Assembly (NCBI GenBank): GCA_963710375.1
Contig: CAVPZX010000003.1
Span: 288,001 to 352,000, forward strand
Reading direction: 5' to 3'
Source: Nitrospirota bacterium
Lineage (GTDB): Bacteria; Nitrospirota; Thermodesulfovibrionia; Thermodesulfovibrionales; Dissulfurispiraceae
Length of the DNA stretch: 64,000 nucleotides
Positions within the stretch are counted from its first letter, which is position 1. Every line of letters starts with the position of its first letter. This document shows, one piece after another, positions 1 through 64,000 of this stretch. Below the pieces are notes generated by a model. It ran no database searches, was not told the origin of the DNA, and saw only the letters and a list, made by a program, of their open reading frames with translations. A program made the translations under genes and the position numbers.

Positions 1-11
1 TTGTTGTCTTT

Positions 12-620
12 CTATTGAATTACTATGTTCTTGACAGTCACTGTCCCACTGCTGACTGTTAGTGACCCCATAATTATCGAATCTGAGCTATCGGTCAAAA
101 AGCTGCTATCATATCCACCTATAAGGGCAACTGATATATCTTTGCCGCAATCGAGAGTTTGCAAATACGGACCAAACTCAATCTGAATGGTATCCCCGCT
201 CACAGCAGAGTTGTATGCACTTTGAATCGAGGATTGAGTTCCTGAGATTGGCACTTGTATTATATTGTTGGGTGAATTCACGACCACCGTTCCTTTCATG
301 CCACAACAGCTGCAGTGATACTGGCAATTGTATGGATAGGTCCCGGCCTGGGTAAATGGGTGACTGAAGCTATGCTGCGGCAATAAATCTCCGGAGTTGA
401 AGATCCCATCCGTTCCGCAACCTGAGCCGCTGGTAACAGTGTGAACTTCGCTGCCATTATTGGTCCAGAGCACCGTATCGCCGACTGTAACGGTGACAGG
501 TATAAGGGGGAATTGATCATCAATCACAGACACATTTACTATTGCGGCATCGGAAAGGGAAGCGTGCAGAAAACAAAATATGATGCTTGCCAAGATATTT
601 AGTAATAAAAACTTTCTCAC
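12..620 (-). CDS. Secreted cupredoxin (plastocyanin/azurin-like) protein with an additional C-terminal beta-rich domain
   Basis: Signal peptide, then VTVTVGDTVLWTN...HTVTS...F.QAGTYPYNCQYH...GMKGTVVV (type-1 Cu ligands H, C, H, M). Start moved to the GTG at 620, which follows SD GAGGAGG. Confidence 0.8.
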   Translation of the reverse strand: MRKFLLLNILASIIFCFLHASLSDAAIVNVSVIDDQFPLIPVTVTVGDTVLWTNNGSEVHTVTSGSGCGTDGIFNSGDLLPQHSFSHPFTQAGTYPYNCQYHCSCCGMKGTVVVNSPNNIIQVPISGTQSSIQSAYNSAVSGDTIQIEFGPYLQTLDCGKDISVALIGGYDSSFLTDSSDSIIMGSLTVSSGTVTVKNIVIQ

Positions 621-747
621 TTTAACCCTCCTCGGCATATAGTGCAAAAATAGAATGTGTTTAAAGCATAGCGCATCAATGGATATTGTCAAGCCTCATT
701 TTTTTAACAGATATGACCGACGTAATATATAATTATCATTGGAGATT

Positions 748-2049
748 ATGAGACTAAAAATACTTCTCGTTAATCCATGGATATACGATTTTGCGGCCTT
801 TAACTTGTGGGCCAGGCCGCTGGGACTCTTCAGGGTTGCCGAATATCTAAGCTCTTTTGATACAGAGCTTTTTCTTATCGATTGCACCGGCTCGTGCACA
901 GCGGGGCGTTTCGGCACGGGTAAATACAGCGCCGAAACGGTAAATAAGCCGTCACTCCTGGAAGCCGTTCCTAGAACATTCAAGCGGTACGGCATGGGCA
1001 CCGATGAGTTTGTCCGGCAGGTAAAAGCCGCAATGCCTTTTGACGCGGTCATGATGACCTCTGTTATGAGTTACTGGTATCCCGGTGTGCAAAAGGCGAC
1101 GGAGATGATAAGGGAGTTGGCAGGAGATGTGCCTGTAATTCTCGGCGGCATTTATGCGACGCTCTATCATGAGCATGCTGTAAATGCCTCCGGTGCTGAT
1201 TTTATCTTCAGGGGGCCGCTAACTGAAGGTCTCAACTTTGCCCTCTCTACTTTTGGCTTCAAGCTCAAAAAAAAGGGGGACAATATATCCTATTACAACC
1301 TTAATTTTTACGCTGGTTCCCCTTTTGCACCGCTCCTTACCTCGACAGGCTGTCCTTTCAGGTGCGCCTATTGCGCATCTGAACTGCTGTCCGGCGCAAA
1401 GTACTGCAGGCGTTCGCCAGGCGAGGTATTGACTGAGATAGCGGAACTTCACGACAAGGGCGCCAGGGACTATGCCTTTTATGATGATGCCCTGCTTTAT
1501 GATGCCGGCAATCATGCCAAGCCGATACTGAATGGTATTGCCGCTTCCGGGTTGCATGCGCGATTTCATACGCCTAACGGACTCCACGCGCGGTTTGTAG
1601 ATGAAGATATTGCGCTGCTGATGCGGCAGGCCGGGTTTAAAACCGTCAGATTCGGCCTTGAGACAGTTGACCTGCACAGACAGCATGATACCGGGGCCAA
1701 AGTGACGAACACTGACCTGGAAAGGGCGGTGGCACTGTTCAAACAATGTGGTTTTACAAAAAATGAGCTTGGCGTTTACCTGATGTACGGGCTGCCTGGG
1801 CAGGACTTCTCTGAAGTCATAGAGGGTGTCAGCTTCTTGCAGACGCTCGGTGTCAAAATATACCTTGCGGAATTTTCACCTGTCAGAGGTACGCGATCAT
1901 GGAACGAACTGATACAAAATGGCATTATAGACGATACACTGGACCCGCTGCTTACCAATAATACAGTCTTCCCATTTCTCTATTCAGGGTATGATGCCGG
2001 AGCGGTGCAATCGTTAAAGCTTGACGTTAAAGGTTACAATCAGATGTAA
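748..2049 (+). CDS. B12-binding domain radical SAM protein
   Basis: N-terminal KILLVNP...ILGGIYATL cobalamin-binding-type region; TGCPFRCAYC CX3CX2C motif. ATG at 748 follows GGAG. Confidence 0.85.
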   Translation: MRLKILLVNPWIYDFAAFNLWARPLGLFRVAEYLSSFDTELFLIDCTGSCTAGRFGTGKYSAETVNKPSLLEAVPRTFKRYGMGTDEFVRQVKAAMPFDAVMMTSVMSYWYPGVQKATEMIRELAGDVPVILGGIYATLYHEHAVNASGADFIFRGPLTEGLNFALSTFGFKLKKKGDNISYYNLNFYAGSPFAPLLTSTGCPFRCAYCASELLSGAKYCRRSPGEVLTEIAELHDKGARDYAFYDDALLYDAGNHAKPILNGIAASGLHARFHTPNGLHARFVDEDIALLMRQAGFKTVRFGLETVDLHRQHDTGAKVTNTDLERAVALFKQCGFTKNELGVYLMYGLPGQDFSEVIEGVSFLQTLGVKIYLAEFSPVRGTRSWNELIQNGIIDDTLDPLLTNNTVFPFLYSGYDAGAVQSLKLDVKGYNQM

Positions 2050-2129
2050 TAAAAATCTTGCAGTTATTTTATAATATCAATCCTATGATAGTATTGTAAA
2101 TATCAGCTCAGGAGTTGTAAAAAGGACTA

Positions 2130-2909
2130 ATGGCAAAGATTATCAGGATATTAGGGGCATGGGTGTTGTCGAAGTTAAGGACAATGGGGAGAATGCTCAT
2201 CTTTTTAGCTGAATCGATTTATCTTATTTTTGTGCCTCCTTTTAAATTCCGTTATCTTTTTCGACAGATCAGGTTTTTCGGCACGAAGTCATTGATTGTC
2301 ATAATCCTCACCGGAGCATTTACCGGGATGGTCCTTGCTATTCGACTCTTTTATACGTTAAGGAAATTCGGTTCGGATGCATTGCTTGGACCAGCGGTCG
2401 CGCTCAGCCTGATACGCGAACTTGGACCGGTGATTTCCGCGCTAATGATCACTGGCAGGGCAGGTTCTGCTCTGACAGCGGAGATCGGCATTATGAGAAT
2501 ATCGGAGCAGATAGATGTACTGACGACCATGGCTCTTAACCCGCTCAGATACCTGAGCGTGCCGAATATTGTGGCGGCTGTCATCGTATTTCCCCTGCTT
2601 GCGGCTATATATGATGTGGTCGGTATTTATGGAGGATACCTTGTAGGAGTTAAGCTGCTCGGCTTGAGTTCCGGGACATATTTCTCCCAGATGGAGCATT
2701 TTCTCGAAATGTCGGATATCAGGATGGGTATTTATAAGTCACTGAGTTTCGGAGTCATTGTATCCTGGGTATCCTGTTATAAAGGGTACCATACGGATGA
2801 TACAGGCTACGGAGCAGAGGGCGTGAGCAAGTCAACAACAGATGCTGTTGTTATGTCCTCAGTCCTTATCCTTATATGGGATTATTTCATCGGCTCTGTT
2901 TTGATATGA
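2130..2909 (+). CDS. mlaE: Mla/MCE ABC transporter permease
   Basis: RELGPVISALMITGRAGSALTAEIGIMRISEQID signature; GAEGVSKSTT motif. Confidence 0.95.
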   Translation: MAKIIRILGAWVLSKLRTMGRMLIFLAESIYLIFVPPFKFRYLFRQIRFFGTKSLIVIILTGAFTGMVLAIRLFYTLRKFGSDALLGPAVALSLIRELGPVISALMITGRAGSALTAEIGIMRISEQIDVLTTMALNPLRYLSVPNIVAAVIVFPLLAAIYDVVGIYGGYLVGVKLLGLSSGTYFSQMEHFLEMSDIRMGIYKSLSFGVIVSWVSCYKGYHTDDTGYGAEGVSKSTTDAVVMSSVLILIWDYFIGSVLI

Positions 2910-2922
2910 AGGTAAAAGCGCA

Positions 2923-3663
2923 ATGATCGAAATTATCGACATCGAGAAATCCTTTAACGGGCAAAAAGTGCTGCAAGGAGTAAACTTGACAATAGCCGAC
3001 AGGGAGGTTATGGCTATTATAGGGGAAAGCGGAGGCGGGAAAACAGTGCTTCTGCGGCACATAATAGGGCTGATGAAGCCGGATAAAGGCAGCATACTGG
3101 TAGACGGTGCTGACATTTCAGTGATGAGCAATAAAGATCTCGATAAGGTGAGGGACAAATTCGGCATTGTATTTCAGGGCAGCGCGCTCTTCGATTCCAT
3201 GACCGTATTTGAGAATGTAGTTTTTCCTTTAAGAGAAAAGACCGATTACGATGAAAAAGAGATACTCGACAGGGGCAGACAAGCCCTTGAGGATGTCGGC
3301 CTGAGCGGGATCGAAGACAAATACGCTTCTGAGATAAGCGGCGGCATGAAACGGCGGGTGGCGCTCGCCCGCGCGTTGATTATAGGGCCGACTACTATTT
3401 TTTTTGACGAGCCTACAACAGGCCTTGATCCGATAATTATGAATACCATTCACCGGCTTATTAGTAAGACTCATAAAAAATACGGCTTTACCGGAATAAT
3501 TGTAAGTCATGAGATACCGGAGATCTTTGATGTTGCCGATAAAGTAGCCATGCTCTATGGCGGGCGTATAATAGCTTCTGGCACGCCGCGTGAGATATGC
3601 CGGGTCGATGACCCCTTTGTCAGTCAGTTTGTAGGAACATGTCATTATGAGGATGTCGAATAA
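2923..3663 (+). CDS. mlaF: Mla ABC transporter ATP-binding protein
   Basis: Walker A GESGGGKT, ISGGMKRRVALARA, FFDEPTTGLDP; lies between mlaE and mlaD. Confidence 0.95.
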   Translation: MIEIIDIEKSFNGQKVLQGVNLTIADREVMAIIGESGGGKTVLLRHIIGLMKPDKGSILVDGADISVMSNKDLDKVRDKFGIVFQGSALFDSMTVFENVVFPLREKTDYDEKEILDRGRQALEDVGLSGIEDKYASEISGGMKRRVALARALIIGPTTIFFDEPTTGLDPIIMNTIHRLISKTHKKYGFTGIIVSHEIPEIFDVADKVAMLYGGRIIASGTPREICRVDDPFVSQFVGTCHYEDVE

Positions 3664-3700
3664 ACATAATTTTTATTAATAGAGTTACCGGAGGTCTGAA

Positions 3701-4144
3701 ATGAAAAAGTTTGATGCAGAACTATCAGCTGGGTTTTTCCTGCTGCTCGGCATTATTGCGCTTGCATTTATTTCCATAAGGCTTGGTAACCTCGATCTGA
3801 TCGGCAGGGGCGAATATACGGTATATGCCGAGTTTGAGAAGGCCGGAGGGATAAAGACAGACGCGGCTGTCGAGATTGCAGGGGTTGAGGTGGGAAAGGT
3901 CAAAAGCATACGCCTCGATAAGAATTATGAAGCATTGACCGAACTTATTATCAGCGACAAAGTCAAAATACAGGAAGATGCCATTGCATCAATAAAGACA
4001 AAAGGTCTCATCGGTGAAAAGTATATTTCGATAAGTCCGGGCGGATCGGACAAAGTGCTGGCAAATGGAGGGAGGATAAGGGAAACTGAAGCTCCCATCG
4101 ATATAGAGGATGCTATATCCAAATACATCTACGGTAAAGTTTAA
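3701..4144 (+). CDS. mlaD: MCE-domain lipid asymmetry protein
   Basis: N-terminal TM helix; AGVEVGKV and IKTKGLIGEKYISISPGG MCE motifs. Confidence 0.93.
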   Translation: MKKFDAELSAGFFLLLGIIALAFISIRLGNLDLIGRGEYTVYAEFEKAGGIKTDAAVEIAGVEVGKVKSIRLDKNYEALTELIISDKVKIQEDAIASIKTKGLIGEKYISISPGGSDKVLANGGRIRETEAPIDIEDAISKYIYGKV

Positions 4145-4149
4145 AGACC

Positions 4150-4184
4150 GTGAAAAGTGAATAGTGAAAAGTGAATCGTAAAAT
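4150..4184. repeat. Heptamer tandem repeat (GTGAAWN)n
   Basis: gtgaaaa-gtgaata-gtgaaaa-gtgaatc-gtaaaat between mlaD and mlaC; same unit as at 40725 and 57591. Confidence 0.8.
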
Positions 4185-4236
4185 AATAGCACCCTGATGT
4201 ACAACATTCAACGCAGTACGATTTTAAGGAGGTTTT

Positions 4237-4863
4237 ATGAAGTTGAAGAGTTTGCTCCATAATGTTTTATCCGGATGTCTGATTGCCTTGTCGCTTGTTG
4301 CTGTTGCCTATGCAGGTGAGCCTACCGCGCTGGTAAAACAGACTACCGATAAGGTCTTAGAAATTTTGAAGAATAAGGAAATGAAGAAGCCTGGAAAAAC
4401 CCAAGAGCGCAGGGCGGCTATACGCAAGACAATAAGCGAGCGCTTTGATTTTGAAGAAATGGCTAAACGTTCTCTGGCCAGGTACTGGAACCAGAGGACT
4501 CCTGATGAAAAGAAAGAGTTTGTTGCATTGTACACCGATCTCCTCGAACGCACATATATCAGGAAGATTGAGACCTATACGGATGAGCAATTCATCTATG
4601 GAGAAGAGACGGACGAAGGAGACTATGCCACTGTCAGGACGAAGATTATTACAAACAAGGGTGCTGACGTGCCTATTGAGTACAGGATGCAAAAGAAGAA
4701 CGGCAGTTGGTCAGTCTATGACGTTGTGATAGAGGGAGTAAGCCTGGTCAACAACTACAGGAACCAGTTCAATCAAATAATGCATTCCGGCTCGTATGAA
4801 ACACTTGTAAAGAAACTGAAAAACAAACAGGTAGAGGGACGGGCTGAAGACAGGGAAAAATAA
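4237..4863 (+). CDS. mlaC: Periplasmic phospholipid-binding protein (MlaC/Ttg2D)
   Basis: Signal peptide; FDFEEMAKRSL and W.VYDVVIEGVSLVNNYRNQF motifs. Confidence 0.93.
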   Translation: MKLKSLLHNVLSGCLIALSLVAVAYAGEPTALVKQTTDKVLEILKNKEMKKPGKTQERRAAIRKTISERFDFEEMAKRSLARYWNQRTPDEKKEFVALYTDLLERTYIRKIETYTDEQFIYGEETDEGDYATVRTKIITNKGADVPIEYRMQKKNGSWSVYDVVIEGVSLVNNYRNQFNQIMHSGSYETLVKKLKNKQVEGRAEDREK

Positions 4864-4878
4864 CCGGGTCTTCAATGA

Positions 4879-4916
4879 TCGGAAGACGGAAGAACATACA
4901 TTCTTCCGCCTTCCGA
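4879..4916. terminator. Hairpin between convergent genes, probable bidirectional terminator
   Basis: tcggaagacggaagaa-N6-ttcttccgccttccga inverted repeat between the mlaC stop and the stop of the 4934-5632 gene. Confidence 0.6.
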
Positions 4917-4933
4917 AAAGAGCTGCACGAAGC

Positions 4934-5632
4934 TTATGCTATCAAGTTCAAAGTATTGCTGCCGCTTTGAGCTCCAATACCGAAGAGTGAAGCAATATAG
5001 GAAATAGTGTTGCTGCTCGTAGAGTTTTGGGCTTGATTGTTGTTACTTGAAAGGTCACTTATTACTTTACTTAACGCTGTCGACAAGGTTGAGCTTTGCG
5101 AAGAGGTCCCCTGGTTCTGGGTTGCCGATGTCAACGCACTCTGAAGGGCCTGCAGGTCAGTTTGAAGATTCTGCATGGCACTGGTAGAGCTGCCGTTGGC
5201 TTCCATATGATGGTGATGATGGCGGCGGTGGTTTTGTGTGGCAGAGGTCATGTCAGTCAGGACTTGATTCAACGCCTGTGCCAGGGTTGAGTTTCCCGTT
5301 GTGCTTTGCGAAGAGGTCCCCTGGTTCTGGGCTGCCGATGTCAACGCACTCTGAAGGGCCTGCAGATCAGTTTGAAAATTCTGCATATTGCCGTTTACTG
5401 AGTTCTGGGTCTGATTGTTATTGCTCGCCGACTGACTCTGCGTGGTGCCGGTAATGTCATTTAGTACCTGAGATAACTGTTGTGTCAACGCGCCTTCGGA
5501 CAACGTAACCTGGTCTTGATTGCCTGAACTCAACGCACTCTGCAGGGCATTTAAGTCTGTGCTCAAATTCCTGAAATCTGACCTTACAGAATTCTGAGTC
5601 TGATAAATGTTGCCGACTGATTGTACAGTCAT
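4934..5632 (-). CDS. Hypothetical S/T/Q/N-rich helical-repeat protein without signal peptide
   Basis: SD AAGGAGG upstream; repeats of [LF]xTDLxALQSAL; His-rich tract; no Cys or Trp. Confidence 0.75.
   Translation of the reverse strand: MTVQSVGNIYQTQNSVRSDFRNLSTDLNALQSALSSGNQDQVTLSEGALTQQLSQVLNDITGTTQSQSASNNNQTQNSVNGNMQNFQTDLQALQSALTSAAQNQGTSSQSTTGNSTLAQALNQVLTDMTSATQNHRRHHHHHMEANGSSTSAMQNLQTDLQALQSALTSATQNQGTSSQSSTLSTALSKVISDLSSNNNQAQNSTSSNTISYIASLFGIGAQSGSNTLNLIA
5093..5386. repeat. 84-bp intragenic direct repeat (5093-5176 and 5303-5386)
   Basis: gctttgcgaagaggtcccctggttctggg...ttctgcat is present twice with few mismatches; encodes MQN[FL]QTDLQALQSALTSA[AT]QNQGTSSQS. Confidence 0.9.
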
Positions 5633-5678
5633 ATTTTAACCTCCTTCCTATGGTAATAGATTAAGCCATAAGGAAAGC

Positions 5679-5694
5679 TGCAAATTGTGTGCCA
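5679..5694 (-). promoter_or_regulatory. Sigma54 (-24/-12) promoter
   Basis: Minus strand reads TGGCACACAATTTGCA, matching TGGCAC-N5-TTGCA, about 45 nt upstream of the 5632 start. Confidence 0.85.
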
Positions 5695-5709
5695 TAGAAG
5701 GGAAGGCTA

Positions 5710-5898
5710 ACCGCATTATTCATAAATTTATACAAGGAGCAGTCAGGCCACAGTGCTTCACTCATTCCCGCAAGGCATCCAGCCTTGCTCCGAGGCTATG
5801 ACAGCCTGCGTCACCATCCTTGGTGTCGCTTAGTCTGTCAAAGTCCGCTCAGCACCATGTCCCGCCTGCTCCTTGTATAAATTTATGAATAATGCGGT
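5710..5898. mobile_element. MITE-like element, family D
   Basis: Perfect 33-bp terminal inverted repeats (TIRs; accgcattattcataaatttatacaaggagcag), flanked on both sides by CTA (5707-5709 and 5899-5901); no transposase. Confidence 0.85.
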
Positions 5899-5927
5899 CT
5901 AAAATAACAGGTTTACCAACCAGGAAC

Positions 5928-5977
5928 AGGAAATATTTTCCTATTTGCAATCTGGATCAGGAAATTTTCTCCTGATC
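5928..5977. promoter_or_regulatory. Putative enhancer (bEBP-binding) sites for the sigma54 promoter
   Basis: Two related palindromes, AGGAAA-tat-TTTCCT (5928-5942) and AGGAAA-ttt-TCTCCT (5959-5973). Confidence 0.45.
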
Positions 5978-6042
5978 AGCAATGTAGGAATGCTCCTCAG
6001 GAGTCAGGGGACCCCTGAGGAAATTTATTGATTTTCTTAATC

Positions 6043-7125
6043 CTACGGGGCCTTGACCAGGACAAGAATATTCTGATCAGCTGTATTACTTACTGTTGCA
6101 CAGACCACTGTATTTGTGTCAGCACTTATACCGCACTGCATGGCGCTGCCGCCTGATGGGGTCATGGTAAACGAGCCGTTTGCATTAACCGAGTAAGTGC
6201 CTAAACTGGTCGAAGACTGGTTTGCCGCAGTAGCATTGTTTAATGTCCCGACTGACGTGAAGTTACCTTGTCCGTCAAATGTTAGATTGCCGGTTTGCGA
6301 GTTGAAGCCGCCATTTGTATCGCCTTCAACCATATAATACTTGCCTTTGAGGCTTGCGTTTGAGTACCCGCCCGAGCCGGCCTTTACCATTACGGCAACA
6401 TTCTGATAAGTTGTAGCACTTACAGTTGAACAGACAGCGGTGTTTGTGTCTGCACTCAAGCCGCAGTTCATAACACTGCCGGAAGTCCCGGTAAGGGTAA
6501 ACGCACCGTTGGGATTGACCGCGTATGTGCCGGTATCGTTGTCAGTCTGGTTTGCCCCGGTGCCGGTGGAACTGCCCATGGTCCCAGTGAACGTACCGTT
6601 GCCTTTGCCATCAAATGTCATGCTTCCGAACTCCGCGGTGAAGCCTGCGGACTCATCCAAACTTGCCAAATAATATGTGCCGCTAAGGTTTGCGTTTGAT
6701 AACCCGCTCGATGCGGCCTTTACCAAAACGTTGATGCTCTGGTAAGTCTTGTTGCTCACACTCGCGCAGACAGCGGTGTTTGTGTCTGCGCTCAAGCCGC
6801 AGTTTGTCACACCGCCGGAAGTCCCTGTAAGAGTAAACGAACCATTGGCACTGACTGAATAAGTGCCTGAATCACTTTCAGCCTGGTGTGCCCCGGATGA
6901 ACTGCTGTAATTCCCCGTATACGTACCGTTGCCTTTACCATCGTATGTTGAATCACCGAATTCCCCAACAATGCCCCCGGATTGGTCCAGACTGGCCGTA
7001 AAAAAAGTACCGTTCAGGTTTGCATTATTAAATGAAGAGTTTGAGCTTGATGACCCTCCTCCGCAGGCTGTTAATAGCAATAAAGTCAATACCGGGATCA
7101 AAAACACTAAGTTTCTTACCCTCAT
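6043..7125 (-). CDS. Lipoprotein with three beta-rich repeat domains
   Basis: Lipobox LTA-C, then a GGGSSSS linker; three repeats NAxLxGxY/F...FDGxGN...GTYxVxxNGxFT...CG[LI]SADTNTxVC. Confidence 0.8.
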   Translation of the reverse strand: MRVRNLVFLIPVLTLLLLTACGGGSSSSNSSFNNANLNGTFFTASLDQSGGIVGEFGDSTYDGKGNGTYTGNYSSSSGAHQAESDSGTYSVSANGSFTLTGTSGGVTNCGLSADTNTAVCASVSNKTYQSINVLVKAASSGLSNANLSGTYYLASLDESAGFTAEFGSMTFDGKGNGTFTGTMGSSTGTGANQTDNDTGTYAVNPNGAFTLTGTSGSVMNCGLSADTNTAVCSTVSATTYQNVAVMVKAGSGGYSNASLKGKYYMVEGDTNGGFNSQTGNLTFDGQGNFTSVGTLNNATAANQSSTSLGTYSVNANGSFTMTPSGGSAMQCGISADTNTVVCATVSNTADQNILVLVKAP

Positions 7126-7208
7126 CACAAACCCCCTATTTTCTTGCCGTGTCCAAGATTCAAAGAATCCTGCATTAAAAACTAACAAATCAAATCCGCG
7201 CAATGGTG

Positions 7209-8186
7209 TCAATCCAAAAACGGACTAAGGAGCAGTCCGCCGGCCGCCTGGTTCGCGTTGAAGCCGCGGTCGAGCTTTAGCGGGGAGCCCTTGCCTAGAT
7301 TGCGCTCGAATATATCACTGTAGTTGCCGACGGCAGAGATTACCCGGCGCTGCCAATTCTTGTCGAGACCCAACTCCGGCGCATAGACAGGCATTGCCCT
7401 GGCGCCTCCGTCATACCACTTTGTTTCCGGCCTTTCTCCGCTTATCAGCGTATGCACTGTCCATGCGACTATCGCGGACCATTGCGCGTCTGCTGTTCCG
7501 GTTGCGGCAATAACAGGGTAGGCGGACAACGTCTCCGGTAGGATGCGGTTTGTCATACCTTTTTTGACCGGTGTGAGCCGTGTCATTGCCAGGGTCGTTG
7601 TCTCATCTGCGACAGCATCGCAATTCTGCACATTGTAACTATCATTCATCTCCCCGTCCTCAGAGAACGGAGCAGGCATAAATTCATTGTGAAGGTTGTC
7701 GAAATAGTTCTTAAGGCTGCGCTCGACAGTGGATGCGATCATAAAGCAGATCTTCTTCCCGGACAGGTCTCCGACATGCTGCGCAGGCGAAGTGGACGGC
7801 ACCATCACAGAATGGGATTCTAAAAAGACTGTAGGGCCCGGCGTGATCTTGCCTGCAACTTCCAGAGCGTTTATCTCAAGTCCGGTGAGAAAATAGACGT
7901 CATCCTGTTGGTTCCGAATTGCCTCGACCTGCTTCAGAGTTTCGAAGTCGCCGTATTCGATCTTTTCGGGCGACCCCAGCACTGCCGCGGCAATAGCCCG
8001 GCAAACATCGACATTGAGTCCTGCCCAGCGGCCATTTCCGTCCTTGCCGGCAAGACCCGGACGTTCAAGGCTGCTGCAACGTACCACGCCCCGCGCCTTC
8101 ACCCGTTCGACTATCGAGCCTGCCCTTGCATTCTGGACCGGGAAGCAGACCGCGAACAAAACCAGTAAGGTTAATAAAATTTGCAT
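7209..8186 (-). CDS. Amino-acid ABC transporter-type substrate-binding protein (AapJ/BztA-like), orphan
   Basis: G.W.GLNVDVCRAIAAAVLG and VGNYSDIFERNLG..SPLKLDRGFN...GGLL motifs; signal peptide from the ATG at 8186 (SD GGAGG). Confidence 0.85.
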   Translation of the reverse strand: MQILLTLLVLFAVCFPVQNARAGSIVERVKARGVVRCSSLERPGLAGKDGNGRWAGLNVDVCRAIAAAVLGSPEKIEYGDFETLKQVEAIRNQQDDVYFLTGLEINALEVAGKITPGPTVFLESHSVMVPSTSPAQHVGDLSGKKICFMIASTVERSLKNYFDNLHNEFMPAPFSEDGEMNDSYNVQNCDAVADETTTLAMTRLTPVKKGMTNRILPETLSAYPVIAATGTADAQWSAIVAWTVHTLISGERPETKWYDGGARAMPVYAPELGLDKNWQRRVISAVGNYSDIFERNLGKGSPLKLDRGFNANQAAGGLLLSPFLD

Positions 8187-8271
8187 ATGTCCTCCCCAAT
8201 AATATAAACAGTCGGAATGCGGGGAACAGGTCTTGATCTGACCCCCGCATTCCATTCCTGTTTCTTCCTAA

Positions 8272-10398
8272 CTAATTATTCGCTGATACGGTGCTCGGCA
8301 ACGGGTTGAACCCTGCAGGCGGCGCAAAGTCCTGCGTCTGACCCGGCGGTAAAACCGGGGTGATCCCGATAGCCTGGCAACCGGTTCCGCCGTAGTGAGG
8401 GAACGTACTCACGACGCTTGCCGGAAGCGAGGCAAGCGAGGACGAAAGCGGAGGAGTTATTCCCTGCAGGCGGTTTTGATCAAAGCCCGACAGCAGGCTG
8501 TCGGTAATCGTCGAGTTGATGTCGCGCGGCCCAAGGTATTGCTGCGTGAACGTGGACCCGGCCGGGGCAAACTGGTTGAACATGGTGGAGTTGCCCAGAT
8601 GCAGGGCCAATTCCTCATTAGGCAGAGAGGCGAGAGGGGGCAGGCCGAAGATCGTATTGATCGTCTGTATTATTGCATTGTGGTCCCCTTCGACATGGGA
8701 GACGGAATGAGCCTTAGCGTAGGGCGAGATCATTATCAGGGGTATGCGGATCCCGCGGGAAAGTGGATAACCGTCAGGCCCGTAAGAAAGGATCCGAGGC
8801 GGGACGTGATCGTAGAATCCATCCGACTCATCGTATGTTATGATGATCAGGCTCTGGCTCCAGATATTGGGATTTGACGCCACCGCGTTTATGACATTGG
8901 CTGCCATGGCCTCGCTAAGCTGGCGGTCGGTGTAAGAAGGATGGTCGTCGTCGCCGGCCTTGGCCGCCTGGATTGTGCTGATCTGGGCCGCGGTGTAATT
9001 GGCGGTGTTACTTATGGTAGGCTTCACGCCCATCTGGTTCTGGTAGCCTCCGCGGATGTAAAAAATGCCGCCATTTGGCAGTGTCTTGTTTGTCATGTCG
9101 TTGAAGAAGTCTGTGATACCTTTGAAGCTTCCACGCTGCGAAGGGTTGTTGGCAAGATAACCGAAGTACTGGGGCCCCTGATGATGGCTGACATAGGCCA
9201 GGTGCGTGGCTGTCCCGCCGGTATCGGATGACTCGAGGTCGTAACCCTCCTGGTACCAGCGCCAGTTAACGGGAGTACTGCCGTAGGCCTGGATGTAAGG
9301 GATATCCTGCTGGATGTCGGGCGTGTCGAAAGTCGGGTTCAGGTCCTGCGCCATGTTCGCAGTGACATTTGTGCCCAACGCAGTCAGCAGCACATTTGCA
9401 AAGGTCAGGTTCACCTCAATGTTGCTGTTAGAGTAGCCGTCATTAACGTTCTTAGGCTGTATTGTTGCGAGAGGCGTCGGGTCGAACTGGGAGCCGTAAA
9501 AAGGCTGATGATCTCCAACCATCGGTGTCCCGACTGTTGTCCCCGATCCGGTTGTGCCGCTGGTAGCAGTGGCTGTATAAGTCACGCCCGGAGAGAATGT
9601 GCCGTTTGTTCCCGGATGCAAGACCCACTGTGTTTCGCCTGACTGCCCGGCTATCATTGCAACAGCATTTGGAGATGAAGGCGTATCCTCCGTGGCGAAG
9701 ATATTGTCAAAGATAGTGAAGTTGTTTGCCCACTGCCAGAAGAAAGGAATTGTATTACAGTCGATATGAGACATCACGAGACGCGCGAACTGTGTGCCCT
9801 CTGCAGCGTTCGCAGTGCCGCCCGATCTCGCAAAGCGGTTATACTCGTCATAGGAGAACTGGTCCATTTGAGCTTGCGGCGTACCATTTACGACTTTCGC
9901 GTCTATCTTGATCGGGATCCCGTTAAGAAACCCGTTGGCGGGTGTGGCGACATTATGACCGTGGTCAACACTGTCAACTACGTTGGAATTTTGTTGAGGC
10001 CCGATAAGGAACGGCGTGACCGTGACTGTGTTGCCGTTAACGTCGGTATAAGTCTGGGTATAGCCCAGCGTGTTGGCGGCTGAGCGGGGGTTCACACCGT
10101 CCGAGTACAGGCCGTTGACGCCTGGGAATGTGCCGTACTCATTGTCGAAAGAGTGGTTCTCGTTGAAGATGACAAACACATATTTGATCTTCTGCTGCAG
10201 CAGCGCCACAAGCTGGGCATTCGTCAGACTGGAGGACGATCCCGGAGGATTGAAGAATCGTGAGACCTCCTTATCGCCGCCGGGCTGGGCTGTGACGGTC
10301 GGAGTCAACTGGTCGGCTGAAGCAGCCGGGATAATGGCGGCCTGCGACAGCAAGGCTGATGCGGCCAGGGCAAGACAGAATTTTGTAAACCTTCTCAT
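8272..10398 (-). CDS. Secreted phosphoesterase (phospholipase C/acid phosphatase AcpA family)
   Basis: KIKYVFVIFNENHSFDN, TPSSPN (nucleophile region), DDHP, IITYDESDGFYDHVPP and G.RIPLIMISPYAK motifs; signal peptide. Confidence 0.9.
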   Translation of the reverse strand: MRRFTKFCLALAASALLSQAAIIPAASADQLTPTVTAQPGGDKEVSRFFNPPGSSSSLTNAQLVALLQQKIKYVFVIFNENHSFDNEYGTFPGVNGLYSDGVNPRSAANTLGYTQTYTDVNGNTVTVTPFLIGPQQNSNVVDSVDHGHNVATPANGFLNGIPIKIDAKVVNGTPQAQMDQFSYDEYNRFARSGGTANAAEGTQFARLVMSHIDCNTIPFFWQWANNFTIFDNIFATEDTPSSPNAVAMIAGQSGETQWVLHPGTNGTFSPGVTYTATATSGTTGSGTTVGTPMVGDHQPFYGSQFDPTPLATIQPKNVNDGYSNSNIEVNLTFANVLLTALGTNVTANMAQDLNPTFDTPDIQQDIPYIQAYGSTPVNWRWYQEGYDLESSDTGGTATHLAYVSHHQGPQYFGYLANNPSQRGSFKGITDFFNDMTNKTLPNGGIFYIRGGYQNQMGVKPTISNTANYTAAQISTIQAAKAGDDDHPSYTDRQLSEAMAANVINAVASNPNIWSQSLIIITYDESDGFYDHVPPRILSYGPDGYPLSRGIRIPLIMISPYAKAHSVSHVEGDHNAIIQTINTIFGLPPLASLPNEELALHLGNSTMFNQFAPAGSTFTQQYLGPRDINSTITDSLLSGFDQNRLQGITPPLSSSLASLPASVVSTFPHYGGTGCQAIGITPVLPPGQTQDFAPPAGFNPLPSTVSANN

Positions 10399-10641
10399 GG
10401 TAAACCTCCGATAATATTCTGATTTGGCTTGATTGAAATAGTATTGTTCTTCTTTCAGCGGACTTGATGTATCCTCCTTTCCTCCTTACTTATGATTTCT
10501 CAGGTTGTTGTTTGTTACAAAATTGGCCATAAATATTGTGACCGACTGCTTCCTTACGAAAATGTCACCCCCCTTTATGCAGGCCGGTTTATTAGGTATC
10601 TTTGTAAACAAGACGTGGAAATGATGTCTGGAACTAGGACT

Positions 10642-10697
10642 AGATTATCAGGACTCTGTTACAGGAAAATTAATTAGAAGTTACGTTTTCATTAAGA
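10642..10697 (-). promoter_or_regulatory. Pho-box-like array with -10 element for the phosphoesterase operon
   Basis: Minus-strand TTAAT/GTAAC/TTAAT/GTAAC pentamers at exact 11-bp spacing (10691, 10680, 10669, 10658). The last reads CTGTAAC and is followed after 10 bp by TAATCT (10642-10647). Confidence 0.65.
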
Positions 10698-10873
10698 ATA
10701 TTGAGTCGATAAAAACCAGTTGGTTAAAGGCAATTCTTCCAGCTCAAGTAAATACTTATTAATACATGAAGATAAAATAATCCATAAAAAATGGCCCATT
10801 GACTTGCATGTTCATGTAATGGTAGCCTTGAAAGAGTTGCCGATAGAATAATAGGATTTGGGGAGAAATCAAC

Positions 10874-11299
10874 ATGTTCCTTAGCAATCGTCTATCAAAT
10901 GAAAAAGGATTTACGCTTATAGAATTGCTCGTAGTCCTTGTCATCCTGGGGCTTTTGGCAGCACTGGTAGGTCCCCAGCTTTTCCCAAAACTGGGCAAGG
11001 GAAAACAGTCTGCTGCAAAAGCCCAGATCGAGCTGTTTGGACAGGCGCTCGACCAGTTCCGGCTGGATGTCGGGAGATACCCCACCTCTCAAGAGGGACT
11101 TGCTGCACTGGTAACCAATTCCGGCATTGATAAATGGGAGGGGCCGTATCTTAAAAAGGGGTTGCCGAACGATCCCTGGGGAAGGCCATACATTTACACT
11201 TGCCCGGGCACTCATGGGGAATACGATATTGTTTCCTATGGCAGAGACGGTAATCCCGGCGGCGAGGGCGAAGACAAGGATGTTGTAAGTTGGGAATAG
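10874..11299 (+). CDS. gspG: T2SS major pseudopilin, cluster 1
   Basis: G|FTLIE prepilin site; LDVGRYPT, WEGPYL, DPWG and SYGRDG..GGEGEDKD motifs. Confidence 0.95.
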   Translation: MFLSNRLSNEKGFTLIELLVVLVILGLLAALVGPQLFPKLGKGKQSAAKAQIELFGQALDQFRLDVGRYPTSQEGLAALVTNSGIDKWEGPYLKKGLPNDPWGRPYIYTCPGTHGEYDIVSYGRDGNPGGEGEDKDVVSWE

Positions 11300-11331
11300 T
11301 TTTGCTTACTACCGGTATGTAAAGACCGTCA

Positions 11332-12846
11332 ATGATAAAAGATATACCCTATGTAAAACTGGAGGATATGCCTAAGGTCCCATTTGTCTATAACGGCATA
11401 TCCTCCCGTTTTATCCGCGAAAACAGGATAGTTCTTCTCGACTTCAAAAATAATATACTCAGCGTGGCAATGGCAAATCCCGAAGACAGCTCAACCATCG
11501 ATGCGCTCAGGGTTGCAACGTCCGCAAATATAAAAGTCTTCGGTATCGATGCCGCCGTTTTAGAAGAATACTCATCCAAACTTTATGGGCAGGAATCTCA
11601 GAATATTAACAGGATTATCGAGGAGATCGGCGACAAGAGCGGACTTGAGTTCCTCAGGGATGATGAGGAAGACGTCGGTCATCTTAAAGACCTGGCCTCC
11701 GAGGCCCCTATAATCAAATTGGTCAACATGATAATTGTAAGGGCTGTCGAAAACAGGGCCAGCGATATACACATCGAACCTTTTGAGGATGAACTGAAAG
11801 TCAGGTACCGCATCGACGGTATCCTTCATGATATAGAGTCGGTGCCCAAAAGGCTGCAGGCGGCTATCACCTCGAGAATAAAGCTTACTGCAAAGCTGAA
11901 TATCGCCGAGCGGCGATTGCCGCAGGACGGCCGCATTCGGCTTAAAGTCGGCGAAAAAGAGATCGATTTGCGCATCTCCACCGTACCGGTTCTCTACGGT
12001 GAAAGCGTGGTGATGAGGATCCTTGATAAAGAGAGTGTTATCGTAGACCTTGAGCGTCTCGGCTTCTTCCCTGAAACGCTTCACGCTTTTGAGCAGCTGA
12101 TCAGCAAGCCGAACGGCATCATACTGGTCACCGGACCGACCGGGAGCGGGAAGACCACAACGCTTTACGGCGCCCTGGACAAGATAAACTCCCCTGATAA
12201 AAAGATCATCACTGTTGAAGACCCGGTAGAATACCAGCTCAAGGGAATCAACCAGATACAGGTCAAGCCTCAAATAGGTCTGAATTTTTCGAATACGCTC
12301 CGGCACATTGTCCGGCAGGACCCTGACGTCATTATGATAGGAGAAACCAGGGACCTTGAAACGGCCCAGATAGCCATACAGGCTGCCCTCACCGGTCATC
12401 TCGTCTTCTCAACACTGCACACTAATGACGCACCCAGCGCAATCACGAGGCTCCACGACATGGGGGTAGAGCGTTTTTTACTTTCTTCCACCATTCGCGG
12501 CATTCTCGCCCAGAGACTTGTGCGTGCAATCTGTCCATCATGCAAAGAGCCTGATACCGCATCGGCCGGGGCGGAGCGCGATACGCTCCATATCCAGGGG
12601 GCGTACAGAAGCAACGGATGCGAGCAATGCGCCTTTACCGGCTACCGTGGCAGGATAGGAATATTTGAACTCATTGTGGTGGATGATGACCTGCGTAATC
12701 TTATTATGCAGGATGTTGATTCAAACAAGATCAGGGAATTGGCGCGGCGCAATGGTATGAAGACATTGCTTGAAGATGGCACAGAAAAGATAAAGGCCGG
12801 CATAACTACTCTCGGCGAACTGCTCAGGGTAACGCAGGACGGCTGA
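11332..12846 (+). CDS. gspE: T2SS ATPase, cluster 1
   Basis: [45 protein letters not shown], two CxxC Zn motifs. Confidence 0.95.
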   Translation: MIKDIPYVKLEDMPKVPFVYNGISSRFIRENRIVLLDFKNNILSVAMANPEDSSTIDALRVATSANIKVFGIDAAVLEEYSSKLYGQESQNINRIIEEIGDKSGLEFLRDDEEDVGHLKDLASEAPIIKLVNMIIVRAVENRASDIHIEPFEDELKVRYRIDGILHDIESVPKRLQAAITSRIKLTAKLNIAERRLPQDGRIRLKVGEKEIDLRISTVPVLYGESVVMRILDKESVIVDLERLGFFPETLHAFEQLISKPNGIILVTGPTGSGKTTTLYGALDKINSPDKKIITVEDPVEYQLKGINQIQVKPQIGLNFSNTLRHIVRQDPDVIMIGETRDLETAQIAIQAALTGHLVFSTLHTNDAPSAITRLHDMGVERFLLSSTIRGILAQRLVRAICPSCKEPDTASAGAERDTLHIQGAYRSNGCEQCAFTGYRGRIGIFELIVVDDDLRNLIMQDVDSNKIRELARRNGMKTLLEDGTEKIKAGITTLGELLRVTQDG

Positions 12847-14039
12847 TGGCAATTTTCTCCTACAGGGCGACATCCCGCGACGGTGCAATCAGCGGCGGGT
12901 TCATCGAAGCGCTGGATGAAGCCGCGGCCCTTGAGCAGCTCAAGTCATCCGGCGTTATCCCGTTAAAGATACTTGCCCAGTCAGAAGATAAAAAAAAACG
13001 GTTTTCCCTGCGCTCCTCAGGGGCCGATCTCGGAATCTTTACCACTGAACTCTCTGCGTTGCTCAATGCGGGCCTCCCGCTTGACAGGAGCCTCAGTATA
13101 TTGTCCGAAATATCCGGGAGCGGAGAGATGAAACGGGTTACGCAATCCATTGTCAAATCGATTCGTGAGGGAAGCTCTTTTTCTGATGCCCTGCAGCGCC
13201 AGCCCGACGTTTTTCCAAGACTTTATGTGAACATGATACGGGCTGGGGAGGCCGGGGGTGTTGTAAATGTGGTACTCGATAAATTAAATGAATTTCTGGA
13301 GTCGTCCAAAGAATTAAAAGACAGCATAGTTTCCGCGATGATCTATCCTGTGATACTGATATTCACAGGCGGCGCATCAGTCGTGGTCCTCCTCACTTAT
13401 GTGCTTCCCAAGTTTACGGTCATATTTAAAGAACTGGGGACCTCTCTGCCCCTTCCAACTCAGATACTGCTCATCGTCAGTGATATTTTAAGATCATACT
13501 GGTGGATTGTTGCATCAGCGGCGGCAGCAGTGTGGATTATATTCAAGAGTTATATTAAATCAGCCAAAGGCAGATATAAATTCGATGCGTTCAAACTTAA
13601 ACTTATGAGGGATATCATCACAAAAATAGAGACCGCCCGCTTTTGCAGGACGCTGGGGACGCTCCTCCAGAGCGGGGTCCCGTTGCTTCAGGCAATGTCC
13701 AATGCAAAGGATGTAATAAACAACCAGGTTATCGCCTCTTCCATCGATGCCGTATCCAAAGGCGCCAGGGAAGGGAAGGGCATTGCTGAGCCGCTTGCCG
13801 CCGCGCAGGTGTTTCCGCAACTCGCGCTCTCGATGGTCAAGGTAGGGGAAGAAACAGGGCAATTGGATACAATGCTGCTGAAGGTTGCCGCCGCATATGA
13901 GAAAAGCCTTAAAGCCTCAGTCAAGCGGCTTATCAGCTTTATGGAACCTGCCATGATCCTTGGAATGGGCCTGGTGATCGGGTTTATAGTAATCTCAATG
14001 CTGATGGCGATATTCAGCATAACAGATCTTCCGTTTTAG
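12846..14039 (+). CDS. gspF: T2SS inner-membrane platform protein, cluster 1
   Basis: AGEAGG, AMIYP and VGEETGQL motifs; three TM segments. Confidence 0.95.
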   Translation: MAIFSYRATSRDGAISGGFIEALDEAAALEQLKSSGVIPLKILAQSEDKKKRFSLRSSGADLGIFTTELSALLNAGLPLDRSLSILSEISGSGEMKRVTQSIVKSIREGSSFSDALQRQPDVFPRLYVNMIRAGEAGGVVNVVLDKLNEFLESSKELKDSIVSAMIYPVILIFTGGASVVVLLTYVLPKFTVIFKELGTSLPLPTQILLIVSDILRSYWWIVASAAAAVWIIFKSYIKSAKGRYKFDAFKLKLMRDIITKIETARFCRTLGTLLQSGVPLLQAMSNAKDVINNQVIASSIDAVSKGAREGKGIAEPLAAAQVFPQLALSMVKVGEETGQLDTMLLKVAAAYEKSLKASVKRLISFMEPAMILGMGLVIGFIVISMLMAIFSITDLPF

Positions 14040-14043
14040 CTGG

Positions 14044-14508
14044 GTGTTTCAGGTGGCCCGCTCAGATTGCCCATCTATCAATAGACAAGGTTTTACGCTC
14101 CTCGAATTGATGATCGTGCTTTTTCTCATTTCGCTCATAATGGGACTCTCGGCGGTTTATTTTTCCAACGCAATGCCGTCAACCAAGCTTAATGCTGCAG
14201 TCAGGGAACTGTCTGCAACGATCCGTTATGCCCGAACACTTGCAATGATCGACGGCAAGCTCCAGACATTAAACATTGACCTCGATGCAAAAAGATACGG
14301 CATAGAAGGGCGCGGGTATAAAGACATCGATTCCGGGATAACAATAATGGCGCTCGATCCTTTTGCAGGAGAGGTGCGCAATGGAACATACCGTCTTATG
14401 TTTCAAGCGTCAGGAGGGGTGCAGGGAGGGACGATTGTCCTGGGCAGCGGGAAAAAGAAAGTCAGTATCGGACTTGATCCGGTTGTAGGATCAGTGGTAG
14501 TGAAATGA
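14044..14508 (+). CDS. gspH: T2SS minor pseudopilin, cluster 1
   Basis: G|FTLLELMIV N-methylation motif; position in operon. Confidence 0.8.
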   Translation: MFQVARSDCPSINRQGFTLLELMIVLFLISLIMGLSAVYFSNAMPSTKLNAAVRELSATIRYARTLAMIDGKLQTLNIDLDAKRYGIEGRGYKDIDSGITIMALDPFAGEVRNGTYRLMFQASGGVQGGTIVLGSGKKKVSIGLDPVVGSVVVK

Positions 14509-15071
14509 ATAATGTAAAGGGCTCGCGAATAAATAGCTTGTGCATTCAGGCGCTCAGATTTAGGTCAGATTTGGCTGATCCGACTGAGCAAAACCGCAGG
14601 CGTAGCAGAGCTACGTTGAGGATTTTGCGATTGAGGATCGGGCAAAGATGGCCTGAATCTGAGATGCATCAATGTGCAAGTTATTTATTCGCGAGCCCAG
14701 AAGGCTTTACGCTTCTTGAAATCCTTGTTGCACTCGCCCTGCTGAGCATAGCCTTACTGGTTATAGTGCAGCTTTTCTCCGCTGACCTGCGAGGCATATC
14801 TGTCTCGGACGATTACGTCGTTGCTGTTGCGACTGCAGAGTCCAGGATGAGGGAACTGCTTGACGATGATAAGCTTTCCGAGAAGAACTTGAGCGAGTAT
14901 ACCGATGATGGATACCGGATAGATACCTCTGTGAAAGAGTCGCTCACGGACAGGACCGAAAACTTACAGGTCAGAATCTTTGATATAGGACTAGCCGTTC
15001 ATTGGAGAAAATGGGGACGGGACAGGTCTGTCACCCTTAGGACCCTGAAAGTAATGAAGAAGGAACTATAA
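14505..15071 (+). CDS. gspI: T2SS minor pseudopilin with a 60-codon MITE insert in its leader
   Basis: G|FTLLEILVAL. Removing 14519-14698 gives a normal leader, MNNVKEG|F. Confidence 0.8.
   Translation: MNNVKGSRINSLCIQALRFRSDLADPTEQNRRRSRATLRILRLRIGQRWPESEMHQCASYLFASPEGFTLLEILVALALLSIALLVIVQLFSADLRGISVSDDYVVAVATAESRMRELLDDDKLSEKNLSEYTDDGYRIDTSVKESLTDRTENLQVRIFDIGLAVHWRKWGRDRSVTLRTLKVMKKEL
14519..14698 (+). mobile_element. MITE-like element, family A (copy 1)
   Basis: TIRs gggctcgcgaataaat.../...atttattcgcgagccc, 180 bp; a near-identical inverted copy lies at 48575-48754. Confidence 0.9.
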
Positions 15072-15716
15072 ATGCTTTCGACAAACCCTAATCGGGAACA
15101 TGGCTTTACGCTCCTTGAGTTGATGATATCCATTACTTTGATCGTGTTTATCCTTCTGATTGCAGGCACGGCCATCCGGCTTGGGTTGCGGTCGGTAGAC
15201 TCCGGAGAAAAGAGGATCGAATCACTCGAAAGATTCAGGGCCTCGCTAAATATCATTGATGCCCAGGTACAATCAGAACTGACGGTGCCGATGCAGGAAA
15301 ACGCCGGGAAGCACATCGTATTTCTGGGTGACGGCGAATCTATGCAATTCCCAAGCAATTTTTCCCTGTGGGGCAATCAGCCGGGATATGTTACCGTGTC
15401 GTATAAGGTGGCGCAGGACCAGTGGGGGAAACAGGACCTGTATGTTGAAGAAAGCGGCATAGGCGTTTCAGGCAAGGGGGAGGTGAAGCTCTTCGAGTTT
15501 TTTGACCGGATTTATTTTGATTATTTCTACAAAGATCCCAAAGAAGAAAAGGGCAGTTGGGTCGAAGAATGGACAACTACCGACGCTGTGCCTGAGAAGA
15601 TCCGTCTGCATCTTGTCAACGGAGAACGGGAAATGTCGTTTATCATTCCTATGAAAATGAGGGACCTCATCGTCAGGGCCGGTGCTGTTGCAGGGGCCAA
15701 TGCAGGGAGCCACTAG
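15072..15716 (+). CDS. gspJ: T2SS minor pseudopilin, cluster 1
   Basis: G|FTLLELMISI; C-terminal W...W....PEKIRL typical of GspJ. Confidence 0.85.
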   Translation: MLSTNPNREHGFTLLELMISITLIVFILLIAGTAIRLGLRSVDSGEKRIESLERFRASLNIIDAQVQSELTVPMQENAGKHIVFLGDGESMQFPSNFSLWGNQPGYVTVSYKVAQDQWGKQDLYVEESGIGVSGKGEVKLFEFFDRIYFDYFYKDPKEEKGSWVEEWTTTDAVPEKIRLHLVNGEREMSFIIPMKMRDLIVRAGAVAGANAGSH

Positions 15717-16672
15717 TGATAATGAAAGGTTTTTATAGCACGCAAAAAGGCCTGGCGTTATTTGTGGTCTTGTGGGTACTGGCCCTTCTGATGGTCACTG
15801 TACTCTCTTTCTCTTTTGTGACGAGGACAGAAACACATGCAACCCTTGGGTTCAAAGATACGGCGGAAAGGAAGTTCCTGGCCGAGGCCGGTATTGAACG
15901 GGCGATTATCGAGATTCTTTACCGCCAAAAAAATATGGCTAATCCGATAACCCTGGAGGGTCCTGAACCCTGGAAGGCTGACGGTACTGTGTATAGCGGA
16001 CAGTTGGGTGAAGGGTCTTATACAGTAAGCATTGTGGGAGAGGCCGGCAAATTAGATATTAATAAGGCGCCTGAGGTATTATTTAAAAACCTGCTTTTAA
16101 ACGCCGGGGTCAAGGAGGATGAAGCCGATATAATAGCGGACTCTGTAATGGATTGGAAAGACCCCAGTGGCTTGACGCGCCTCCACGGCGCCGGGAGCGA
16201 TTATTATTTGTCGCTGCCGGTCCCCTATAATATTAAGGGAGCTGATTTTGATACGCTCGAGGAGCTTCTGCTTGTGAAGGGAGTGACTCCTGCCTTACTT
16301 TATGGAGACAGCACTAAAAAAGGTATTATCGATTCCCTCACCGTGAATGGGTTGCCGGTAATTAATCTCAATTATGCGCCGAAGGAGGTTTTAATGGCTG
16401 TTCCAGAAATGGCTGCTGATACAGCTGATAATATAATCCAGTTCCGGCACGATCAAACCATACAGAATGTCCAGGAGGCCCTGGTGGGCGCCAATTACCA
16501 GCTGATGGCCCCTTTTATCACTGCAGGGGAAGGGAATGTCTTTACTATAGATTCGGTAGGGCACAAAGGAAACGAAAAAACAGGTTATCCTATCAGGGCA
16601 ACTGTAATGATAGAAAGTGTTAACAAATACAGATATCTGTATTACAAATCCCCAGCATACAAAGAACAATAA
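15716..16672 (+). CDS. gspK: T2SS minor pseudopilin, cluster 1
   Basis: G|LALFVVLW (no E5), GKLDIN, DSVMDWKD, EELLLVKGV, INLNYA. Confidence 0.92.
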   Translation: MIMKGFYSTQKGLALFVVLWVLALLMVTVLSFSFVTRTETHATLGFKDTAERKFLAEAGIERAIIEILYRQKNMANPITLEGPEPWKADGTVYSGQLGEGSYTVSIVGEAGKLDINKAPEVLFKNLLLNAGVKEDEADIIADSVMDWKDPSGLTRLHGAGSDYYLSLPVPYNIKGADFDTLEELLLVKGVTPALLYGDSTKKGIIDSLTVNGLPVINLNYAPKEVLMAVPEMAADTADNIIQFRHDQTIQNVQEALVGANYQLMAPFITAGEGNVFTIDSVGHKGNEKTGYPIRATVMIESVNKYRYLYYKSPAYKEQ

Positions 16673-16679
16673 GAGAGAA

Positions 16680-18217
16680 ATGGAAGCTATAAGAAAAATA
16701 ACTTCATTTGTCTTTGACACAGCCTCCGGGGTGAAGAAAATTACCATCCCCTTAAGGAATGCGCTTACGTTCAGTGCCGCTGATGAACGTATATCATACA
16801 AGAAAGAGCTTTGCGTAGCCATTGAAAAGACCGGCGTGTCCTTAGCATACGGGACGCGGTTCTTATCATCCCTCTCGGTCAAAGGGATGAGGCATTACCA
16901 TTACTCGTCTGCTGAGCATGCCTACCCTCAGCCAAAAGAAGCGGCATCGTCAGTAGTATTGGCCATTAGCGAATTCGGTGCTGTGGGGGCCGGTATTATT
17001 CTAAGCATTCCCAAATCCTGGGCAATTGTAAGAATCGTTGAATTTCCAGTAACGGTCAAGGAGAATATATCGGATGTCGTTACCTATGAGCTGGACCGGC
17101 TTTTCCCTTTCAGCCCCGAAGAGGCTTTTTATGACTTCATCATAACCGGCGAAACTCCTGATAATATCACTTTGGCCATTGCCGCATCAAAGGCTGATCT
17201 GATCAAATCCTATTGTGCAGCTCTTGCAGATGAGAGACTCAGTGTGGACAGGGTCACTTTAAACCTCACTTCCATAGGGTCATTGTGCCGCTCTCTCCAC
17301 AAAAATAGAGATGCCCTCTTTATCGAAACCGATAGCGATGAATATGAGGGCGCACTGTTCCTTGACACTCCCTGGCAGGGGTTGTGAGCGGCAGGTTTTC
17401 TGCTGATGACGATGCATCAAGGGCCGACATAATTTCGGCTGAGATGAGACCGCTTATCGATACCGCAAAAAGGCGTGATAACGACCCTCGTCTGTTTGCC
17501 CTGCTGCGTGGCTCCCCCGCCTTAAAAGAAAGACTCAGGACATCTCTTGCATTTCCCGTATCGCTCCTTGATGAGATTGATACCGGGCTCGGCCTCAGTT
17601 CCGGGCAAAAGAATGTCCTTTACGCGGCAGCAGGCGGTGTGATGGAATCGTTGCAGCCGGGACACCAAAAGCTGAATCTCCTCTCAAGGGGCCTGCATGA
17701 GAGAGCAAAAACACCTATGGGATTGACAGCCGTGCTTGTGGCGCTTTTAATGGTGTTATGGATAATGTGCGAGCTTGCGCCAATACGGGTTGAAACAAAA
17801 CGACTCAGGGAAATTGAGGGCCAGATAAAAATCCGCAAGAGCGGAATGAAGGATTGGGAAACGCTCAAAAACCAAATAGATGCCATCAACAGTGAGGTTG
17901 AAACAATCAACGGCTTTAAGGAAAACAGGCCGATGACACTGACTATTCTCAAAGAGCTCACTGAAGTACTACCTAGATCGGCGTGGCTGACAAGAGTGAA
18001 CATTGGCCAATCAACGGTCAACATCGAAGGCTATTCAACAAGCTCCGCCTCGGAACTCCTGTCAAGGCTTGAGGCATCAAAACATCTGGGAAAGGCTGAA
18101 TTTGCCTCTCCCACATTCAGGGATGTTCGTATGATGGCAGACCGCTTTAACATAAAAATGGAGATAAGGGGAGCCAAAGAAATGAAAGTGGCGCCGCATA
18201 AAGATGATAAAAAGTAA
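16680..18217 (+). CDS. gspL: GspL-like (PilM/PilN-type) protein, split by a frameshift near 17367
   Basis: The N-part has an actin-like ELDRLFPF...YD region. The C-part (17384-18217) has LNLL, a TM helix and LKELTEVLP..AWL. One added base joins the frames. Confidence 0.75.
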
Positions 18218-18755
18218 ACTGCTGGTCTTTGCAATTCCACTGATGACGATACTCTTCATTCTTGTAGTGTACCGGTACGGCTACCAGGGAATACATGCAG
18301 AGGTGGCCTCCCTGAAAGATGCCGAGGTATCCAGAACCAAAACGCTCGCGAAATATATGGCTCTTTTTGGGGAAAAACCGGAGATGGAGAAGCAACTGGC
18401 CTCACTGAAAGAGGAACGAAGGGCGGATAACTCAAAGCTTGTAGAAGGCCAGACTCCGTCAATCGCGGCAGCAGCACTACAGGAGACTGTAAACCAAATG
18501 ATTACCGCCCCGGGGGGGACCATCTTAAGCCAGCGGGTAGGGAAGCCTGAGACATTCGGCAAATTCACACTGATAACTATCAGCATGGATATAACACTGC
18601 CCGACGTACGGGCACTGGCAGATATTCTATATACCATCGAGACGCGGACTCCTTACCTCGTTGTAAAAGAAATTGATGTGCGGGTCGCTAACTTTAAAGA
18701 ACCTAAGTCGCTGGCGGTCAAGCTGGACATATCAGCGCTTACAAGCAGGAAATGA
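18204..18755 (+). CDS. gspM: T2SS GspM-like protein, cluster 1
   Basis: TM helix and coiled coil, then AAAALQE and LYTIETRTPYLVV; follows gspL. Confidence 0.8.
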   Translation: MIKSKLLVFAIPLMTILFILVVYRYGYQGIHAEVASLKDAEVSRTKTLAKYMALFGEKPEMEKQLASLKEERRADNSKLVEGQTPSIAAAALQETVNQMITAPGGTILSQRVGKPETFGKFTLITISMDITLPDVRALADILYTIETRTPYLVVKEIDVRVANFKEPKSLAVKLDISALTSRK

Positions 18756-19333
18756 TAATGGGCTACCTGATGAAGAGCGTCAATCTGCTTAATATTCTAC
18801 TGGCGGCAGCCGCAGTTGCTGCGGCGCACTATATTGTTTCCCCCGCTATCAATAAGGAGAAAAATTTTTTTCCTCCTGCGGTGAAGACGGCTCCGGTACC
18901 GGCAGCGGCCGAGGAACAGAAACAAAAGGCCGGGAAAGAACCTGCCGCGCCTCCAACCGACTTCATGCTGATCGCGGACCAGAATCTCTTTCATCCCGAG
19001 AGGAAGATCCCTGTTGACAAACCACAGTCTGCGCAGCCTCCGCCAAAGCCGGAACTGGTATTGTTCGGTACATTAATAACCGGTAACACGCGCGTAGCCT
19101 ATGTTGATGACATAAAGTCACCGCTGACCACGCCCGGAAGGGGCAAGCGGATGAGGGTGCTTAAAATAGGAGATATGGTGGGGGATTTTACGCTCAAAGT
19201 GATCGATCCTGATAAGATTATTTTAGTGAGAGGAAGTGAAGTCATGACGGTCGATCTCTCAGATCTTAAAGGGAAGAGACAGAATACGGTGGGAGCGCCT
19301 AACCCTCATGTAAATCCCAATGTACGGCGATAA
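18752..19333 (+). CDS. T2SS accessory protein (GspC/XpsN-like HR domain, no PDZ)
   Basis: TM helix, Pro-rich linker, NLFHPER, LVLFGTLI...GD.VGDFTLKVI.PDKIIL. Confidence 0.65.
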   Translation: MIMGYLMKSVNLLNILLAAAAVAAAHYIVSPAINKEKNFFPPAVKTAPVPAAAEEQKQKAGKEPAAPPTDFMLIADQNLFHPERKIPVDKPQSAQPPPKPELVLFGTLITGNTRVAYVDDIKSPLTTPGRGKRMRVLKIGDMVGDFTLKVIDPDKIILVRGSEVMTVDLSDLKGKRQNTVGAPNPHVNPNVRR

Positions 19334-19344
19334 CAGCTTGACCC

Positions 19345-21069
19345 TTACTTGGAAGGCTCTTTGTTGACGGAGTCACCAGGCTGTTTGATGAACTCATTCA
19401 GCTTCATATCTTTAGTGTCGCCTTTAAGCCTGTCAAGATAATCCGTTGTTACCTTACCCGCTTCCTGCTGATTCTTGATCACATGCGGCGTAAGCAAGAC
19501 AATTATTTCCGTTTTTGTCCTTGTGATATTCCTGGATCCAAAGAGGTATCCCAGTATAGGAATATCCATGAGATACGGTATGCCTGATACGTTTGTTTCC
19601 TTGTTATCCTGTATGAGGCCCCCGATTACAATGGTCTGGCCGTCATTTACCACAACGTTTGTTTGCGCAGCACGCTTTGTAAAGACAAACTGTTGAGTAC
19701 CCAACACAGTTTGTGTATTGGCCTCCGTCACCTCTTGCGACACCTCCAGGCCGACAATTCCGCTCTCATTGATCTGGGGCTTTACTTTCAGTATTGTGCC
19801 GACGTCCTGATACTGGATTGTCAACAGGACGCTGCCGCTCGTGGTACTTGCAGTTACATTCGTCATCTGCGAGGTGGCGATTGGCACCTGACTGCCTATC
19901 TGTATCTTTGCCTCAAGGTTATCAGCCGCAATGATATGTGGAGAGGCCAGTATGGTGACCAGATCATTCGAAGCCATGGTATTAAGCAGCGCCTTCACAT
20001 TGCCTGCAACATCGGTGGCCGCATATGAGAAGCCTGGATATCCCGCCGACAATGGAGTGGCATTCAGCAAATTTGAGTTTTGTCCTATCTGCCCATTAAC
20101 ATCAATAGGTCTTGAAAAAGGCTTGGTTTTGATACTTGTAGTGTTTGACAAGACCCATTCCAGGCCGAATTGAAAATCCTTTGTGAGGGTCACTTCAGCT
20201 ATAAGCACTTCTATCATGACCTGACGAGGGGGTGTGTCGAGTTTTTTTATAGTTTCTTCAATAAACTTATAATCATCCGGCGTAGCCAGAACGACCAGCG
20301 AATTGGTGATCTCATCAGCGTATACTTTGGTCTCTTTAGATACTAAACCATCGGTCCCTGCTGTAAAACCGGCACTCCCGCCTGTTGCAGGCGCTGTCGT
20401 CGAAGCCGGCTGTGGATGCCCGGCAGCGCCAGGGCCCGCAGGCGCCTCGGGTATAAACCTGCCTGGCGCTGCTGGTCCGGCAGCGCCGGAGAATATTGAC
20501 TGCAGGAGTGATGCGATATGTTTCGCCTTCGTGTTTTGCAGAGGATACACAAAAACTTGAGGTGTCGTGCCCGGTATTTCGTTAATGGGAGCAATCCTGT
20601 AAAGTCCTTTATCCTCGACGAAACCGGCGCCGTTCATTTTCAGCAGTACCCCTATAAGCGGAAGCACTTCGTCCCTCGTGACCGGAGTGACTGTTCTGAA
20701 ATTGACCCTCCCTCTAACCTTCGGGTCGATCATGTAGTTCACTTTAAGTATGTCACCAAAAACGGTTTGTATAACATCGAATATATCGGCGTCATCAAAA
20801 TTGAAACTTACGTCAGCTTTTTTTTCAGCTCCCGGCCGCCCGGCAGAAGGTGCGACAGGAGCCACTCTAGGGGGCGGCAGCTGCTCGCGCGATTGAGGTT
20901 GAAAAACGGGTTGGGTCTGGGCTGCAGCTGCAATTTGAGACCCCTGGGTTGTCGTCTCCTCCGCGCGTGAAGGTATCCCCGCTGAGGTAATGGCAACGAC
21001 AGAAAATAAGATACCAATAACTAATTGGATCAAAATTCCGCAACGTCTCTTCAAAAAGGAAACCTCCAC
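19345..21069 (-). CDS. gspD: T2SS secretin, cluster 1 (convergent orientation, short N-region)
   Basis: VSFNFDDADI (N0), ADEITNSLVV, LDTPPRQVMIEVLIAEV, GQTIVIGGLI, GIPYLMDIPILGYLF, LLTPHVI. Confidence 0.93.
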   Translation of the reverse strand: MEVSFLKRRCGILIQLVIGILFSVVAITSAGIPSRAEETTTQGSQIAAAAQTQPVFQPQSREQLPPPRVAPVAPSAGRPGAEKKADVSFNFDDADIFDVIQTVFGDILKVNYMIDPKVRGRVNFRTVTPVTRDEVLPLIGVLLKMNGAGFVEDKGLYRIAPINEIPGTTPQVFVYPLQNTKAKHIASLLQSIFSGAAGPAAPGRFIPEAPAGPGAAGHPQPASTTAPATGGSAGFTAGTDGLVSKETKVYADEITNSLVVLATPDDYKFIEETIKKLDTPPRQVMIEVLIAEVTLTKDFQFGLEWVLSNTTSIKTKPFSRPIDVNGQIGQNSNLLNATPLSAGYPGFSYAATDVAGNVKALLNTMASNDLVTILASPHIIAADNLEAKIQIGSQVPIATSQMTNVTASTTSGSVLLTIQYQDVGTILKVKPQINESGIVGLEVSQEVTEANTQTVLGTQQFVFTKRAAQTNVVVNDGQTIVIGGLIQDNKETNVSGIPYLMDIPILGYLFGSRNITRTKTEIIVLLTPHVIKNQQEAGKVTTDYLDRLKGDTKDMKLNEFIKQPGDSVNKEPSK

Positions 21070-21344
21070 TTTATACCTGACTTAAATCGGGGATAAAAAT
21101 GTGCCGCATGCACAGGCAAGTATATCAAAAAAATGCAAAAAAAACATGCTGCGGAAAAGGATCAGTTTATTTTTGCTCTGTATCAATGTGATCTTTTAGT
21201 TCCTGTTGTTCCTCGTAGTCGATAATCATATTAACCGTTGAGGACAAAGCAATTTATAGAAAGGGCTTGACAATGACTTATCTTTTTTTCTATATTCTTT
21301 TTCTACCTGGGGTCCAGTGTCACGGCAAGGGGTATTCTACCGCA

Positions 21345-22253
21345 ATGAAAATAAGACTACATAACCTGTTTCCCGGTCCCGGGCTGCCTAAGGCGCTCAC
21401 GTCCAATTATCCAGGATTACTGACTGTCACTAACTGGCTTATGGGGTTTCTGCTGATATTTGTCGCCCTTATGCTTGTCAGGGACATTGTGGCCCTGTCA
21501 TTCAGAAAGGTGCAGGCGCCTGCGCGGGTCACTTCATATGCGGTCAGGGCCCCGAGGAAAAGCCTTCAGGAATATGCTTCTATTGTGAGGAACAATCCCT
21601 TTGGCGCACAGGGAGGAGAGCTGAAACAGCTTTCTGCTTCGGACGGAGAGTCTGCAGGATCCTACCTGTCCGGGCTCACCCTTGTGGGGACTGTTTCAGG
21701 TCCGCAGAAATATGGCTATGCAATTTTTGTGGACAAGAATAACAATCAGGAAGTATTTAAAATCGGAGATACCGTTCATGCCATGGGGATACTTCAGAGA
21801 GTTGAAAAGGACAAGGTTGTTCTTTTCGCTGTAGGCAGGGCGGTTGAGGTACCGATCATCGATGCTGTTTCCCAGGTTGACAGCGGCGCACCTCAGGGCG
21901 GACCTGCAACCCCTTTTGCCATGAACACCGGTGAAGGCAGCTATATTGTTGACCAGAGAAAGGTCAGGCAGGCGCTGGAACGGCCCGCGCAGATGATGAC
22001 GGATGCCCGGCTTCTGCCGAATGTGGTTAACGGCAAGCAGCAGGGTTTTTCAATAAGTGAAATTAAACCGAACGGCATCTATCAGAGCCTAGGACTCCAG
22101 AACGGCGATGTGCTTTTGCGCATTAATGATTTTAATATTTCGAGTACTGAGAACGCTCTGCAGGCGTTCATGGCATTAAAGGGTATGGACAAGGTGAATC
22201 TCGATATTATCAGGGGCGGAAACAAGATGACCATGAACTATATGATCAGATGA
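21345..22253 (+). CDS. gspC: T2SS GspC with PDZ domain, cluster 2
   Basis: TM helix, RNNPF, LTLVGTV HR domain, C-terminal PDZ (LGLQNGDVLLRIN...IIRGG). Start uncertain; ATG 21345 preferred because TTGACA at 21267 looks like a -35 box. Confidence 0.9.
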   Translation: MKIRLHNLFPGPGLPKALTSNYPGLLTVTNWLMGFLLIFVALMLVRDIVALSFRKVQAPARVTSYAVRAPRKSLQEYASIVRNNPFGAQGGELKQLSASDGESAGSYLSGLTLVGTVSGPQKYGYAIFVDKNNNQEVFKIGDTVHAMGILQRVEKDKVVLFAVGRAVEVPIIDAVSQVDSGAPQGGPATPFAMNTGEGSYIVDQRKVRQALERPAQMMTDARLLPNVVNGKQQGFSISEIKPNGIYQSLGLQNGDVLLRINDFNISSTENALQAFMALKGMDKVNLDIIRGGNKMTMNYMIR

Positions 22254-22786
22254 CGCGAAACAACTTTTTATTGACTTTGGCATTGTTCATAAGCATCTCG
22301 TTTGCCTTTGTCCTGCCTGCCGGGGCTTCCGACAGCGGTTATGAGCTCGCGGCCGGGGCAGGAAAGGGCTTGAACGATCTCAAATCGACTGAGGGAATAA
22401 TCCTTGGGGCCTGGATAACGAGGCTTTCCCCCCTGTTTGAACTGAGGATAGAGCCGAATGTGGAATACATAGCTGCAAGATCCGACCAATCGATGGTGTT
22501 TTACGGTGTGGGCCCTGTTGTAAGGTTTGGCTCTTATGGACAGAGCATCAATCCCTTTTTGGATGCCGGATGTGGAGTGAGCATTGGTTCAAAATCGCAG
22601 ATTTTCGACAGGAATTTTGGAAGAGACTTTTTCTTCAGTCCTACTGCCGGCGCCGGCATCAAGTTCGGCAAGTCGGAAAGCGGAGTCAGCCTTTTTGCAC
22701 GGTGGGTGCATCACTCCAACGCCGGGTTGTTTCCTCCCAATGAGGGATTAGACTCGCTGTATCTGCTCCTGGGCTATAGATTTTAG
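22250..22786 (+). CDS. pagL: PagL-like acyloxyacyl hydrolase (lipid A 3-O-deacylase family beta-barrel)
   Basis: Signal peptide; C-terminal H-H-S-N-A-G...N-E-G-L-D motif and terminal GYRF. Confidence 0.7.
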   Translation: MTRNNFLLTLALFISISFAFVLPAGASDSGYELAAGAGKGLNDLKSTEGIILGAWITRLSPLFELRIEPNVEYIAARSDQSMVFYGVGPVVRFGSYGQSINPFLDAGCGVSIGSKSQIFDRNFGRDFFFSPTAGAGIKFGKSESGVSLFARWVHHSNAGLFPPNEGLDSLYLLLGYRF

Positions 22787-22958
22787 GTAGTGGGCCAGTT
22801 TGCTTTTTACTCTGTATCAATTAGCCGTTCAATTCAATCACTGGCCTGTATCGAGCATTATCTGTGGTCGCCACTTCTATAATATGTGGGCTCGGCGTTA
22901 CTCGCCCACTATTGATAACCCAGGTGATTCAGAGCAAAAAGCAAACTGGCCCACTACC
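22786..22958 (+). mobile_element. MITE-like element, family C (copy 1)
   Basis: TIRs ggtagtgggccagtttgcttttt.../...aaaaagcaaactggcccactacc; an inverted homologous copy lies at 52577-52756. Confidence 0.85.
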
Positions 22959-23085
22959 AGATTTTAGATGAAATTGCTTTTTAGATGGGATAATAAATAT
23001 AATTATGGCGCTATGGCTTTTGTTTGTCCAGGGAGTCCACTGATAACAGTTACTGCTGTCAATACTATGCAGAAGGTCAACTAAA

Positions 23086-25269
23086 ATGAAAAAAATGAAG
23101 TCTTTGTTGTCTATTGTCACTATACAGCTGATATTTATTCTTTTTATTTCAGGGCTTTCGTTTGCTGCTCCTGTAAAGGACCAGAACCGGGAACAAAAGG
23201 TCGCTTTTAATTTTGTCGATGTCGACCTCGGCGCATTAACAAAGTTTATCAGTGAAATTACAAAGAAAAATTTTATATTCGACGACAGGGTGAAGGGTAA
23301 GATAACGATAGTCACCCCGGCTAAACTCAATATAGATGATGCGTTTAATTTGTTTGTATCAGTTCTTGAGCTCAAAGGTTTTACAGTTGTGCCTGCCGGT
23401 GTGGACGCGTATAAAATTATTCCTTCAGTTGAGGCAAAACAGAAGGGAATCAGGGTGATGGTTGACAGACAGCCGGTCAATGACAGTTATATTGTACGTC
23501 TTATCAAACTTAAGAATATCCCGCCGGACGATGCTTTGAAGCTACTGTCGCCTGTTGTTTCAAAGGATGGTTATATGTCCGCTTTCGGACCCGGAAACAT
23601 GCTGCTGGTTATCGATTCGGGATCGAACGTAGAAAAGATTCTCTCGATTATCGATACCGTAGACCAACCGAATATGCTTGAAGAGCCCGATATGGTTTTT
23701 CTGAAACACGCGAGCGCAGATGCGGTGGCTCGTATTATTACTGAAGGCATAAGCCGAGCCGCCAGACCGCAGCCCGGCGCAGTTGCCGGCGAGGCGAAGG
23801 CAATAGCTGATCCGAGGCTTAATGCCGTTGTCCTATTTGGTGACAGGGGGACGCGGGAATCGATGAAGTCGCTCATTAGGCTCCTCGACGTGCCGTCCCC
23901 GGAAGCGCAGGGGAGAATAAATGTCTATTTTCTCGAAAATGCGGATGCGGTCGAACTGGCTAAAGTCCTTCAGGACATGCTCAAGGGAGCGCAGGTAACT
24001 CGCCAGGCGCCGGCCGGAGCGCAAGGCGCCCCGGTTGTTCCTTTCGAGGCGGGCGGGGGCATCACCATTACTGCTGACAAAGCCACGAATTCCCTTGTTA
24101 TCGTCGCTTCATATGCTGATTATCAGAACCTGGTTTCTACAATAAAGAAGCTCGACCGCAGGAGGAGACAGGTTTTTGTAGAGGCCATGATCGCGGAGGT
24201 GTCCCTTAACGGACTGCTTCAGCTCGGCACAAACTTCCGCCTCGCTGCACAACAAAACGGGAATCCGGTCTTTATAGGCGGCGTAGGTCAAGTTAGCCAG
24301 ACGACACTCCAGAACATAGTAACCGGGCTGACAGGGCTAACCCTTGGTGGATTGGGCAATTACTATACTATTCCGCAAAGTTTTATTCCCGGGGCAACAG
24401 CTGCTCAGCAGGTGCCGGGCATTGCGGCAATCTTTCAGCTAAGCGATTTCAAGGATGTGGTAAATGTCATTTCTACCCCGCAGATACTTACCTCGGACAA
24501 CAAGGCGGCTGAAATACTCGTTGGCGAGAATGTCCCGTTCATAGCATCCAGAGAACAAAGTATAGCGACCAGCGGTACGGTAATTAATGACATACAGAGA
24601 CAGGATGTTGGAGTAAAGCTCCAGATAACCCCGCAAATTACTGAGGGAGATTACGTCAAGCTCGATATTTATCAGGAAATATCATCAATCGAGCAGGCGA
24701 GTGATACTATTCTGACAAGCGTAGGGCCGACCATTGACAAGCGCTCGACAAAGACCTCTGTTGTTGTCAAAGACGGCGACACTGTGGTCATCGGGGGGTT
24801 GATGCAGGATTCCACGGAGAATTCGATAACAAAGGCCCCCTGGTTTGGAGACATTCCACTTTTGGGCTGGCTTTTCAAAACAAAAAGCGTTACCAAGACA
24901 AAGACGGACTTGCTGGTCTTCATCACCCCTCATCTGCTCAAGAAAGAGGATAGTTTGGCGCAGATAACGAAAGACAAGCGGAATGAATTAATGCTGGGAG
25001 AACAAGAGTTAGGAGAACAAGAAAGCGGCACCAGAGTCACCGGTGAAATCTTTGTGAAGTTTAAGGATGGCGTAACTGCTGAAAAGGCCCTTATGCTGCT
25101 TTCCGAAAAAGGTATGATGGTGACGGGCTATTCAGGGAGCACAAATGTTTACAAGATAAAGATAAAAGAAGGGATGCCTGTAAATGATGCTGTTAAAGAA
25201 CTTTCCGGAATGCCTGATGTAATGAACGCCGCGCCTGACAACGGGGACAACCGGAAACTTCAGAAATGA
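23086..25269 (+). CDS. gspD: T2SS secretin, cluster 2, with an extra C-terminal domain
   Basis: N0-N1-N2-N3 repeats, LDRRRRQVFVEAMIAEV, KAPWFGDIPLLGWLF, VFITPH, then a ~70-aa GEIFVKFK...DV..A.PD domain. Confidence 0.95.
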   Translation: MKKMKSLLSIVTIQLIFILFISGLSFAAPVKDQNREQKVAFNFVDVDLGALTKFISEITKKNFIFDDRVKGKITIVTPAKLNIDDAFNLFVSVLELKGFTVVPAGVDAYKIIPSVEAKQKGIRVMVDRQPVNDSYIVRLIKLKNIPPDDALKLLSPVVSKDGYMSAFGPGNMLLVIDSGSNVEKILSIIDTVDQPNMLEEPDMVFLKHASADAVARIITEGISRAARPQPGAVAGEAKAIADPRLNAVVLFGDRGTRESMKSLIRLLDVPSPEAQGRINVYFLENADAVELAKVLQDMLKGAQVTRQAPAGAQGAPVVPFEAGGGITITADKATNSLVIVASYADYQNLVSTIKKLDRRRRQVFVEAMIAEVSLNGLLQLGTNFRLAAQQNGNPVFIGGVGQVSQTTLQNIVTGLTGLTLGGLGNYYTIPQSFIPGATAAQQVPGIAAIFQLSDFKDVVNVISTPQILTSDNKAAEILVGENVPFIASREQSIATSGTVINDIQRQDVGVKLQITPQITEGDYVKLDIYQEISSIEQASDTILTSVGPTIDKRSTKTSVVVKDGDTVVIGGLMQDSTENSITKAPWFGDIPLLGWLFKTKSVTKTKTDLLVFITPHLLKKEDSLAQITKDKRNELMLGEQELGEQESGTRVTGEIFVKFKDGVTAEKALMLLSEKGMMVTGYSGSTNVYKIKIKEGMPVNDAVKELSGMPDVMNAAPDNGDNRKLQK

Positions 25270-26775
25270 AAACGATTGATGTTGTACGGGACGAGGATAT
25301 TGAACTCGCGTTGATAAAGGAAATACCTCTCTCTTTCGCAAAAGGCAACATGGTCATGCCTCTTAGAAGAGAGAAGGGCAGCCTTGTCGGGGCTGTTGCA
25401 GATGAGAGGGGAATTTTTGCTTTATGCGACATTTCCAGGCTGTATAATCTGAAACCGCTGGCCTTGAGTATTTCGCCTTCTGCCCTTAATGATGCAATCA
25501 ATAAATATTACGGCCAGGCAGGTTCAGCCGAAGACGTTATGGACAACATTGCGGGTGATGACCTTTCGGCTGTAGCGACTGAATTTGAAAAACCGAGGGA
25601 CATCCTTGAACTTACCGAAGACGCCCCTATTATCCGGCTTCTGAATGCCATTTTGCAACAGGCGATCAAAGAGCGTGCAAGCGACATCCATATAGAGCCC
25701 TACGAACGGGAGCTGGATGTGCGTATGAGGGTTGACGGAATACTTCATAGAGTACTCGCCCCTCCCAAGATAATACAGGATGCATTGATAAGCAGGGTGA
25801 AAATCATGGCAAATCTCGATATAGCCGAGAAGCGGCTGCCGCAGGATGGTAGGATCAGGCTCATTGTCGGCGGCAGGGATATCGATATAAGGGTATCGAT
25901 TGTTCCGACCACCTACGGCGAGCGGGCAGTGCTGAGGCTTCTTGACAGAAAGCAGGGCGTTATCGGGTTATGGGAGATGGGTCTAGATGCAAACGATGAA
26001 CGTCGCATGGAGACCATGCTCCAGAGGACAAACGGCATTATACTTGTCACGGGACCAACGGGAAGCGGGAAAACTACAACCCTTTATGCAGCGTTGAACA
26101 GGATCCATACAGAGGCAAAGAATATCATTACAGTTGAGGACCCGGTGGAGTATCAGACTGAAAGGGATCGGCCAGATACATGTCAACCCGCGCGTGGGCC
26201 TTACGTTTGCGTCAGGGCTGAGATCAATTTTAAGGCAGGACCCGGATGTTATCATGCTGGGTGAGATTAGAGATTTCGAGACTGCCGAGGTTGCTATCCA
26301 GGCGTCACTCACCGGTCATCTCGTTCTCAGCACGCTTCACACTAATGACGCCCCTTCCGCCATTGCAAGGCTCATCGATATGGGCGTAGAGCCTTTTCTG
26401 GTTGCCTCGTCACTCGCCGGCGTCCTGGCCCAGAGGCTTGTCCGTGTCATCTGTCCTAACTGTAAAGAACCGTATGCGCCTGCAGAAGAAGAGTCGAAAT
26501 ACATTACCGCGCCGGTGCTTTACCGCGGCAGGGGATGTGACAAATGCAATAATAAGGGGTATATCGGGAGGACAGGCATATTCGAACTCCTTGACGTCAA
26601 CAATTCCATACGTCAGATGATTACAGGGAAGACCGATTCCCAAAGCATCAAGAATGTTGCGGTATCGGGAGGCATGAGAACACTGAGGATGGATGGTTTT
26701 GAAAAAGCTGTCAAAGGCGTTACGTCTATCGAGGAGGTCTTGAGGGTGACGCAAAAAGATTACGTAGAAAGCTAA
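25266..26775 (+). CDS. gspE: T2SS ATPase, cluster 2, with a +1 frameshift at 26157
   Basis: Two ORFs (25266-26264 and 26134-26775) join into EDPVEYQ|LKGIGQ if the extra A at 26157 is removed; the cluster-1 paralog reads EDPVEYQLKGINQ. Confidence 0.92.
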
Positions 26776-27078
26776 ACCCGAGAAAGTCTTCACCGCGGAG
26801 ACCGGTGATTCAGACAGTGGACAAGGCTCCTGCGCTCAGACGCTGCGTCCTGACAGTTCCAAAGGCTTGTTCGCTACGGTCGCTAAACTCGCCCTGCGGG
26901 CTCAAACATAGCGACTGTTTAATGCTCTCTTCGCCAGGAACTGTGACCAGGACTCCGCGATTCGCTCCTGAGACTTGTCCACTGTCTGAATTGCGGCACT
27001 GAGACGCCGAGACACAGGGATTTTTTAAAAATGTTTTAAAATAGAAAAGTCTTATAACTCTGTGCCTCTGTGGTTTAG
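26772..27078. repeat. Nonamer-type repeat hairpin (CACAGAG/CTCTGTG family) containing a nested MITE
   Basis: ctaaacc...caccgcggagac [MITE] gcactgagacgccgagacacaggga ... ctctgtgcctctgtggtttag. Confidence 0.55.
26805..26994. mobile_element. MITE-like element, family B (copy 1)
   Basis: TIRs attcagacagtggacaag / cttgtccactgtctgaat; internal inverted repeat acagttcc/ggaactgt. Confidence 0.85.
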
Positions 27079-27113
27079 TTTTTTTATAGCGCACTTAATG
27101 AATGAGGTGAAGG

Positions 27114-28289
27114 TTGCCTATTTTTCGTTATAGAGGATATAAGCCTGATGGGATTCGGGTATCCGGGACCGTCGAGGCGGATGGGCTTAAGGATGCTGTT
27201 TCAGCTGTCAGGAATCTTGACGTTTTTCCCAAAGAGGTCACCGAATACGTCCATGATGAAAAGAGGTTTTTGTTTGGGAAAAAACATGGCGATGCTCTCC
27301 CGACGGTTGCAAGGCAGCTCTCGACACTGTTGGCATCGGGGGTCCCCCTAGTAGAGGCGCTCAAGACGCTTTCCGAGGAAAGCACCGGATACTGGAAAGG
27401 TCTTCTTATCGATGTCAGGGAGAAAGTTTCTGCCGGGGCCAGTCTTTCACGCGCACTGGAAAGTTACACAGGGATTTTTCATGAATCCTTCATTACCATG
27501 GTATCTGCGGGTGAACAAAGCGGAACGCTTGACAGGGTACTGGACAGACTCGCCGGCTTTCTCGAAAAGCAGGCCTCGATAAAGTCGCAAGTAAAGATAG
27601 CGATGATCTATCCTGTAATGATGTTATTTGTTGGATTTGTTGTTATGTCTTTTCTTTTCACTTTTGTGATACCGAAGATCGTGAAGATATTCGAGGACAC
27701 AAAAAGCGCGCTTCCTTTTATTACCGTGGTCCTCATTGCAATAAGCAACTTCTTCGTGCATTACTGGTGGCTTATCGCCTGTCTTACGGCAGCGCTTGCC
27801 GCGGGTATCAGGAAAGTGTACAGGGAGCGTAGGGATTTAATCGATAAGGCAATGCTCAGGCTGCCGGGCAATGTAGTACAAAGCCTCTATTATACCCGCT
27901 TTTCGAGGACCCTAGGTTTTCTGCTCGAAGGAGGGCTGCCTATGCTGAGGGCGCTTGACCTTTCGGCAAAAGCAGTGGGTAACAGTGTTTATGAAAAAAG
28001 AATCAGGGATGCGGTAAAGAGAGTCGCAGAAGGGGCCAGTCTCTCCTCGTCACTGGAAGGGTTCCCTCCGGTATTGCTGCAGTTGATAGCCACCGGAGAG
28101 AAGAGCGGCAGGATAGTTGAGGTTCTGAATAAGGCTGCCGATTCCTATGAGGAGGTGTTCGGAAGGAGCGTCAAAAAGGCCCTTTCGCTGCTGGAGCCGG
28201 TAATGATTTTGGCAATGGGTTTTATTGTGAGCTTTATTGTACTTGCGGTCCTGCTGCCTATGTTCCAGCTTAATCAGATGGTGAAATAG
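27114..28289 (+). CDS. gspF: T2SS inner-membrane platform protein, cluster 2
   Basis: RQLSTLLASGVPL, AGEQSGTL, AMIYP, TGEKSG, LLEP motifs; TTG start after GAGGTG. Confidence 0.95.
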   Translation: MPIFRYRGYKPDGIRVSGTVEADGLKDAVSAVRNLDVFPKEVTEYVHDEKRFLFGKKHGDALPTVARQLSTLLASGVPLVEALKTLSEESTGYWKGLLIDVREKVSAGASLSRALESYTGIFHESFITMVSAGEQSGTLDRVLDRLAGFLEKQASIKSQVKIAMIYPVMMLFVGFVVMSFLFTFVIPKIVKIFEDTKSALPFITVVLIAISNFFVHYWWLIACLTAALAAGIRKVYRERRDLIDKAMLRLPGNVVQSLYYTRFSRTLGFLLEGGLPMLRALDLSAKAVGNSVYEKRIRDAVKRVAEGASLSSSLEGFPPVLLQLIATGEKSGRIVEVLNKAADSYEEVFGRSVKKALSLLEPVMILAMGFIVSFIVLAVLLPMFQLNQMVK

Positions 28290-28312
28290 AAGAAGGTATG
28301 TAAGGAGGAATT

Positions 28313-28774
28313 ATGAAGGATGGAAAAGAAATAATGCGTAAACCGTTTATCTTTAACTCGGGCTTCACGCTTCTTGAGATCATCGTCGTGGTATTCATTC
28401 TGAGCCTGCTAGTTGCGATTGTCGCACCGAAGATTATGGGGAAAACTGATGACGCAAAGATAGCCCAGGCCAAGGTGCAGATAAGAAATTTTGAGACCGC
28501 CCTCAAAATGTACAAACTCGATAACGGATCTTATCCGACAACCGAGCAGGGACTCGATGCGCTGATTAATAAGCCTGTGACAGGACAGATACCAACTGCG
28601 TACAGGGATGGCGGTTATCTTGAAGAGCACAAAATCCCGATGGATCCCTGGGGCAACCCTTACGTTTACCTCTCGCCCGGCGCACATGGTGATTTTGACA
28701 TTATCAGCTTTGGCGCCGATGGGAAAGAAGGCGGCGAAGGGAAGAATGCGGACATCGCAAATTACAATATGTGA
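28313..28774 (+). CDS. gspG: T2SS major pseudopilin, cluster 2
   Basis: G|FTLLE; YKLDNGSYPTTEQGL, DPWGNPY, SFGADGKEGGEGKNADI. Confidence 0.95.
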   Translation: MKDGKEIMRKPFIFNSGFTLLEIIVVVFILSLLVAIVAPKIMGKTDDAKIAQAKVQIRNFETALKMYKLDNGSYPTTEQGLDALINKPVTGQIPTAYRDGGYLEEHKIPMDPWGNPYVYLSPGAHGDFDIISFGADGKEGGEGKNADIANYNM

Positions 28775-28779
28775 GGGTT

Positions 28780-28970
28780 TTTCTGCAATTCAGACAGTAC
28801 GGGGTAATTTTTCTTTGCGAGCGATTAGCCCGCTAAGCCAGACCTGCTGTCTATACGGAATATCATCTATGTTCCAGTTATACATGTGGGCTCGGCGTTA
28901 CTCGCCCTTTGCAGATAACCCAGGCGCTCGACTGCAGAAAAACAACCCCGTACTGTCTGAATTGCAGAAA
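28780..28970. mobile_element. MITE-like element with family B termini and a family C-like interior
   Basis: 26-bp perfect TIR tttctgcaattcagacagtacggggt, flanked by GGTT on both sides; the interior contains atgtgggctcggcgttactcgccc...gataacccagg, shared with family C. Confidence 0.85.
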
Positions 28971-29402
28971 GGTTTTACCCTTCTGGAACTCCTGGTGGTG
29001 ATCTTTCTGGTTTCCCTGCTGATGGCTATTGTCTTTCCGTCCATGTATGGTGCGGAAGGGATAAGTTTGAAGTCTGATGCACAGAGGATAGCATCGGTGT
29101 TGAGGTATCTGAACGACAGCTCTATTACAACAAAAGATCCTTATTCTCTCACGTTCGATTTCGGGGGAAATACCATATCATGGAAAGGTCCTGATGTAGA
29201 GAAGACCGAACAGTTAAGGAGTCTGTCGTCGGTTGAGCTGCCTTCAAAGGGGAAGGTTGGTGAAGGCCAGGTGATCGTATCTTTCGGCCCGCTCGGGATA
29301 CAGGAAAACCTTGTGGTCCATCTGCGGCAGGCAGGGGAGACAATGATGGTAGTTTTCAATCAATTGAGCGGAAGGGCCGCAATAAAAACAGATGACCGGT
29401 GA
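28869..29402 (+). CDS. gspH: T2SS minor pseudopilin, cluster 2, leader derived from the MITE
   Basis: G|FTLLELLVV with the Gly codon at 28971. The nearest in-frame ATGs (28869, 28884) lie inside the MITE; start uncertain. Confidence 0.75.
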   Translation: MFQLYMWARRYSPFADNPGARLQKNNPVLSELQKGFTLLELLVVIFLVSLLMAIVFPSMYGAEGISLKSDAQRIASVLRYLNDSSITTKDPYSLTFDFGGNTISWKGPDVEKTEQLRSLSSVELPSKGKVGEGQVIVSFGPLGIQENLVVHLRQAGETMMVVFNQLSGRAAIKTDDR

Positions 29403-29766
29403 CAGGACAGCTAACGGGTTTACTCTTCTAGAGGTCATGATTGCTCTGGCAATTATCGGAGGCGTACTCCTTACTCTTATCTACTCATTGAATTATCATC
29501 TCGGCATTGCGGGCAGGCACGAAGCGGTTACTATTGCAACGATGCTTGCGAAGGAAAAAATGGTTGATGCTGAATTGTCGCCCTTGAGCACAAGTGGAGA
29601 TTTTGAAGCGCCGTACGAGGCATTTCACTATAAGACTGATGTAACCGAGTCAGAGTTTCCGGGGTTTTCGGAGCTTTCAGTCACAGTTACCGCAGACAAA
29701 GAGAGCGTCACATTTTCAGAATTGATACACAATAACGTCAATGCATCACTTAATAATGCGACATAG
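29392..29766 (+). CDS. gspI: T2SS minor pseudopilin, cluster 2
   Basis: G|FTLLEVMIALAI; size and position. Confidence 0.85.
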   Translation: MTGDRTANGFTLLEVMIALAIIGGVLLTLIYSLNYHLGIAGRHEAVTIATMLAKEKMVDAELSPLSTSGDFEAPYEAFHYKTDVTESEFPGFSELSVTVTADKESVTFSELIHNNVNASLNNAT

Positions 29767-30391
29767 AAACAATCCTGTACTGTCTGAATTGCGGACTCAT
29801 AAGTCCTGTCACGGGTTTACGCTCATAGAGATGCTGCTCGCCATTGCGCTTTTATCCATCGTGCTGGTCGCTCTCTACGGCACTTTTTTCGTATCACAAA
29901 AGGCGATAGAGGGCGCTGACGATACCCTTGTGAGACTTCAGGAAGGCAGGACTGCTCTGGATATTTTACGCCGGGAACTTGCTTCCGCGGTTTTTAGCGG
30001 GAGTAACAACCTGACGCTTTTTACTATGAAGGAAACTGATATATATGATAAAAAGGTTTCGACGCTTTCATTTACCGCATTCTCTCCGTATATACCGGGA
30101 CTCGCGAATATACAATATTATGTGGAAGAAAGGAAGGGAAGGCTGGTCCTCCTGAAAAAAATAAATCCTTACTGGAACATTGACACAAATATGAAGGGCA
30201 CCGAAATTATCGATGATGTCGAAAGATTTACTGTTGAGAGCCTCTATAACGGACAATGGGTAAGCATCTGGGACACAGGAGAGACCGTTAAATTGCCTGA
30301 TGAACTCAGAGTTACGATTACGGTCCGTATTAGAGACAAGCTCATACCCCTTTTTGAGATCATCCGACCCAGGATAGGGAAGGCGATATGA
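29741..30391 (+). CDS. gspJ: T2SS minor pseudopilin, cluster 2
   Basis: G|FTLIEMLLAI; W...WD.....LPDELRV C-terminus. Start at 29741 or 29756. Confidence 0.85.
   Translation: MHHLIMRHRNNPVLSELRTHKSCHGFTLIEMLLAIALLSIVLVALYGTFFVSQKAIEGADDTLVRLQEGRTALDILRRELASAVFSGSNNLTLFTMKETDIYDKKVSTLSFTAFSPYIPGLANIQYYVEERKGRLVLLKKINPYWNIDTNMKGTEIIDDVERFTVESLYNGQWVSIWDTGETVKLPDELRVTITVRIRDKLIPLFEIIRPRIGKAI
29767..29792. mobile_element. Solo family B right end inside the gspJ leader
   Basis: aaacaatcctgtactgtctgaattgc versus aaacaaccccgtactgtctgaattgc at 28940-28965; both encode NNPVLSEL. Confidence 0.75.
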
Positions 30392-31323
30392 GGGCGATGC
30401 ATAGAACTGCACGTAGTCCATTGAGGAGCCGCGCCAATAACTCAGACGGTATGGCCCTTATCATAACGCTGTTTGTCATTGCAATTATAACCACGCTTGT
30501 AGTCGAATTTGCCTACGGCGTTTATGTAAGCACCAATGCATTATATAACTGGCAGTCCTCGCAAAGGCTTTCTTATGTGGCCAAGTCAGCTGTCAGATTT
30601 GCCTCGTGGATCATCTCTGAAAACAGCAGCCAGGTTGCCTATACCTATCCCGGAACTATAGATATTGTCCGCAAGAAGCCTGTGCCAAGTTTTAGCGGGG
30701 ACCTGACGATAAGAATCGAGAATGAAAACATCAAGTTCAATCTGAACACACTCGTTTTTGCCAACGGGTCAGTGAACCGGCCGGCATATAATTCGCTTGT
30801 CAGGATGCTTAATGCCCTGAACCTTGATCCAGCTATCGCCGACCGGATAATCGATTGGACAGGTCCGGGTTCCGGACAGGTTATTTCCGATATTTCCAGC
30901 ACCAGAGCCAAATTGAAACATGCCCCTTTCGACAGTGTTGACGAGCTTCTCTCGGTTCCGGGGATAAGCAGGGCCGTTTATGACAGGCTTGTTCCCTATG
31001 TTACAATATACGGCAGCGGTGTTATCAATATTAACGGCGCCGAGGTTCCGGTGCTCATGTCTCTTTCAGACTCTGTTGACAGGGATATGGCTGAAAGGCT
31101 TGTGCAATACAGGGGAAACATTCCTTTTCAAGACGTTTCCGACATCGTGAAGGTGGCGGGTTTTGAAACGATAGGGGCCTCACTGATGGGAAGCATAACT
31201 GTGAAGGGAGACGTTTTTCGTGTTGTGGCAACGGCGACTGATGGAGGCATCAGGAAGATCGTCGAAAGCGTGCTTCAGGTGTCCGGCAGCAGTCCTGCCG
31301 TCATCTACTGGAAGGAAATTTAA
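30388..31323 (+). CDS. gspK: T2SS minor pseudopilin, cluster 2
   Basis: G|MALIITL, KFNLNTL, IADRIIDW, FDSVDELLSVPG, ININGA. Confidence 0.92.
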   Translation: MRAMHRTARSPLRSRANNSDGMALIITLFVIAIITTLVVEFAYGVYVSTNALYNWQSSQRLSYVAKSAVRFASWIISENSSQVAYTYPGTIDIVRKKPVPSFSGDLTIRIENENIKFNLNTLVFANGSVNRPAYNSLVRMLNALNLDPAIADRIIDWTGPGSGQVISDISSTRAKLKHAPFDSVDELLSVPGISRAVYDRLVPYVTIYGSGVININGAEVPVLMSLSDSVDRDMAERLVQYRGNIPFQDVSDIVKVAGFETIGASLMGSITVKGDVFRVVATATDGGIRKIVESVLQVSGSSPAVIYWKEI

Positions 31324-31329
31324 TTTTAT

Positions 31330-32412
31330 ATGGGCATAACACTCTTTTTTGATTTAAAGGACGAACCCCTGCTGTATACGTTCGAAAAGAGCAAGGGAAC
31401 TTATATAAAAAAAGATGTGCTTCGCATATCGTTAAGCCCTGAGTATGAACCCGGGCTTGAGAGGATACCTCATGACATAGAGACATCATATGTGAGCGTG
31501 CCCCTGAACATGCTGAGCTTCCGTACCATTGAACTTCCTTTTTCGGACATGAAAAGGGTAAGGGAGGTGCTTCCTTTTGAACTCGATAATCTCATTCTCG
31601 GTGGCTCAGGGGTTATTGTTTTTGACGCGCGCATCCTGAAGGAGCGCGAGGGCACATATAAATTTCTGGCCGTCTGCATGATGAAGGATTCTCTCAGCAA
31701 ACTGCTGGATGGTTTCAGGCGGAAGGGCATCGATATAAAAACGGTCACATCTATAGATCTGGTTTCTGCGTTTGATGCTTTTTCATCTGAGGACGAGATT
31801 GCGGACCTGCTGATGCACCAGTCTCCAGGGTCTTTGAGTGCTGAAGACCGCATAGCCGTAGCTGCCCATGAAATGGCTGCCCCGGCAATTGACCTAAGGA
31901 GGGGAGAGTTTACCTACAAGGGCGATACCGAAAAGGCGAGGAAATCTTTAAAATACACTCTGGTGTTCGGCGTGCTGCTGATACTGCTCCTTGTTTCGGA
32001 TCTGTTGTTGAACGGCATCGCCATGAAAAAGGAGTCCTTGTCCATAGATGACGGGATAAGGAAGAGCTATACAGATATGTTTCCCGGGGAGAAAAATATA
32101 ACAAGCGAAATTTATCAGCTGAAAGCCCATTTACGGGAGTTGAAAGGCAAAGAGCCCCTGTTTGCGGGGATTTCACCTCTTCAGTTCCTGCTGGATTTAA
32201 CCGCCTCGGGCAAGAACGGATTTTCTTTTAATGATATAGATATTGATAACAGCCGCATAATCCTGAAAGGGGAATGCAGGACGCTGAGCGATGTGCAGAC
32301 GCTCAGGAATTCGCTTGCCGCATTTTTGACCGATGTCGCAATTTCAGATACAAAACCGCTTGCACAGGGAAGGACGGCTTTTACGATTACCGCAAAGGGT
32401 CTGCGCACATGA
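31330..32412 (+). CDS. gspL: T2SS GspL, cluster 2
   Basis: FRTIELPF...LPFELD, IDLRRGEF, TM helix, periplasmic domain. Confidence 0.85.
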   Translation: MGITLFFDLKDEPLLYTFEKSKGTYIKKDVLRISLSPEYEPGLERIPHDIETSYVSVPLNMLSFRTIELPFSDMKRVREVLPFELDNLILGGSGVIVFDARILKEREGTYKFLAVCMMKDSLSKLLDGFRRKGIDIKTVTSIDLVSAFDAFSSEDEIADLLMHQSPGSLSAEDRIAVAAHEMAAPAIDLRRGEFTYKGDTEKARKSLKYTLVFGVLLILLLVSDLLLNGIAMKKESLSIDDGIRKSYTDMFPGEKNITSEIYQLKAHLRELKGKEPLFAGISPLQFLLDLTASGKNGFSFNDIDIDNSRIILKGECRTLSDVQTLRNSLAAFLTDVAISDTKPLAQGRTAFTITAKGLRT

Positions 32413-32909
32413 GCAAAGTAAAAAAAAGCGCATTACTTATAGCAGGGGCTGCAGCTGTTCCGGTCGTACTATGCATTATAGCAGTGAGCTTTTTTTTCTC
32501 CTCCAAAAATGAACTCGCTGTAGCCCATGCCAGGCAGAAAGAATTTGCATTGCTCAAAAGCGAATACCAGACAATGAAAAGCGGTATCGATGTCATTGAG
32601 AACAAGAAGTCGATTTCCAATGTAAAAGGGATACTCCAGGCTGTCGACGAAATCTTCCTGTCACTGGGACTGAAGCAGAGAATCAGATCGGTAAAGCCGC
32701 TGACCACGCAAGAGGCCCCGGGATTGGTTGAAGAAGAAGCAGAAGTGCAGGTGGAGAGAGTGAATATAAACGAGGCCGTCAATCTCTTTTACAAGATAGA
32801 GAACGCGCCGATGAGTATTTTTATAAAGAAGGCTGCCATGAAAGCCTCTTTTGAAAATCCTGCAAATCTTGACATTACCATTACCATTGCCCTAGTACGT
32901 CCTAAATGA
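32409..32909 (+). CDS. gspM: T2SS GspM-like protein, cluster 2
   Basis: ATG overlaps the gspL stop; TM helix, coiled coil, LFYKIENAP. Confidence 0.75.
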   Translation: MSKVKKSALLIAGAAAVPVVLCIIAVSFFFSSKNELAVAHARQKEFALLKSEYQTMKSGIDVIENKKSISNVKGILQAVDEIFLSLGLKQRIRSVKPLTTQEAPGLVEEEAEVQVERVNINEAVNLFYKIENAPMSIFIKKAAMKASFENPANLDITITIALVRPK

Positions 32910-33679
32910 AAAAGGCCCTGATTGCCTGTGCTGCGGCATTGGCTATCATTATCGGTTTATGGCTTATTGTGTTGCCTGAAGACCTGATCCTCAGCCGGAT
33001 TAATGAAACACTTAGGACAGACAATCTCAGCCTCGAAATCCCCGGCTTTCAAAAAGGGCCTTTTTTTACATTTCATGCCCCTGTGCTGCGGCTGAAGAAA
33101 GGGGACACCGTCCTTTTGACGATCGGGTCGTTGACAGGGTCAATTAATCCACTGTCGCTGGTGCTTATGAGACTCCCGCTCTCGTTCAGTGGGAACATGG
33201 GAGGGGGCACTATGGAGGGACATATTGACCTGCTGCACTGGCACGATCGTTTCGCCATCACAATTGATAAGGCCGGAATTGGACAGTCCGCCCTCTTAAG
33301 CACACTCGGTTTAAACGGAGACGGGGTGCTCTCCGGCAGTGTGATTGCCCTTGAAAAGTGTTTCGAAATGAAATTTGAGATAAGAGAAGCGCATTTTACC
33401 GGCTCGGTGTACGGGTTGCCCATACCGCCGGACCTCTTTCATACCGTCCGGGGGCTTATCAGGGCAAGCGGGAATAATCTAGGGATAGACTCCCTATGGA
33501 TGGAGGGGCAGGGCCTGAATGCCCGGCTTAAAGGCACTTTAAAAGGCAGACAAGCCGATCTGACGCTCGATATAATGAAGGACTCGTCATTTGTGGACAG
33601 AAGCCAGTTGTTGCAGCTTTTGGAGCGTTACAAGGTTTCACCCGGATACTATGTTGTGCCGGTAAAAGGAGTAATATAA
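32906..33679 (+). CDS. gspN: T2SS GspN-like protein, cluster 2
   Basis: N-terminal TM helix ending LP, beta-rich body; last gene of the C-N operon. Confidence 0.7.
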   Translation: MKKALIACAAALAIIIGLWLIVLPEDLILSRINETLRTDNLSLEIPGFQKGPFFTFHAPVLRLKKGDTVLLTIGSLTGSINPLSLVLMRLPLSFSGNMGGGTMEGHIDLLHWHDRFAITIDKAGIGQSALLSTLGLNGDGVLSGSVIALEKCFEMKFEIREAHFTGSVYGLPIPPDLFHTVRGLIRASGNNLGIDSLWMEGQGLNARLKGTLKGRQADLTLDIMKDSSFVDRSQLLQLLERYKVSPGYYVVPVKGVI

Positions 33680-33771
33680 ACCTTGTACTGACCCGCTGCC
33701 ACAATTGTAATTCACTTTCTCATGTAGTATGATAAGTTAAAAAGATTATGCATAGAGAAAGGAATGGCCGG

Positions 33772-34053
33772 ATGCAAAGAATTCTCCTTGATGAGGCAAG
33801 GCCGTCTATGGTTCTGGCAGTGGCGGTGAAGGACGATAGAAAGAATATACTTTTCCTTAGAGGCGCTGAACTGACGGAAAAACACATCGGGATAATGAAG
33901 AACAATAAAATTTGCAAAGTGGTTGTTGAAGGGTCCCCTGTGCGAAAAAAGGGAGGCGAGGCAGCAAAGGCGGTCGAAAAAAGGTTCTCTTCTTCGGGTA
34001 ACGCTGCCCTTGCACTTAGAATTCGTGATATGCTGAAAGAACTGATCGAATGA
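33772..34053 (+). CDS. Small hypothetical protein resembling the N-terminal module of HD-GYP proteins
   Basis: ILLDEARPSMVLA..V.D....IL...GAELTEKHI..MK...I..VVVEG; overlaps the next start (ATGA). Start at 33748 or 33772. Confidence 0.7.
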   Translation: MQRILLDEARPSMVLAVAVKDDRKNILFLRGAELTEKHIGIMKNNKICKVVVEGSPVRKKGGEAAKAVEKRFSSSGNAALALRIRDMLKELIE

Positions 34054-34907
34054 GCTCCATGGCCTCTTCTAACAAAGGCAGACTTTTTAACGCCAAAGAT
34101 TTGCCCACCATTCCCTCTTCCCACATGAAGATAGTTAAACTCATCGAGGACGGAGGCTATTCCATGGATGACCTCAGCGCCTTAATAGAACGTGACCCGG
34201 TGATTTCGAGCAAAGTTCTCCGCCTCGTTAACTCGCCTTATTATAACCTCTACGCCGAGATAGCCTCAGTGAATAAGGCCATTGTCCTTTTGGGAGCGAA
34301 CCTTCTGAGGGGACTGGTATTGAGCACTTCACTCTTTCAGAGCGCTGATGAGTTATTGCCGGGGCTGTGGGACCACTCCTACTTCTGTTCTATAGTGGCG
34401 GCTTCCCTGGCTGACAGGCTGCTCATGCGAAACATCGAGGATATAATGACAGGCGCGCTGCTTCATGATATTGGGAAGATAGTGATACGGAAAGAATTGC
34501 CGGAGGAATCAAAGCTAATAGATCAACTCATTTTCTCAGAAGAAATCCCGATGATCGAGGCCGAAAAAAGGGTTCTTGGTGTCACTCATTGCGACACTGG
34601 CTCGTTTCTCGCAGAAAACTGGAACTTCCCCTCGCTCATCAAGGACATCATATCTTTTCATCACTTTCCGTCGCTATGCCTGTTGCACAAAAAGGAAGCT
34701 GCTGTGTCGCACCTTGCCGATTTTATAGTTAAGGGTATAGGCGTATCATATTCACGAGATATTTTTGTACCGGCCCTGGACGAGGAGGTATTGAAATCTT
34801 TGTCCCTGGCGGAAGAAGAGTTGCCGGACATCCTGGTCGGGGTGCTGGAGCTTGCCGATAACAACCCCGTTTTTTCAAAGTATCTGATTGGCGGAATAAA
34901 TGCCTGA
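34050..34907 (+). CDS. HDOD domain protein
   Basis: LPTIP, DPVISSKVLRLVNSPYY, AIVLLG, WDHS, ALLHDIGK, W.FP, HH.P. Confidence 0.92.
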   Translation: MSSMASSNKGRLFNAKDLPTIPSSHMKIVKLIEDGGYSMDDLSALIERDPVISSKVLRLVNSPYYNLYAEIASVNKAIVLLGANLLRGLVLSTSLFQSADELLPGLWDHSYFCSIVAASLADRLLMRNIEDIMTGALLHDIGKIVIRKELPEESKLIDQLIFSEEIPMIEAEKRVLGVTHCDTGSFLAENWNFPSLIKDIISFHHFPSLCLLHKKEAAVSHLADFIVKGIGVSYSRDIFVPALDEEVLKSLSLAEEELPDILVGVLELADNNPVFSKYLIGGINA

Positions 34908-36492
34908 CAAGAACTTCTCTGATATATTATGCAGCCTCTCCAGCATCCTCTATTCTTTCAAGGATGCGGAATCCATGTGTTCCGACGTCGTAAACCTGCT
35001 GATCTCTGCCCCTGCTGTCAAGAGGAGCCTGGCAATTATGAAGGGGTGGCGCGGAGAGTTCCACACTGTTGGTTATTCGGGGATATCACGGATCAGAGGA
35101 CTGGAACTGAAAAATGTTCCTTGCGACAAGGACACTAACGAGTTTATTTCCCAGATATTGAAAAACAAAGAGACGGTGGTAGTGGACAATCTGCCCCACG
35201 GCATAGCTTCCCCCGACTCGACAGGAAAGAACTTAATGTGCCCCATCATGTGCAAGGGCAAGGGTGTCGGCGTACTAATTGTCGAAGTTTCAGACGACCC
35301 GGACAGCATCGTTAAGTGGATAGATGCTGTTGCCCGGTACCTCTCACTTGCTATCGAGAACCATACTATCCACAACGAATGGCTCGAAAACCGTATCGAA
35401 CTGGTCCACGAGATTGAGACCCTGCAGCTCATGTACGAGATCGGCAAGGAAATCCTCGTCAACTTGAGGACAGAGGAGATAATTCAAACCGTAGCACTGA
35501 TGATACGCAGGATCATTCCATGTGACGGAGTCACCATGACACTCTTCGACGAGGAGAAAGGCGCATTCAAGGTCATTGACTCTACCGGCACGGGACTCGA
35601 AAAAGGGCTGGAACTTACGGAGGCTGACGTGCCTTTTTACCGCGTTGCAGTGCGCGGAAAGACATTCTACCAGCACGATATCACTCTCGACATCAAGGAT
35701 TTTTCAAAGTTGGCTGAATGGGCTGAGGAGAAAAACGTATATTCCTATTTCTGCGTGCCGCTCATGGTGAAAGACAGACTCTTCGGCGCTCTCATCCTGT
35801 CCAGCGTCCGTTCCGCCTGGTTCTCAGGCACTCACCTTGCTGCTGCAGAAAAGGTGGCGACCCAGGTAGGCATTGCACTCGCAAACGCCAAACTGCTGGA
35901 GGATCTAGACGAGATTTTCATAGGCACGGTAACATCGCTGGTAAATGCCATTGACGCCAAATCTGACTGGACGCGGGGCCACTCCATGAGGGTGGCGGCA
36001 TATGCGGTCAGGCTGGCGCAGAAGGTGGGTTTCAGCCGCGAAAAGACCGAGAGGATGCGTATAGCCGCTATTTTGCACGATATAGGGAAAATAGGTATCT
36101 ACGAGGCGATACTGGACAAGCCGGGCAAACTGACGAAGGAAGAGGTTGACGAGATGAGGAAACATCCGTCCCAAGGCGTGGATATCCTCGTGCCTCTGAA
36201 TGCTCTCAAGGACATCATCCCTATTATCAAGCACCACCATGAGAGGTACGATGGCGAGGGTTATCCTGACGGCCTTGCGGGTGAAGACATCCCTCTTGAA
36301 GCACGTATATTGGCCATTGCCGACGTGTATGACGCGATGAGATCAGAAAGGCCTTACCGCAGGGGCCTGACCTTCGATGAGGCGGCGCAGGAGCTGTTGA
36401 ACGAAGCGGGAAGGCAGTTAGACCCGGTGCTTCCCGGTCGCTTTGTTCAACCTGCTGCAACAGTCCGGACTCACAGACCACGATGCCCGTGA
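34900..36492 (+). CDS. GAF-GAF-HD-GYP cyclic dinucleotide phosphodiesterase
   Basis: DAKS.WTRGHS.RV, LHDIGK, HHERYDGEGYPDGL, IADVYDAM.SERPYR. The C-terminus may be frameshifted near 36450 (alternative stop at 36496). Confidence 0.92.
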   Translation: MPDKNFSDILCSLSSILYSFKDAESMCSDVVNLLISAPAVKRSLAIMKGWRGEFHTVGYSGISRIRGLELKNVPCDKDTNEFISQILKNKETVVVDNLPHGIASPDSTGKNLMCPIMCKGKGVGVLIVEVSDDPDSIVKWIDAVARYLSLAIENHTIHNEWLENRIELVHEIETLQLMYEIGKEILVNLRTEEIIQTVALMIRRIIPCDGVTMTLFDEEKGAFKVIDSTGTGLEKGLELTEADVPFYRVAVRGKTFYQHDITLDIKDFSKLAEWAEEKNVYSYFCVPLMVKDRLFGALILSSVRSAWFSGTHLAAAEKVATQVGIALANAKLLEDLDEIFIGTVTSLVNAIDAKSDWTRGHSMRVAAYAVRLAQKVGFSREKTERMRIAAILHDIGKIGIYEAILDKPGKLTKEEVDEMRKHPSQGVDILVPLNALKDIIPIIKHHHERYDGEGYPDGLAGEDIPLEARILAIADVYDAMRSERPYRRGLTFDEAAQELLNEAGRQLDPVLPGRFVQPAATVRTHRPRCP

Positions 36493-36519
36493 GTAGAAAC
36501 TGCCGTCCTGGTGAAGCCA

Positions 36520-37497
36520 TTACAAAAAAAGCGGGTCTTTTCGTGATGACAGTATCCTCTTTGTCTGCCTGATGTCATTATCTATATTGTCCCTGAGTTC
36601 CTTGACAGAGGCAAACTTTTTCTCTTCCCTGATCCTGTCAATGAAATGGATCCGCAGGTTTTCTCCAATAAGATTTTTGTTGAAGTCCAGGATGTGTACC
36701 TCATAGCTCATCGCCGTATCACAGAATGTGGGGTTGCTGCCTATATTGGCCACGCCATCGAATACTTCATAAGACGGCGAATTCACGGCATCTATGCCCC
36801 GGTGTCTTAAAGAAACCTTGACAGCATACACGCCCTCCCGAGGTATCAGCTCGTTGGGCGTGGTTATGTTTGCCGTAGGCGTATTGAGCAGCGGACCGCC
36901 TCTGCCAGCACCTTTTATAACAGTACCGCTGATGTGATAGGCCCTTCCCAGCATAGAGGAAGCCTCACAGACCCTTCCCCTGAGAAGCAGGCTCCGTATC
37001 CTGCTGCTGCTGACCACATCATCATCAACTTTTGCGTAACGTACCACATGGGTTTTGAATCCATATTTTCTGCCCCTGACCCTGAGCATTGAAGTCGTGC
37101 CCCTTTTGCCTTTTCCAAAGGAATAACTGTGCCCTACTATGACCCACTTTGCGCCGATCATATGGACAAGAATATTTTGTATGAAAGCGTCGGGATTAGT
37201 GTGGGCGAAATCCCTGTCAAAACTGATGCGTATGAGCGTATTTAAACCCATTCGCCCGATAAGTGTTACTTTGTCATCAGGCGTATTTATCATTTTCAGC
37301 CCCCGCTCGGGCGCAAGAACGCGCACCGGATGAGGTTGAAATGTTATGGCAATGGGGGTGCCGCCTATTTCATGAGCTTTGTCAACCACCTCTTTAAATA
37401 TTTTTTGATGGCCAAGATGGACTCCGTCAAAATTCCCTATGGTGACCACAGGGTTTTTATAAAGAAGTGATTTGGTCAAATCGCTAATTATTTCCAT
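36520..37497 (-). CDS. ribF: Bifunctional riboflavin kinase/FAD synthetase
   Basis: TIGNFDGVHLGH, VSSSRIR, PTANI, ANIGSNPTF, EVHILDF. Start moved to ATG 37497. Confidence 0.97.
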   Translation of the reverse strand: MEIISDLTKSLLYKNPVVTIGNFDGVHLGHQKIFKEVVDKAHEIGGTPIAITFQPHPVRVLAPERGLKMINTPDDKVTLIGRMGLNTLIRISFDRDFAHTNPDAFIQNILVHMIGAKWVIVGHSYSFGKGKRGTTSMLRVRGRKYGFKTHVVRYAKVDDDVVSSSRIRSLLLRGRVCEASSMLGRAYHISGTVIKGAGRGGPLLNTPTANITTPNELIPREGVYAVKVSLRHRGIDAVNSPSYEVFDGVANIGSNPTFCDTAMSYEVHILDFNKNLIGENLRIHFIDRIREEKKFASVKELRDNIDNDIRQTKRILSSRKDPLFL

Positions 37498-38116
37498 GGA
37501 GGTTGCCTGATAAACTTCCGCCTTTTGCAAGGGCAGCCAATTCAAGGTAAATGTATGCAACCTGATCTCTGGTTGCATCAAGTCCATCGTTGTTATCTAT
37601 ACGGTAATCCGCCCGGCTTATCTTCATTTCTATGGGGAATTGGCTATTCAAACGTTTAAGTGCGGTTTCTTCCGAGACTCCTTTCCGTAACAAGTTTTGG
37701 ACAGCGGTCTCAAATGATGTATATACCGTGATGATCCTGTCGAACCGGTTTTGGTAACTTCGCTCGTAGAGCAGGGGCGTTTCTATAACCACGACGGCGT
37801 TGCTGCACAATAACGACAGTTCAGACAGTTTTTTGTCTATTTTATTAAATACCCGTGGGTGAAGAATATCCTCAAGGGATATTCTGAGTGACGGAGACTC
37901 AAATACGATATCAGCCAACATTTTCTTGTTTATCGAATTGCCCTCGGCAATATCTTCCCCTATGGCATTTTTTATTTCGTTTATTACTTCAGGGTCTTTA
38001 ATCAGTTCGCCCACGATAACATCGGTGTCAATGGTCACTGCCCCGAGTTCACCGAACATTTTTGATACCGTGCTTTTACCCATCCCGTAATTTCCGGTAA
38101 GGCCGACCACGATCAT
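37484..38116 (-). CDS. coaE: Dephospho-CoA kinase
   Basis: VGLTGNYGMGKSTV, LE.ILHP.V, E.PLLYE, ADY.IDN. Confidence 0.95.
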   Translation of the reverse strand: MIVVGLTGNYGMGKSTVSKMFGELGAVTIDTDVIVGELIKDPEVINEIKNAIGEDIAEGNSINKKMLADIVFESPSLRISLEDILHPRVFNKIDKKLSELSLLCSNAVVVIETPLLYERSYQNRFDRIITVYTSFETAVQNLLRKGVSEETALKRLNSQFPIEMKISRADYRIDNNDGLDATRDQVAYIYLELAALAKGGSLSGNLHGNN

Positions 38117-40692
38117 ATGGTCCCCTCAGCCTTCTTTTTCAGTTCGCCCAACTTTTTTAAAGCCTTTTGAGGTGTGAGCGAATCCATATCAAGTGAAAGA
38201 AGCTCGCGGGTAATCGGGTCGCCTGTGAAGAAGAGGTCCATTTGAGCATGACGCGGGAGCAGCGCCTTGGATTCCTTTTTTTCGAGCATGTCGAGTACCT
38301 CTTTAGACCGTTCGATTACCGCTGCCGGCAGCCCTGCAAGTCTCGCAACCTGGATGCCATAACTTTTGTCCGCAGGGCCGGCCTCGATCTTCCTCATGAA
38401 TATTACTTCATCTCCCCATTCCCTGACGACCACGTTATAGTTCTTAATACCTTCCATGGTAAGCGCAAGCTCGGTAAGTTCGTTGTAATGCGTAGCGAAG
38501 AGGGTGCGGGCTTTTATATTATTCACAAGGTATTCGGCAACCGCCCATGCTATGCTGATGCCGTCAAAGGTGCTTGTGCCCCTTCCTACCTCGTCGAGCA
38601 ATACCAGGCTCCTTCCGGTAGCATTATTCAGGATGTTGGCGCACTCTACCATTTCGACCATGAATGTGCTTTGTCCCCTGCCGATGAAATCGGAGGCCCC
38701 GATACGGGTGAATATCCTGTCTACTATCCCGATCTTTGCATCAGCCGCCGGAACGAAAGAACCGATTTGGGCCATAAGCACAATAAGGGCGTTCTGCCGC
38801 ATATAGGTTGACTTGCCGGCCATGTTCGGGCCGGTGATGACCAGCAGCCTGTTGTCGCCGCAGTCCATGATTGTATCGTTTGGAATGAATTTCTCATCTC
38901 CGGAGGAAATGCTGCGCGTATTGATAAGCCGCTCAATAACGGGATGCCTTCCATCGGATATTTCCAGTATATCATCATCTGATATGAGCGGTTTGTTGAA
39001 ATTATATCGCTTTGCTACGACAGTGAGGGACAGAAGAAAATCAACGGACGCAACCTGCAAAGAGGCGCGCAGCAGGCGGTTCGAATATTTTTGAATACTA
39101 TCAAGTATGGAAAGGAAAATAGTGTATTCAAGCTCTTTAAGACGGTCTTCGGCGCCCAGTACCTTTGTTTCGTATTCCTTCAACTCTGGAGTTATGAACC
39201 GTTCACCGTTAACAAGGGTCTGCTTGCGCAGGTAATCATCAGGCACAAGATGGAGATTGGATTTTGTTACCTCAATATAATAGCCGTATATTTTATTGAA
39301 CCCCACTTTAAGCGAATTTATGCCGGTGCGCAGCCGTTCATCGGCTTCCAGCCCTGCAATAAAATCTTTGCCGCTGACTGAAATGTTTCTTAGTTCATCA
39401 ACCTCTCTGTTGTATCCTTTCTTCAGTATACCCCCGTCCCTCGGGTTGGCCGGAGGATTATCCATTATGCTGAAATCGATCAAATCCACAAGTTCATGAA
39501 ATTCAGGCAGTTCTTTGCCCAGTTCCTTAATATAGGGGTTTTGAGAGGATGCAAGATGTTTTTTTATCTCGGGCAGCCGCTCAATAGAATCTCCCAAAGC
39601 TATGACATCCCTCGGACCCGCGGAACGGGCGACGATGCGAGAGAGTATACGGTCGATATCCTGTATCTTCCTCAATATAGTCCTGAGATTCTCCGTCAGC
39701 TCATAGTCTTCGATTATGGCGCCGACAGCATCCTGACGTTTAACGATTTCCGCTGATGAAAGGAGAGGCCTGGTAAGGGCCCTCCTGAGGAATCGCCCGC
39801 CCATAGGGGTGAGCGTTTCGTCCAGCACCCACAGCAGAGAACCTTCGGTTGCGCCGTCTTTAAGATTGTGTGTAATCTCAAGGTTACGAATGGTTACGGC
39901 ATCAAGGAACATATGTTCTGCCTGGTTGAGGACAGAAATTTTTTTAAAGGTCAGGAATTTCTGCGTCTCCTCAAGATAGCTGATCAGGGCCCCTGCAGAG
40001 GAAATACCGGCATCCATTTCGTTCAATCCGTAACCATCGAGAGACGAAACCTTGAAATATTTAAGCAGGACTTTATAAGCTTCACCGTAATCGAAGTACC
40101 AGTCATCATAATAGGAAACAAAATATGTTCCGGACAACTCCTCGTAATGAAAATTGTCTTTCAGACTTTGGGGGCAGAGTATTTCCCGCGGCTCGTATCT
40201 TGACAGTTCATCTTCCAGTGGTTTATCGGTTTCATAGACAGTGAATTCACCGGTTGAAAGGTCGGCCACGGTAATACCCAGCTTCCCCCGGTTGGCAAGG
40301 ATGCTCATAATGTTCGCATTTTCTTTAGGCTGCTCAGGAATGTGGGTTCCCGGAGTTATCACGCGCACCACTTCTCTCTGGATTATGCCCTTGTCAGGAC
40401 TCTTTTCGAGTTTAGGGTCTTCAATCTGTTCGCAAATAGCTACCTTATGACCTGCCTTAATGAGTTTCGAAATATATGTATCGACCGAGAAATAAGGCAC
40501 GCCGCACATTGGGGTTGGGTCCTCTTTGTTCTTGTCCCTGGTGGTGAGCGCTATCTGCAATATGCCTGAAGCCAGTTTCGCGTCATCTTCAAACATCTCA
40601 TAGAAGTCGCCGAGCCTGAAAAGGACTATGGCATCGGGGTATTTTTCCTTAATGCTGTAATATTGCTTCATCAAAGGGGTCAATTCTGACAC
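38113..40692 (-). CDS. mutS: DNA mismatch repair protein MutS
   Basis: TPLMKQY, FRLGDFYEMF, TGPNMAGKSTYMRQ, DEVGRGTST, SYGIQVARLAG. Confidence 0.98.
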   Translation of the reverse strand: MSELTPLMKQYYSIKEKYPDAIVLFRLGDFYEMFEDDAKLASGILQIALTTRDKNKEDPTPMCGVPYFSVDTYISKLIKAGHKVAICEQIEDPKLEKSPDKGIIQREVVRVITPGTHIPEQPKENANIMSILANRGKLGITVADLSTGEFTVYETDKPLEDELSRYEPREILCPQSLKDNFHYEELSGTYFVSYYDDWYFDYGEAYKVLLKYFKVSSLDGYGLNEMDAGISSAGALISYLEETQKFLTFKKISVLNQAEHMFLDAVTIRNLEITHNLKDGATEGSLLWVLDETLTPMGGRFLRRALTRPLLSSAEIVKRQDAVGAIIEDYELTENLRTILRKIQDIDRILSRIVARSAGPRDVIALGDSIERLPEIKKHLASSQNPYIKELGKELPEFHELVDLIDFSIMDNPPANPRDGGILKKGYNREVDELRNISVSGKDFIAGLEADERLRTGINSLKVGFNKIYGYYIEVTKSNLHLVPDDYLRKQTLVNGERFITPELKEYETKVLGAEDRLKELEYTIFLSILDSIQKYSNRLLRASLQVASVDFLLSLTVVAKRYNFNKPLISDDDILEISDGRHPVIERLINTRSISSGDEKFIPNDTIMDCGDNRLLVITGPNMAGKSTYMRQNALIVLMAQIGSFVPAADAKIGIVDRIFTRIGASDFIGRGQSTFMVEMVECANILNNATGRSLVLLDEVGRGTSTFDGISIAWAVAEYLVNNIKARTLFATHYNELTELALTMEGIKNYNVVVREWGDEVIFMRKIEAGPADKSYGIQVARLAGLPAAVIERSKEVLDMLEKKESKALLPRHAQMDLFFTGDPITRELLSLDMDSLTPQKALKKLGELKKKAEGTI

Positions 40693-40724
40693 AGCTGAAC
40701 CCTCACGCTATTAAACCATAGAAT

Positions 40725-40815
40725 GTGAATAGTGAAAAGTGAATGGTAAAAAAGGGAAACAAATGTGTTCAATGATCATTACGTCACTATTCTCCATTCA
40801 CTATTCACCTTTCAC
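40725..40815. repeat. Heptamer tandem-repeat hairpin upstream of mutS
   Basis: (gtgaaWN)x3-4 followed by the complementary (ttcac..)x4 arm. Confidence 0.8.
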
Positions 40816-40884
40816 TTTCTTTTAACGATATTTTTGATTATACAACATACTGCGTGCATATATAAAAGGTTAGAGCATAATCAG

Positions 40885-40913
40885 TTGACATTACTCAGTT
40901 TATCTGTTACTTT
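40885..40913 (+). promoter_or_regulatory. Sigma70-type promoter, copy 1
   Basis: TTGACA-N17-TACTTT with TGn extension; ATG begins 5 nt after the -10 box; homologous to 43573-43601. Confidence 0.7.
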
Positions 40914-40918
40914 AACCT

Positions 40919-42524
40919 ATGGGCATTGAGACGGAAAAAGGGAATGGCATAGTGCCCCATACGGAAGAAAGTCACCAGAGTACGACAGATCTTATCCTGG
41001 CAAGGCTGCAGGAATACCACGACTTCCCGGCTATGTCAAATACTGTTGATGTTATGAATCGGTTCAAGGCTTCCGAAGATGTCTCAGTTTCCGAATTTGC
41101 CAATATTATTTTGAAGGATTATGGTTTAACGTCAAAGATTTTGAAACTTGTAAACAGCGTCAGCTATGCTCAGTTCGGAGAGGTTACGACTATTTCTCGT
41201 GCAATAGTCCTCATTGGGTTTGAAAACATCAAGAATCTTGCTGTTACACTGATGCTTTTTGATTATTTCCAGAAAAACAGACTCAAATCCCGAGCATGTG
41301 GATACAAAGGTCAAATCCTTATACAGCGCAATCATGGCTCAGAAGGTCTCGCATGAGAAATCTTTAGACAATGAGGAAGAAGCGTTTATCTGTTCGCTTT
41401 TCCACACTTTCGGCAAAATGCTGGTGACCTTTGCCCTGCCGGAGAAAATAGAGGAAATAAAACTTCTCAGCAGTGAAAAAGGTATTTCAGAAAATGAGGC
41501 TGCACTCTCTGTCCTCGGCGAGCGTTATGAAGAGGTGGGCGTTGCAATGGCCAGGGACTGGCATTTTCCGACCATAATCATTAATAGCATGCACAAACTC
41601 CGCGGCATGGAAATTACTACCGGCGCCGACAAACTCGATAAACTCAATGTCGTTGCCTTCTTCTCCAATGAAGTCGCTAATATATTGTCGACAACTACTA
41701 ATAAATATGAGATGGATGAGAAAATCGGAAAACTCGCAAGAACGTTCAGGCCCCACCTGGGTGATCTGGACAGGAGGATGGACAGAATCATCAATGCGAG
41801 TCTTGATGACCTGAATGAGTTTTCAAGAATTTTTAATGTCAATCTTAGCGCGGTCCCTTTTACAAGGCAGTTGCTGGTATGGGCCGGTAAGCCGGAGCAG
41901 GCTGTGCAACCCAAAAACGAGCTGCTCTTCGCTGACTTTTCGACTGAAGAGCTTGAAACTATTGATATTATCCTTGATTCCGAAAAAAGAGACACCCCCG
42001 AAAGTATTTTCACGAAGGGCATTCAGGATATCAATAGTTCGATACTGAGCGATTTCAACATCAACGATGTCGTCAGGATTGTGCTGGAAACCATGTACAG
42101 GGGCATGCAATTGTCGGGGCAGGCAAAGGCCCTGTTCCTGGTAAAGGAGACCAAAGCGCCTATAATGAAGGTCAGATTCGGGTTCGGGAGCCGGGTTGAG
42201 GAACTGAAAAAATGGTTCGAAATTTCACTAGACGACCCCACCGACATCTTCAATATATCTATAGTCAAGGGGCATGACCTTGTAGTGAAGAACATCGAGT
42301 CTCCCGATATTAAAAAGTTGCTGCCCAAATGGTTCAGAAGCAAGGCATTTTCGAGGATCTTTTTTGTCATTTTGCCTATCATAGTTAATAAAAAGCCTTT
42401 GGGGATATTCTATATAGAGGGGGACAGGGAAGACTTTCAGAAAGTTTCCGCCGTGCATTTAAACTACCTGAAAATGTTGCGCGATCAGACGGTCGTGGCT
42501 ATCAGACAGAAACATTGGTACTAA
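40919..42524 (+). CDS. HDOD plus C-terminal GAF-like protein, copy 1 (+1 frameshift at 41281)
   Basis: DFPAMS, ILKDYGLTSKILKLVNS, TISRAIVLIG, EEAFICSL.H.FGK, W.FP. Colinear with 44817-46391 once the extra A is removed. Start at 40919 or the GTG at 40952. Confidence 0.85.
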
Positions 42525-43013
42525 ATGAAGATCCCCGAACCTAATATGACTTTTGTCTTTATTGCGAAGGAGGAGATACTCCGGAACATTGTCAACACCC
42601 ATGATTTTATCCTGGTCCAGGGCTGGAAAGGTACAGGAAAGACTGTTACCGCGCTTAAAGCCGTCGCCGGGATGGGAGATATATATTATTATAATGGGTC
42701 GGCAGAGGAAATACCGCAACATACCGGCCAACTGAACGTTGTGAAAAACTGCCAGGAGCTGCGCGCCATTCAGCCCGGGAAGCAGTGCATCATCTTCGAT
42801 AATCTGAACCATCTCGACAGTGAAGCGCGCAATATTTTAAAGGATATGATACTGGAAAGGATAAAAGACAGAAAAATACTTGTTATCACACAAGTGGTGC
42901 TCGATGCGCAGGACATCCTGGGGAATATGGATGTTGTTGTTCGCTTCAGGCAGAACACCGCGGAGATGCTGGATACGAAATTGTATAACCTAAATAGTTG
43001 TTGCCGTTTTTAA
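42525..43013 (+). CDS. Small P-loop NTPase, copy 1
   Basis: Walker A GWKGTGKT; Walker B-like CIIFDN; 162 aa. Confidence 0.8.
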   Translation: MKIPEPNMTFVFIAKEEILRNIVNTHDFILVQGWKGTGKTVTALKAVAGMGDIYYYNGSAEEIPQHTGQLNVVKNCQELRAIQPGKQCIIFDNLNHLDSEARNILKDMILERIKDRKILVITQVVLDAQDILGNMDVVVRFRQNTAEMLDTKLYNLNSCCRF

Positions 43014-43022
43014 AATTCGTGC

Positions 43023-43063
43023 ATCTGAGCGCCTGAATGCGCAAGTTATTTATTCGCGAGCCC
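43023..43063. mobile_element. Solo end of family A MITE
   Basis: atctgagcgcctgaatgcgcaagttatttattcgcgagccc matches 48714-48754. Confidence 0.85.
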
Positions 43064-43508
43064 TCAATTCCATGTATAGCTTTTTTTTCTCACATGCCCC
43101 TTTCCAGCCGCACCCGTTGCAGGATGATTCATACCATGCCCGAAAGATTGAGGGAAGCATATTCCGGATGTCCGTCCATCTGACAAACTGGCCGGATAAA
43201 AGTCCGAGCAGACGCAAGGCCAGACGGTCCATGGCCAGGATGTCATCCTCAACCTGGGCGCTGTGCATGCACCTGTTAAATTTCAAAGAAGGGCAGTATT
43301 TACAAATGGCATCGGCCCCGTTATGCACCTGAACTATGCCCTCTTCCGCGACACCAATAACGTTCCTCAAGTTTTCGACAAACGCGGCGTCATAGCCTTC
43401 GCCCGAGAAAAAATGAAGACAGATTAGGTGATGGCCCCTTAATGAGCAACTCTCAATCTTTTGGCTGTGGTTCTTCTTAAATGCGCTTTTCAGGCTAATC
43501 AATGACAT
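43050..43508 (-). CDS. DUF1284-family Cys/His-rich protein
   Basis: LRGHHLICL.FF.GEGY...FVEN, DAIC..CP, C..C.W...C. Confidence 0.8.
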   Translation of the reverse strand: MSLISLKSAFKKNHSQKIESCSLRGHHLICLHFFSGEGYDAAFVENLRNVIGVAEEGIVQVHNGADAICKYCPSLKFNRCMHSAQVEDDILAMDRLALRLLGLLSGQFVRWTDIRNMLPSIFRAWYESSCNGCGWKGACEKKKLYMELRARE

Positions 43509-43572
43509 TATTAATTATATAACATACCTAGTGCATATATAAACGGTTAGAGCATCTTCGGTAGCGGGTCAG

Positions 43573-43601
43573 TTGACAGAGCCCAATATATCTGTTAGTT
43601 T
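43573..43601 (+). promoter_or_regulatory. Sigma70-type promoter, copy 2 (leaderless arrangement)
   Basis: TTGACA-N17-TAGTTT with TGn extension; GTG start 5 nt after the -10 box, no SD. Confidence 0.7.
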
Positions 43602-43606
43602 AACTT

Positions 43607-44800
43607 GTGGACAAGTTGAAGGGAAGAGATATTATCGAAAAGATCAAGGCCGGCTATTCGCTGCCTTCTCTATCAGCCGTTGCACTCAGGCTCGTTGAAA
43701 TAGCATCCAACGAATATGTTTCCCTGAGTGAAATGGCGGACCTTATTGAGAAGGACCCCGGTCTTACGGTCCGTCTGGTCACTATTGCCAACAGCGCATT
43801 TTTCAGGTCTACGGATCCGGTCTCGACTGTGGAGCAATCTGTCATGAGAGTCGGCGTCAACCATTTAAGAATCATGGCTTTATCATTGTCACTGAGAGAT
43901 ACGTTCCCGATGGGCAAACTCGGTCCAATGGATTACGAGAAGTTCTGGCGTTCTTCGCTCTACCAGGCATTAATCGCGAAATCTTTTGCACAAAGGTTGC
44001 AGACATGCAGTCCTGAAGAGGCCTTTGTTGCCGGTCTTGTCCTGGAGATCGGGCTGCTGATATTTGTTGACACCTTCTTAAAGGGACATGTAATTGAAAA
44101 GAATCTGGACCTTCATCCTTTGGAGAAACTCCTGGAATGGGAGGCCATGCATTACAGGACCGATCACAGGGAGATCGGGGCTGCAGCGCTGAGTTATTGG
44201 AAGTTTCCTTCAGTTATTATAGAATGCCAGCATGTCCATAATATAGAATCCAGGGACGAACAGGTACCTCCTCTGGCCCTGATCTGTGAAATGGCGCGTG
44301 AATTCTCCGCGCTAATTTGTGAAGAATCGATGGAGTGGAGCCCGCTTTTCAGCAGGGCTGAAGCTATGTACGGCATTAATCAGGGTTTGCTCACAGATAT
44401 TCTTGTCGCCACATTTGATGAGGTCCAGGAGGTTGCCGATGGACTCAAGGTCAATATGAACAAGGAGAAAGATCTTATCGCTCTCATCGAAAAAGCGAAC
44501 CTTTCTCTGGGCGGTCTTTCGGAAAAGATGCTAAAGCTTCAGGAAACAGCATTAAAACATGGCTTGCCGTCTTTCGAAAGTCTGGGAGATCTCGAAGAAA
44601 AGTCAGCCGTAAGGGACACGTTGCAGGCAGTAGCGCATGAGATAAGGAACCCGCTTCTGGCGGTCAGCGGTTTTGCGAAGAAACTTTCGACAGCCCTCGA
44701 CCCTGCCTCTGACGGCTGGAAATATGTACAGGTAATTGTCGAGGAGTCCAGGAGGCTCGAAAGCGCTCTGGCAAACATGACCTGCTCTAACAAGTGCTGA
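43607..44800 (+). CDS. HDOD plus HisKA (DHp) protein lacking an HATPase domain
   Basis: LPSLS, DPGLTVRL..IANSAFF, FWRSS, EEAFVAGL..EIG, W.FP; H-box AVAHEIRNPL...GF, E..RLE, then stop. Confidence 0.85.
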   Translation: MDKLKGRDIIEKIKAGYSLPSLSAVALRLVEIASNEYVSLSEMADLIEKDPGLTVRLVTIANSAFFRSTDPVSTVEQSVMRVGVNHLRIMALSLSLRDTFPMGKLGPMDYEKFWRSSLYQALIAKSFAQRLQTCSPEEAFVAGLVLEIGLLIFVDTFLKGHVIEKNLDLHPLEKLLEWEAMHYRTDHREIGAAALSYWKFPSVIIECQHVHNIESRDEQVPPLALICEMAREFSALICEESMEWSPLFSRAEAMYGINQGLLTDILVATFDEVQEVADGLKVNMNKEKDLIALIEKANLSLGGLSEKMLKLQETALKHGLPSFESLGDLEEKSAVRDTLQAVAHEIRNPLLAVSGFAKKLSTALDPASDGWKYVQVIVEESRRLESALANMTCSNKC

Positions 44801-44816
44801 AAAAGGGGATGGCATA

Positions 44817-46391
44817 GTGTCACAAACGCAAGAAAATGGCCAGAGCACAAAAGATCTGATCCTGGCAAGGCTGCAGGAAAACAGTGATTTTCCTGCCATG
44901 TCTAATACCATGAACATGATTAATCAGTTGAAGGCTGCCGAAGACGCCTCTGTTACTGAATTAGCCAATATTGTTTTGAGGGATTATGCATTGACGTCGA
45001 AGATCATAAAAGTTGTAAACAGCGTCAGTTATTCCCAGTTCGGGGAAGTCACTACTATTTCCCGTGCAATCAATCTGCTTGGGTTTGAAAACATCAAGAA
45101 TCTTTGCCTCACTTTAATGCTTTTTGGTCATTTCCGGGAGAACAGCTCAAATGTCGAACATGTAGATACTATGATCAAATCTTTTTACAGCGGATTCCTG
45201 GCCCAGAAGATATGCGGCGAGGTATCCTTTGAGAACAAGGAAGAGGCGTTTATCTGTTCGCTGCTCCACAATTTCGGCAAGATGCTGATATCCTTTGCCT
45301 TGCCTGAAACAATAAAGGAGGTAAAATCTGTAAGCCATGAAAGAGGTATTTCAGAAGATGCGGCTGCCCTTTCGGTCCTCGGCGGGAGATATGAGGAGAT
45401 AGGCATGGCAATAGCCAAGGGATGGAATTTCCCGACCAAGATCATTCGCAGCATGCACAAACTCAGCAGAACGGAAGTCAAAGACTCGTCCGATGAGATC
45501 GATCAGCTCATTAGCATTGCTTCCCTTTCCAATGAAATATCGAACATACTATCGAGCAGTTCGGAAAAGAAGGAGATGGATGAGAGGCTTGGCAAACTTG
45601 CCGACATGTTCAAGACTACTTTCACCGGGTTGAACCGCAAGGTGATAACCGGTGTTATTAATGAAAGTCTTGAAGACCTGAATCAGTTTTCGGCTATTTT
45701 TCATATCAACATGGATGAAGTTCCCTTTAACTGGCAGTTGATGACCTGGTCGGACAAGGTGGTCGAACCGTCAGCAACGGTTGCAGGAGTTCTACACGCG
45801 GACTTTACATCTGAACAACTAAAGTCGATTGATGTTATTGCCGGATCTGAAAAAGAAGATACCCCGGATAGCGTATTCTCAAAGGGCTTGCACGATGTCA
45901 CTTGTTCATTATTGAGCAGTTTCTCGCTGAACGATATAATAAGGATTGTGCTGGAAACTATATACAGAGGCATGCAGCTGTCAGGGGAGGGGAAAACCCT
46001 CTTTTTGGTCAAGGATACAGAGGCCCCTGTCATGAGAATAAGATTCGGGTTAGGGAGCGGGATTGAGGGATTGAAGAGGTGGTTTAATGTTACGTTGGAT
46101 GATTCCGGCGATATTTTTAATAAGGCGATAGTTAAGCAGCATGATCTCGTTATCAAGAGCGTCGAGCCTCCAGCTATTAAAAAATTGTTGCCCGAATGGT
46201 TCAAACATAGGGCATCTGCCGGAATCTTTTTTATTGTTTTACCTATTATAATAAATAATAAACCGATCGGTATGTTTTATGTAGAAGGGAATAAGAAAGA
46301 ATTTCTGAAAGTCTCAGCTGAACATTTAAACTACCTGAAAATGTTGCGCGATCAGACGGTCGTTGCGATCAAACAGAAACGTTGGAGCTAA
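44817..46391 (+). CDS. HDOD plus C-terminal GAF-like protein, copy 2
   Basis: Intact paralog of 40919-42524; ends LPIIINNKPIGMFYVEG...LKMLRDQTVVAIKQ. Confidence 0.88.
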   Translation: MSQTQENGQSTKDLILARLQENSDFPAMSNTMNMINQLKAAEDASVTELANIVLRDYALTSKIIKVVNSVSYSQFGEVTTISRAINLLGFENIKNLCLTLMLFGHFRENSSNVEHVDTMIKSFYSGFLAQKICGEVSFENKEEAFICSLLHNFGKMLISFALPETIKEVKSVSHERGISEDAAALSVLGGRYEEIGMAIAKGWNFPTKIIRSMHKLSRTEVKDSSDEIDQLISIASLSNEISNILSSSSEKKEMDERLGKLADMFKTTFTGLNRKVITGVINESLEDLNQFSAIFHINMDEVPFNWQLMTWSDKVVEPSATVAGVLHADFTSEQLKSIDVIAGSEKEDTPDSVFSKGLHDVTCSLLSSFSLNDIIRIVLETIYRGMQLSGEGKTLFLVKDTEAPVMRIRFGLGSGIEGLKRWFNVTLDDSGDIFNKAIVKQHDLVIKSVEPPAIKKLLPEWFKHRASAGIFFIVLPIIINNKPIGMFYVEGNKKEFLKVSAEHLNYLKMLRDQTVVAIKQKRWS

Positions 46392-46392
46392 A

Positions 46393-46869
46393 ATGGAATG
46401 CCCGGCCCCTCAAATGGCTTTTATTGCGAAGGAAGAGATACTCCGGAACATCGTCAGTACACATGCTGTCATACTGATCGAAGGCTGGAAAGGTACAGGG
46501 AAGACTATTACCGCGCTTAAAGCCGTCAACGGCAAGGGAGATATCTACTATTACAACGGTACGGCGGGGGAAATACCGCAGTGTTCCATCCAACCGAACA
46601 TTGTGAAAAACTGTCAGGAACTGCGCGCCATTCCGCCCGGAAAACAGTGCATCATCTTTGATGATCTGAACCGTCTGGACAGCGAAGCACGCAGTATTTT
46701 AAAGGATATGGTGCTGGAAAGGAAGAAAGACAGGAAAATAGTCGTTATCACGCGGGTGGTTCTCGATGCACAGGACATTCTGGAAAATATGGATGTTGTT
46801 GTTCGCTTCAAGCAGAATACCGCAGAGATGCTGCATACGAAACTGTATGAGCTGGACAGCTTTCAGTAA
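46393..46869 (+). CDS. Small P-loop NTPase, copy 2
   Basis: GWKGTGKT, CIIFDD; close paralog of 42525-43013. Confidence 0.8.
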   Translation: MECPAPQMAFIAKEEILRNIVSTHAVILIEGWKGTGKTITALKAVNGKGDIYYYNGTAGEIPQCSIQPNIVKNCQELRAIPPGKQCIIFDDLNRLDSEARSILKDMVLERKKDRKIVVITRVVLDAQDILENMDVVVRFKQNTAEMLHTKLYELDSFQ

Positions 46870-46874
46870 CAATG

Positions 46875-47093
46875 CAATTCAGACAGTAGATGATTCTCTT
46901 TCGCTACTCTCCGTTTTGACAGTTCTATGACTCGTTTCGCTACAGTCGCAAAATTCCCTTCGGTCAGTTTCGCTCCTGACTGCCACCCCAAAAGTCTGTG
47001 ACTTTTGGGGACCCCGGACTTTTACGCTCACTCGCCAAGAACTGTTTCCAAAACTCCGCTAATGCTTCAGAGATTCATCTACTGTCTGAATTG
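46875..47093. mobile_element. MITE-like element, family B (copy 3)
   Basis: TIRs caattcagacagtagatga / tcatctactgtctgaattg; interior related to 26805-26994, plus an extra ccccaaaagtc-tgt-gacttttgggg hairpin. Confidence 0.85.
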
Positions 47094-47149
47094 AACTTCA
47101 GTAACGATGTCCTCTTCCTCTGCCTCAATACAGTATAATAAAATAAATT

Positions 47150-48448
47150 ATGCGATATTATCTTGCAAACAATTTTGTGCTCAAACAGCTCGAGACTCCG
47201 GCCCTTTATGATATCAAGGGAGATGAATTGTATGAGCTTGATGAACAGGCCTTTGAATTTCTAAAAAAATGCTCGGAGTCCGAAGGCTGCAGCGGCCATA
47301 GTGCGGACAAAGAATTTCTCGCGTATTGCATTTCAGAAGGGATCTTGTCTGACACGCCTGTTAAGGTCCGCGTCCCGCACGCTGCATTTCGACCTGCTAT
47401 TTCAGCTTTCCCCTCGCTGCGTTATCTCGATCTCCAAATCACCGACCGGTGCAATCTGAGATGCAAGCACTGCTATATCGATAATGCTGAACAAAACGAA
47501 CTTTCACCAGGTTTAATAAGGGAGATCCTGGATGAATTTGAGCTGATGCAGGGTGTGCGCTTATTGATCACGGGAGGAGAGCCAATAGCTCATCGTGATT
47601 TTGACTCTGTTAATGCGCTGCTTCCCGGATATGGATTCAGAAAGATTTTATTTACTAACGGCCTTCTCCTGGACAAAAAGGTGGTGCGAACGCTCAATGT
47701 CGATGAAATACAGTTCAGTGTAGACGGAATGGAGCATGGACATAACGCGCTTAGAGGGGATGGCACCTACAGAAAAGTGATGAAGTCGATCGAGGGTGCG
47801 CAGGCTTTGGGCATAGCGGTTTCTGTGGCAAGCATGGTACACGGCGAGAATGTCGGAGAATTTCCGGCAATGGAAGCGCTTTTTAAAGACATGGGAGTTA
47901 AGGACTGGACTGTTGACGTGCCCTGCATTGCCGGTCACCTTAAACACAATGCGCTCTTTCATGTGCTGCCCGCCGAAGCGGGGCAATACCTGAATTATGG
48001 TTTCGGAGGCGGCCTGCATGGCGGCGGCGACGGGTATGCTTGCGGGCTGCACCTTTTGTCGGTGCTTGCGAACGGTGCAGTTTCCAAATGCGCCTTTTAT
48101 GCCCATTCTCCGCTGGGCAATGTAAGTGAGGGCTTGCGAAAGTGCTGGACACGGCTGAAACCGGTGAAATTGGAAACATTGCAGTGCGCAGGGGTCCACT
48201 GCCAGGTTATCGAAGAGTGCAGGGGGGGGTGCAGATTCCGGGCATCCGTTACCCCGGGTGATTGCTTACCAGCTGCTCTATCTCAGGACATACAAAGTGA
48301 AGCGGCGCAAAACAGGAGAGATATTTACAAATGTTTTGCCTATGGTATAATTAATCCATCGGGGCTTGAAGCCCTGCACGAAGGCCCCTCAAAAGAGTCT
48401 GTTATTTTTCCGGGCTGGAATGAACTCCCGAGAAGAGGAGGTGTTTGA
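47150..48448 (+). CDS. Radical SAM/SPASM protein with an N-terminal RRE/PqqD-like extension
   Basis: CNLRCKHC, ITGGEP; SPASM region CG...V..NG.V..C...GNV...C-X4-C-X5-CRGGC...C; ~85-aa N-terminal domain LYDIKGDELYELDEQA.EFL..C. Confidence 0.9.
   Translation: MRYYLANNFVLKQLETPALYDIKGDELYELDEQAFEFLKKCSESEGCSGHSADKEFLAYCISEGILSDTPVKVRVPHAAFRPAISAFPSLRYLDLQITDRCNLRCKHCYIDNAEQNELSPGLIREILDEFELMQGVRLLITGGEPIAHRDFDSVNALLPGYGFRKILFTNGLLLDKKVVRTLNVDEIQFSVDGMEHGHNALRGDGTYRKVMKSIEGAQALGIAVSVASMVHGENVGEFPAMEALFKDMGVKDWTVDVPCIAGHLKHNALFHVLPAEAGQYLNYGFGGGLHGGGDGYACGLHLLSVLANGAVSKCAFYAHSPLGNVSEGLRKCWTRLKPVKLETLQCAGVHCQVIEECRGGCRFRASVTPGDCLPAALSQDIQSEAAQNRRDIYKCFAYGIINPSGLEALHEGPSKESVIFPGWNELPRRGGV
48324..48351 (+). 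promoter_or_regulatory. Possible internal promoter for the downstream peptide
   Basis: TTTACA-N16-TATAAT with TGn extension near the 3' end of the radical SAM gene. Confidence 0.45.
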
Positions 48449-48449
48449 T

Positions 48450-48512
48450 ATGGTGATCAAGAAGATCGCAAAAAAAACAGCAACCACGTGTAAGTGCAAG
48501 GGCTCCTGTTAA
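48450..48512 (+). CDS. 20-aa Cys-rich peptide MVIKKIAKKTATTCKCKGSC, putative radical SAM-modified precursor
   Basis: Strong SD GAGGAGGTG a few nt upstream; starts 1 nt after the SPASM gene stop; below the ORF-track size cutoff. Confidence 0.75.
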   Translation: MVIKKIAKKTATTCKCKGSC

Positions 48513-48574
48513 AGGCTTAAAAGAGTTTATACGAGTGACCCTGAGGGTTATCGGTCGGGGGGCGGGTGTATTTA

Positions 48575-48754
48575 GGGCTCGCGAATAAATAACTTGCACA
48601 TTGATGCATCTCAGATTCAGGCCATCTTTGTCCGATCCTCGGTCGCAAAATTCTCAACGTAGCTATGCTACGCCTGCGGTTTTGCTCAGTCGGATCAGCC
48701 AAATCTGACACAAATCTGAGCGCCTGAATGCACAAGTAATTTATTCGCGAGCCC
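48575..48754 (-). mobile_element. MITE-like element, family A (copy 2)
   Basis: Inverted near-identical copy of 14519-14698; flanked by TTA and TCA. Confidence 0.9.
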
Positions 48755-48818
48755 TCAGCCCCCCATTTATTTTGTCAAATCCTTTATATTTGTCATATAC
48801 CTGTGCGATAATAAAAAA

Positions 48819-50567
48819 ATGTACAAGATGAAACTATATTTTGCGGTGCTTGCAGTATCGGTCCTCTGCATCTTATCATGCGCTCCCCTGCAACAGCAGG
48901 CGAGCTCGGTTAAAGAGCCTCCTGCAGAAAAATTGCAGCCTGGTGCTGAGAAAGGATATTTGGAATACATGCTCGGCTATGAGGCTGAAATTGACGGCAA
49001 TTGGGAGGCTGCCCTGGAACATTATAGCGCAGCCTACAAACTCGACCCTTCGGCAGTCTACTTAAAGACGCAGATAGGCTCCATGATGGTGAAGCTCGGA
49101 AGATATGCGGAGGCAACCGCGAAGCTGGAGGAGGTAGTGAAGGCAAGCCCCGATTATGTTCCAGCCCTTATGCTGCTGGGTGACTTGTATAACTCTCAGA
49201 AGAAGATCGATGAAGCTATAGATATTTATGAAAAGGTGATAAAAATATCTCCGGACAAAAACGATGCGGCTCTGTTCCTGGGAGTCCTTTACCTGTCTAA
49301 AGGAGAGCCCAAAAAGGCTGAACTCATTCTTGATGAAATCATTAAAAGAGACGCTGATAATGTCATGGCACTATACTATCTCGGCACGATCAGTCTTGAG
49401 AGGAAGGATTTTAAAAAATCTGATACGTTGTTTAAAAAAGTAATAGAGCTTCGGCCGACCTTTGACGCAGCTTATGTGAGCCTTGGCCTTTCCAGTGAAA
49501 TAAGGAACGATACGAAGTCTGCCGAAGAATACTACAATAAAGCGCTCGAAGTTAATCCCAATAATCCTTTCGCAAGCGAGAGGCTTACTCAGCTTTACGT
49601 GACCGAGAAATCATATGATAAGGCTATTAAGGAACTCGATCATCTGCTGGAACAGGCTCCAACAAATGTGGATATTCACCAACAGCTCGGTCTCCTCTAT
49701 CTTCAGGATAAACAATATGAGCAGGCCCTCTCCGAGTTCAGGATTGTCCTTGCGGCCAGGCCGCTTGATATAACTCTCCGATATTATGTTGTGGTGACAC
49801 TCGATGAAATGAACAAGCTCGATGAGGCAATTGTCGAACTGAAGAAAATTCTCGATATTGATCCCAAGAACTTCAATGCGTTCATGACGCTCGGAGCTAT
49901 TTATTCAAAGCAGAACAATCACCCCGAGGCGATAAAGATCTACGAGGAAGTTCTCAGTTTTGAAAAGAATAAGCCTGAAGTCTATGTTTACCTCGGCGCT
50001 ACCTATGTGGAGATGAAAGAATATGCGAAGGCGGAGAGAATTTTTCAGGATGCCCTCAAGCTCTTTCCCGATAACGCTGACTTGCTTTTCAATATGGCCA
50101 TACTCTTTGAAAAAACCGGAAGGTTCGATGATATGGTGACAGCGCTGAAGCGTACGATCGAGCTGGACCCTAAGAACGCGGAGGCATTGAATTACCTGGG
50201 TTACAGTTATGCCGATAAGGGAATAAAGCTTAAAGAGGCATTGTCGCTTGTACAGCGGGCCATTGAGCTGAAACCTGACAGCGGCTATATCGTGGACAGC
50301 CTTGGATGGGTATATTTCAAGATGGGACGGCTGGAAGAGGCACTGCAGACTCTGAAGAAGGCTGTAAATCTTGTGAAGGATGATCCTGTGCTGAATGAGC
50401 ATGTTGGCGATGTCTATGCGGCAATGGGCAAGTATGCTGATGCGCTCAATGCCTGGAATACGTCGCTCCGGTTCGAGTCCAAAGAGGAGGGCTTAAAAGA
50501 GCGCGTGGAGGCGAAAATAAGAAAATTGCAAAACAAAAAAAATCAATCGGAGAAACCAAAAGAATGA
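48819..50567 (+). CDS. TPR-repeat lipoprotein
   Basis: Lipobox ILS-C; many TPRs; ALNYLGYSYAD and DSLGWVYFK motifs typical of the TPR gene found upstream of ispE. Confidence 0.9.
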   Translation: MYKMKLYFAVLAVSVLCILSCAPLQQQASSVKEPPAEKLQPGAEKGYLEYMLGYEAEIDGNWEAALEHYSAAYKLDPSAVYLKTQIGSMMVKLGRYAEATAKLEEVVKASPDYVPALMLLGDLYNSQKKIDEAIDIYEKVIKISPDKNDAALFLGVLYLSKGEPKKAELILDEIIKRDADNVMALYYLGTISLERKDFKKSDTLFKKVIELRPTFDAAYVSLGLSSEIRNDTKSAEEYYNKALEVNPNNPFASERLTQLYVTEKSYDKAIKELDHLLEQAPTNVDIHQQLGLLYLQDKQYEQALSEFRIVLAARPLDITLRYYVVVTLDEMNKLDEAIVELKKILDIDPKNFNAFMTLGAIYSKQNNHPEAIKIYEEVLSFEKNKPEVYVYLGATYVEMKEYAKAERIFQDALKLFPDNADLLFNMAILFEKTGRFDDMVTALKRTIELDPKNAEALNYLGYSYADKGIKLKEALSLVQRAIELKPDSGYIVDSLGWVYFKMGRLEEALQTLKKAVNLVKDDPVLNEHVGDVYAAMGKYADALNAWNTSLRFESKEEGLKERVEAKIRKLQNKKNQSEKPKE

Positions 50568-50699
50568 ATCGGAGACTCGGAGAATCGGAGAATCGGGGAA
50601 AAGTCAAAAAACTGGTTTATGTAGTTGCGCCGATTCGCCGATTCACCGACTCACCGATTCAGCCTTTCCCCGATTCCCCGATTCTCCGATTCAATCTTT
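50559..50699. repeat. Octamer tandem-repeat hairpin (GAATCGGA / TCCGATTC)
   Basis: gaatcgga-gactcgga-gaatcgga-gaatcggg ... ccgattcg-ccgattca-ccgactca...ctccgattc; the outer arms aaagaatgaatcggaga and tctccgattcaatcttt pair. Confidence 0.85.
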
Positions 50700-51554
50700 A
50701 TGATTACCGTAAAAGCACCTGCCAAAATTAACTGGTCCCTGTTTGTGCTGGATAAAAGAGATGACGGCTACCATAATATTCTCTCTTTGCTGCACTGTAT
50801 CGGGCTTTATGATATCCTCCAATTCGAACTTGCCGATACCCTGATCCTTGAATCAGATCTGGATATTCCATACGACCGGAACCTTGTCTATAAGGCGGCA
50901 TCCCTGCTGAAAAATCATTCAGGGACCGAGAAGGGGGCGAGAATTATACTCAGGAAGGAGATTCCTTCTGGGGCTGGGCTCGGCGGCGGCAGCAGCGATG
51001 CGGCATGCACGCTTATGGCGCTCAATAATCTCTGGGAACTGGACTTTGGCAAAACTGAACTTAAGGCCCTCGGGAGTGTCTTAGGCTCTGATGTCCCTTT
51101 CTTCTTTGAGGGTCCGCTGGCCGCAGCAGAAGGCCGGGGTGAGCAACTGACCAGTTTGCCGGTTGCCAGGTCCTATGTCCTTCTGCTGGTTAAAGCCGAT
51201 TGTTCCGTTTCCACCTCATGGGCTTATGGTGCTCTTAACAGGGAAGGGAAAGGCAAAATCGCAAAAATAGAGAATAAAAAAAATAATATTCAGTTAATAT
51301 ATCGCGCTCTTGCCTCGGGTGATATTTCTAGTATTGCAGGAAATGTGCATAATGATTTCGAAGATGCCGTCATACGGCACTATCCGGTAATAGGGGCTGT
51401 TAAAGAGCGGTTGTTAAAGAACGGTGCTGTTATGGCGCATATGAGCGGCAGTGGTTCAACCGTATTCGGTCTTTTTAATGATGAAAGCGGGGCGCTGAAG
51501 GCCTCGGGGAATTTTCAGTCATACTTCTGCAGGGTGGTAAAGACTTTGACGTAA
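50700..51554 (+). CDS. ispE: 4-diphosphocytidyl-2C-methyl-D-erythritol kinase
   Basis: APAKINW.L, DGYH, KEIPSGAGLGGGSSDAA, LGSDVPFF, MSGSGSTVF. Confidence 0.97.
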   Translation: MITVKAPAKINWSLFVLDKRDDGYHNILSLLHCIGLYDILQFELADTLILESDLDIPYDRNLVYKAASLLKNHSGTEKGARIILRKEIPSGAGLGGGSSDAACTLMALNNLWELDFGKTELKALGSVLGSDVPFFFEGPLAAAEGRGEQLTSLPVARSYVLLLVKADCSVSTSWAYGALNREGKGKIAKIENKKNNIQLIYRALASGDISSIAGNVHNDFEDAVIRHYPVIGAVKERLLKNGAVMAHMSGSGSTVFGLFNDESGALKASGNFQSYFCRVVKTLT

Positions 51555-51578
51555 TCTGCAATTCAGACAGAACAGGGT
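51555..51578. mobile_element. Solo family B left end
   Basis: tctgcaattcagacagaacagggt versus tctgcaattcagacagtacggggt at 28782. Confidence 0.7.
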
Positions 51579-51580
51579 AT

Positions 51581-52522
51581 TCACCACTTCCAGCGAATGA
51601 CCCTCAACCCGCTTTCCCGTTTATCAAGCCTGGTAATACCTTCTTCGCGGGCAGCCCTCAAAGCCTCATCATATTCATCGCGGGTTATGCTCCGGTCCAA
51701 AAGAGGGTATTTACCGGCATTGCCGCAAGACCGGTATTGGTCCATTATATTCACATATGTATTCGGAGATATGTCCCTGGCAATAAAACGCATGATATCT
51801 CTTGTCCCTGCTGCGCCTCCAGGCATTATAAGGTGTCGCAGCAGTACCCCCCTTAGCGCAATCCCGTTTTCATCCAGGGTGAGATCTCCGACCTGGCGAT
51901 GCATTTCTCTTATCGCTTCCCTGGCCCTCTCAGGATAGTCAGGGGCCTTCAGACAGATACGGGCCAACTCAGGGTCCCAGAATTTAAAATCAGGCATGTA
52001 GATATCAAATATCCCTTCCAGGAGTCTGAGGGTCTCAACGGAATCATATGCGCCTGTATTGTAGACCAGGGGCACATTCAGACCGCCTTCTACAGCATAG
52101 TTCAAAGCGTCCAGTATTTGAGGGACCACATGGGTTGGAGTGACAAAGTTTATGTTGTGGCATCCCTGCCCCTGAAGATCAAGCATCATCCGGGCAAGCG
52201 TTTCCGGGTGTACCGCGTTTCCAGAGCCCAAATGGCTGATTTCCCAGTTCTGGCAAAAAACGCACAGGAGATTACAGTTGGTCACAAATATGGTCCCTGA
52301 CCCGTTCGTCCCCACCAAGGGGTCCTCTTCACCGAAATGAGGACTATAACTTGAGACCATTGCCAACCGGCCTGTGCGGCAAACACCCTTTTCATCATTC
52401 ATTCTGTTGACTTCACACTCCCGCGGGCAGAGCCGGCAATTCTCCAGTATCTTGTATGCCTTCCCGAGACTGTCGGCAAGCTTTCCCGTTCGATGGGCCT
52501 CTATATAGGACGGTATAAACAT
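51581..52522 (-). CDS. PflX-like radical SAM protein
   Basis: CRLCPREC.VNR, HFGEEDPL.G..GSGTIF, CNLLCVFCQN, NINFVTPTH, YMPDFK. Confidence 0.9.
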   Translation of the reverse strand: MFIPSYIEAHRTGKLADSLGKAYKILENCRLCPRECEVNRMNDEKGVCRTGRLAMVSSYSPHFGEEDPLVGTNGSGTIFVTNCNLLCVFCQNWEISHLGSGNAVHPETLARMMLDLQGQGCHNINFVTPTHVVPQILDALNYAVEGGLNVPLVYNTGAYDSVETLRLLEGIFDIYMPDFKFWDPELARICLKAPDYPERAREAIREMHRQVGDLTLDENGIALRGVLLRHLIMPGGAAGTRDIMRFIARDISPNTYVNIMDQYRSCGNAGKYPLLDRSITRDEYDEALRAAREEGITRLDKRESGLRVIRWKW

Positions 52523-52576
52523 AATTTCCCTTTAATACATTAAGTATATCACCTATGATTCCGGCAGATGAAGCAC

Positions 52577-52756
52577 GCCTTGTTAGTGGGCCGGTTCGTT
52601 TTTGCTCTGTATCACCTGGGTTATCAGTAGTGGGCGAGTAACGCCGAGCCCACATATATAGAAGTGGCGACGACAGAAAATGCCCAATATAGGCTAGTGA
52701 TTGAATTGAACGGATAATTGATACAGAGCAAAAACGAACCGGCCCACTAACAAGGC
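52577..52756 (-). mobile_element. MITE-like element, family C (copy 2)
   Basis: Long perfect TIR gccttgttagtgggccggttcgtttttgctctgtatca; inverted homolog of 22786-22958. Confidence 0.88.
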
Positions 52757-52884
52757 CTTTTTTATATTGAGAATTAAGTGTCAGTGGTGGTAAAATATTT
52801 ATTCTTAGTGACTTACATAATATAATTATCTTTTCAGCAGGGAGTATTCGGAGTTTATTGTTATTAGGCTAAGTTATTGATTTC

Positions 52885-52956
52885 TGGGGCGTCAACAAGC
52901 GGCAAGTCAGCAGATTTTGGATCTGCCATTCCCAGGTTCGAATCCTGGCGCCCCAG
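52885..52956 (+). tRNA. tRNA-Gln (anticodon TTG)
   Basis: Acceptor stem tggggcg/cgcccca, anticodon arm gcaga-ttTTGga-tctgc, T arm ccagg-ttcgaat-cctgg; CCA not encoded; usual position before prs. Confidence 0.95.
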
Positions 52957-53052
52957 TCCTTATGTAGCGATTTGTTTAGTATGCTAAAATAATGGTTCAT
53001 TTAAGCAGCCGGCATGCAGCAAGAGAAAAAAGAGCAGCATTAATTTTAGGGG

Positions 53053-54000
53053 GTGGAAATGCCAAACGGTATTAAACTGCTTACGGGAAATGCGAACAGA
53101 CCGCTGGCGGCCAGGGTAAGCGAACAGTGCGGTATCCCTTTGACCGACACCACAGTGAATACATTCAGCGATGGTGAAATAACTGTGCAAATTAACGAGA
53201 ACATCAGGGGGTCCGATGTTTTTGTTATCCAGCCCACCTGCTGCCATGTTAACCACAACATCATGGAGCTGCTTCTTATCATTGATGCGCTGAAAAGGGC
53301 ATCGGCGAGCAGGATAACTGCTGTGATGCCTTATTACGGCTATGCCAGACAGGACAGAAAAGTCCAGCCAAGGGTCCCGATTTCTTCCAAGTTGGTGGCT
53401 GACCTGCTTACTGCGGCAGGGACGAACAGGGTTATTACTATTGATCTGCATGCAGCTCAGATACAGGGTTTTTTCAATATTCCGGTTGACCACTTGTATG
53501 CCGCGCCTGTGTTGTATGATTACATAAAAAAAAGGAGATTTGACGATCTTGTCATTGTTTCTCCGGATGCCGGCGGTGTTGAGCGTGCGCGCTCTTTTGC
53601 CAAAAGGCTCGATGCTTCTCTCGCCATTATTGATAAGCGGCGCGAAGCAGCCAACGTCTCAAAGGTGATGAATGTAATCGGGAACGTGAAGGACCGCGAT
53701 GTTATTATCCTCGATGATATGATCGATACGGCAGGCACAATAACTCAGGCAGCCCAGGCACTCCAGGACAACGGAGCCAAAAAGGTGTGTGCTGCATGCT
53801 CCCATGGGGTATTGTCAGGTCCCGCAATAGACAGAATAAATAATTCTGTTCTTGAAGAACTGATTACTACAGACACGATTCCCCTCGAAGAGAAGACGAA
53901 GGTTTGCAAGAAGCTCACAGTATTAAATATTTCCAAACTTCTTGCTGAGGCAATAAAAAGAATACATGAGGAAACATCGGTCAGTTCGCTGTTCGATTAA
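53053..54000 (+). CDS. prs: Ribose-phosphate pyrophosphokinase
   Basis: FSDGEI, PYYGYARQDR, DLHA.QIQGFF, VSPDAGGVERA, DDMIDTAGT. Start at 53053 or 53059. Confidence 0.98.
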   Translation: MEMPNGIKLLTGNANRPLAARVSEQCGIPLTDTTVNTFSDGEITVQINENIRGSDVFVIQPTCCHVNHNIMELLLIIDALKRASASRITAVMPYYGYARQDRKVQPRVPISSKLVADLLTAAGTNRVITIDLHAAQIQGFFNIPVDHLYAAPVLYDYIKKRRFDDLVIVSPDAGGVERARSFAKRLDASLAIIDKRREAANVSKVMNVIGNVKDRDVIILDDMIDTAGTITQAAQALQDNGAKKVCAACSHGVLSGPAIDRINNSVLEELITTDTIPLEEKTKVCKKLTVLNISKLLAEAIKRIHEETSVSSLFD

Positions 54001-54001
54001 A

Positions 54002-54075
54002 AATGATAATTAACAATTATGAATTAGGAATTGGTGAGGAAAAAATACTTTTAATTCTTAATTCTTAATTTCGTT
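54002..54075. repeat. Heptamer tandem-repeat hairpin (AATTA..G / TAATTCT)
   Basis: taattaacaattatgaattaggaatt ... ttaattcttaattcttaattt between prs and rplY. Confidence 0.7.
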
Positions 54076-54090
54076 AGAAAAGGAGGATGC

Positions 54091-54741
54091 GTGGAAAAGG
54101 TCACATTAAATGTAGAAAAAAGAGGTAGACTAGGGAAAGGCGGAGCGCGCTCATTAAGAGCTGGAGGGTCTATACCTGCCGTGGTCTACAAGGGTGGAAA
54201 TTCGCTTTCTGTGCAGCTTTCAGGGAAAGAGCTTTCATACTTTATAAGTAAAACAGCCGGAGAGCAGGTCATTGTAAATCTCAATTTCCAGGGTGATACG
54301 AAACAGGCGATACTTAAGGAGTACCAGGTTGACCCGATAAGCGGGAAGCTGCTGCACGTGGACTTCCAGGAAATTTCTGCAACTGAATTGATTAAAGTTA
54401 TGGTCCATGTTGTTATCCAGGGTGAGGCCATCGGTGTCAAGAGAGACAAGGGAGTGCTTCAGCACGGACTCAGAGAAGTGGAAATAGAGTGCTTGCCCGA
54501 CAAAATACCCGGACACTTTGTCATCGATGTTAGTGAGCTTACTATCGGTCACGCGATCCATGTGAGGGACATAAAACCGGGAGAGGGCATTCGTATCATA
54601 ACAGAGCCCCATGAGGTGCTGGCTTCTGTCATAGGCATTAAAGAGGAAGTGGTCGCTCCTGAAGCGGTTGCAGTTGCCGAACCGGTCGAGCCTGAGGTCA
54701 TTAAGAGGGGCAAGAAGACCGAAGAGGAAGAGAAAAAATAG
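54091..54741 (+). CDS. rplY: 50S ribosomal protein L25 (CTC type)
   Basis: GKGGARSLR...IPAVVY, Q.DP....LHVDF, GG/GVLQ, CLP..IP; SD AAGGAGG. Confidence 0.97.
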   Translation: MEKVTLNVEKRGRLGKGGARSLRAGGSIPAVVYKGGNSLSVQLSGKELSYFISKTAGEQVIVNLNFQGDTKQAILKEYQVDPISGKLLHVDFQEISATELIKVMVHVVIQGEAIGVKRDKGVLQHGLREVEIECLPDKIPGHFVIDVSELTIGHAIHVRDIKPGEGIRIITEPHEVLASVIGIKEEVVAPEAVAVAEPVEPEVIKRGKKTEEEEKK

Positions 54742-55332
54742 TTGTGGATTATCGCTGGTCTTGGCAATCCTGGAAACAAGTATGAAAAAACCCGGCATAA
54801 TGTCGGGTTTATGGTAATAGACAAGCTTGCGGATCAATACGGGATCGTTCTGGAAGAAAAGGGTTCTTATTGTCTGGGCAAGGGGTCGATTGAGGGACAA
54901 GCAGTAGTACTCCTGAAGCCACTTACGTTTATGAACAGAAGCGGCAGCGCAGTCTCAAAAGTACTTAAAAAGCTCAATACCTTTCCGGGATCACTAATAG
55001 TAGTGCATGATGACCTTGATCTCGATACCGCTGTTATAAAGCTTAAAAAGACCGGGGCCTCCGGAGGACATAAAGGCATCGAATCCATTATTCAGGAGAC
55101 CGGGACGAGGGATTTCTTCAGAGTGAAAGTGGGTATCGGGCGTAATCCCGATATCCCTGCCGATGTGTATGTCTTGAGTAATTTGAAACCATTTGAAAAA
55201 AGTATCATAAAAGATGCTATAATAAAAGCTGTGGATGCTGTTGCCGCGATAGTTACTGTGGGAATTGACAGAGCAATGACCAGGTATAACCGAGCACTGC
55301 GGGGACCTCAGATGCCCGGACAACAAGAATGA
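54742..55332 (+). CDS. pth: Peptidyl-tRNA hydrolase
   Basis: GLGNPG..Y..TRHNVGF, KP.TFMN.SG, HDDLD, GGH.G. Confidence 0.97.
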   Translation: MWIIAGLGNPGNKYEKTRHNVGFMVIDKLADQYGIVLEEKGSYCLGKGSIEGQAVVLLKPLTFMNRSGSAVSKVLKKLNTFPGSLIVVHDDLDLDTAVIKLKKTGASGGHKGIESIIQETGTRDFFRVKVGIGRNPDIPADVYVLSNLKPFEKSIIKDAIIKAVDAVAAIVTVGIDRAMTRYNRALRGPQMPGQQE

Positions 55333-56840
55333 ACATTGCTGCTAGCGCTTTATCCGAGCATGGCATTAAAGCCGATGTCATCATTATTCCCCTTTTCGAA
55401 GCAGTTAAGCCTGAACGCTATGCCGACATCGATGCTGCTATCGGCGGCCTTATCTCAAATGTTATAGCATCAAAAGAGTTCACCGGGAAACAAAACCAGC
55501 TTACACTCCTTCATGTTCAGCATATCCGTGCAGAAAGGATCCTTCTTGTCGGGATAGGGAAGGTTGCTGAAATCAGCTCTGAACGGCTGCGGCAGGCGGG
55601 CGGCAAGGCGTTCTCTTATATTAAAAATCTTGGTTTTCAGGAAATTGCAGTGTCGGTCAGATCCTTTGATGATACGGCCCGGGATTTGCCTAGCAGCCGT
55701 ACCGCTCGTTATAAACAGGTCGTATATTTTATAGAAGGTGGGCTCCTAGCCATTTACCAGTTTGAAAAATATAAAAAAGCTGAAAACAGCAAAAATATAA
55801 AGAGAATAACTATCCTTGACAATGATGGAACTCTTCCGTTGAAGCGCTTGCAGAGCGTTGTTTCCGCGGTCTATCTGGCCCGGGACCTTGTCAATACCCC
55901 TTCGAATGATTTGACTCCAATCCATATGAGCGAAAAAGCCAGGGATGTTGCCGGGAAAAAGGTAAAGGTCAGGATATTGGAGGAGAAAGAAATAAAGCGG
56001 GAGGGGATGGAGGCATACCTTTCGGTTTCACGAGGCTCAGTAGCTCCGCCCCGTTTTGTTGTTATGGAATACAAGGGCGGCAGAGGTGTTCCGGTGGTGC
56101 TTATAGGCAAGTCGATCACATTCGACAGCGGTGGAATCTCGATCAAGCCTGCAGAGGGGATGGAGAAGATGAAGTACGACATGGCTGGAGGCGCTGCAGT
56201 TATAGCAGTCATGAAGGCTGCCTCAGAACTGGCGTTGCCGCTTAATCTGACAGGTATATTGCCGGTTGCTGAGAACCTGCCCGGAAGTGCTGCATTCAAA
56301 CCCGGCGATGTTGTCAAAACAATGAATGGCAAAACAATAGAAATCATCAGTACTGATGCCGAAGGAAGGTTGACCCTTGCAGATGCTATATGTTATGCAA
56401 TAAAATACTATAAGCCGAAGGCGATCATTGATATTGCGACCCTAACCGGGGCCTGTTCCATTGCCCTGGGAAACGAGGCCATTGCGATGATGGGCACCGA
56501 TTCTGTTCTTATGGAAAACATGAAAGATGCGTCGGTTGAAACATCTGAGCGGGTATGGCAGATGCCTCTCTATGATGAATACAGGGAATATCTGAAAAGT
56601 GATATTGCCGATATGAAAAATGCTGGGGGACGGACCGGTTCGCTTATGGCTGCCGGATACTTCCTTAAGGAATTTGCAGGAGAAACTCCTTGGGTGCACC
56701 TTGACATTGCAGGCACTGCGTGGAATGAAAAGGATAAGCCTTATATTCCCAAAGGGTCGACAGGTGTTGGTGTAAGGTTGATAATCGATTTTTTAGATCA
56801 CCTGGGAACATCGCACCCCGCAAAGCACTCAGATGGGTAG
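55329..56840 (+). CDS. pepA: Leucyl aminopeptidase (M17)
   Basis: GKSITFDSGGISIK, MKYDMAG, TDAEGRL.LAD, IATLTGA, WVHLDIAG. Confidence 0.97.
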   Translation: MNIAASALSEHGIKADVIIIPLFEAVKPERYADIDAAIGGLISNVIASKEFTGKQNQLTLLHVQHIRAERILLVGIGKVAEISSERLRQAGGKAFSYIKNLGFQEIAVSVRSFDDTARDLPSSRTARYKQVVYFIEGGLLAIYQFEKYKKAENSKNIKRITILDNDGTLPLKRLQSVVSAVYLARDLVNTPSNDLTPIHMSEKARDVAGKKVKVRILEEKEIKREGMEAYLSVSRGSVAPPRFVVMEYKGGRGVPVVLIGKSITFDSGGISIKPAEGMEKMKYDMAGGAAVIAVMKAASELALPLNLTGILPVAENLPGSAAFKPGDVVKTMNGKTIEIISTDAEGRLTLADAICYAIKYYKPKAIIDIATLTGACSIALGNEAIAMMGTDSVLMENMKDASVETSERVWQMPLYDEYREYLKSDIADMKNAGGRTGSLMAAGYFLKEFAGETPWVHLDIAGTAWNEKDKPYIPKGSTGVGVRLIIDFLDHLGTSHPAKHSDG

Positions 56841-56895
56841 CGTATTGAGTGCTCGGGTGGCCTGTACTTAAGTTTGTCACGGAGGAAATGAAGAT

Positions 56896-57585
56896 ATGCT
56901 TACACTGCTTTTTGTTATAGGTTTTATCCTGGTCCCTTCTTTTGCTTTTGCATGGGGTCCGCTCACCCACATGTATCTGGCTAATGAGCTTTACTCCTAT
57001 GCCCCTCTTGTTCCAGCAGGAATTTTCGCGATAATTAAAAAATACAAACAGGATTTTCTTTATGGCAACTTGATGGCAGACATTATTTTAGGGAAAAAAT
57101 ACCTGCCTGAAGACAAAAGCTCACACAGCTGGGAGGTTGCCCTCAATCTCCTGGAGCATGCCGAAAATGGTCCTGAGAAGGCTTTTGTTTATGGATACTT
57201 GAGCCATCTTGCTGCTGATACTGTTGCCCATGGTATATTGACAGATGATATGCTGAATATGGAGCATACATGGATCGAACTCAAAGCTGACAGTATGATC
57301 GACAAGGATTACTGGTTTCAGTCCGTGACCTTCAGCAAGGCGGTGCAGAGGAGAAATGACCGGTTCCTCGAAAGCTCTCTCGACAGTTTCGTTTTTTCAT
57401 TCAAGACCAACAAGCGAATATACAAAGGCATGGTGTTTTTGTCTTTTCTCATCCTGAAAAAAAAGAAAAGACGTGGAATCAACGAAAGTTATCTCTGCCA
57501 GCTTCATGACGAATCAATAGCCCGCATGATTGATTTGATCAAAAACGGCAGAGATTCTGCTGTTATCGATATCAGCCCGCTGTAA
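56896..57585 (+). CDS. Zinc-dependent phospholipase C/P1 nuclease-fold protein
   Basis: Signal peptide ending AFA|W-G-P-L-T-H; G...AD, SH, GYLSHLAAD..AH, H...E Zn ligands. Confidence 0.8.
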   Translation: MLTLLFVIGFILVPSFAFAWGPLTHMYLANELYSYAPLVPAGIFAIIKKYKQDFLYGNLMADIILGKKYLPEDKSSHSWEVALNLLEHAENGPEKAFVYGYLSHLAADTVAHGILTDDMLNMEHTWIELKADSMIDKDYWFQSVTFSKAVQRRNDRFLESSLDSFVFSFKTNKRIYKGMVFLSFLILKKKKRRGINESYLCQLHDESIARMIDLIKNGRDSAVIDISPL

Positions 57586-57690
57586 GAACCGTGAAATGTG
57601 AAAGGTGAATCGTGAATAAAGGAAACATTATTATGACGTTTCACGCTACTATGACGTTTCACTTTTCACTTTTCACTTTTCACGGTTCTT
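57584..57690. repeat. Heptamer tandem-repeat hairpin
   Basis: aagaaccgtgaaatgtgaaaggtgaatcgtgaa ... (tttcact)x3 tttcacggttctt; the outer arms are perfectly complementary. Confidence 0.85.
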
Positions 57691-58926
57691 ATGTTCGATA
57701 AGAACTACCTTTTGCCTGCGGATGCACTGGGGCGCATAATGGAAGGTCTGGCCTATAGCCTGCCGGCCTCTGAAATGCTGCCTATTGAGGAGTGTTACGG
57801 TAGAGTCATTGCCGCTGATATTGTCTCGCCTGAAGATCTTCCTGCATTTCCCCGTTCAACAGTTGACGGGTATGCTGTCCATGCAGAGGATACGTTTGGC
57901 TCAAAGGAGACCTCGCCTGCATATCTTAACCTGAAATATGAAGTGCTCATGGGTATTGCACCTGACTTTGAACTTAGTAAGGGATTTGCTGCAAAAATAC
58001 CAACGGGGGGAATGCTGCCGGCAGGGGCTGACGCGGTAGTGATGCTTGAGTATGTACAGTCGGCTTCGGAAAGTATGGTCGAAATTCTTAGGTCTGCAGC
58101 ACCAGGCGATAACGTCATCAGGCAGGGCGAAGACATAAAAAAAGGTGTAACAGTCCTTACTGCAGGGAAAATGCTCATGGCTCAGGATATAGGTGCTCTT
58201 GCCGGTATCGGCATTACCAGTATCGAGGTTTTTAAAAAACCCATAGTGTCATTCATATCCACCGGTGATGAGATTGTGACCGCGGAGAGTCCTCTGCGTA
58301 TCGGGCAGGTGAGGGACATCAATTCCTTTACCCTGGCAGGCCTTATAATGTCCCATGGCGGCATACTGGTTAAAAAGGGCATATTCAGGGATGATTATGA
58401 AGTTATAAAGAAAGCTGTCGAAGATTCTCTGAATGATTCTGATATGGTGCTGATAAGCGGAGGCACTTCAGCCGGTATTAAAGATATGACGGCAGCGATT
58501 ATCAATGATATAGGCAAGCCGGGTGTTCTCTTTCACGGCGTGTCCCTCAAGCCGGGAAAACCGATGATCGGAGGGGTGGTGAATGGTAAACCGGTGCTGG
58601 GACTCCCGGGACATCCTGCGGCAACCGTTGTCTGTTTTGATGTATTTATAAAGCCTATTCTGGATAAGTTGCGCGGCCTGGGCAATAAAAAGTATTATAT
58701 CAAGTCGATAAAAGCAAAGATGGCAAAGAGTATTGCATCTGCTGCAGGAAGGGAGGACCACATACGCGTTTATGTGGACGAAAAAGAAGGGACACAGTTC
58801 GCTTTCCCTGTATTAGGAAAATCGGGACTGATTACTACACTGGTGAAGGCCGATGGCGTAGTAGTGATTCCTCAAGCTAAATTAGGGCTTGATGCAGGGG
58901 AAGAGGTTACAGTCAGGTTATTTTAG
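57691..58926 (+). CDS. moeA: Molybdopterin molybdenumtransferase
   Basis: P.F.RS.VDGYA, I.TGG.LP.GADAVV..E, STGDE, SGGTSAG..D, KPGKP, GLPGHP. Confidence 0.96.
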   Translation: MFDKNYLLPADALGRIMEGLAYSLPASEMLPIEECYGRVIAADIVSPEDLPAFPRSTVDGYAVHAEDTFGSKETSPAYLNLKYEVLMGIAPDFELSKGFAAKIPTGGMLPAGADAVVMLEYVQSASESMVEILRSAAPGDNVIRQGEDIKKGVTVLTAGKMLMAQDIGALAGIGITSIEVFKKPIVSFISTGDEIVTAESPLRIGQVRDINSFTLAGLIMSHGGILVKKGIFRDDYEVIKKAVEDSLNDSDMVLISGGTSAGIKDMTAAIINDIGKPGVLFHGVSLKPGKPMIGGVVNGKPVLGLPGHPAATVVCFDVFIKPILDKLRGLGNKKYYIKSIKAKMAKSIASAAGREDHIRVYVDEKEGTQFAFPVLGKSGLITTLVKADGVVVIPQAKLGLDAGEEVTVRLF

Positions 58927-58933
58927 GTACCAA

Positions 58934-59986
58934 ATGGAAAAGGCGATCAAAAATATTTTCACTCAAATAGGCCATCCTGTGAATCTCATGGAAGTATGCG
59001 GCACTCATACTGTGGCTATATTCAAACATGGCATTCGGAGCCTTTTGCCGGAAGGTCTTAAGCTGCTCAGCGGGCCGGGCTGTCCTGTGTGCGTAACGTC
59101 CATAAGGGACATAGACAAAGCTGTTGCTATCTCGAAGCATGATGATGTGATTTTCATGACTTTCGGTGATATGATGCGCGTGCCCGGCGGACAACAGTCT
59201 CTGGCTGAGGCAAAGGCGGAAGGAGCGGATGTCCGGATTGTGTATTCTCCTCTTGATTGCCTGGTAACAGCAAAAGAAAATGTTGATAAGAAAATAGTAT
59301 TCTTTTCCGCAGGCTTTGAAACTACCGCACCGTCCGAGGCTGCTACACTGTTCGAAGCTGAGCGGCAGGCTATCAAAAATTTCTATCTGCTATCGGTGAA
59401 CAAGCTTGTTCCCCCTGCGCTAGAAGTGCTTCTGAAGTCAGATGAGGTGAGAATAGATGGCTTTCTCATGCCGGGACATGTAAGTACAATTATTGGAAGC
59501 AGGGTCTACAATTCCATATCTGAGAAATATCGAAAGCCCTGTGTGATCACGGGTTTCGGAGCCAATGACATTCTTGGCGGTATTTTGATGCTGTTGAAGC
59601 AAATCGCTGAAGAAAGGGCATCTGTTGAGATTCAATATAAAAGTGTTGTTACCGAAGAAGGAAATAAAAAGGCTCTTGATTTCATTGCCGAATATTTCGA
59701 GCCCTGTGACAGCTATTGGAGGGGCATAGGGCTATTGCACGGCAGTGGATTAAAGCTGAAAGAGAAATGGCGCCACAGGGATGCAGAGGCGCTATTCGAC
59801 CTGAATATTCCCGATGTTCCCGAACCAAAAGGATGCCTTTGCGGGCTGGTCCTGCGTGGGGTGAAGATTCCGTCAGAATGCCCTCTCTTCGGCAAGGCAT
59901 GCACTCCCGAGAGGCCGGTCGGGGCCTGCATGGTAAGCACCGAGGGAAGCTGTGCAGCCTACTACAGGTTCGGCGCTACGCTGTAA
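58934..59986 (+). CDS. hypD: [NiFe]-hydrogenase maturation protein HypD
   Basis: MEVCGTHT, SGPGCPVC, GFETT.P, PGHVS, GACMVSTEGSCAAYY. Confidence 0.97.
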   Translation: MEKAIKNIFTQIGHPVNLMEVCGTHTVAIFKHGIRSLLPEGLKLLSGPGCPVCVTSIRDIDKAVAISKHDDVIFMTFGDMMRVPGGQQSLAEAKAEGADVRIVYSPLDCLVTAKENVDKKIVFFSAGFETTAPSEAATLFEAERQAIKNFYLLSVNKLVPPALEVLLKSDEVRIDGFLMPGHVSTIIGSRVYNSISEKYRKPCVITGFGANDILGGILMLLKQIAEERASVEIQYKSVVTEEGNKKALDFIAEYFEPCDSYWRGIGLLHGSGLKLKEKWRHRDAEALFDLNIPDVPEPKGCLCGLVLRGVKIPSECPLFGKACTPERPVGACMVSTEGSCAAYYRFGATL

Positions 59987-60055
59987 CCAACAGAACGACT
60001 GAAATCGACTTCATCCATTTGCTCATAGAAATCATCGGGTTCTCTATGCTAGACT

Positions 60056-63000
60056 GTGATAATGTTGGGGCAAATTCTTAATCCGGCGAATTATTCCTTC
60101 AAAGGCATCAGTCTGATATTCCCAGTGATATCGGTCTCTATAGTGCTGCATAATGTTTGGTTAATACGCAAGGGAAGTCTGAAACAGGTGTACGTGACGT
60201 GGTCACTGTTGGGACTCTCGATTTTACTTTGGGTGATGCCCACCTTTTTCTTCATGAATGCGGTGCGTGAGGATGTGGCCCTATGGTGGTCGAAGGCCTC
60301 CTTTCTCGGCATTCCCTTTATCTCTGCTGCCCTGTACCATTTCACCGTGACGCTCTGCAAGAGGTATAGCAAAAACAGAGTGCGCGTATGGATAGGATGG
60401 GCTGGTTCGGCCTTCTTTTCGGTGCTGTTCACCCAAACCAATCTTCTGACTAGCGGTTTGCATCATTATTCGTGGGGATTTTTTAGCGCATTTTCCCGAC
60501 TGACCATCCTCTTTCTCCTGTTTTTCTGGCTCTATATGGGCCTGAGCGTGCGTGAGTTCGCGCGTGCGTGGAAAAAGACCAACCCTTCCACTACGCAGCA
60601 TCGGCGTATCAGTGCCCTTTTATTCGTCCTTGGGTTCGGCTTAGTCGGAAATATGGATTTCCTCACAGGGTTTGGCGTCCCTGTCTATCCCTGCGGCGCT
60701 CTTGTGGTCTACGTGGCCCTACTGATCGCCACATGGACTATCACGAAGTACCAGCTTATAGATATCACTCCCGGGTTTGCGGCCAAGAGCATAATAGACA
60801 CGATGAACGACTCGTTGATCGTCCTCGAAGAAGACGGCATTATCCGTTTGGTAAATAGCGCTGCCATTGTCCTTCTGGGGCATGATGCCAAGGAACTCCT
60901 GGGTCATAATGTTTTCGAGTTTTTTCCGGGGGAGAGGTCCCGGGAGGTATTCGATCCCAAAAGCGCGTCTGGTACGGTGCGGCATGTCGAGCTTCCGTAC
61001 CGCAGGGACGACGGTCAGGAGTTGACGCTCGACATTTCGGTATCATTCATGTGGGAACGGGACCGTTTGATAGCCTGTATCTGCATACTCCGGGACGTCA
61101 CACAGGAGAGGCTGGCGGCGAGGGCACTACAGCGCGCATACGAAGAGACGGAACTCAGGGTTGTGCAGCGGACGACCGAACTGCGTCAGAGCAATGAGCA
61201 GTTAAAGGAAGAGATAGCGGAGCGCAAGCTTGTGGAAGAGGCGCTCAAGAAGGCGAAGACTGCAGCAGAAGCGGCAAATGTGGCTAAGGGCGAATTTCTG
61301 GCAAACATGAGTCATGAAATCCGCACCCCGATGAACGGCATAATGGGGATGACGGGCTTGCTTCTAGACACAGGGCTTTCTGAGGAGCAGAGGAACTATG
61401 CCGAGATGCTGCGCTCAAGCGGCGAGTTGTTGCTGGGCCTGATCAACGACATCCTTGACTTCTCCAAAATAGAGGCAGGCAAACTGGAGATAGAGACAAT
61501 AGAGTTTGATCTGAGAAACACGCTTGAAGAGACTGCTGAGTTTATGGCCTTGAGGGCCTATGAAAAGGGTCTTGAGTTAATATGCCGGATAGACCCCGGC
61601 GTCCACACATTTCTAATAGGCGACCCTGGCCGGCTTCGCCAGGTATTAGTTAACCTGATAGGGAATGCCATCAAGTTCACCTCAGTGGGCGAGGTGGTTA
61701 TCGAAGCAGTGGCGGAATATGAGAGAGACGGTCAAATTGCGGTGCGCTTCAATATAAGGGATACTGGCATTGGTATAGCGGAAGACAAACTGCCTTTATT
61801 GTTTGACAGTTTTCAGCAGGTTGATGCCTCGACATCGAGGAAGTTTGGAGGCAGTGGCCTAGGGTTGGCCATATCTAGGCGTCTGGTTGAGCTAATGAAC
61901 GGCAGGATAGGGGTTGAAAGCATAGAAGGGAAGGGTTCCAACTTCTGGTTTACAGCAGTGTTCGATAAGGGGAGTCAGCCGGACAGGGGAGAAATGTCTC
62001 CATTTGCCGATATCAGCGGGGTGAGGATACTGTCAGTAGACGACAATGCGGTGAACCGCATTGTAATTGCAGAGCAGATGAAGTCGTGGGGGGTGCGCCA
62101 TGCAGAGGCCGGGGGAGCTTTAACGGCAATGGAGATGCTCCATGCTGCTCAAGCTGAAGGGAACCCTTTTCGGGTTGTAGTTACTGATATGCAAATGCCT
62201 GGGATGGATGGCGAAGCCCTTGCCATGGCCATCAAGGCAGACCCGGTTTTGAGGGATACTTTGCTGATTATGCTGACATCCAGTGGAGTGAGGGGAGATT
62301 CAAAGCGGCTTGCGAGCCTTGGATTTTCCGCATATCTAACCAAACCTGTAAGGATGTTCCAACTGCACGACTGCATAGCCGCAGTCCTTGGTGGGAGCAG
62401 TCTGCATGAAAAGGCCCAGGAATCCGCCATTATTACGAAGCATTGGCTTCGTGAGGCATCCAGGCAGAATGCGCGCATTCTACTGGTGGAGGATAACAAA
62501 GTGAATAAACTGGTGGCAGAGGGCATTCTGGGCAAATTGGGGTTTATTGCTGACACCGCTGACAATGGCCAGCAGGCGATCAATATGATGGAAGCCGCTT
62601 CTTACGACATAGTCTTCATGGATGTGCAGATGCCTGTTATGGATGGGTATCAGGCGGCCAAAGCTATCCGGGGTGGCAAGACAAAGGCAGCGAATCCCAA
62701 TGTACCTATTATTGCAATGACAGCCCATGCCATGAAGGGTGACAGGGAGAAATGCCTGCAAAGCGGGATGGACGATTACATCTCAAAGCCGATCTCACCG
62801 GGGAAATTGTCCAAGGTGCTCGAAAAATGGCTGCCGCAGGCGAGGGTCAAGTTGCCGGCGGAAACTGATACGGCCCATGATAAGACAGCAGCGGCAGTAG
62901 AAGCATTGCCGGTCTTTGACTATGCAGGGCTAATGGAGCGCATAATGGATGACAAGGGTCTTGCCGGAACAATCGTTACGGCATTCCTGAAAGAAATACC

Positions 63001-63250
63001 CTGGATGGTTGATGACCTCAGGGAGCAGATAGTGCGGGGCGATGCGGGACTTGCGGGCAGACAAGCCCACAAGATCAAGGGGGCAACGGCCAACACAGGA
63101 TGTATGGCAATGAGCGCCATAGCAGCTGATATGCAGAAGGCCGGAGAACAAGGGGAAATGGAGACACTGATTGCACTTATGCCTGAGCTTGAAAGCCAGC
63201 TTGAGTTACTGAAGGCTAAAATCAAAGACTCGGGGGCCCTTGAGGCATGA
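60056..63250 (+). CDS. Hybrid sensor kinase (7TM sensor, PAS, HisKA, HATPase, two REC, Hpt)
   Basis: [41 protein letters not shown] twice, AHKIKG Hpt motif. Confidence 0.95.
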
Positions 63251-64000
63251 TAACCGCTGTGCCGATTTTTCAGCTATCCAGCTACTCGTTCAATTTATGG
63301 GCAATCCCCGTTGCCTGTGTCGTTGTCATCATCGTATCGAATTCCGTCATTATGAAGTTATTTTATGAACGTAGTTTTGGGCGGGCCGGCTTGACACTCA
63401 ACCTGATGACATTCTTTATCTTAATATGGCTGGTCTCATTTATCTTTATGTACAGCACAACCAATGCAGACGTTGCTTTTTGGTGGGCAAAAGCAGCCTA
63501 TCTCGGCGTCCCTTTTATTGCGCCCGCTCTTTATTTGTTTGTCATCACCGCATTGAAACTCTACGAAAAGCATAAACGGCTTAATGTCCTATTTTGGGTA
63601 TTATCATTGTTTTTTTCCATTCTCATGGTAGGTACGGACTTGATCGTCAGCAAGGTAAAGCTTTTTTTTTGGGGGTATTACCCTCAGTTCACTTTGTGGA
63701 GCATAATGTACCTGGTCCCTTCCGGGATTATACTAGGAATGAGCTACCACAATCTTCTGCAGGCCTATAAGCAGGAAATATACAACCACGACAGGCATCT
63801 TCGCATCAAGTCGTTCCTCCTTTTCTTTGGTATTGGAATATTGGCGCTGGTTGATTATTGCGCGAACTTTGGTTTTGCCATATATCCTCCCGGCTACCTG
63901 GCGATGTTTGTCAACGTGGTCGTCCTCACCAGGGCTGTGGCAAAATACCAGCTTGTTGATATCACTCCGAAGTTTGCAGCGCAGAGTGTTCTCGATACGA
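63247..64000 (+). CDS. Second 7TM-sensor signalling protein (partial, runs off the window)
   Basis: ATGA overlap with the upstream stop; [16 protein letters not shown]...[18 protein letters not shown]...[19 protein letters not shown] parallels the N-terminus of 60056-63250. Confidence 0.85.

Follow-up and report, generated by a model that had tools for sequence, protein, structure and literature searches.

An in-frame MITE in the leader of a gspI-like pseudopilin gene: a probable passenger in a segment expected to be cut off

A mobile repeat lies in the 5′ end of a gspI-like gene, and we favour, at a probability of roughly 70% on the sequence data at hand, the reading that this non-autonomous MITE with ISAzo13-type ends is translated from the ATG overlapping gspH, that the resulting 67-residue leader is cut off by prepilin peptidase, and that the mature pseudopilin is normal. 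The insert would then be tolerated passenger DNA with no new function, and its removal at the protein level is what the known chemistry of PilD would lead one to expect. The alternatives weighed below and this reading partly overlap and are not all exclusive, and the likelihoods attached to them should be taken in that sense. Positions refer to the window, i.e., the whole stretch of 64,000 nucleotides that was analyzed (G000:C3:288001-352000). The features at and around the insertion, with their basis, are as follows.

14044..14508, plus strand: gspH-like pseudopilin gene; its TGA stop overlaps the gspI ATG (ATGA)
14505..15071, plus strand: gene for a gspI-like pseudopilin precursor of 188 aa, of which the first 67, up to a Gly, form the leader (open reading frame, profiles, position between gspH and gspJ, weak fold matches)
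14516..14518, plus strand: left target triplet AAA, a degenerate TNA site (flank comparison of copies)
14519..14698, plus strand: the 180-bp family A MITE in gspI, with inverted ends of 33 bp and ISAzo13-like termini; it has no stop in the gspI frame
14664..14666, plus strand: internal ATG (MHQ...), the alternative start codon, lying inside the hairpin's 3′ arm
14699..14701, plus strand: right target triplet AGA (flank comparison of copies)
14703..14720, plus strand: prepilin cleavage motif G/FTLLE (sequence, profile)
43023..43063, minus strand: family A terminal fragment, 41 bp (sequence match)
48575..48754, minus strand: a further full copy of family A, between genes, 95% identical to the one in gspI and flanked by TGA and TAA

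The element has the hallmarks of a MITE, being short with terminal inverted repeats, multi-copy and dispersed, associated with a TNA duplication and devoid of a transposase of its own. Its 180 bp are predicted to fold into a single hairpin of -113.8 kcal/mol (z -15.7) that none of 200 shuffled sequences equaled. The gspI-borne copy differs from the family A majority sequence at 5 of 180 positions. That majority sequence, derived from 27 copies, has only one open frame of six, the one used in gspI, and this frame is open in 11 of the genome's 27 near-full copies as well as in 14 of 39 copies from relatives, which indicates that the open frame is a trait of family A and not peculiar to the gspI site. 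An Rfam search with the element gave no match. NCBIfam holds models of Rickettsia palindromic elements (RPEs), and the search of it with the 59-codon peptide matched no model (E 0.01). A preliminary description of this DNA had placed an element of exactly 60 open codons between MNNVK and EG/FTLLE. The placement, the 180 bp and the absence of a stop hold, but the element begins at codon position 3 and thus supplies 59 complete codons and part of the codons for Lys5 and Pro65. The same description reckoned that excision restores a 7-residue leader; the arithmetic is right, but given the 3-bp target duplication made by the family, imperfect at this site (flanks AAA and AGA), the pre-insertion leader probably had 6 residues, with 183 bp added, and either length preserves the gspI frame. 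The near-identical copy it reported at 48575-48754 is indeed there, 95% identical and in the opposite orientation. Short-read contigs from two studies (runs X3 and X4) span both element junctions, those of X5 span the left one, and no joint skipping the whole element was found among the short-read contigs of four runs. The window holds more MITE-like inverted-repeat elements (5710-5898, 22786-22958, 46875-47093, 52568-52765) and a duplicated block of about 3.9 kb, 70-84% identical, at 40824-46719.

The host gene sits in a complete gspG-E-F-H-I-J-K-L-M-N run. Its product carries the class III motif and scores above the cut-off of the N_methyl profile and below those of the GspI/XpsI models (TIGR01707, 36.1 bits against a cut-off of 44.35), and its top three fold matches are all T2SS pseudopilins (XcpGHIJK model, EpsI-EpsJ), at weak E values of 0.015-0.06. 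The GspI label derives from the gene position between gspH and gspJ together with the sub-threshold profile and the weak fold matches. In the predicted model of the precursor the mature part is mostly confident, and the leader has a pLDDT of 53-66. With 12 K/R and 6 D/E the 67-residue leader carries a net charge of +6 and has no hydrophobic stretch, which fits a positive-inside topology and cytoplasmic cleavage after Gly (PMC4471445, PMC10191384). The gspD of this first cluster lies at 19345-21069 on the minus strand, convergent with gspG-N.

Insertions could also be tolerated if gspI or the whole cluster were silent or decaying and nothing were made. The window does show a gspL split at 17367 and a second-cluster gspE split near 26200, but the first of these comes down to one missing G that short-read contigs of X3, X4 and X5 (two studies) supply, so that the gspL frameshift is an assembly error, and the remaining genes of the first cluster are all whole. 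The second-cluster gspE (25266-26775) appears as two overlapping ORFs and may be another assembly error. The genome has an intact prepilin peptidase (A24) gene, and pairwise dN/dS of mature GspI against nine relatives is 0.27-0.41, both of which speak for a working gene; the lineage-assigned changes in mature GspI relative to the locus L080 are 2 synonymous and 2 replacing, too few for a test. We find decay or silence hardly credible on this evidence.

The start codon deserves closer attention. If translation began at the internal ATG at 14664, 12 element codons would be translated, the leader would have an ordinary 14 residues, and the upstream ATG would be a relic or the source of a minor product. 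Databases hold the gspI protein as 188, 151 and 135 residues, and gene callers picked the internal ATG for the 135-aa form (P0129) and, as MHQ-start calls, for P0013 and P0015; an element in the leader explains this inconsistent annotation. The internal ATG is also in frame with the downstream gene in 8 of the 18 family A copies that have a same-strand gene, and Di Nocera 2013 (PMC3733652) warns that repeats at annotated N-termini are often extragenic. However, the internal ATG lies within a stem of -114 kcal/mol, with a predicted mean unpaired probability of 0.15 against 0.68 for the ATG at 14505, and its anti-SD pairing is weaker (-2.8 vs. -4.0 kcal/mol). Orthologs without an insertion have the ATGA overlap with gspH in the same position. 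Remnants of the element that have lost the internal ATG remain in frame, including one at the gspI site itself (P0010), and all three full copies in prepilin leaders are open throughout, compared to 22 of the 63 full copies elsewhere; this comparison uses copies that precede a prepilin motif, since counting copies inside ORFs would be circular (an ORF requires an open frame). The hairpin begins 14 nt after the first base of the ATG at 14505 and could hamper initiation there. Taken together, we consider the internal start unlikely, though worth keeping in mind, and favor the ATG that overlaps gspH.

The preliminary description called for an alignment of gspI orthologs that would reveal the empty site. 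No exact empty allele was found across 20 genome loci, 14 metagenome loci, 123 leaders and four runs, and none of the 20 orthologous genome loci has the family A element. At least 6 of those 20 loci carry other repeats at the gspI leader, five of which are in frame from a start at the gspH stop. The leaders of the 123 homologous proteins range from 5 to 82 residues, with 21 of them at least 30 residues long. Two of these proteins, P0013 and P0015, begin with the last 12 residues of the family A element, which indicates an element at the same site in both. In P0010, which is 88% identical, MNNVK is followed by a 6-residue end-to-end remnant in frame from which the internal ATG is absent. The closest element-free relatives, P0131 and P0132, are 93% identical in the mature part and have unrelated 8-aa leaders. 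The gspI tree is compatible with one insertion or with several.

This turnover also bears on the possibility that the insert is kept because its RNA hairpin tunes the distal operon from gspI onward, e.g., by nuclease cleavage or slowed initiation, with the peptide being incidental. The gspI hairpin is very stable, 20 of the 27 near-full family A copies have the same orientation as the upstream gene, and MITE hairpins can change mRNA stability (PMC3733652, PMC2229807). But the same site in orthologs holds unrelated repeats, remnants or nothing, within leaders of such varied length, and the hairpin has been lost repeatedly through deletion with no conserved sign of a regulatory role. A regulatory hairpin is thus a very unlikely reason for the presence of the element compared with toleration as a passenger.

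Family A is represented in this genome by 45 loci, 27 near-full and 18 fragmentary, and the gspI copy is the only full one inside a real gene. The flanks of the near-full copies have A at -1 and T at +1 in 25 of 27 cases each, the 3-bp TNA duplication is exact for 10 of the 27 (and for 15 of 39 copies from relatives), and 6 of the 27 start within 1 nt of the upstream stop codon. Within the genus, the element has strong matches in 7 of 9 further genomes. In a scan of 300 further genomes from the phylum, the terminal pattern turned up no more often than expected from background, as 11 single matches. Named public records with the element are mostly Nitrospirota, one of them labeled Dissulfurispiraceae. 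Several copies (e.g., G000:C2:313124, C2:756117, C5:504392) have matching changes in both terminal repeats, which suggests arm-to-arm correction, and a smaller hairpin repeat is nested in several others (G000:C5:79315, L103, P0005-P0007), with the frame kept in three proteins.

The link to ISAzo13 comes from a search of 150 further genomes of the class for the PF07592 transposase, in which 6 genomes yielded a total of 12 loci. The right ends at all 12 loci resemble the family A end (12-18 of 21 bases, 7-55 nt past the transposase match), 9 of the 12 score above every control window, and the closest, in genome G371, agrees at 18 of 21 bases. Family A resembles ISAzo13-family insertion sequences in its end sequence and its TAA/TTA-type flank and differs from them in encoding no transposase. 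The PF07592 transposase had no match in this genome (G000) or in G003, G005, G008 and G041, and a terminal-pattern scan of genome contigs for an autonomous partner gave 14 loci, with no complete insertion sequence recognized among the matches listed. An IS5-type affiliation was considered and given up. In G041 (Pirellulales) the family A end appears at four contig termini (L056-L059) with TTA/TAA flanks and a different, unassembled interior, possibly a larger relative.

Insertion into prepilin leaders is not confined to gspI of the first cluster. Among 66 full family A copies in eight genomes, only four are intragenic, three in prepilin leaders and one in the signal N-region of a 5′-nucleotidase. 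The three full copies just before a prepilin motif (3/66) all have the same orientation and an open frame. The second T2SS cluster provides two full copies, both in frame: one in the gspI leader of G008, flanked by a perfect TGA/TGA duplication at the gspH stop, and one in the gspJ leader of G003, at the gspI stop. Remnants of family A occur in second-cluster gspH of G008 and G003 and in gspI of G003, and several leader insertions lie exactly on the upstream stop codon. In a PilV-like prepilin, family A is present as a full copy in P0005 and as remnants in G000 and G003, and the G008 gene has a full copy of another MITE, family B. All five family A remnants at prepilin junctions, which were found by position, are in frame and lack the internal ATG (chance 0.004). 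Among nine proteins with the family A peptide we counted P0004, P0005 and P0007; the others are three short hypothetical ORFs, gspI itself, and P0006 and P0008, which may start downstream. Within the window, family B has entered the second cluster as follows.

28784..28966, plus strand: family B MITE, 183 bp, in frame in the second-cluster gspH leader; start inferred at ATG 28746, giving a 76-aa leader
29767..29792, plus strand: family B terminal remnant in frame in the second-cluster gspJ leader (sequence match)

The second-cluster gspH of G005 has an empty site and no start after the gspG stop, from which it follows that the gspH start lies upstream. Family B (28775-28975 and L181) inserts at the G-F codons of two different prepilin genes, and in both its target duplication of about 9-10 bp recreates the cleavage site downstream.

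The T2SS operon offers an internal control, since some of its proteins have cleaved N-termini and others do not. Across 36 cluster loci, 33 of 104 cleaved leaders of H, I, J and K are lengthened, i.e., at least 12 residues above the family's lower quartile, compared to 0 of 78 uncleaved termini of F, L, M and N. Kinship among the genomes and the small target size of F and M mean that the nominal P of 1e-9 makes this contrast look stronger than it is. For these counts, dropping rows without a start near the upstream stop reduced the cleaved set from 127 to 104 and the uncleaved set from 92 to 78, with G and E left out. Added length alone does not prove a repeat; tandem or hairpin repeats were flagged in 20 of the 127 cleaved and none of the 92 uncleaved rows. 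GspL, with a terminus of 41-50 residues that is lengthened in 0 of 21 cases, is the fairest uncleaved control. The mapping of family A copies that the preliminary description had suggested, with a test for enrichment in cleaved leaders, thus comes out in its favor, both in the three in-frame copies before prepilin motifs and in this contrast.

The genome as a whole points in the same direction. Six MITE families of seven or more copies comprise 177 loci, and 10 of these lie in ORFs, namely four in prepilins, four in class I/II signals (one of which probably starts downstream) and two, short fragments, elsewhere. Export signals therefore account for 8 of 10 intragenic loci and 5 of 5 long ones, against about 20 prepilin genes (19 Pfam hits plus one) in a crude model of 2944 genes with heuristic gene and signal-peptide calls. 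Lipoprotein signal N-regions carry, in frame, a full MITE of another family (G000:C2:181462-181583) and a family A remnant (C5:371662-371698). Short heptamer repeats are translated in many signal peptides and also in loops and C-termini of cytoplasmic and membrane proteins, which means that leaders are not the sole tolerated sites. One such repeat is translated in a loop of the prepilin peptidase itself (G000:C3:30301-30333), and a family of multi-pass membrane proteins has long translated heptamer arrays between helices (G000:C5:211100-218103, C2:824504-827128, C3:147769-148559).

It should be considered whether the excess in prepilin leaders mainly reflects insertion preference, that is, TNA stops at overlapping junctions, perhaps near GGCTTT-like sequence, with cleavage playing a minor part. 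Several leader insertions fall on the upstream stop itself, 6 of 27 copies begin no more than 1 nt from a stop, and family B landed twice at the G-F codons themselves. On the other hand, GspM overlaps the upstream stop by 14 nt, a register in which an inserted element would be open, and still 25 of the 26 GspM tails are 5-6 residues long; the GspL terminus is never lengthened; and the same leaders are used by unrelated repeat families. Target preference probably contributes to the excess yet is insufficient alone, and we regard it as decidedly unlikely to be the main cause. The view that the leader is a tolerated site, put forward in the preliminary description, is instead supported by in-frame full copies and ATG-less remnants in prepilin leaders together with the lack of any lengthening among uncleaved termini. 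Repeats have landed in leaders repeatedly, likely because the leader is cut off and discarded, which would leave the mature protein unharmed.

The passenger reading can be put as a sequence of events. An ISAzo13-type transposase acting in trans would insert family A at TNA triplets, which are often the stop codons of adjoining genes; where an operon is tightly packed, an insertion at such a junction would end up in the 5′ end of the following gene; it would persist if its open frame matched that of the gene and its peptide belonged to the part that is removed; and later internal deletions could shrink the insert with the frame kept. A broader proposal, on which we put even odds, is that the N-regions of cleaved export signals, chiefly prepilin leaders, are the main coding refuge of long mobile repeats in bacteria, with signal peptidases acting as unwitting agents of excision at the protein level, leaders passing in cycles from insertion to in-frame collapse to replacement, and arbitrary leaders of 60-85 residues being routine substrates of prepilin peptidase. 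Such cases provide natural substrates for probing the limits of length and sequence in class III leaders (67, 76 and ~87 residues predicted, compared to the 6-26 described). They also add a protein-level route by which selfish DNA may persist in conserved operons, one for which the uncleaved termini serve as an internal control.

Compared with characterized systems, the gspI precursor has much of a conventional class III signal peptide. PilD cleaves after Gly-1 on the cytoplasmic side, and the leader is needed for efficient processing (PMC4471445, PMC10191384). T2SS pseudopilins share with gspI a hydrophilic, net-positive leader, Gly-1, Phe+1, Glu+5 and a hydrophobic helix (PMC4471445, PMC10191384). 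What differs is that the gspI leader has 67 residues and is mostly transposon-derived, whereas characterized class III leaders have 6-26 aa (PMC4471445), which puts it well beyond the range for which processing is described.

Translated palindromic repeats have precedents. RPEs are palindromic repeats of ~150 bp with an open frame that are found in frame in protein genes, much like family A (PMC10969869, PMC2229807), and their insertions (Ogata et al.) are neutral or nearly so, as tested for Gmk (PMC10969869, PMC2229807). RPE peptides, however, stay in the mature protein, often in unrelated genes, whereas few full copies of family A lie within genes (4 of 66), and those that do occupy cleaved signals. 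The likeness to RPEs drawn in the preliminary description is therefore apt for in-frame insertion in conserved genes and does not extend to homology (no RPE homology in NCBIfam, E 0.01). Among the multicopy sequences of Geobacter are palindromic repeats and heptamer repeats that, as here, occur both in intergenic DNA and within genes, where they cause no frameshift (PMC2700814, PMC2996986), and the central palindrome of a 24-member family, GRCGTAGCGCTGCTACGCC, resembles the family A core hairpin by eye; the terms "pilin" and "signal peptide" are absent from the available main texts of these two papers, whose supplements could list cases. Further in-frame repeats in genes are REPs (PMC3733652) and the Coxiella QMITEs, mostly at 3′ ends (PMC5896051). 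The available text of PMC10969869, PMC2229807, PMC2700814, PMC2996986, PMC2759123, PMC3733652, PMC5896051 and PMC6497953 makes no mention of repeats in prepilin leaders, and a literature search, with most subscription papers outside its reach, found no published account of them. Closest in position is the enterobacterial RU-2/YPAl in YPO1552, in which a MITE frame forms the N-terminus of an exported protein, as here, and is proposed to build the predicted signal peptide of a new protein (PMC2759123). Unlike RU-2/YPAl, family A would be a passenger in a class III leader that already belonged to a conserved machine, and alleles with an empty site or a remnant occur alongside it. In-frame repeats of the RPE type are known, and insertion into prepilin leaders is a variant of that theme with good comparative support at the level of sequence.

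Follow-up and report, generated by a model that had tools for sequence, protein, structure and literature searches.

The window, a stretch of 64,000 nucleotides from one contig of a Nitrospirota bacterium, carries two copies of a gene pair on its plus strand. In copy 1, an HDOD-GAF gene (40919..42524; 534 aa once an assembly error at 41281 is discounted) is followed after 0 nt by the gene for a minimal P-loop NTPase (42525..43013; 162 aa). In copy 2, the HDOD-GAF gene (44817..46391; 524 aa; Pfam HDOD E 2e-42; GAF_2 E 2e-5, below cut-off) and the NTPase gene (46393..46869; 158 aa) are separated by 1 nt, and the pair is preceded by a plus-strand gene for an HDOD-DHp protein (43607..44800; 397 aa; HDOD E 9e-43, HisKA E 7e-8). 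The NTPases are 79% identical to each other and both contain GWKGTGKT, with the Walker B motif CIIFDN in copy 1 and CIIFDD in copy 2. The original prediction, made from the letters of the sequence, had described a pair occurring twice at a distance of 0-1 nt, a P-loop core with GWKGTGKT and CIIFD in both small proteins and an HDOD-DHp gene ahead of the second copy; these points were confirmed, with the surplus base at 41281 as the one correction. A gene for a small Cys/His-rich DUF1284 protein (43050..43508, minus strand; Pfam PF06935 E 5e-18) separates the two copies. It adjoins only some of the loci and is no constant part of the module. A third HDOD-GAF gene is located elsewhere on the contig, without an NTPase gene.

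As assembled, a surplus base at 41281 splits HDOD-GAF copy 1 into two ORFs of 145 and 421 aa. This base was missing from all of the short-read runs checked (4 runs from 3 studies, the best-matching of which may come from the source sample). The surplus base is an assembly error, and HDOD-GAF copy 1 is therefore intact, with 534 aa from the ATG or 523 aa from a GTG at 40952. Both NTPase genes were covered by contigs without indels.

The segments 40824-40925 and 43501-43613 are 72% identical. A putative sigma-70-like promoter read from the sequence (TTGACA, 17 nt, TACTTT; 40885..40913, plus strand) ends 5 nt ahead of the start codon, and its transcript is predicted to be leaderless. A second putative copy (43573..43601, plus strand) lies 5 nt ahead of the HDOD-DHp start, and the layout is repeated in all three relatives with HDOD-DHp at the same site. 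On the minus strand, a promoter-like site facing the divergent mutS (40837..40866) and its duplicate facing DUF1284 (43514..43543) are consensus matches only. A promoter scan listed 16 sites compared with 11.1 ± 3.5 expected by chance, and its list does not contain the two plus-strand sites, for which the evidence is conservation. No RNA data set was listed as containing the stretch, a result that is uninformative on its expression. The common upstream element was also considered as a regulator site, which was dropped with just two occurrences in the genome; a two-way promoter that has been duplicated is the better explanation.

The HDOD-DHp protein combines an HDOD domain with a histidine-phosphotransfer domain, after which the chain ends. 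Its H-box is intact, as it was in all 20 loci viewed. No HATPase match was found in it, and hence it lacks the combination of DHp and HATPase_c that defines a sensor histidine kinase. A connection of the module to phosphorelays, as originally proposed, has become weak because HDOD-DHp adjoins the pair only in the host genus; of the 23 further genomes with the NTPase, 10 gave no strong match. Elsewhere, HDOD-GAF is found repeatedly with Ser/Thr kinases and a cyclase.

In HDOD-GAF, the HDOD domain (PF08668) scored 145 bits against a cut-off of 22.9. The model of copy 2 consists of the HDOD domain with a helical extension (residues 11-312), a disordered linker (315-346) and a GAF domain (350-521), for which GAF structures were matched at target TM values of 0.64-0.77. 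3HC1, 3M1T and SadB were within the top four fold matches. The metal site is degenerate, with two metal His residues of 3HC1 replaced in 56 of 56 rows. In the HD motif the His was kept in all 56, and the Asp was replaced by T, N, S, A or L in at least 53. Judged by these residues, HDOD-GAF does not have the features of an active HD-superfamily phosphohydrolase, namely the HD motif and the metal-binding His. Over 512 residues, the protein shares 34% identity with a kinase-HDOD-GAF fusion (E 8e-105), and in family f6 HDOD-GAF is fused to a Ser/Thr kinase (L188) or a cyclase (L187). Kinase-less HDOD-GAF proteins of 480-570 aa are common, Pseudomonadota clusters included. A comparison of 21 NTPase-linked and 17 unlinked copies for residues specific to the linked ones yielded only differences tracking relatedness.

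The P-loop protein of about 160 aa is a real stand-alone family. It scored above no Pfam cut-off, and its own profile gave 37 matches, comprising 22 proteins of 151-165 aa, 11 shorter pieces, 1 kinase fusion and 3 unrelated proteins. The ratio dN/dS was 0.13-0.37 in 16 of 16 NTPase pairs, indicating purifying selection. G31, G36, K37 and D90 were invariant in the 41 sequences aligned, and position 38 was always T or S. The residue after the Walker B Asp was D in 29 sequences (18 of 25 clusters at 70% identity), N in 6, G in 5 and A in 1. Several residues outside the catalytic motifs (K13, E14, E15, I16, H24, R/K138, K/R140 and T143) were conserved in 40-41 of 41; positions 138 and 140, basic throughout, form an R-x-K pair ahead of the hairpin end. 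R18 was present in 39 sequences and K or R at position 150 in 27, and no conserved basic column was found at 122-133. The least conserved region was residues 55-84 (mean 0.35).

Weak Pfam matches among the 41 members were to AAA_22 (34), nSTAND5 (29) and nSTAND3 (24), and the KaiC profile was matched by 4; PADLOC and NCBIfam scans returned weak generic NTPase matches only. One NTPase, P0109 (a cluster of 4), is fused to a Ser/Thr kinase and sits within the HDOD-GAF-linked clade. A metagenome scan with P0109 gave 75 kinase loci, none of which contained the NTPase or HDOD-GAF. Longer fused forms numbered 0 of 7,995 candidates scored, which is weak evidence, as the search missed P0109. A long cyclase-NTPase within the order was left out of the family, and weak matches outside the order were dropped, being by eye clamp-loader delta-prime genes and an IstB-like gene. 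A sister family of stand-alone P-loop proteins of about 180 aa was recognized with an hhalign probability of 99%. It shows degeneration complementary to that of the NTPase.

The AlphaFold model of the NTPase (pLDDT 87.9) is a bare ASCE core without a lid. An N-terminal helix and five strands are followed by a predicted C-terminal beta-hairpin at 135-149 (block pLDDT 88-95); the chain ends about 20 residues past strand 5, and the model has a strand there. Foldseek gave no stand-out relative (TM ≤0.61 in the PDB, ≤0.64 in a viral library), and CobU, helicase, NSF-D2 and clamp-loader domains were tied at Z 12.9-10.6. Walker A GxxxxGK(T/S) and the Walker B Asp were present in 41 of 41 sequences, and the modeled sheet is parallel with an additional strand. 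ASCE enzymes are normally activated by a partner and use a Glu that either follows the Walker B Asp directly or lies where the additional strand ends (10.1101/2022.06.23.497301). In the NTPases, Glu was found after the Asp in 0 of 41 and after strand 2 in at most 16 of 41. AAA+ chains aligned over model residues 4-142, covering the N-terminal helix and the five-stranded core (Z 10.6-12.6). A C-terminal helical lid with sensor 2 is absent from the model, full-length members having 151-165 aa, as is an arginine finger before strand 5, where residues of the ENM/ENI type stand opposite the clamp-loader SRC motif. The acidic Walker B pair of STAND proteins was DD in 29 of 41 and DN, DG or DA in 12; the helical (HETHS) and further C-terminal domains are absent from the 158-aa model. 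The predicted hairpin may correspond to the extra strand or strands of the RecA/KaiC class, and RecA-type matches tie with AAA+ and helicase matches; the catalytic Glu after strand 2 and a KxR/KxK finger at the hairpin end were not found as conserved features. The expected P-loop core was recovered as a bare and unusually stripped ASCE domain, and the NTPase could not be assigned to any of the three classes originally suggested for it (AAA+, KaiC/RecA, STAND-like).

Both genes were present in 23 of 53 other genomes of the host family, HDOD-GAF only in 3, the NTPase only in 0 and neither in 27. An HDOD-GAF C terminus was directly upstream of the NTPase on the same strand in 24 of 24 family loci, one of them a broken remnant, with the qualification that these counts come from related and not independent genomes. 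The gap was ≤14 nt in 13 of 22 measurable cases. HDOD-GAF was adjacent in 9 of 10 named loci, and in the remaining one the contig breaks off. The order of the genes is not fixed: the NTPase comes before HDOD-GAF in L005 and between two HDOD-GAF genes in L004 and L006. The flanking genes also differ among the named loci. In other families, 0 of 18 HDOD-GAF loci (13 genomes, three families) had the NTPase alongside. The dependence is one-way: the NTPase is always beside HDOD-GAF sequence, and HDOD-GAF is often without the NTPase. FlhA was present in 56 of 61 family genomes, which makes a flagellar correlation uninformative. The range of the pair is narrow, as it was seen in one Nitrospirota family, known here from genome assemblies. 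In the original prediction, no named system was recognized as having this composition, and NTPase homologs lying apart from HDOD genes or proving to be fragments of a larger ATPase would count against it. HDOD-GAF linkage in every family locus and the 22 of 37 profile matches at 151-165 aa speak against both, and the composition stands as a conserved pairing, of which no description was found in the literature searched (main texts only, with few subscription papers).

We propose, at about even confidence, that the NTPase is a lidless nucleotide switch subunit that controls HDOD-GAF, a non-catalytic adaptor. Its Walker B Asp and the Gly-Lys and Thr/Ser of its P-loop are invariant, and it would be expected on these grounds to bind Mg-ATP. 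Hydrolysis would probably be slow or occur only upon stimulation, with low intrinsic turnover. The NTPase is predicted to dock on HDOD-GAF, probably via the conserved charged N-terminal helix (KEEILRN..H) or the terminal hairpin (D.VVRxK..TAE), and its ATP or ADP state would switch the adaptor on or off. It would then be a detachable regulatory domain in the slot held by the Ser/Thr kinase or cyclase of the fused HDOD-GAF proteins. By analogy with other HDOD proteins, output may occur through protein-protein contact, plausibly in motility or surface attachment. Against this switch stands HDOD-GAF without the NTPase in three other families, in 3 family genomes and in the third host copy. A related form of the proposal, which we hold to be rather unlikely, treats the NTPase as an ASCE equivalent of the small GTPases, a minimal ATP switch standing on its own, for which HDOD-GAF would supply the catalytic stimulus in trans and read the nucleotide state.

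The genes may instead be co-transcribed and co-inherited and the proteins make no contact, with the NTPase acting elsewhere in the pathway or the linkage being historical; this has a minor share of the probability. The NTPase and HDOD-GAF trees both follow the genera (distance correlation 0.82, 23 pairs), and the linkage could therefore be plain inheritance from one ancestral operon. Such an account also suits the frequency of HDOD-GAF alone, the sister family of 180-aa proteins, which had no HDOD neighbor in the loci viewed, and genome G050 (99% complete), where an intact NTPase is retained beside a truncated HDOD-GAF remnant and no other copy was seen. However, adjacency survives changes in gene order and chromosomal site as well as co-duplication, presence and absence of both genes match in five genera (g2, g7, g9, g10 and g22), and every genome with the NTPase retains HDOD-GAF, if only as a remnant.

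Distinctly unlikely, in our estimate, is a phosphotransferase like CobU or thymidine kinase, acting on a small molecule or a protein (possibly HDOD-GAF) and replacing the Ser/Thr kinase of the fusions. In size and topology, no stand-alone protein came closer than CobU (Foldseek TM 0.58-0.60 at 161-179 aa; VIA Z 11.2 over residues 18-150), and thymidine kinase was also among the structural matches. A kinase requires no water-activating Glu, and HDOD-GAF does recur with Ser/Thr kinases. However, CobU is tied with the other P-loop domains, sequence profiles favor clamp-loader AAA+ cores (E 1e-5), the segment expected to hold an acceptor site or lid (55-84) is the least conserved one, and the P0109 fusion to a Hanks kinase better suits a regulatory appendage than a second kinase. 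An active oligomeric ATPase, minimal AAA+ or STAND-like, that remodels or assembles with HDOD-GAF is improbable. The second Asp would be its base, and R138-x-K140 or R18 its finger in trans; the DD Walker B in 29 of 41, as in STAND ATPases, makes real ATPase activity possible, and the basic residues and the weak AAA_22 and nSTAND matches agree with it. Against it, the second Asp is replaced in 12 members, host copy 1 included, the model has no lid or helical domain, and non-basic residues occupy the position of the clamp-loader Arg finger. Finally, a decayed fragment, an assembly artifact or part of a mobile defense cassette, to which the indel errors of the assembly and the PADLOC matches could point, is largely refuted and highly improbable given the steady length of the 22 full-length representatives, the dN/dS values, the vertical tree pattern, the indel-free coverage, the absence of a parent ATPase from the host genome (best other match E 0.04) and of any match in 72,556 plasmid or 50,697 phage records.

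If the less likely reading, that of a small-GTPase-like switch, is true, HDOD-GAF would serve generally as an adaptor on which nucleotide-using domains (Ser/Thr kinase, cyclase, minimal P-loop) dock and can be exchanged. Such a role would give HDOD domains a defined biochemical function; they are widespread, repeatedly linked to motility and biofilm phenotypes and still described as being of unknown function (PMC11004494). The module, which is small, probably soluble and made up of two proteins, would allow a direct test of HDOD-GAF binding and of nucleotide-switch control.

Among known proteins, RFC subunits were the best PDB profile matches of the NTPase (E 1e-5). Clamp loaders (RFC, DnaX/HolB) reached VIA Z values of up to 11.8, and NSF D2, which is mainly a nucleotide-binding domain, matched the N-terminal helix and core with Z 12.6 and an rmsd of 2.9 over 128 aligned residues. 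Unlike these AAA+ cores, the NTPase has no lid, Walker B Glu or clamp-loader-finger Arg and ends in a predicted beta-hairpin. With STAND/nSTAND proteins most members share the DD-type Walker B, and there are weak nSTAND3, nSTAND5 and AAA_16 matches and a match to AVAST5 (Z 11.2); the STAND Pfam scores of the window NTPases are far below cut-off. The N-terminal F.AKEE is taken by us to resemble the STAND hhGRExE motif, whereas helical or winged-helix domains, sensor and effector are absent. CobU, similar in size, and the RecA/KaiC class share the C-terminal beta-hairpin of the model, and CobU, RecA, Rho and TcpA matches reach residues 150-158; unlike RecA/KaiC, the NTPase has no conserved Glu after strand 2 or hairpin-end Lys/Arg. 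The HDOD fold of the window HDOD-GAF is common to SadB (Pseudomonas), GsmR (Xanthomonas) and Cj0248 (Campylobacter), where the partner domains are YbaK-like or receiver domains compared with GAF here. In the text available for these proteins, all three influence motility (PMC11004494), SadB is an adaptor with a degenerate pocket and without ligand (PMC12075610), and no P-loop partner is mentioned. The Ser/Thr kinase-HDOD-GAF fusions (P0090, L188) share the whole HDOD, helical and GAF body with the window protein. In contrast to them, the window HDOD-GAF carries no fused enzyme and has a separate minimal P-loop gene adjacent to it, an arrangement seen only in this family.

Both pairs of an HDOD-GAF gene and a minimal P-loop NTPase gene, claimed by the original prediction with spacings of 0-1 nt, are present in the window. 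On the plus strand, HDOD-GAF copy 1 (40919-42524) is followed directly, with a gap of 0 nt, by NTPase copy 1 (42525-43013), and HDOD-GAF copy 2 (44817-46391, plus strand) precedes NTPase copy 2 (46393-46869, plus strand) with a gap of 1 nt. The prediction would have been refuted by NTPase homologues that are unlinked to HDOD genes elsewhere. Instead, an HDOD-GAF sequence was found directly upstream, on the same strand, at 24 of 24 NTPase loci of the host's family. Twenty-two of these upstream frames are intact, one is cut by a contig end (genome G152), and one is a truncated, stop-containing remnant (G050). The gaps range from 0 to 159 nt and are ≤14 nt in 13 of 22 cases. At 9 of 10 named loci, which overlap partly with the genomes of the 24-locus count, HDOD-GAF adjoins the NTPase at several chromosomal sites, including NTPase-first and sandwiched orders. 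Both genes occur in 23 of 53 other family genomes, HDOD-GAF only in 3, the NTPase only in 0, and neither in 27. The reverse search placed HDOD-GAF in 26 of the 53, as well as in 11 of 16, 4 of 36, and 3 of 4 genomes of families f6, f9, and f14. Outside the host's family, the NTPase adjoined HDOD-GAF at none of the 18 loci viewed in 13 genomes, which represent only part of the matches obtained. The trees of both proteins track genera (r 0.82, 23 pairs; G152 and G050 were left out, as their HDOD-GAF is incomplete); therefore, the pair is vertically inherited, and the linkage counts are not independent events. The pair is real and conserved.

On the likeliest reading, to which we give about an even chance, the NTPase serves as a detachable switch subunit that binds nucleotide and docks on a non-catalytic HDOD-GAF adaptor. 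The NTPase would bind nucleotide with low turnover and dock on the adaptor, input would come through the GAF domain, and the HDOD domain would engage a target further downstream, plausibly one involved in motility or attachment by analogy with other HDOD proteins, for which such roles are described (PMC11004494). The adjacency could also be read as co-regulation of the two genes without contact of their products, which we consider unlikely. Conservation in the NTPase is 0.73 in the N-terminal helix, 0.73 in the hairpin, and 0.70 in the Walker A segment, which suggests that the helix and hairpin form a binding surface or contribute nucleotide contacts.

The NTPase model (pLDDT 87.9, pTM 0.85; 41 sequences) predicts a lidless protein with a five-stranded core between an N-terminal helix and a terminal beta-hairpin. 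Fold searches returned generic ASCE domains, none outstanding (TM at most 0.61), with matches at Z 12.9-10.6 to DEAH helicase domain 1, NSF D2, clamp loaders, CobU, AVAST5, and RecA. The AAA+ matches covered mostly residues 4-142, and the RecA-type matches reached into the hairpin. With CobU as one match within this generic set, a CobU-like kinase is distinctly unlikely. Sequence profiles preferred clamp loaders (E 1e-5), with weak matches to AAA_22 and nSTAND; an active oligomeric ATPase is nevertheless a very unlikely reading. The P-loop Gly-Lys-Thr/Ser and the Walker B Asp were invariant (41/41), the residue after the Walker B Asp was never Glu, and no conserved Glu was found after strand 2 in the 41 sequences. 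ASCE enzymes keep the catalytic Glu at one of these two places, and P-loop enzymes generally require an activating partner (10.1101/2022.06.23.497301).

The NTPase is a genuine protein family. A word search yielded 29 homologues, and named relatives belong to Dissulfurispiraceae, Thermodesulfovibrionales, and unclassified Nitrospirota, which points to Thermodesulfovibrionales as the order of the host. Among 1.84 billion representatives, a profile search picked up 37 matches: 22 of 151-165 aa, 11 shorter pieces, 1 fusion of 573 aa, and 3 unrelated. Given these lengths, and since a search of the host genome found no parent ATPase, the homologues are not fragments of a larger ATPase, the other outcome that would have refuted the prediction. 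The dN/dS values were 0.13-0.37 in 16/16 pairs, and an artefact is extremely improbable. Across the class (301 genomes), no family but the host's yielded strong matches, which occur there in 23 of its 53 other genomes; a 401-genome phylum sample added none outside that family. No match was obtained in plasmid or phage collections. The window NTPases fell below every Pfam cut-off and had no good match to any NCBIfam family.

The weak NTPase matches that came from families f9 and f10, as well as from a few f1 genomes, represent a sister family whose members are about 180 aa long (hhalign 99%) and carry motifs of their own, GNP.D and GCMK. Compared with the NTPase, its defect is complementary: Walker B DE is kept (13/14), whereas Ile or Leu follows the P-loop Lys (14/14). 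The members are stand-alone P-loop genes (L037-L042, L059-L067, L196:3797-4366, L197:3651-4208). No HDOD neighbour was present in the loci viewed; neighbours are variable, and one member adjoins a PilZ gene and motAB-like genes. At E 0.01, Pfam gave no match for the two members tested, and the sister family was not found in the host genome.

The window spans 288001-352000 of contig C3 in the host genome (3.19 Mb, 9 contigs), which carries scattered assembly indels; read by eye, Lon and PurL appear as split genes. Because an extra base at 41281 is absent from 4/4 short-read runs (3 studies; one run possibly from the source sample), HDOD-GAF copy 1 is intact. A third HDOD-GAF (contig C3, about 403850-405420; L001:11846-13424; minus strand) has no adjoining NTPase and lies after genes for a histidine kinase and an NtrC-type regulator; its frameshift is likewise missing from 4/4 runs (one study). 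Its identity to copy 2 is 93% over the first 379 aligned residues and 65% in the last 135, which suggests a mosaic formed by recombination between paralogues. The window locus looks like a tandem duplication taking in a two-way promoter region. In sequencing run X7, one contig links 40877 to 43068 and omits all of copy 1 (50 letters on the short side), suggesting that a related strain lacks the first pair. TTGACA, 17-18 nt, and TA(C/G)TTT lie 5-6 nt 5′ of the start codon at 5/5 such starts (window 40885-40919 and 43573-43607; L003, L005, L007), a spacing that suggests leaderless transcripts. Short repeated intergenic elements at 43023-43064 and 46900-47100 show very high contig depth, include an inverted repeat (25 nt, 96%), and are probably a genome-wide repeat family. 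A tandem GAF HD-GYP-type gene (34900-36492) lies 4.4 kb upstream, past mutS; its atypical-looking C-terminal end may reflect another hidden indel.

HDOD-DHp (43607-44800), 5′ of copy 2, appears to have been lost from copy 1. This stand-alone protein is conserved, and 26/61 family genomes contain a strong match. Because it adjoins the pair in the host's genus (g1) only, with unrelated neighbours at 15/15 loci viewed from other genera, and because a strong match is missing from 10 of the 23 other genomes with the NTPase, it does not belong to the core. A second HDOD-DHp-like gene in the host (L002:6769-10002, contig C4), with the H-box His replaced by Phe, directly follows a P-loop ATPase, to which an RsbW-type kinase domain is fused, and a STAS gene; this is a further association of P-loop and HDOD, here in a partner-switching context. 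In genus g10 (L208, L210, L212, L214), HDOD-DHp and a protein of ~450 aa are encoded tail to tail, possibly as a split histidine kinase pair; the one tested had a HATPase_c match and no HisKA match at E 1e-4.

The HDOD-GAF model (pLDDT 80.8) comprises a helically extended HDOD, a disordered linker, and a GAF domain. Forms that lack a kinase are common elsewhere, and the body is also found fused to a Ser/Thr kinase. In family f6 the body occurs with a class III cyclase fused to it or with a kinase-TPR gene downstream; f6 genomes (G030, G040, G130, G195, and others) hold ≤6 paralogues each, some with a kinase or cyclase fused. The sole NTPase fusion found, P0109 (573 aa; 4 cluster members, including P0128-P0130), carries an N-terminal Cys-pair motif on a Ser/Thr kinase joined to the NTPase by a Pro-rich linker; its NTPase falls, on a long branch, within the clade of HDOD-GAF-linked NTPases.

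A search that covered listed titles and the openings of abstracts, largely outside subscription journals, found no published description of the pair, which is apparently undescribed so far; in the accessible text of 10.1101/2021.11.05.467447, HDOD is merely mentioned. The pair would belong to a P-loop-switch-plus-adaptor type, and its range is narrow. The metal site of HDOD-GAF is degenerate, like that of the adaptor SadB (PMC12075610). Two-gene nSTAND2 systems and inactive STAND modules, as outlined in the accessible text of PMC8195603, differ from the NTPase and HDOD-GAF pair in composition.

Follow-up and report, generated by a model that had tools for sequence, protein, structure and literature searches.

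A candidate RRE-dependent radical SAM peptide system with a 20-codon precursor in Nitrospirota, and its sisters in metal-export loci

Introduction

A radical SAM/SPASM gene in a genome of the Nitrospirota family Dissulfurispiraceae raises the question of whether the enzyme has its own substrate peptide, encoded by a gene too short to have been listed, and what such a pair would make. The gene lies in a stretch of 64,000 nucleotides (contig CAVPZX010000003.1, assembly GCA_963710375.1; hereafter the window), for which an initial annotation, made from the letters and their open reading frames, had proposed a minimal RiPP system of an RRE-bearing enzyme and a hidden cysteine peptide. Here, we follow the enzyme and the peptide across the phylum, identify a third component, and weigh the chemistry and the function that the system could have.

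Results

A 20-codon gene directly behind the maturase gene

The features of the locus are collected in Table 1. A good Shine-Dalgarno sequence and an unlisted 20-residue cysteine peptide had been noticed directly after the SPASM gene, and both are confirmed by the coordinates and by the relatives. The peptide ATG lies one base past the enzyme stop, and the program-made list of reading frames holds the peptide solely as the tail of a 48-aa frame opening with TTG; a 20-codon gene is invisible to length-limited gene calling. The peptide has no NCBIfam match and no signal peptide, and no second copy occurs among 5,549 small ORFs of this genome, which carries the type with lysine at position 17 (Lys type) alone, a pattern for other residues at this position yielding no sister here.

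Table 1. Features of the maturase-peptide locus, in positions of the window
Feature	Position	Strand	Basis or remark
Radical SAM/SPASM maturase, 432 aa	47150..48448	+	Radical_SAM match, SPASM model, structure comparison
RRE domain, residues 1-72	47150..47365	+	fold of the isolated domain
CxxxCxxC (C101, C105, C108), SAM-cleaving 4Fe-4S cluster	47450..47473	+	invariant in 54/54 diverse homologs
SPASM domain, seven Cys	48041..48334	+	predicted AuxI C298/C314/C361; predicted AuxII C346/C351/C357/C395
Predicted sigma-70 promoter, extended -10	48324..48351	+	TTTACA-16-TG-TATAAT, 11/12; within enzyme codons Y-G-I-I
Degenerate leader hairpin, loop TTGAA	48360..48376	+	loop of relatives A(U/A/C)GAA; strict motif unmet here
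Shine-Dalgarno GAGGAGGTG	48435..48443	+	within the last enzyme codons; conserved in the peptide family
Precursor peptide MVIKKIAKKTATTCKCKGSC, 20 aa (ATG at 48450, stop at 48512)	48450..48512	+	basic leader-like half, Cys core, Lys-17 type
Intrinsic terminator (G-run/C-run plus T tail)	48557..48773	+	split by a 182-bp miniature inverted-repeat element, 48574-48755

The peptide is a real gene rather than a chance reading frame, since it recurs just 3′ of the enzyme in 36 of 41 loci that were fetched through the enzyme alone, a set that includes this window and at least one duplicate pair. The downstream scan of enzyme homologs that the initial annotation had suggested therefore did recover a conserved short cysteine peptide. 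Among the five loci without it downstream, three have the peptide elsewhere in the genome and one ends 149 nt past the enzyme. Conversely, a metagenome scan with the C-terminal motif alone returned 120 loci, 109 of them complete ORFs of 19-20 codons with a start codon and a Shine-Dalgarno sequence at a fixed distance, and the enzyme ended at most 450 nt upstream in 45 of the 61 motif-found loci with sufficient upstream DNA. A control with the reversed pattern gave no match in 301 genomes. Three matches fell in viral contigs, and the two inspected lie on the opposite strand of other ORFs, as chance matches might.

The family follows the consensus MxI(K/R)KxxKKxxTCKCKxSC-stop and is essentially fixed in length, 155 of 162 distinct leaders encoding 20 residues and the other 7 encoding 19. 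I3, K/R5, K/R8 and T13 are nearly invariant in these leaders, positions 14-17, 19 and 20 being set by the search pattern in this count. Across residues 2-13, which are free of the pattern, variation falls mostly on the third codon position (codon-position entropy 0.79/0.77/1.57), with 383 synonymous against 268 non-synonymous differences between nearest neighbours. The core holds three cysteines and neither an aromatic nor an acidic residue; aromatic residues are absent from the window peptide and from the common residues at any position of the 155 Lys-type peptides.

The enzyme belongs to a separate clade of RRE-bearing SPASM proteins

The assignment as a dedicated radical SAM/SPASM enzyme is upheld by the CxxxCxxC core, by a score of 30 bits on the SPASM model TIGR04085 (cut-off 27) and by a precursor that tracks the enzyme. 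The last ~30 residues of the enzyme are not conserved and read through across the peptide leader. Each of the seven SPASM cysteines is present in 52-54 of the 54 homologs, and a candidate eighth ligand, C259, in 26 of 54. Judged from the alignment, H290 (45/54) or H301 (50/54) could fill the fourth AuxI site. The number and order of the cysteines are those of the CteB ligands (cf. the accessible text of PMC10177961); according to the parts of PMC10177961 and PMC6231123 that were available, CteB, PapB and Tte1186 have three plus four cysteines, and the substrate sulfur binds the open iron of AuxI.

The N-terminal extension had been suspected to be an RRE, and its fold supports this, all matches to RRE domains being below Z 8 and some unrelated winged-helix domains also reaching 6-6.6. 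Modelled alone (pLDDT 89.5), residues 1-72 match TigE best (Z 7.7, rmsd 2.5, 70 aligned) and NGO1945/3DEE next (Z 7.2), with further RRE-domain matches to MibB, TbiB1, lasso B1, MccB, NisB, PqqD, SuiB and CteB; peptide-modifying proteins supply most of the top 21 rows, at Z 5-7.7 over about 65-70 of the 72 residues. An RRE need not bind the leader, as the available part of PMC6231123 indicates for SuiB. The whole model aligns with SuiB (Z 21.8, rmsd 5.1, 342 aligned) and SkfB (Z 20.1, rmsd 5.4, 318 aligned), and the nearest solved structures are the RRE-bearing peptide maturases SkfB, SuiB and CteB, with the RRE inside the alignment.

Comparison with curated maturase models, including the SCIFF and GeoRSP families named by the initial annotation, gave no match: the best score was 82.7 bits against cut-offs of 180-725 among the 25 listed of 65 families, the SCIFF maturase model lying outside those 25. 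The GeoRSP model TIGR04303 gave 59.3 against 400 bits, and the window has no adjacent second SPASM or PqqD genes. The family is discrete, with 228 representatives below 1e-30, and a quick tree places its high-scoring members on one supported side with three low-scoring rows inside; on this sequence evidence, the enzyme is in a separate clade that is assigned to no named family. Close homologs are labelled Nitrospirota or Dissulfurispiraceae in their sources, and others are named for Archaeoglobus sulfaticallidus, Methanoperedens, ANME-2, Methanosarcinales and Promethearchaeota; Dissulfurispira thermophila and A. sulfaticallidus are cultured carriers.

Enzyme, peptide and a seven-cysteine protein occur together

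Among 301 genomes spread evenly over the phylum, in which kin are not independent, 129 have the enzyme and 125 the peptide motif, 124 having both and 171 neither. The enzyme occurs without the motif in five genomes, of which two have a match to the type with histidine at position 17 (His type), and the peptide without the enzyme in one (1 of 172 enzyme-less genomes). Presence is family-wide in some groups (21/23, 11/11, 53-56/64) and nil in others (0/50, 0/28, 0/24). Several families have the peptide gene at a distance from the enzyme, with unrelated genes around it and its sequence kept; the link between the two holds even where the genes lie far apart.

The proposed minimal two-gene pair is not supported as stated, because a third, cysteine-rich protein co-occurs with the pair and, in six homologs, forms one chain with the enzyme. 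Of the 301 genomes, 121 carry this protein of ~110 aa with seven invariant cysteines, and 118 of those are among the 129 with the enzyme; all three parts are present in 115 of the 132 genomes that have any part. In the six fusions the cysteine protein stands in front of the RRE (E 2e-24 to 6e-13; 395 proteins scanned), and the five of them placed on the quick tree take several separate positions. The system thus has three parts, the enzyme, the peptide and the cysteine protein. The last received no name from Pfam, NCBIfam or Atlas, and a complex prediction with the enzyme scored 0.00, which gives no verdict.

The gene of the cysteine protein is often divergent just upstream of the enzyme, or stands elsewhere behind cutA, which encodes a divalent-ion tolerance protein; in the closest families (L195-L202, L211 and, in this genome, G000:C2 about 781,400-782,080), it often directly follows cutA, near purF/hisD. 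The copy in this genome, on another contig at about G000:C2:781,763-782,078, has a one-base frame break. The gene is most likely intact, because the extra base is missing from the short-read contigs of four of four runs (from two studies, one run possibly being the source), so the frameshift was set aside as an assembly error.

His-type sisters lie in metal-export clusters

A CKCHQSC peptide was found at 2 of 30 copper-ATPase loci. Across the 301 genomes, a pattern for residues other than lysine at position 17 matched 53 times in 44 genomes, often by chance; the narrower CKCHxSC-stop gave 25 matches in 24 genomes of 10 families, and all 24 have the enzyme. The 30 regions fetched, picked by motif and spanning 31 of the 53 matches, contain 25 ORF-like peptides (23 His, 2 Tyr), two one-base frame breaks and three chance matches. 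In L305 and L320, His-type genes with leader and Shine-Dalgarno sequence intact have a one-base break before the core, from assembly error or decay.

A heavy-metal P-type ATPase lies within 4.2 kb at 18 of the 25 sister loci, on the same strand at 16, three of the ATPase matches being just 38-40% identical to the query, and an ATPase or a YHS/TRASH protein is present at 21 of 25. Within 2.4 kb, ATPase or YHS genes occur at 18 of 25 sister loci versus 1 of 42 Lys-type loci, a comparison in which two of the 25 were first found via the ATPase search and related genomes are not independent. Other neighbours of the sisters are Met-rich exported proteins, MerR and ArsR regulators, a multicopper oxidase and an outer-membrane efflux protein. 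At L308, L318-L320, L322 and similar loci, recurrent neighbours of the His-type peptides are a YHS and FAD-oxidoreductase fusion and Met-rich exported proteins that belong to no Pfam family. No peptide was found at this genome's own copper ATPase locus, and a copper role appears weaker for the Lys type of this window.

Neighbours of the Lys-type genes

Lys-type genes stand among varied housekeeping or redox genes, for example a TPR-ispE-prs run. The lack of an adjacent protease or transporter, read from the window, extends to the family, since none is conserved across 116 loci, where the neighbour clusters include no conserved protease, transporter/exporter or receptor.

Several further neighbours recur. 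SOD and nitroreductase genes do so, as does a rubrerythrin cluster, which is present at 26 of the 116 loci, mostly on the opposite strand; a nitroreductase/SOD/rubrerythrin-like cluster occurs at L182, L068, L048, L061, L102 and L115, co-oriented with the peptide in L182 and L068. These neighbours may reflect lineage synteny and are a weak lead. An unnamed protein of ~92 aa (…DKIxEMYPEI…DCMNxIKCxYLG…), with no Pfam match, adjoins the peptide at 17 of the 116 loci (L035-L037, L050, L051, L058, L066, L068, L073, L081, L083, L088-L090, L103, L113, L114). In a CKCKASC subgroup (L055, L063, L078, L095, L111), an ATP-grasp-like gene follows the peptide on the same strand and could encode a tailoring ligase. 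Another radical SAM gene, unrelated to that of the maturase (22-26% identity), stands 1-2 kb 3′ of the peptide at L048, L061 and L115. In the window itself, 40919-46869 holds two similar HDOD-GAF copies with a short P-loop ATPase gene behind each; the first HDOD copy is split across two frames at about 41259-41356.

The peptide gene has a predicted promoter, leader and terminator of its own

The initial annotation had suspected a promoter inside the enzyme gene. The predicted site at 48324-48351 is the best of 8 in the region, where 4.5 are expected by chance, and the comparative test is stronger than this single-site score: the last enzyme codons contain a TG-N-TATAAT-type box in 54 of 75 enzymes that have the peptide downstream versus 0 of 6 that lack it there. 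Both agree with the suspected promoter. One subgroup has TTGACA at the box position instead, and detached peptide genes often retain the box.

Between the promoter and the start codon, many relatives, fewer than half of the leaders, form two or three hairpins with A(U/A/C)GAA loops, the last one over the Shine-Dalgarno sequence. Of the occurrences of such a loop, 47 of 63 at the distal position and 43 of 70 at the proximal one stand on a stem of at least 4 bp, versus 265 of 13,446 genome-wide. In the 36 two-loop leaders left after 4 near-duplicates were dropped from 40 before the covariation count, 96.9% of cells pair, with compensatory changes at all 4 distal pairs, and the hairpin score was reached by none of 500 shuffles. 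The tandem motif occurs once per genome, at the peptide gene, in five of five genomes. A scan of the 301 genomes with a loose single-hairpin pattern was uninformative, since the control matched about as often. Rfam matched nothing over 46800-48900. At L175-L177, L047, L148 and L194, detached genes for 19-aa peptides have three tandem AUGAA-loop hairpins at about -58, -39 and -19 relative to the start codon.

The arrangement resembles the CsrA operators of flagellin mRNAs, in which two or three short hairpins stand about 20 nt apart with the last over the ribosome-binding site, whereas the loop here is A(U/A/C)GAA and not GGA. CsrA was considered as the binder and is not supported: the flagellin leaders of the same genomes use GGA, and the hairpins also occur where CsrA was not found.

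The interrupted terminator of the window is intact in L001, and 81 of 157 peptide genes have a terminator-like site behind them, versus 1% of shuffles. The interrupting 182-bp element is palindromic and has 48 long genome matches, most counted in both orientations; on the other flank of the locus, a 219-bp miniature inverted-repeat element (46875-47093, 25-bp arms) has 5 long genome matches.

Discussion

Based on these findings, we propose an RRE-dependent, radical SAM, RiPP-like system of three parts, whose cysteine-modified product would bind soft metals, copper above all, and stay in the cell, a reading to which we give an even chance. The RRE fold of the enzyme would dock the basic first half of the peptide, the leader adding a beta-strand, and, as in CteB, PapB and Tte1186, one substrate cysteine would coordinate the open iron of an AuxI cluster with three cysteines. 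The 5′-deoxyadenosyl radical could then abstract a hydrogen from a nearby residue, and the product would carry one or more sulfur-to-carbon (thioether) rings, with some thiols left free. The cysteine protein probably carries a metal or an Fe-S cluster and serves the enzyme. The Lys-17 type would be the housekeeping copy with its own promoter, and the His-17 types extra copies in copper-export clusters.

Cysteine chemistry is the likely target, since the core has three cysteines and no aromatic or acidic residue. Of the carbon-carbon cross-links that the initial annotation had also mentioned, aromatic ones are unlikely, the Lys-type peptide being devoid of aromatic residues, whereas the substrates of the PqqE/MftC/SuiB-type cross-linkers have one in the core. 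Characterised enzymes of this architecture with cysteine substrates mostly make thioethers; by this analogy, thioether rings are the single likeliest product, with thiooxazoles close behind. The product likely stays in the cytoplasm, given that there is no signal peptide, exporter or dedicated protease, and it is likely a small copper-binding compound, as its sister peptides lie in metal-export gene clusters. Because thioether formation would consume metal-binding thiols, thiooxazoles suit a chelator better.

Given the copper context and the C-K-C-K/H motif, the same system could instead convert its cysteines to 5-thiooxazoles, as SbtM does, and be an oxygen-independent counterpart of the copper-binding bufferins and captophorins. 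SbtM (TIGR04082) offers the analogy of a radical SAM/SPASM enzyme whose target is cysteine in a ribosomal peptide, from which it makes a thiooxazole (accessible portions of PMC11002830 and PMC13638132). In the text seen of PMC12668002, captophorin precursors have Lys-Cys or Cys-Lys and are modified at Lys-Cys, and in that of PMC11626156, copper binding by bufferins requires the thiooxazoles. The sisters' place in metal-export clusters fits, and the MNIO family (PF05114, DUF692), which makes bufferins and captophorins, was not found in any of the five genomes tested. However, the SbtM model gives the enzyme 49.7 bits where 350 are required, both the architecture and the nearest structures point to cross-linking maturases, and the likeness of the motifs is of two residues only. 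The substrate of SbtM is 53 aa long with a selenocysteine signal (same portions of PMC11002830 and PMC13638132), unlike the 20-aa peptide of the window, which has no selenocysteine codon; the family patterns required cysteine codons, which made TGA variants undetectable. Bufferins and captophorins share with this system the Lys-Cys/Cys-Lys motifs, an RRE-type partner and the copper-stress link (here for the His/Tyr sisters, and 1 of 42 for the Lys type), but have longer precursors that are exported through a signal peptide, which the 20-aa peptide lacks. On balance, we hold thiooxazoles to be possible but doubtful.

A modified signalling or housekeeping peptide of the SCIFF kind, with no metal role, would account for the single copy and near-universal presence within whole families (21/23, 11/11, 53/64), and for an own promoter, terminator and regulatory leader among housekeeping genes, the copper context of the sisters then being a side use or shared ancestry. 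Against it, no exporter, protease or receptor is conserved around the 116 loci, the core hardly varies from family to family, in contrast to strain-specific signals, and the sisters occupy metal-export clusters in about ten families; we think it improbable. Very unlikely, in our judgement, is an unmodified peptide, a bare thiol peptide or a regulator, with the enzyme acting elsewhere, for example on the cysteine protein. That protein does accompany the enzyme nearly as closely, in 118 of the 129 enzyme genomes, and forms fusions with it, yet the enzyme has an RRE fold, the peptide has a fixed length of 20 residues with a conserved leader-like half, and it is found in just 1 of 172 genomes without an enzyme match.

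Among known systems, the proposed cysteine-modifying three-part system resembles the ranthipeptide/SCIFF systems CteB-CteA, Tte1186 and PapB in an RRE with a radical SAM and a seven-cysteine SPASM domain, a predicted three-cysteine AuxI, a cysteine-rich precursor, and a compact locus among housekeeping genes. It differs from them in a precursor of 20 aa with three cysteines and no Asp/Glu acceptors, where SCIFF precursors are defined by about 45 residues and six cysteines, and in a third cysteine protein, a separate enzyme clade and metal-export-linked paralogs. SkfB (sactipeptide) and SuiB (streptide) are the nearest solved sequences and folds, yet are only 13-21% identical; SkfB has a Twitch domain, and no transporter or protease genes are found here, while SuiB has fully ligated clusters and forms a Lys-Trp link, unlike a core without an aromatic residue.

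A literature search, which covered few subscription journals and no supplements, such that mining tables could list the enzymes, returned no description of the enzyme-peptide family, and the peptide motif occurred in no paper searched. The RiPP family is well defined and unnamed. Within the phylum it is near-universal in several families, its enzyme has homologs in archaea, and its need for an uncharacterised third protein sets it apart from the usual RRE-radical SAM systems. The setting of the sisters in metal-export loci provides a concrete, testable function, which most orphan radical SAM peptides lack, and the substrate peptide is cheap to synthesise. In its fullest form, the idea is that anaerobic bacteria, and probably archaea, make an oxygen-independent, copper-chelating thiooxazole mini-peptide with a radical SAM enzyme and a new cysteine metalloprotein, with a new tandem-hairpin translational switch controlling the housekeeping copy and with His copies in copper-export islands; we advance this only tentatively, as a doubtful possibility. 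If the product does chelate copper, it would reveal how sulfate-reducing and methane-cycling anaerobes could handle copper without oxygen-dependent peptide chemistry.
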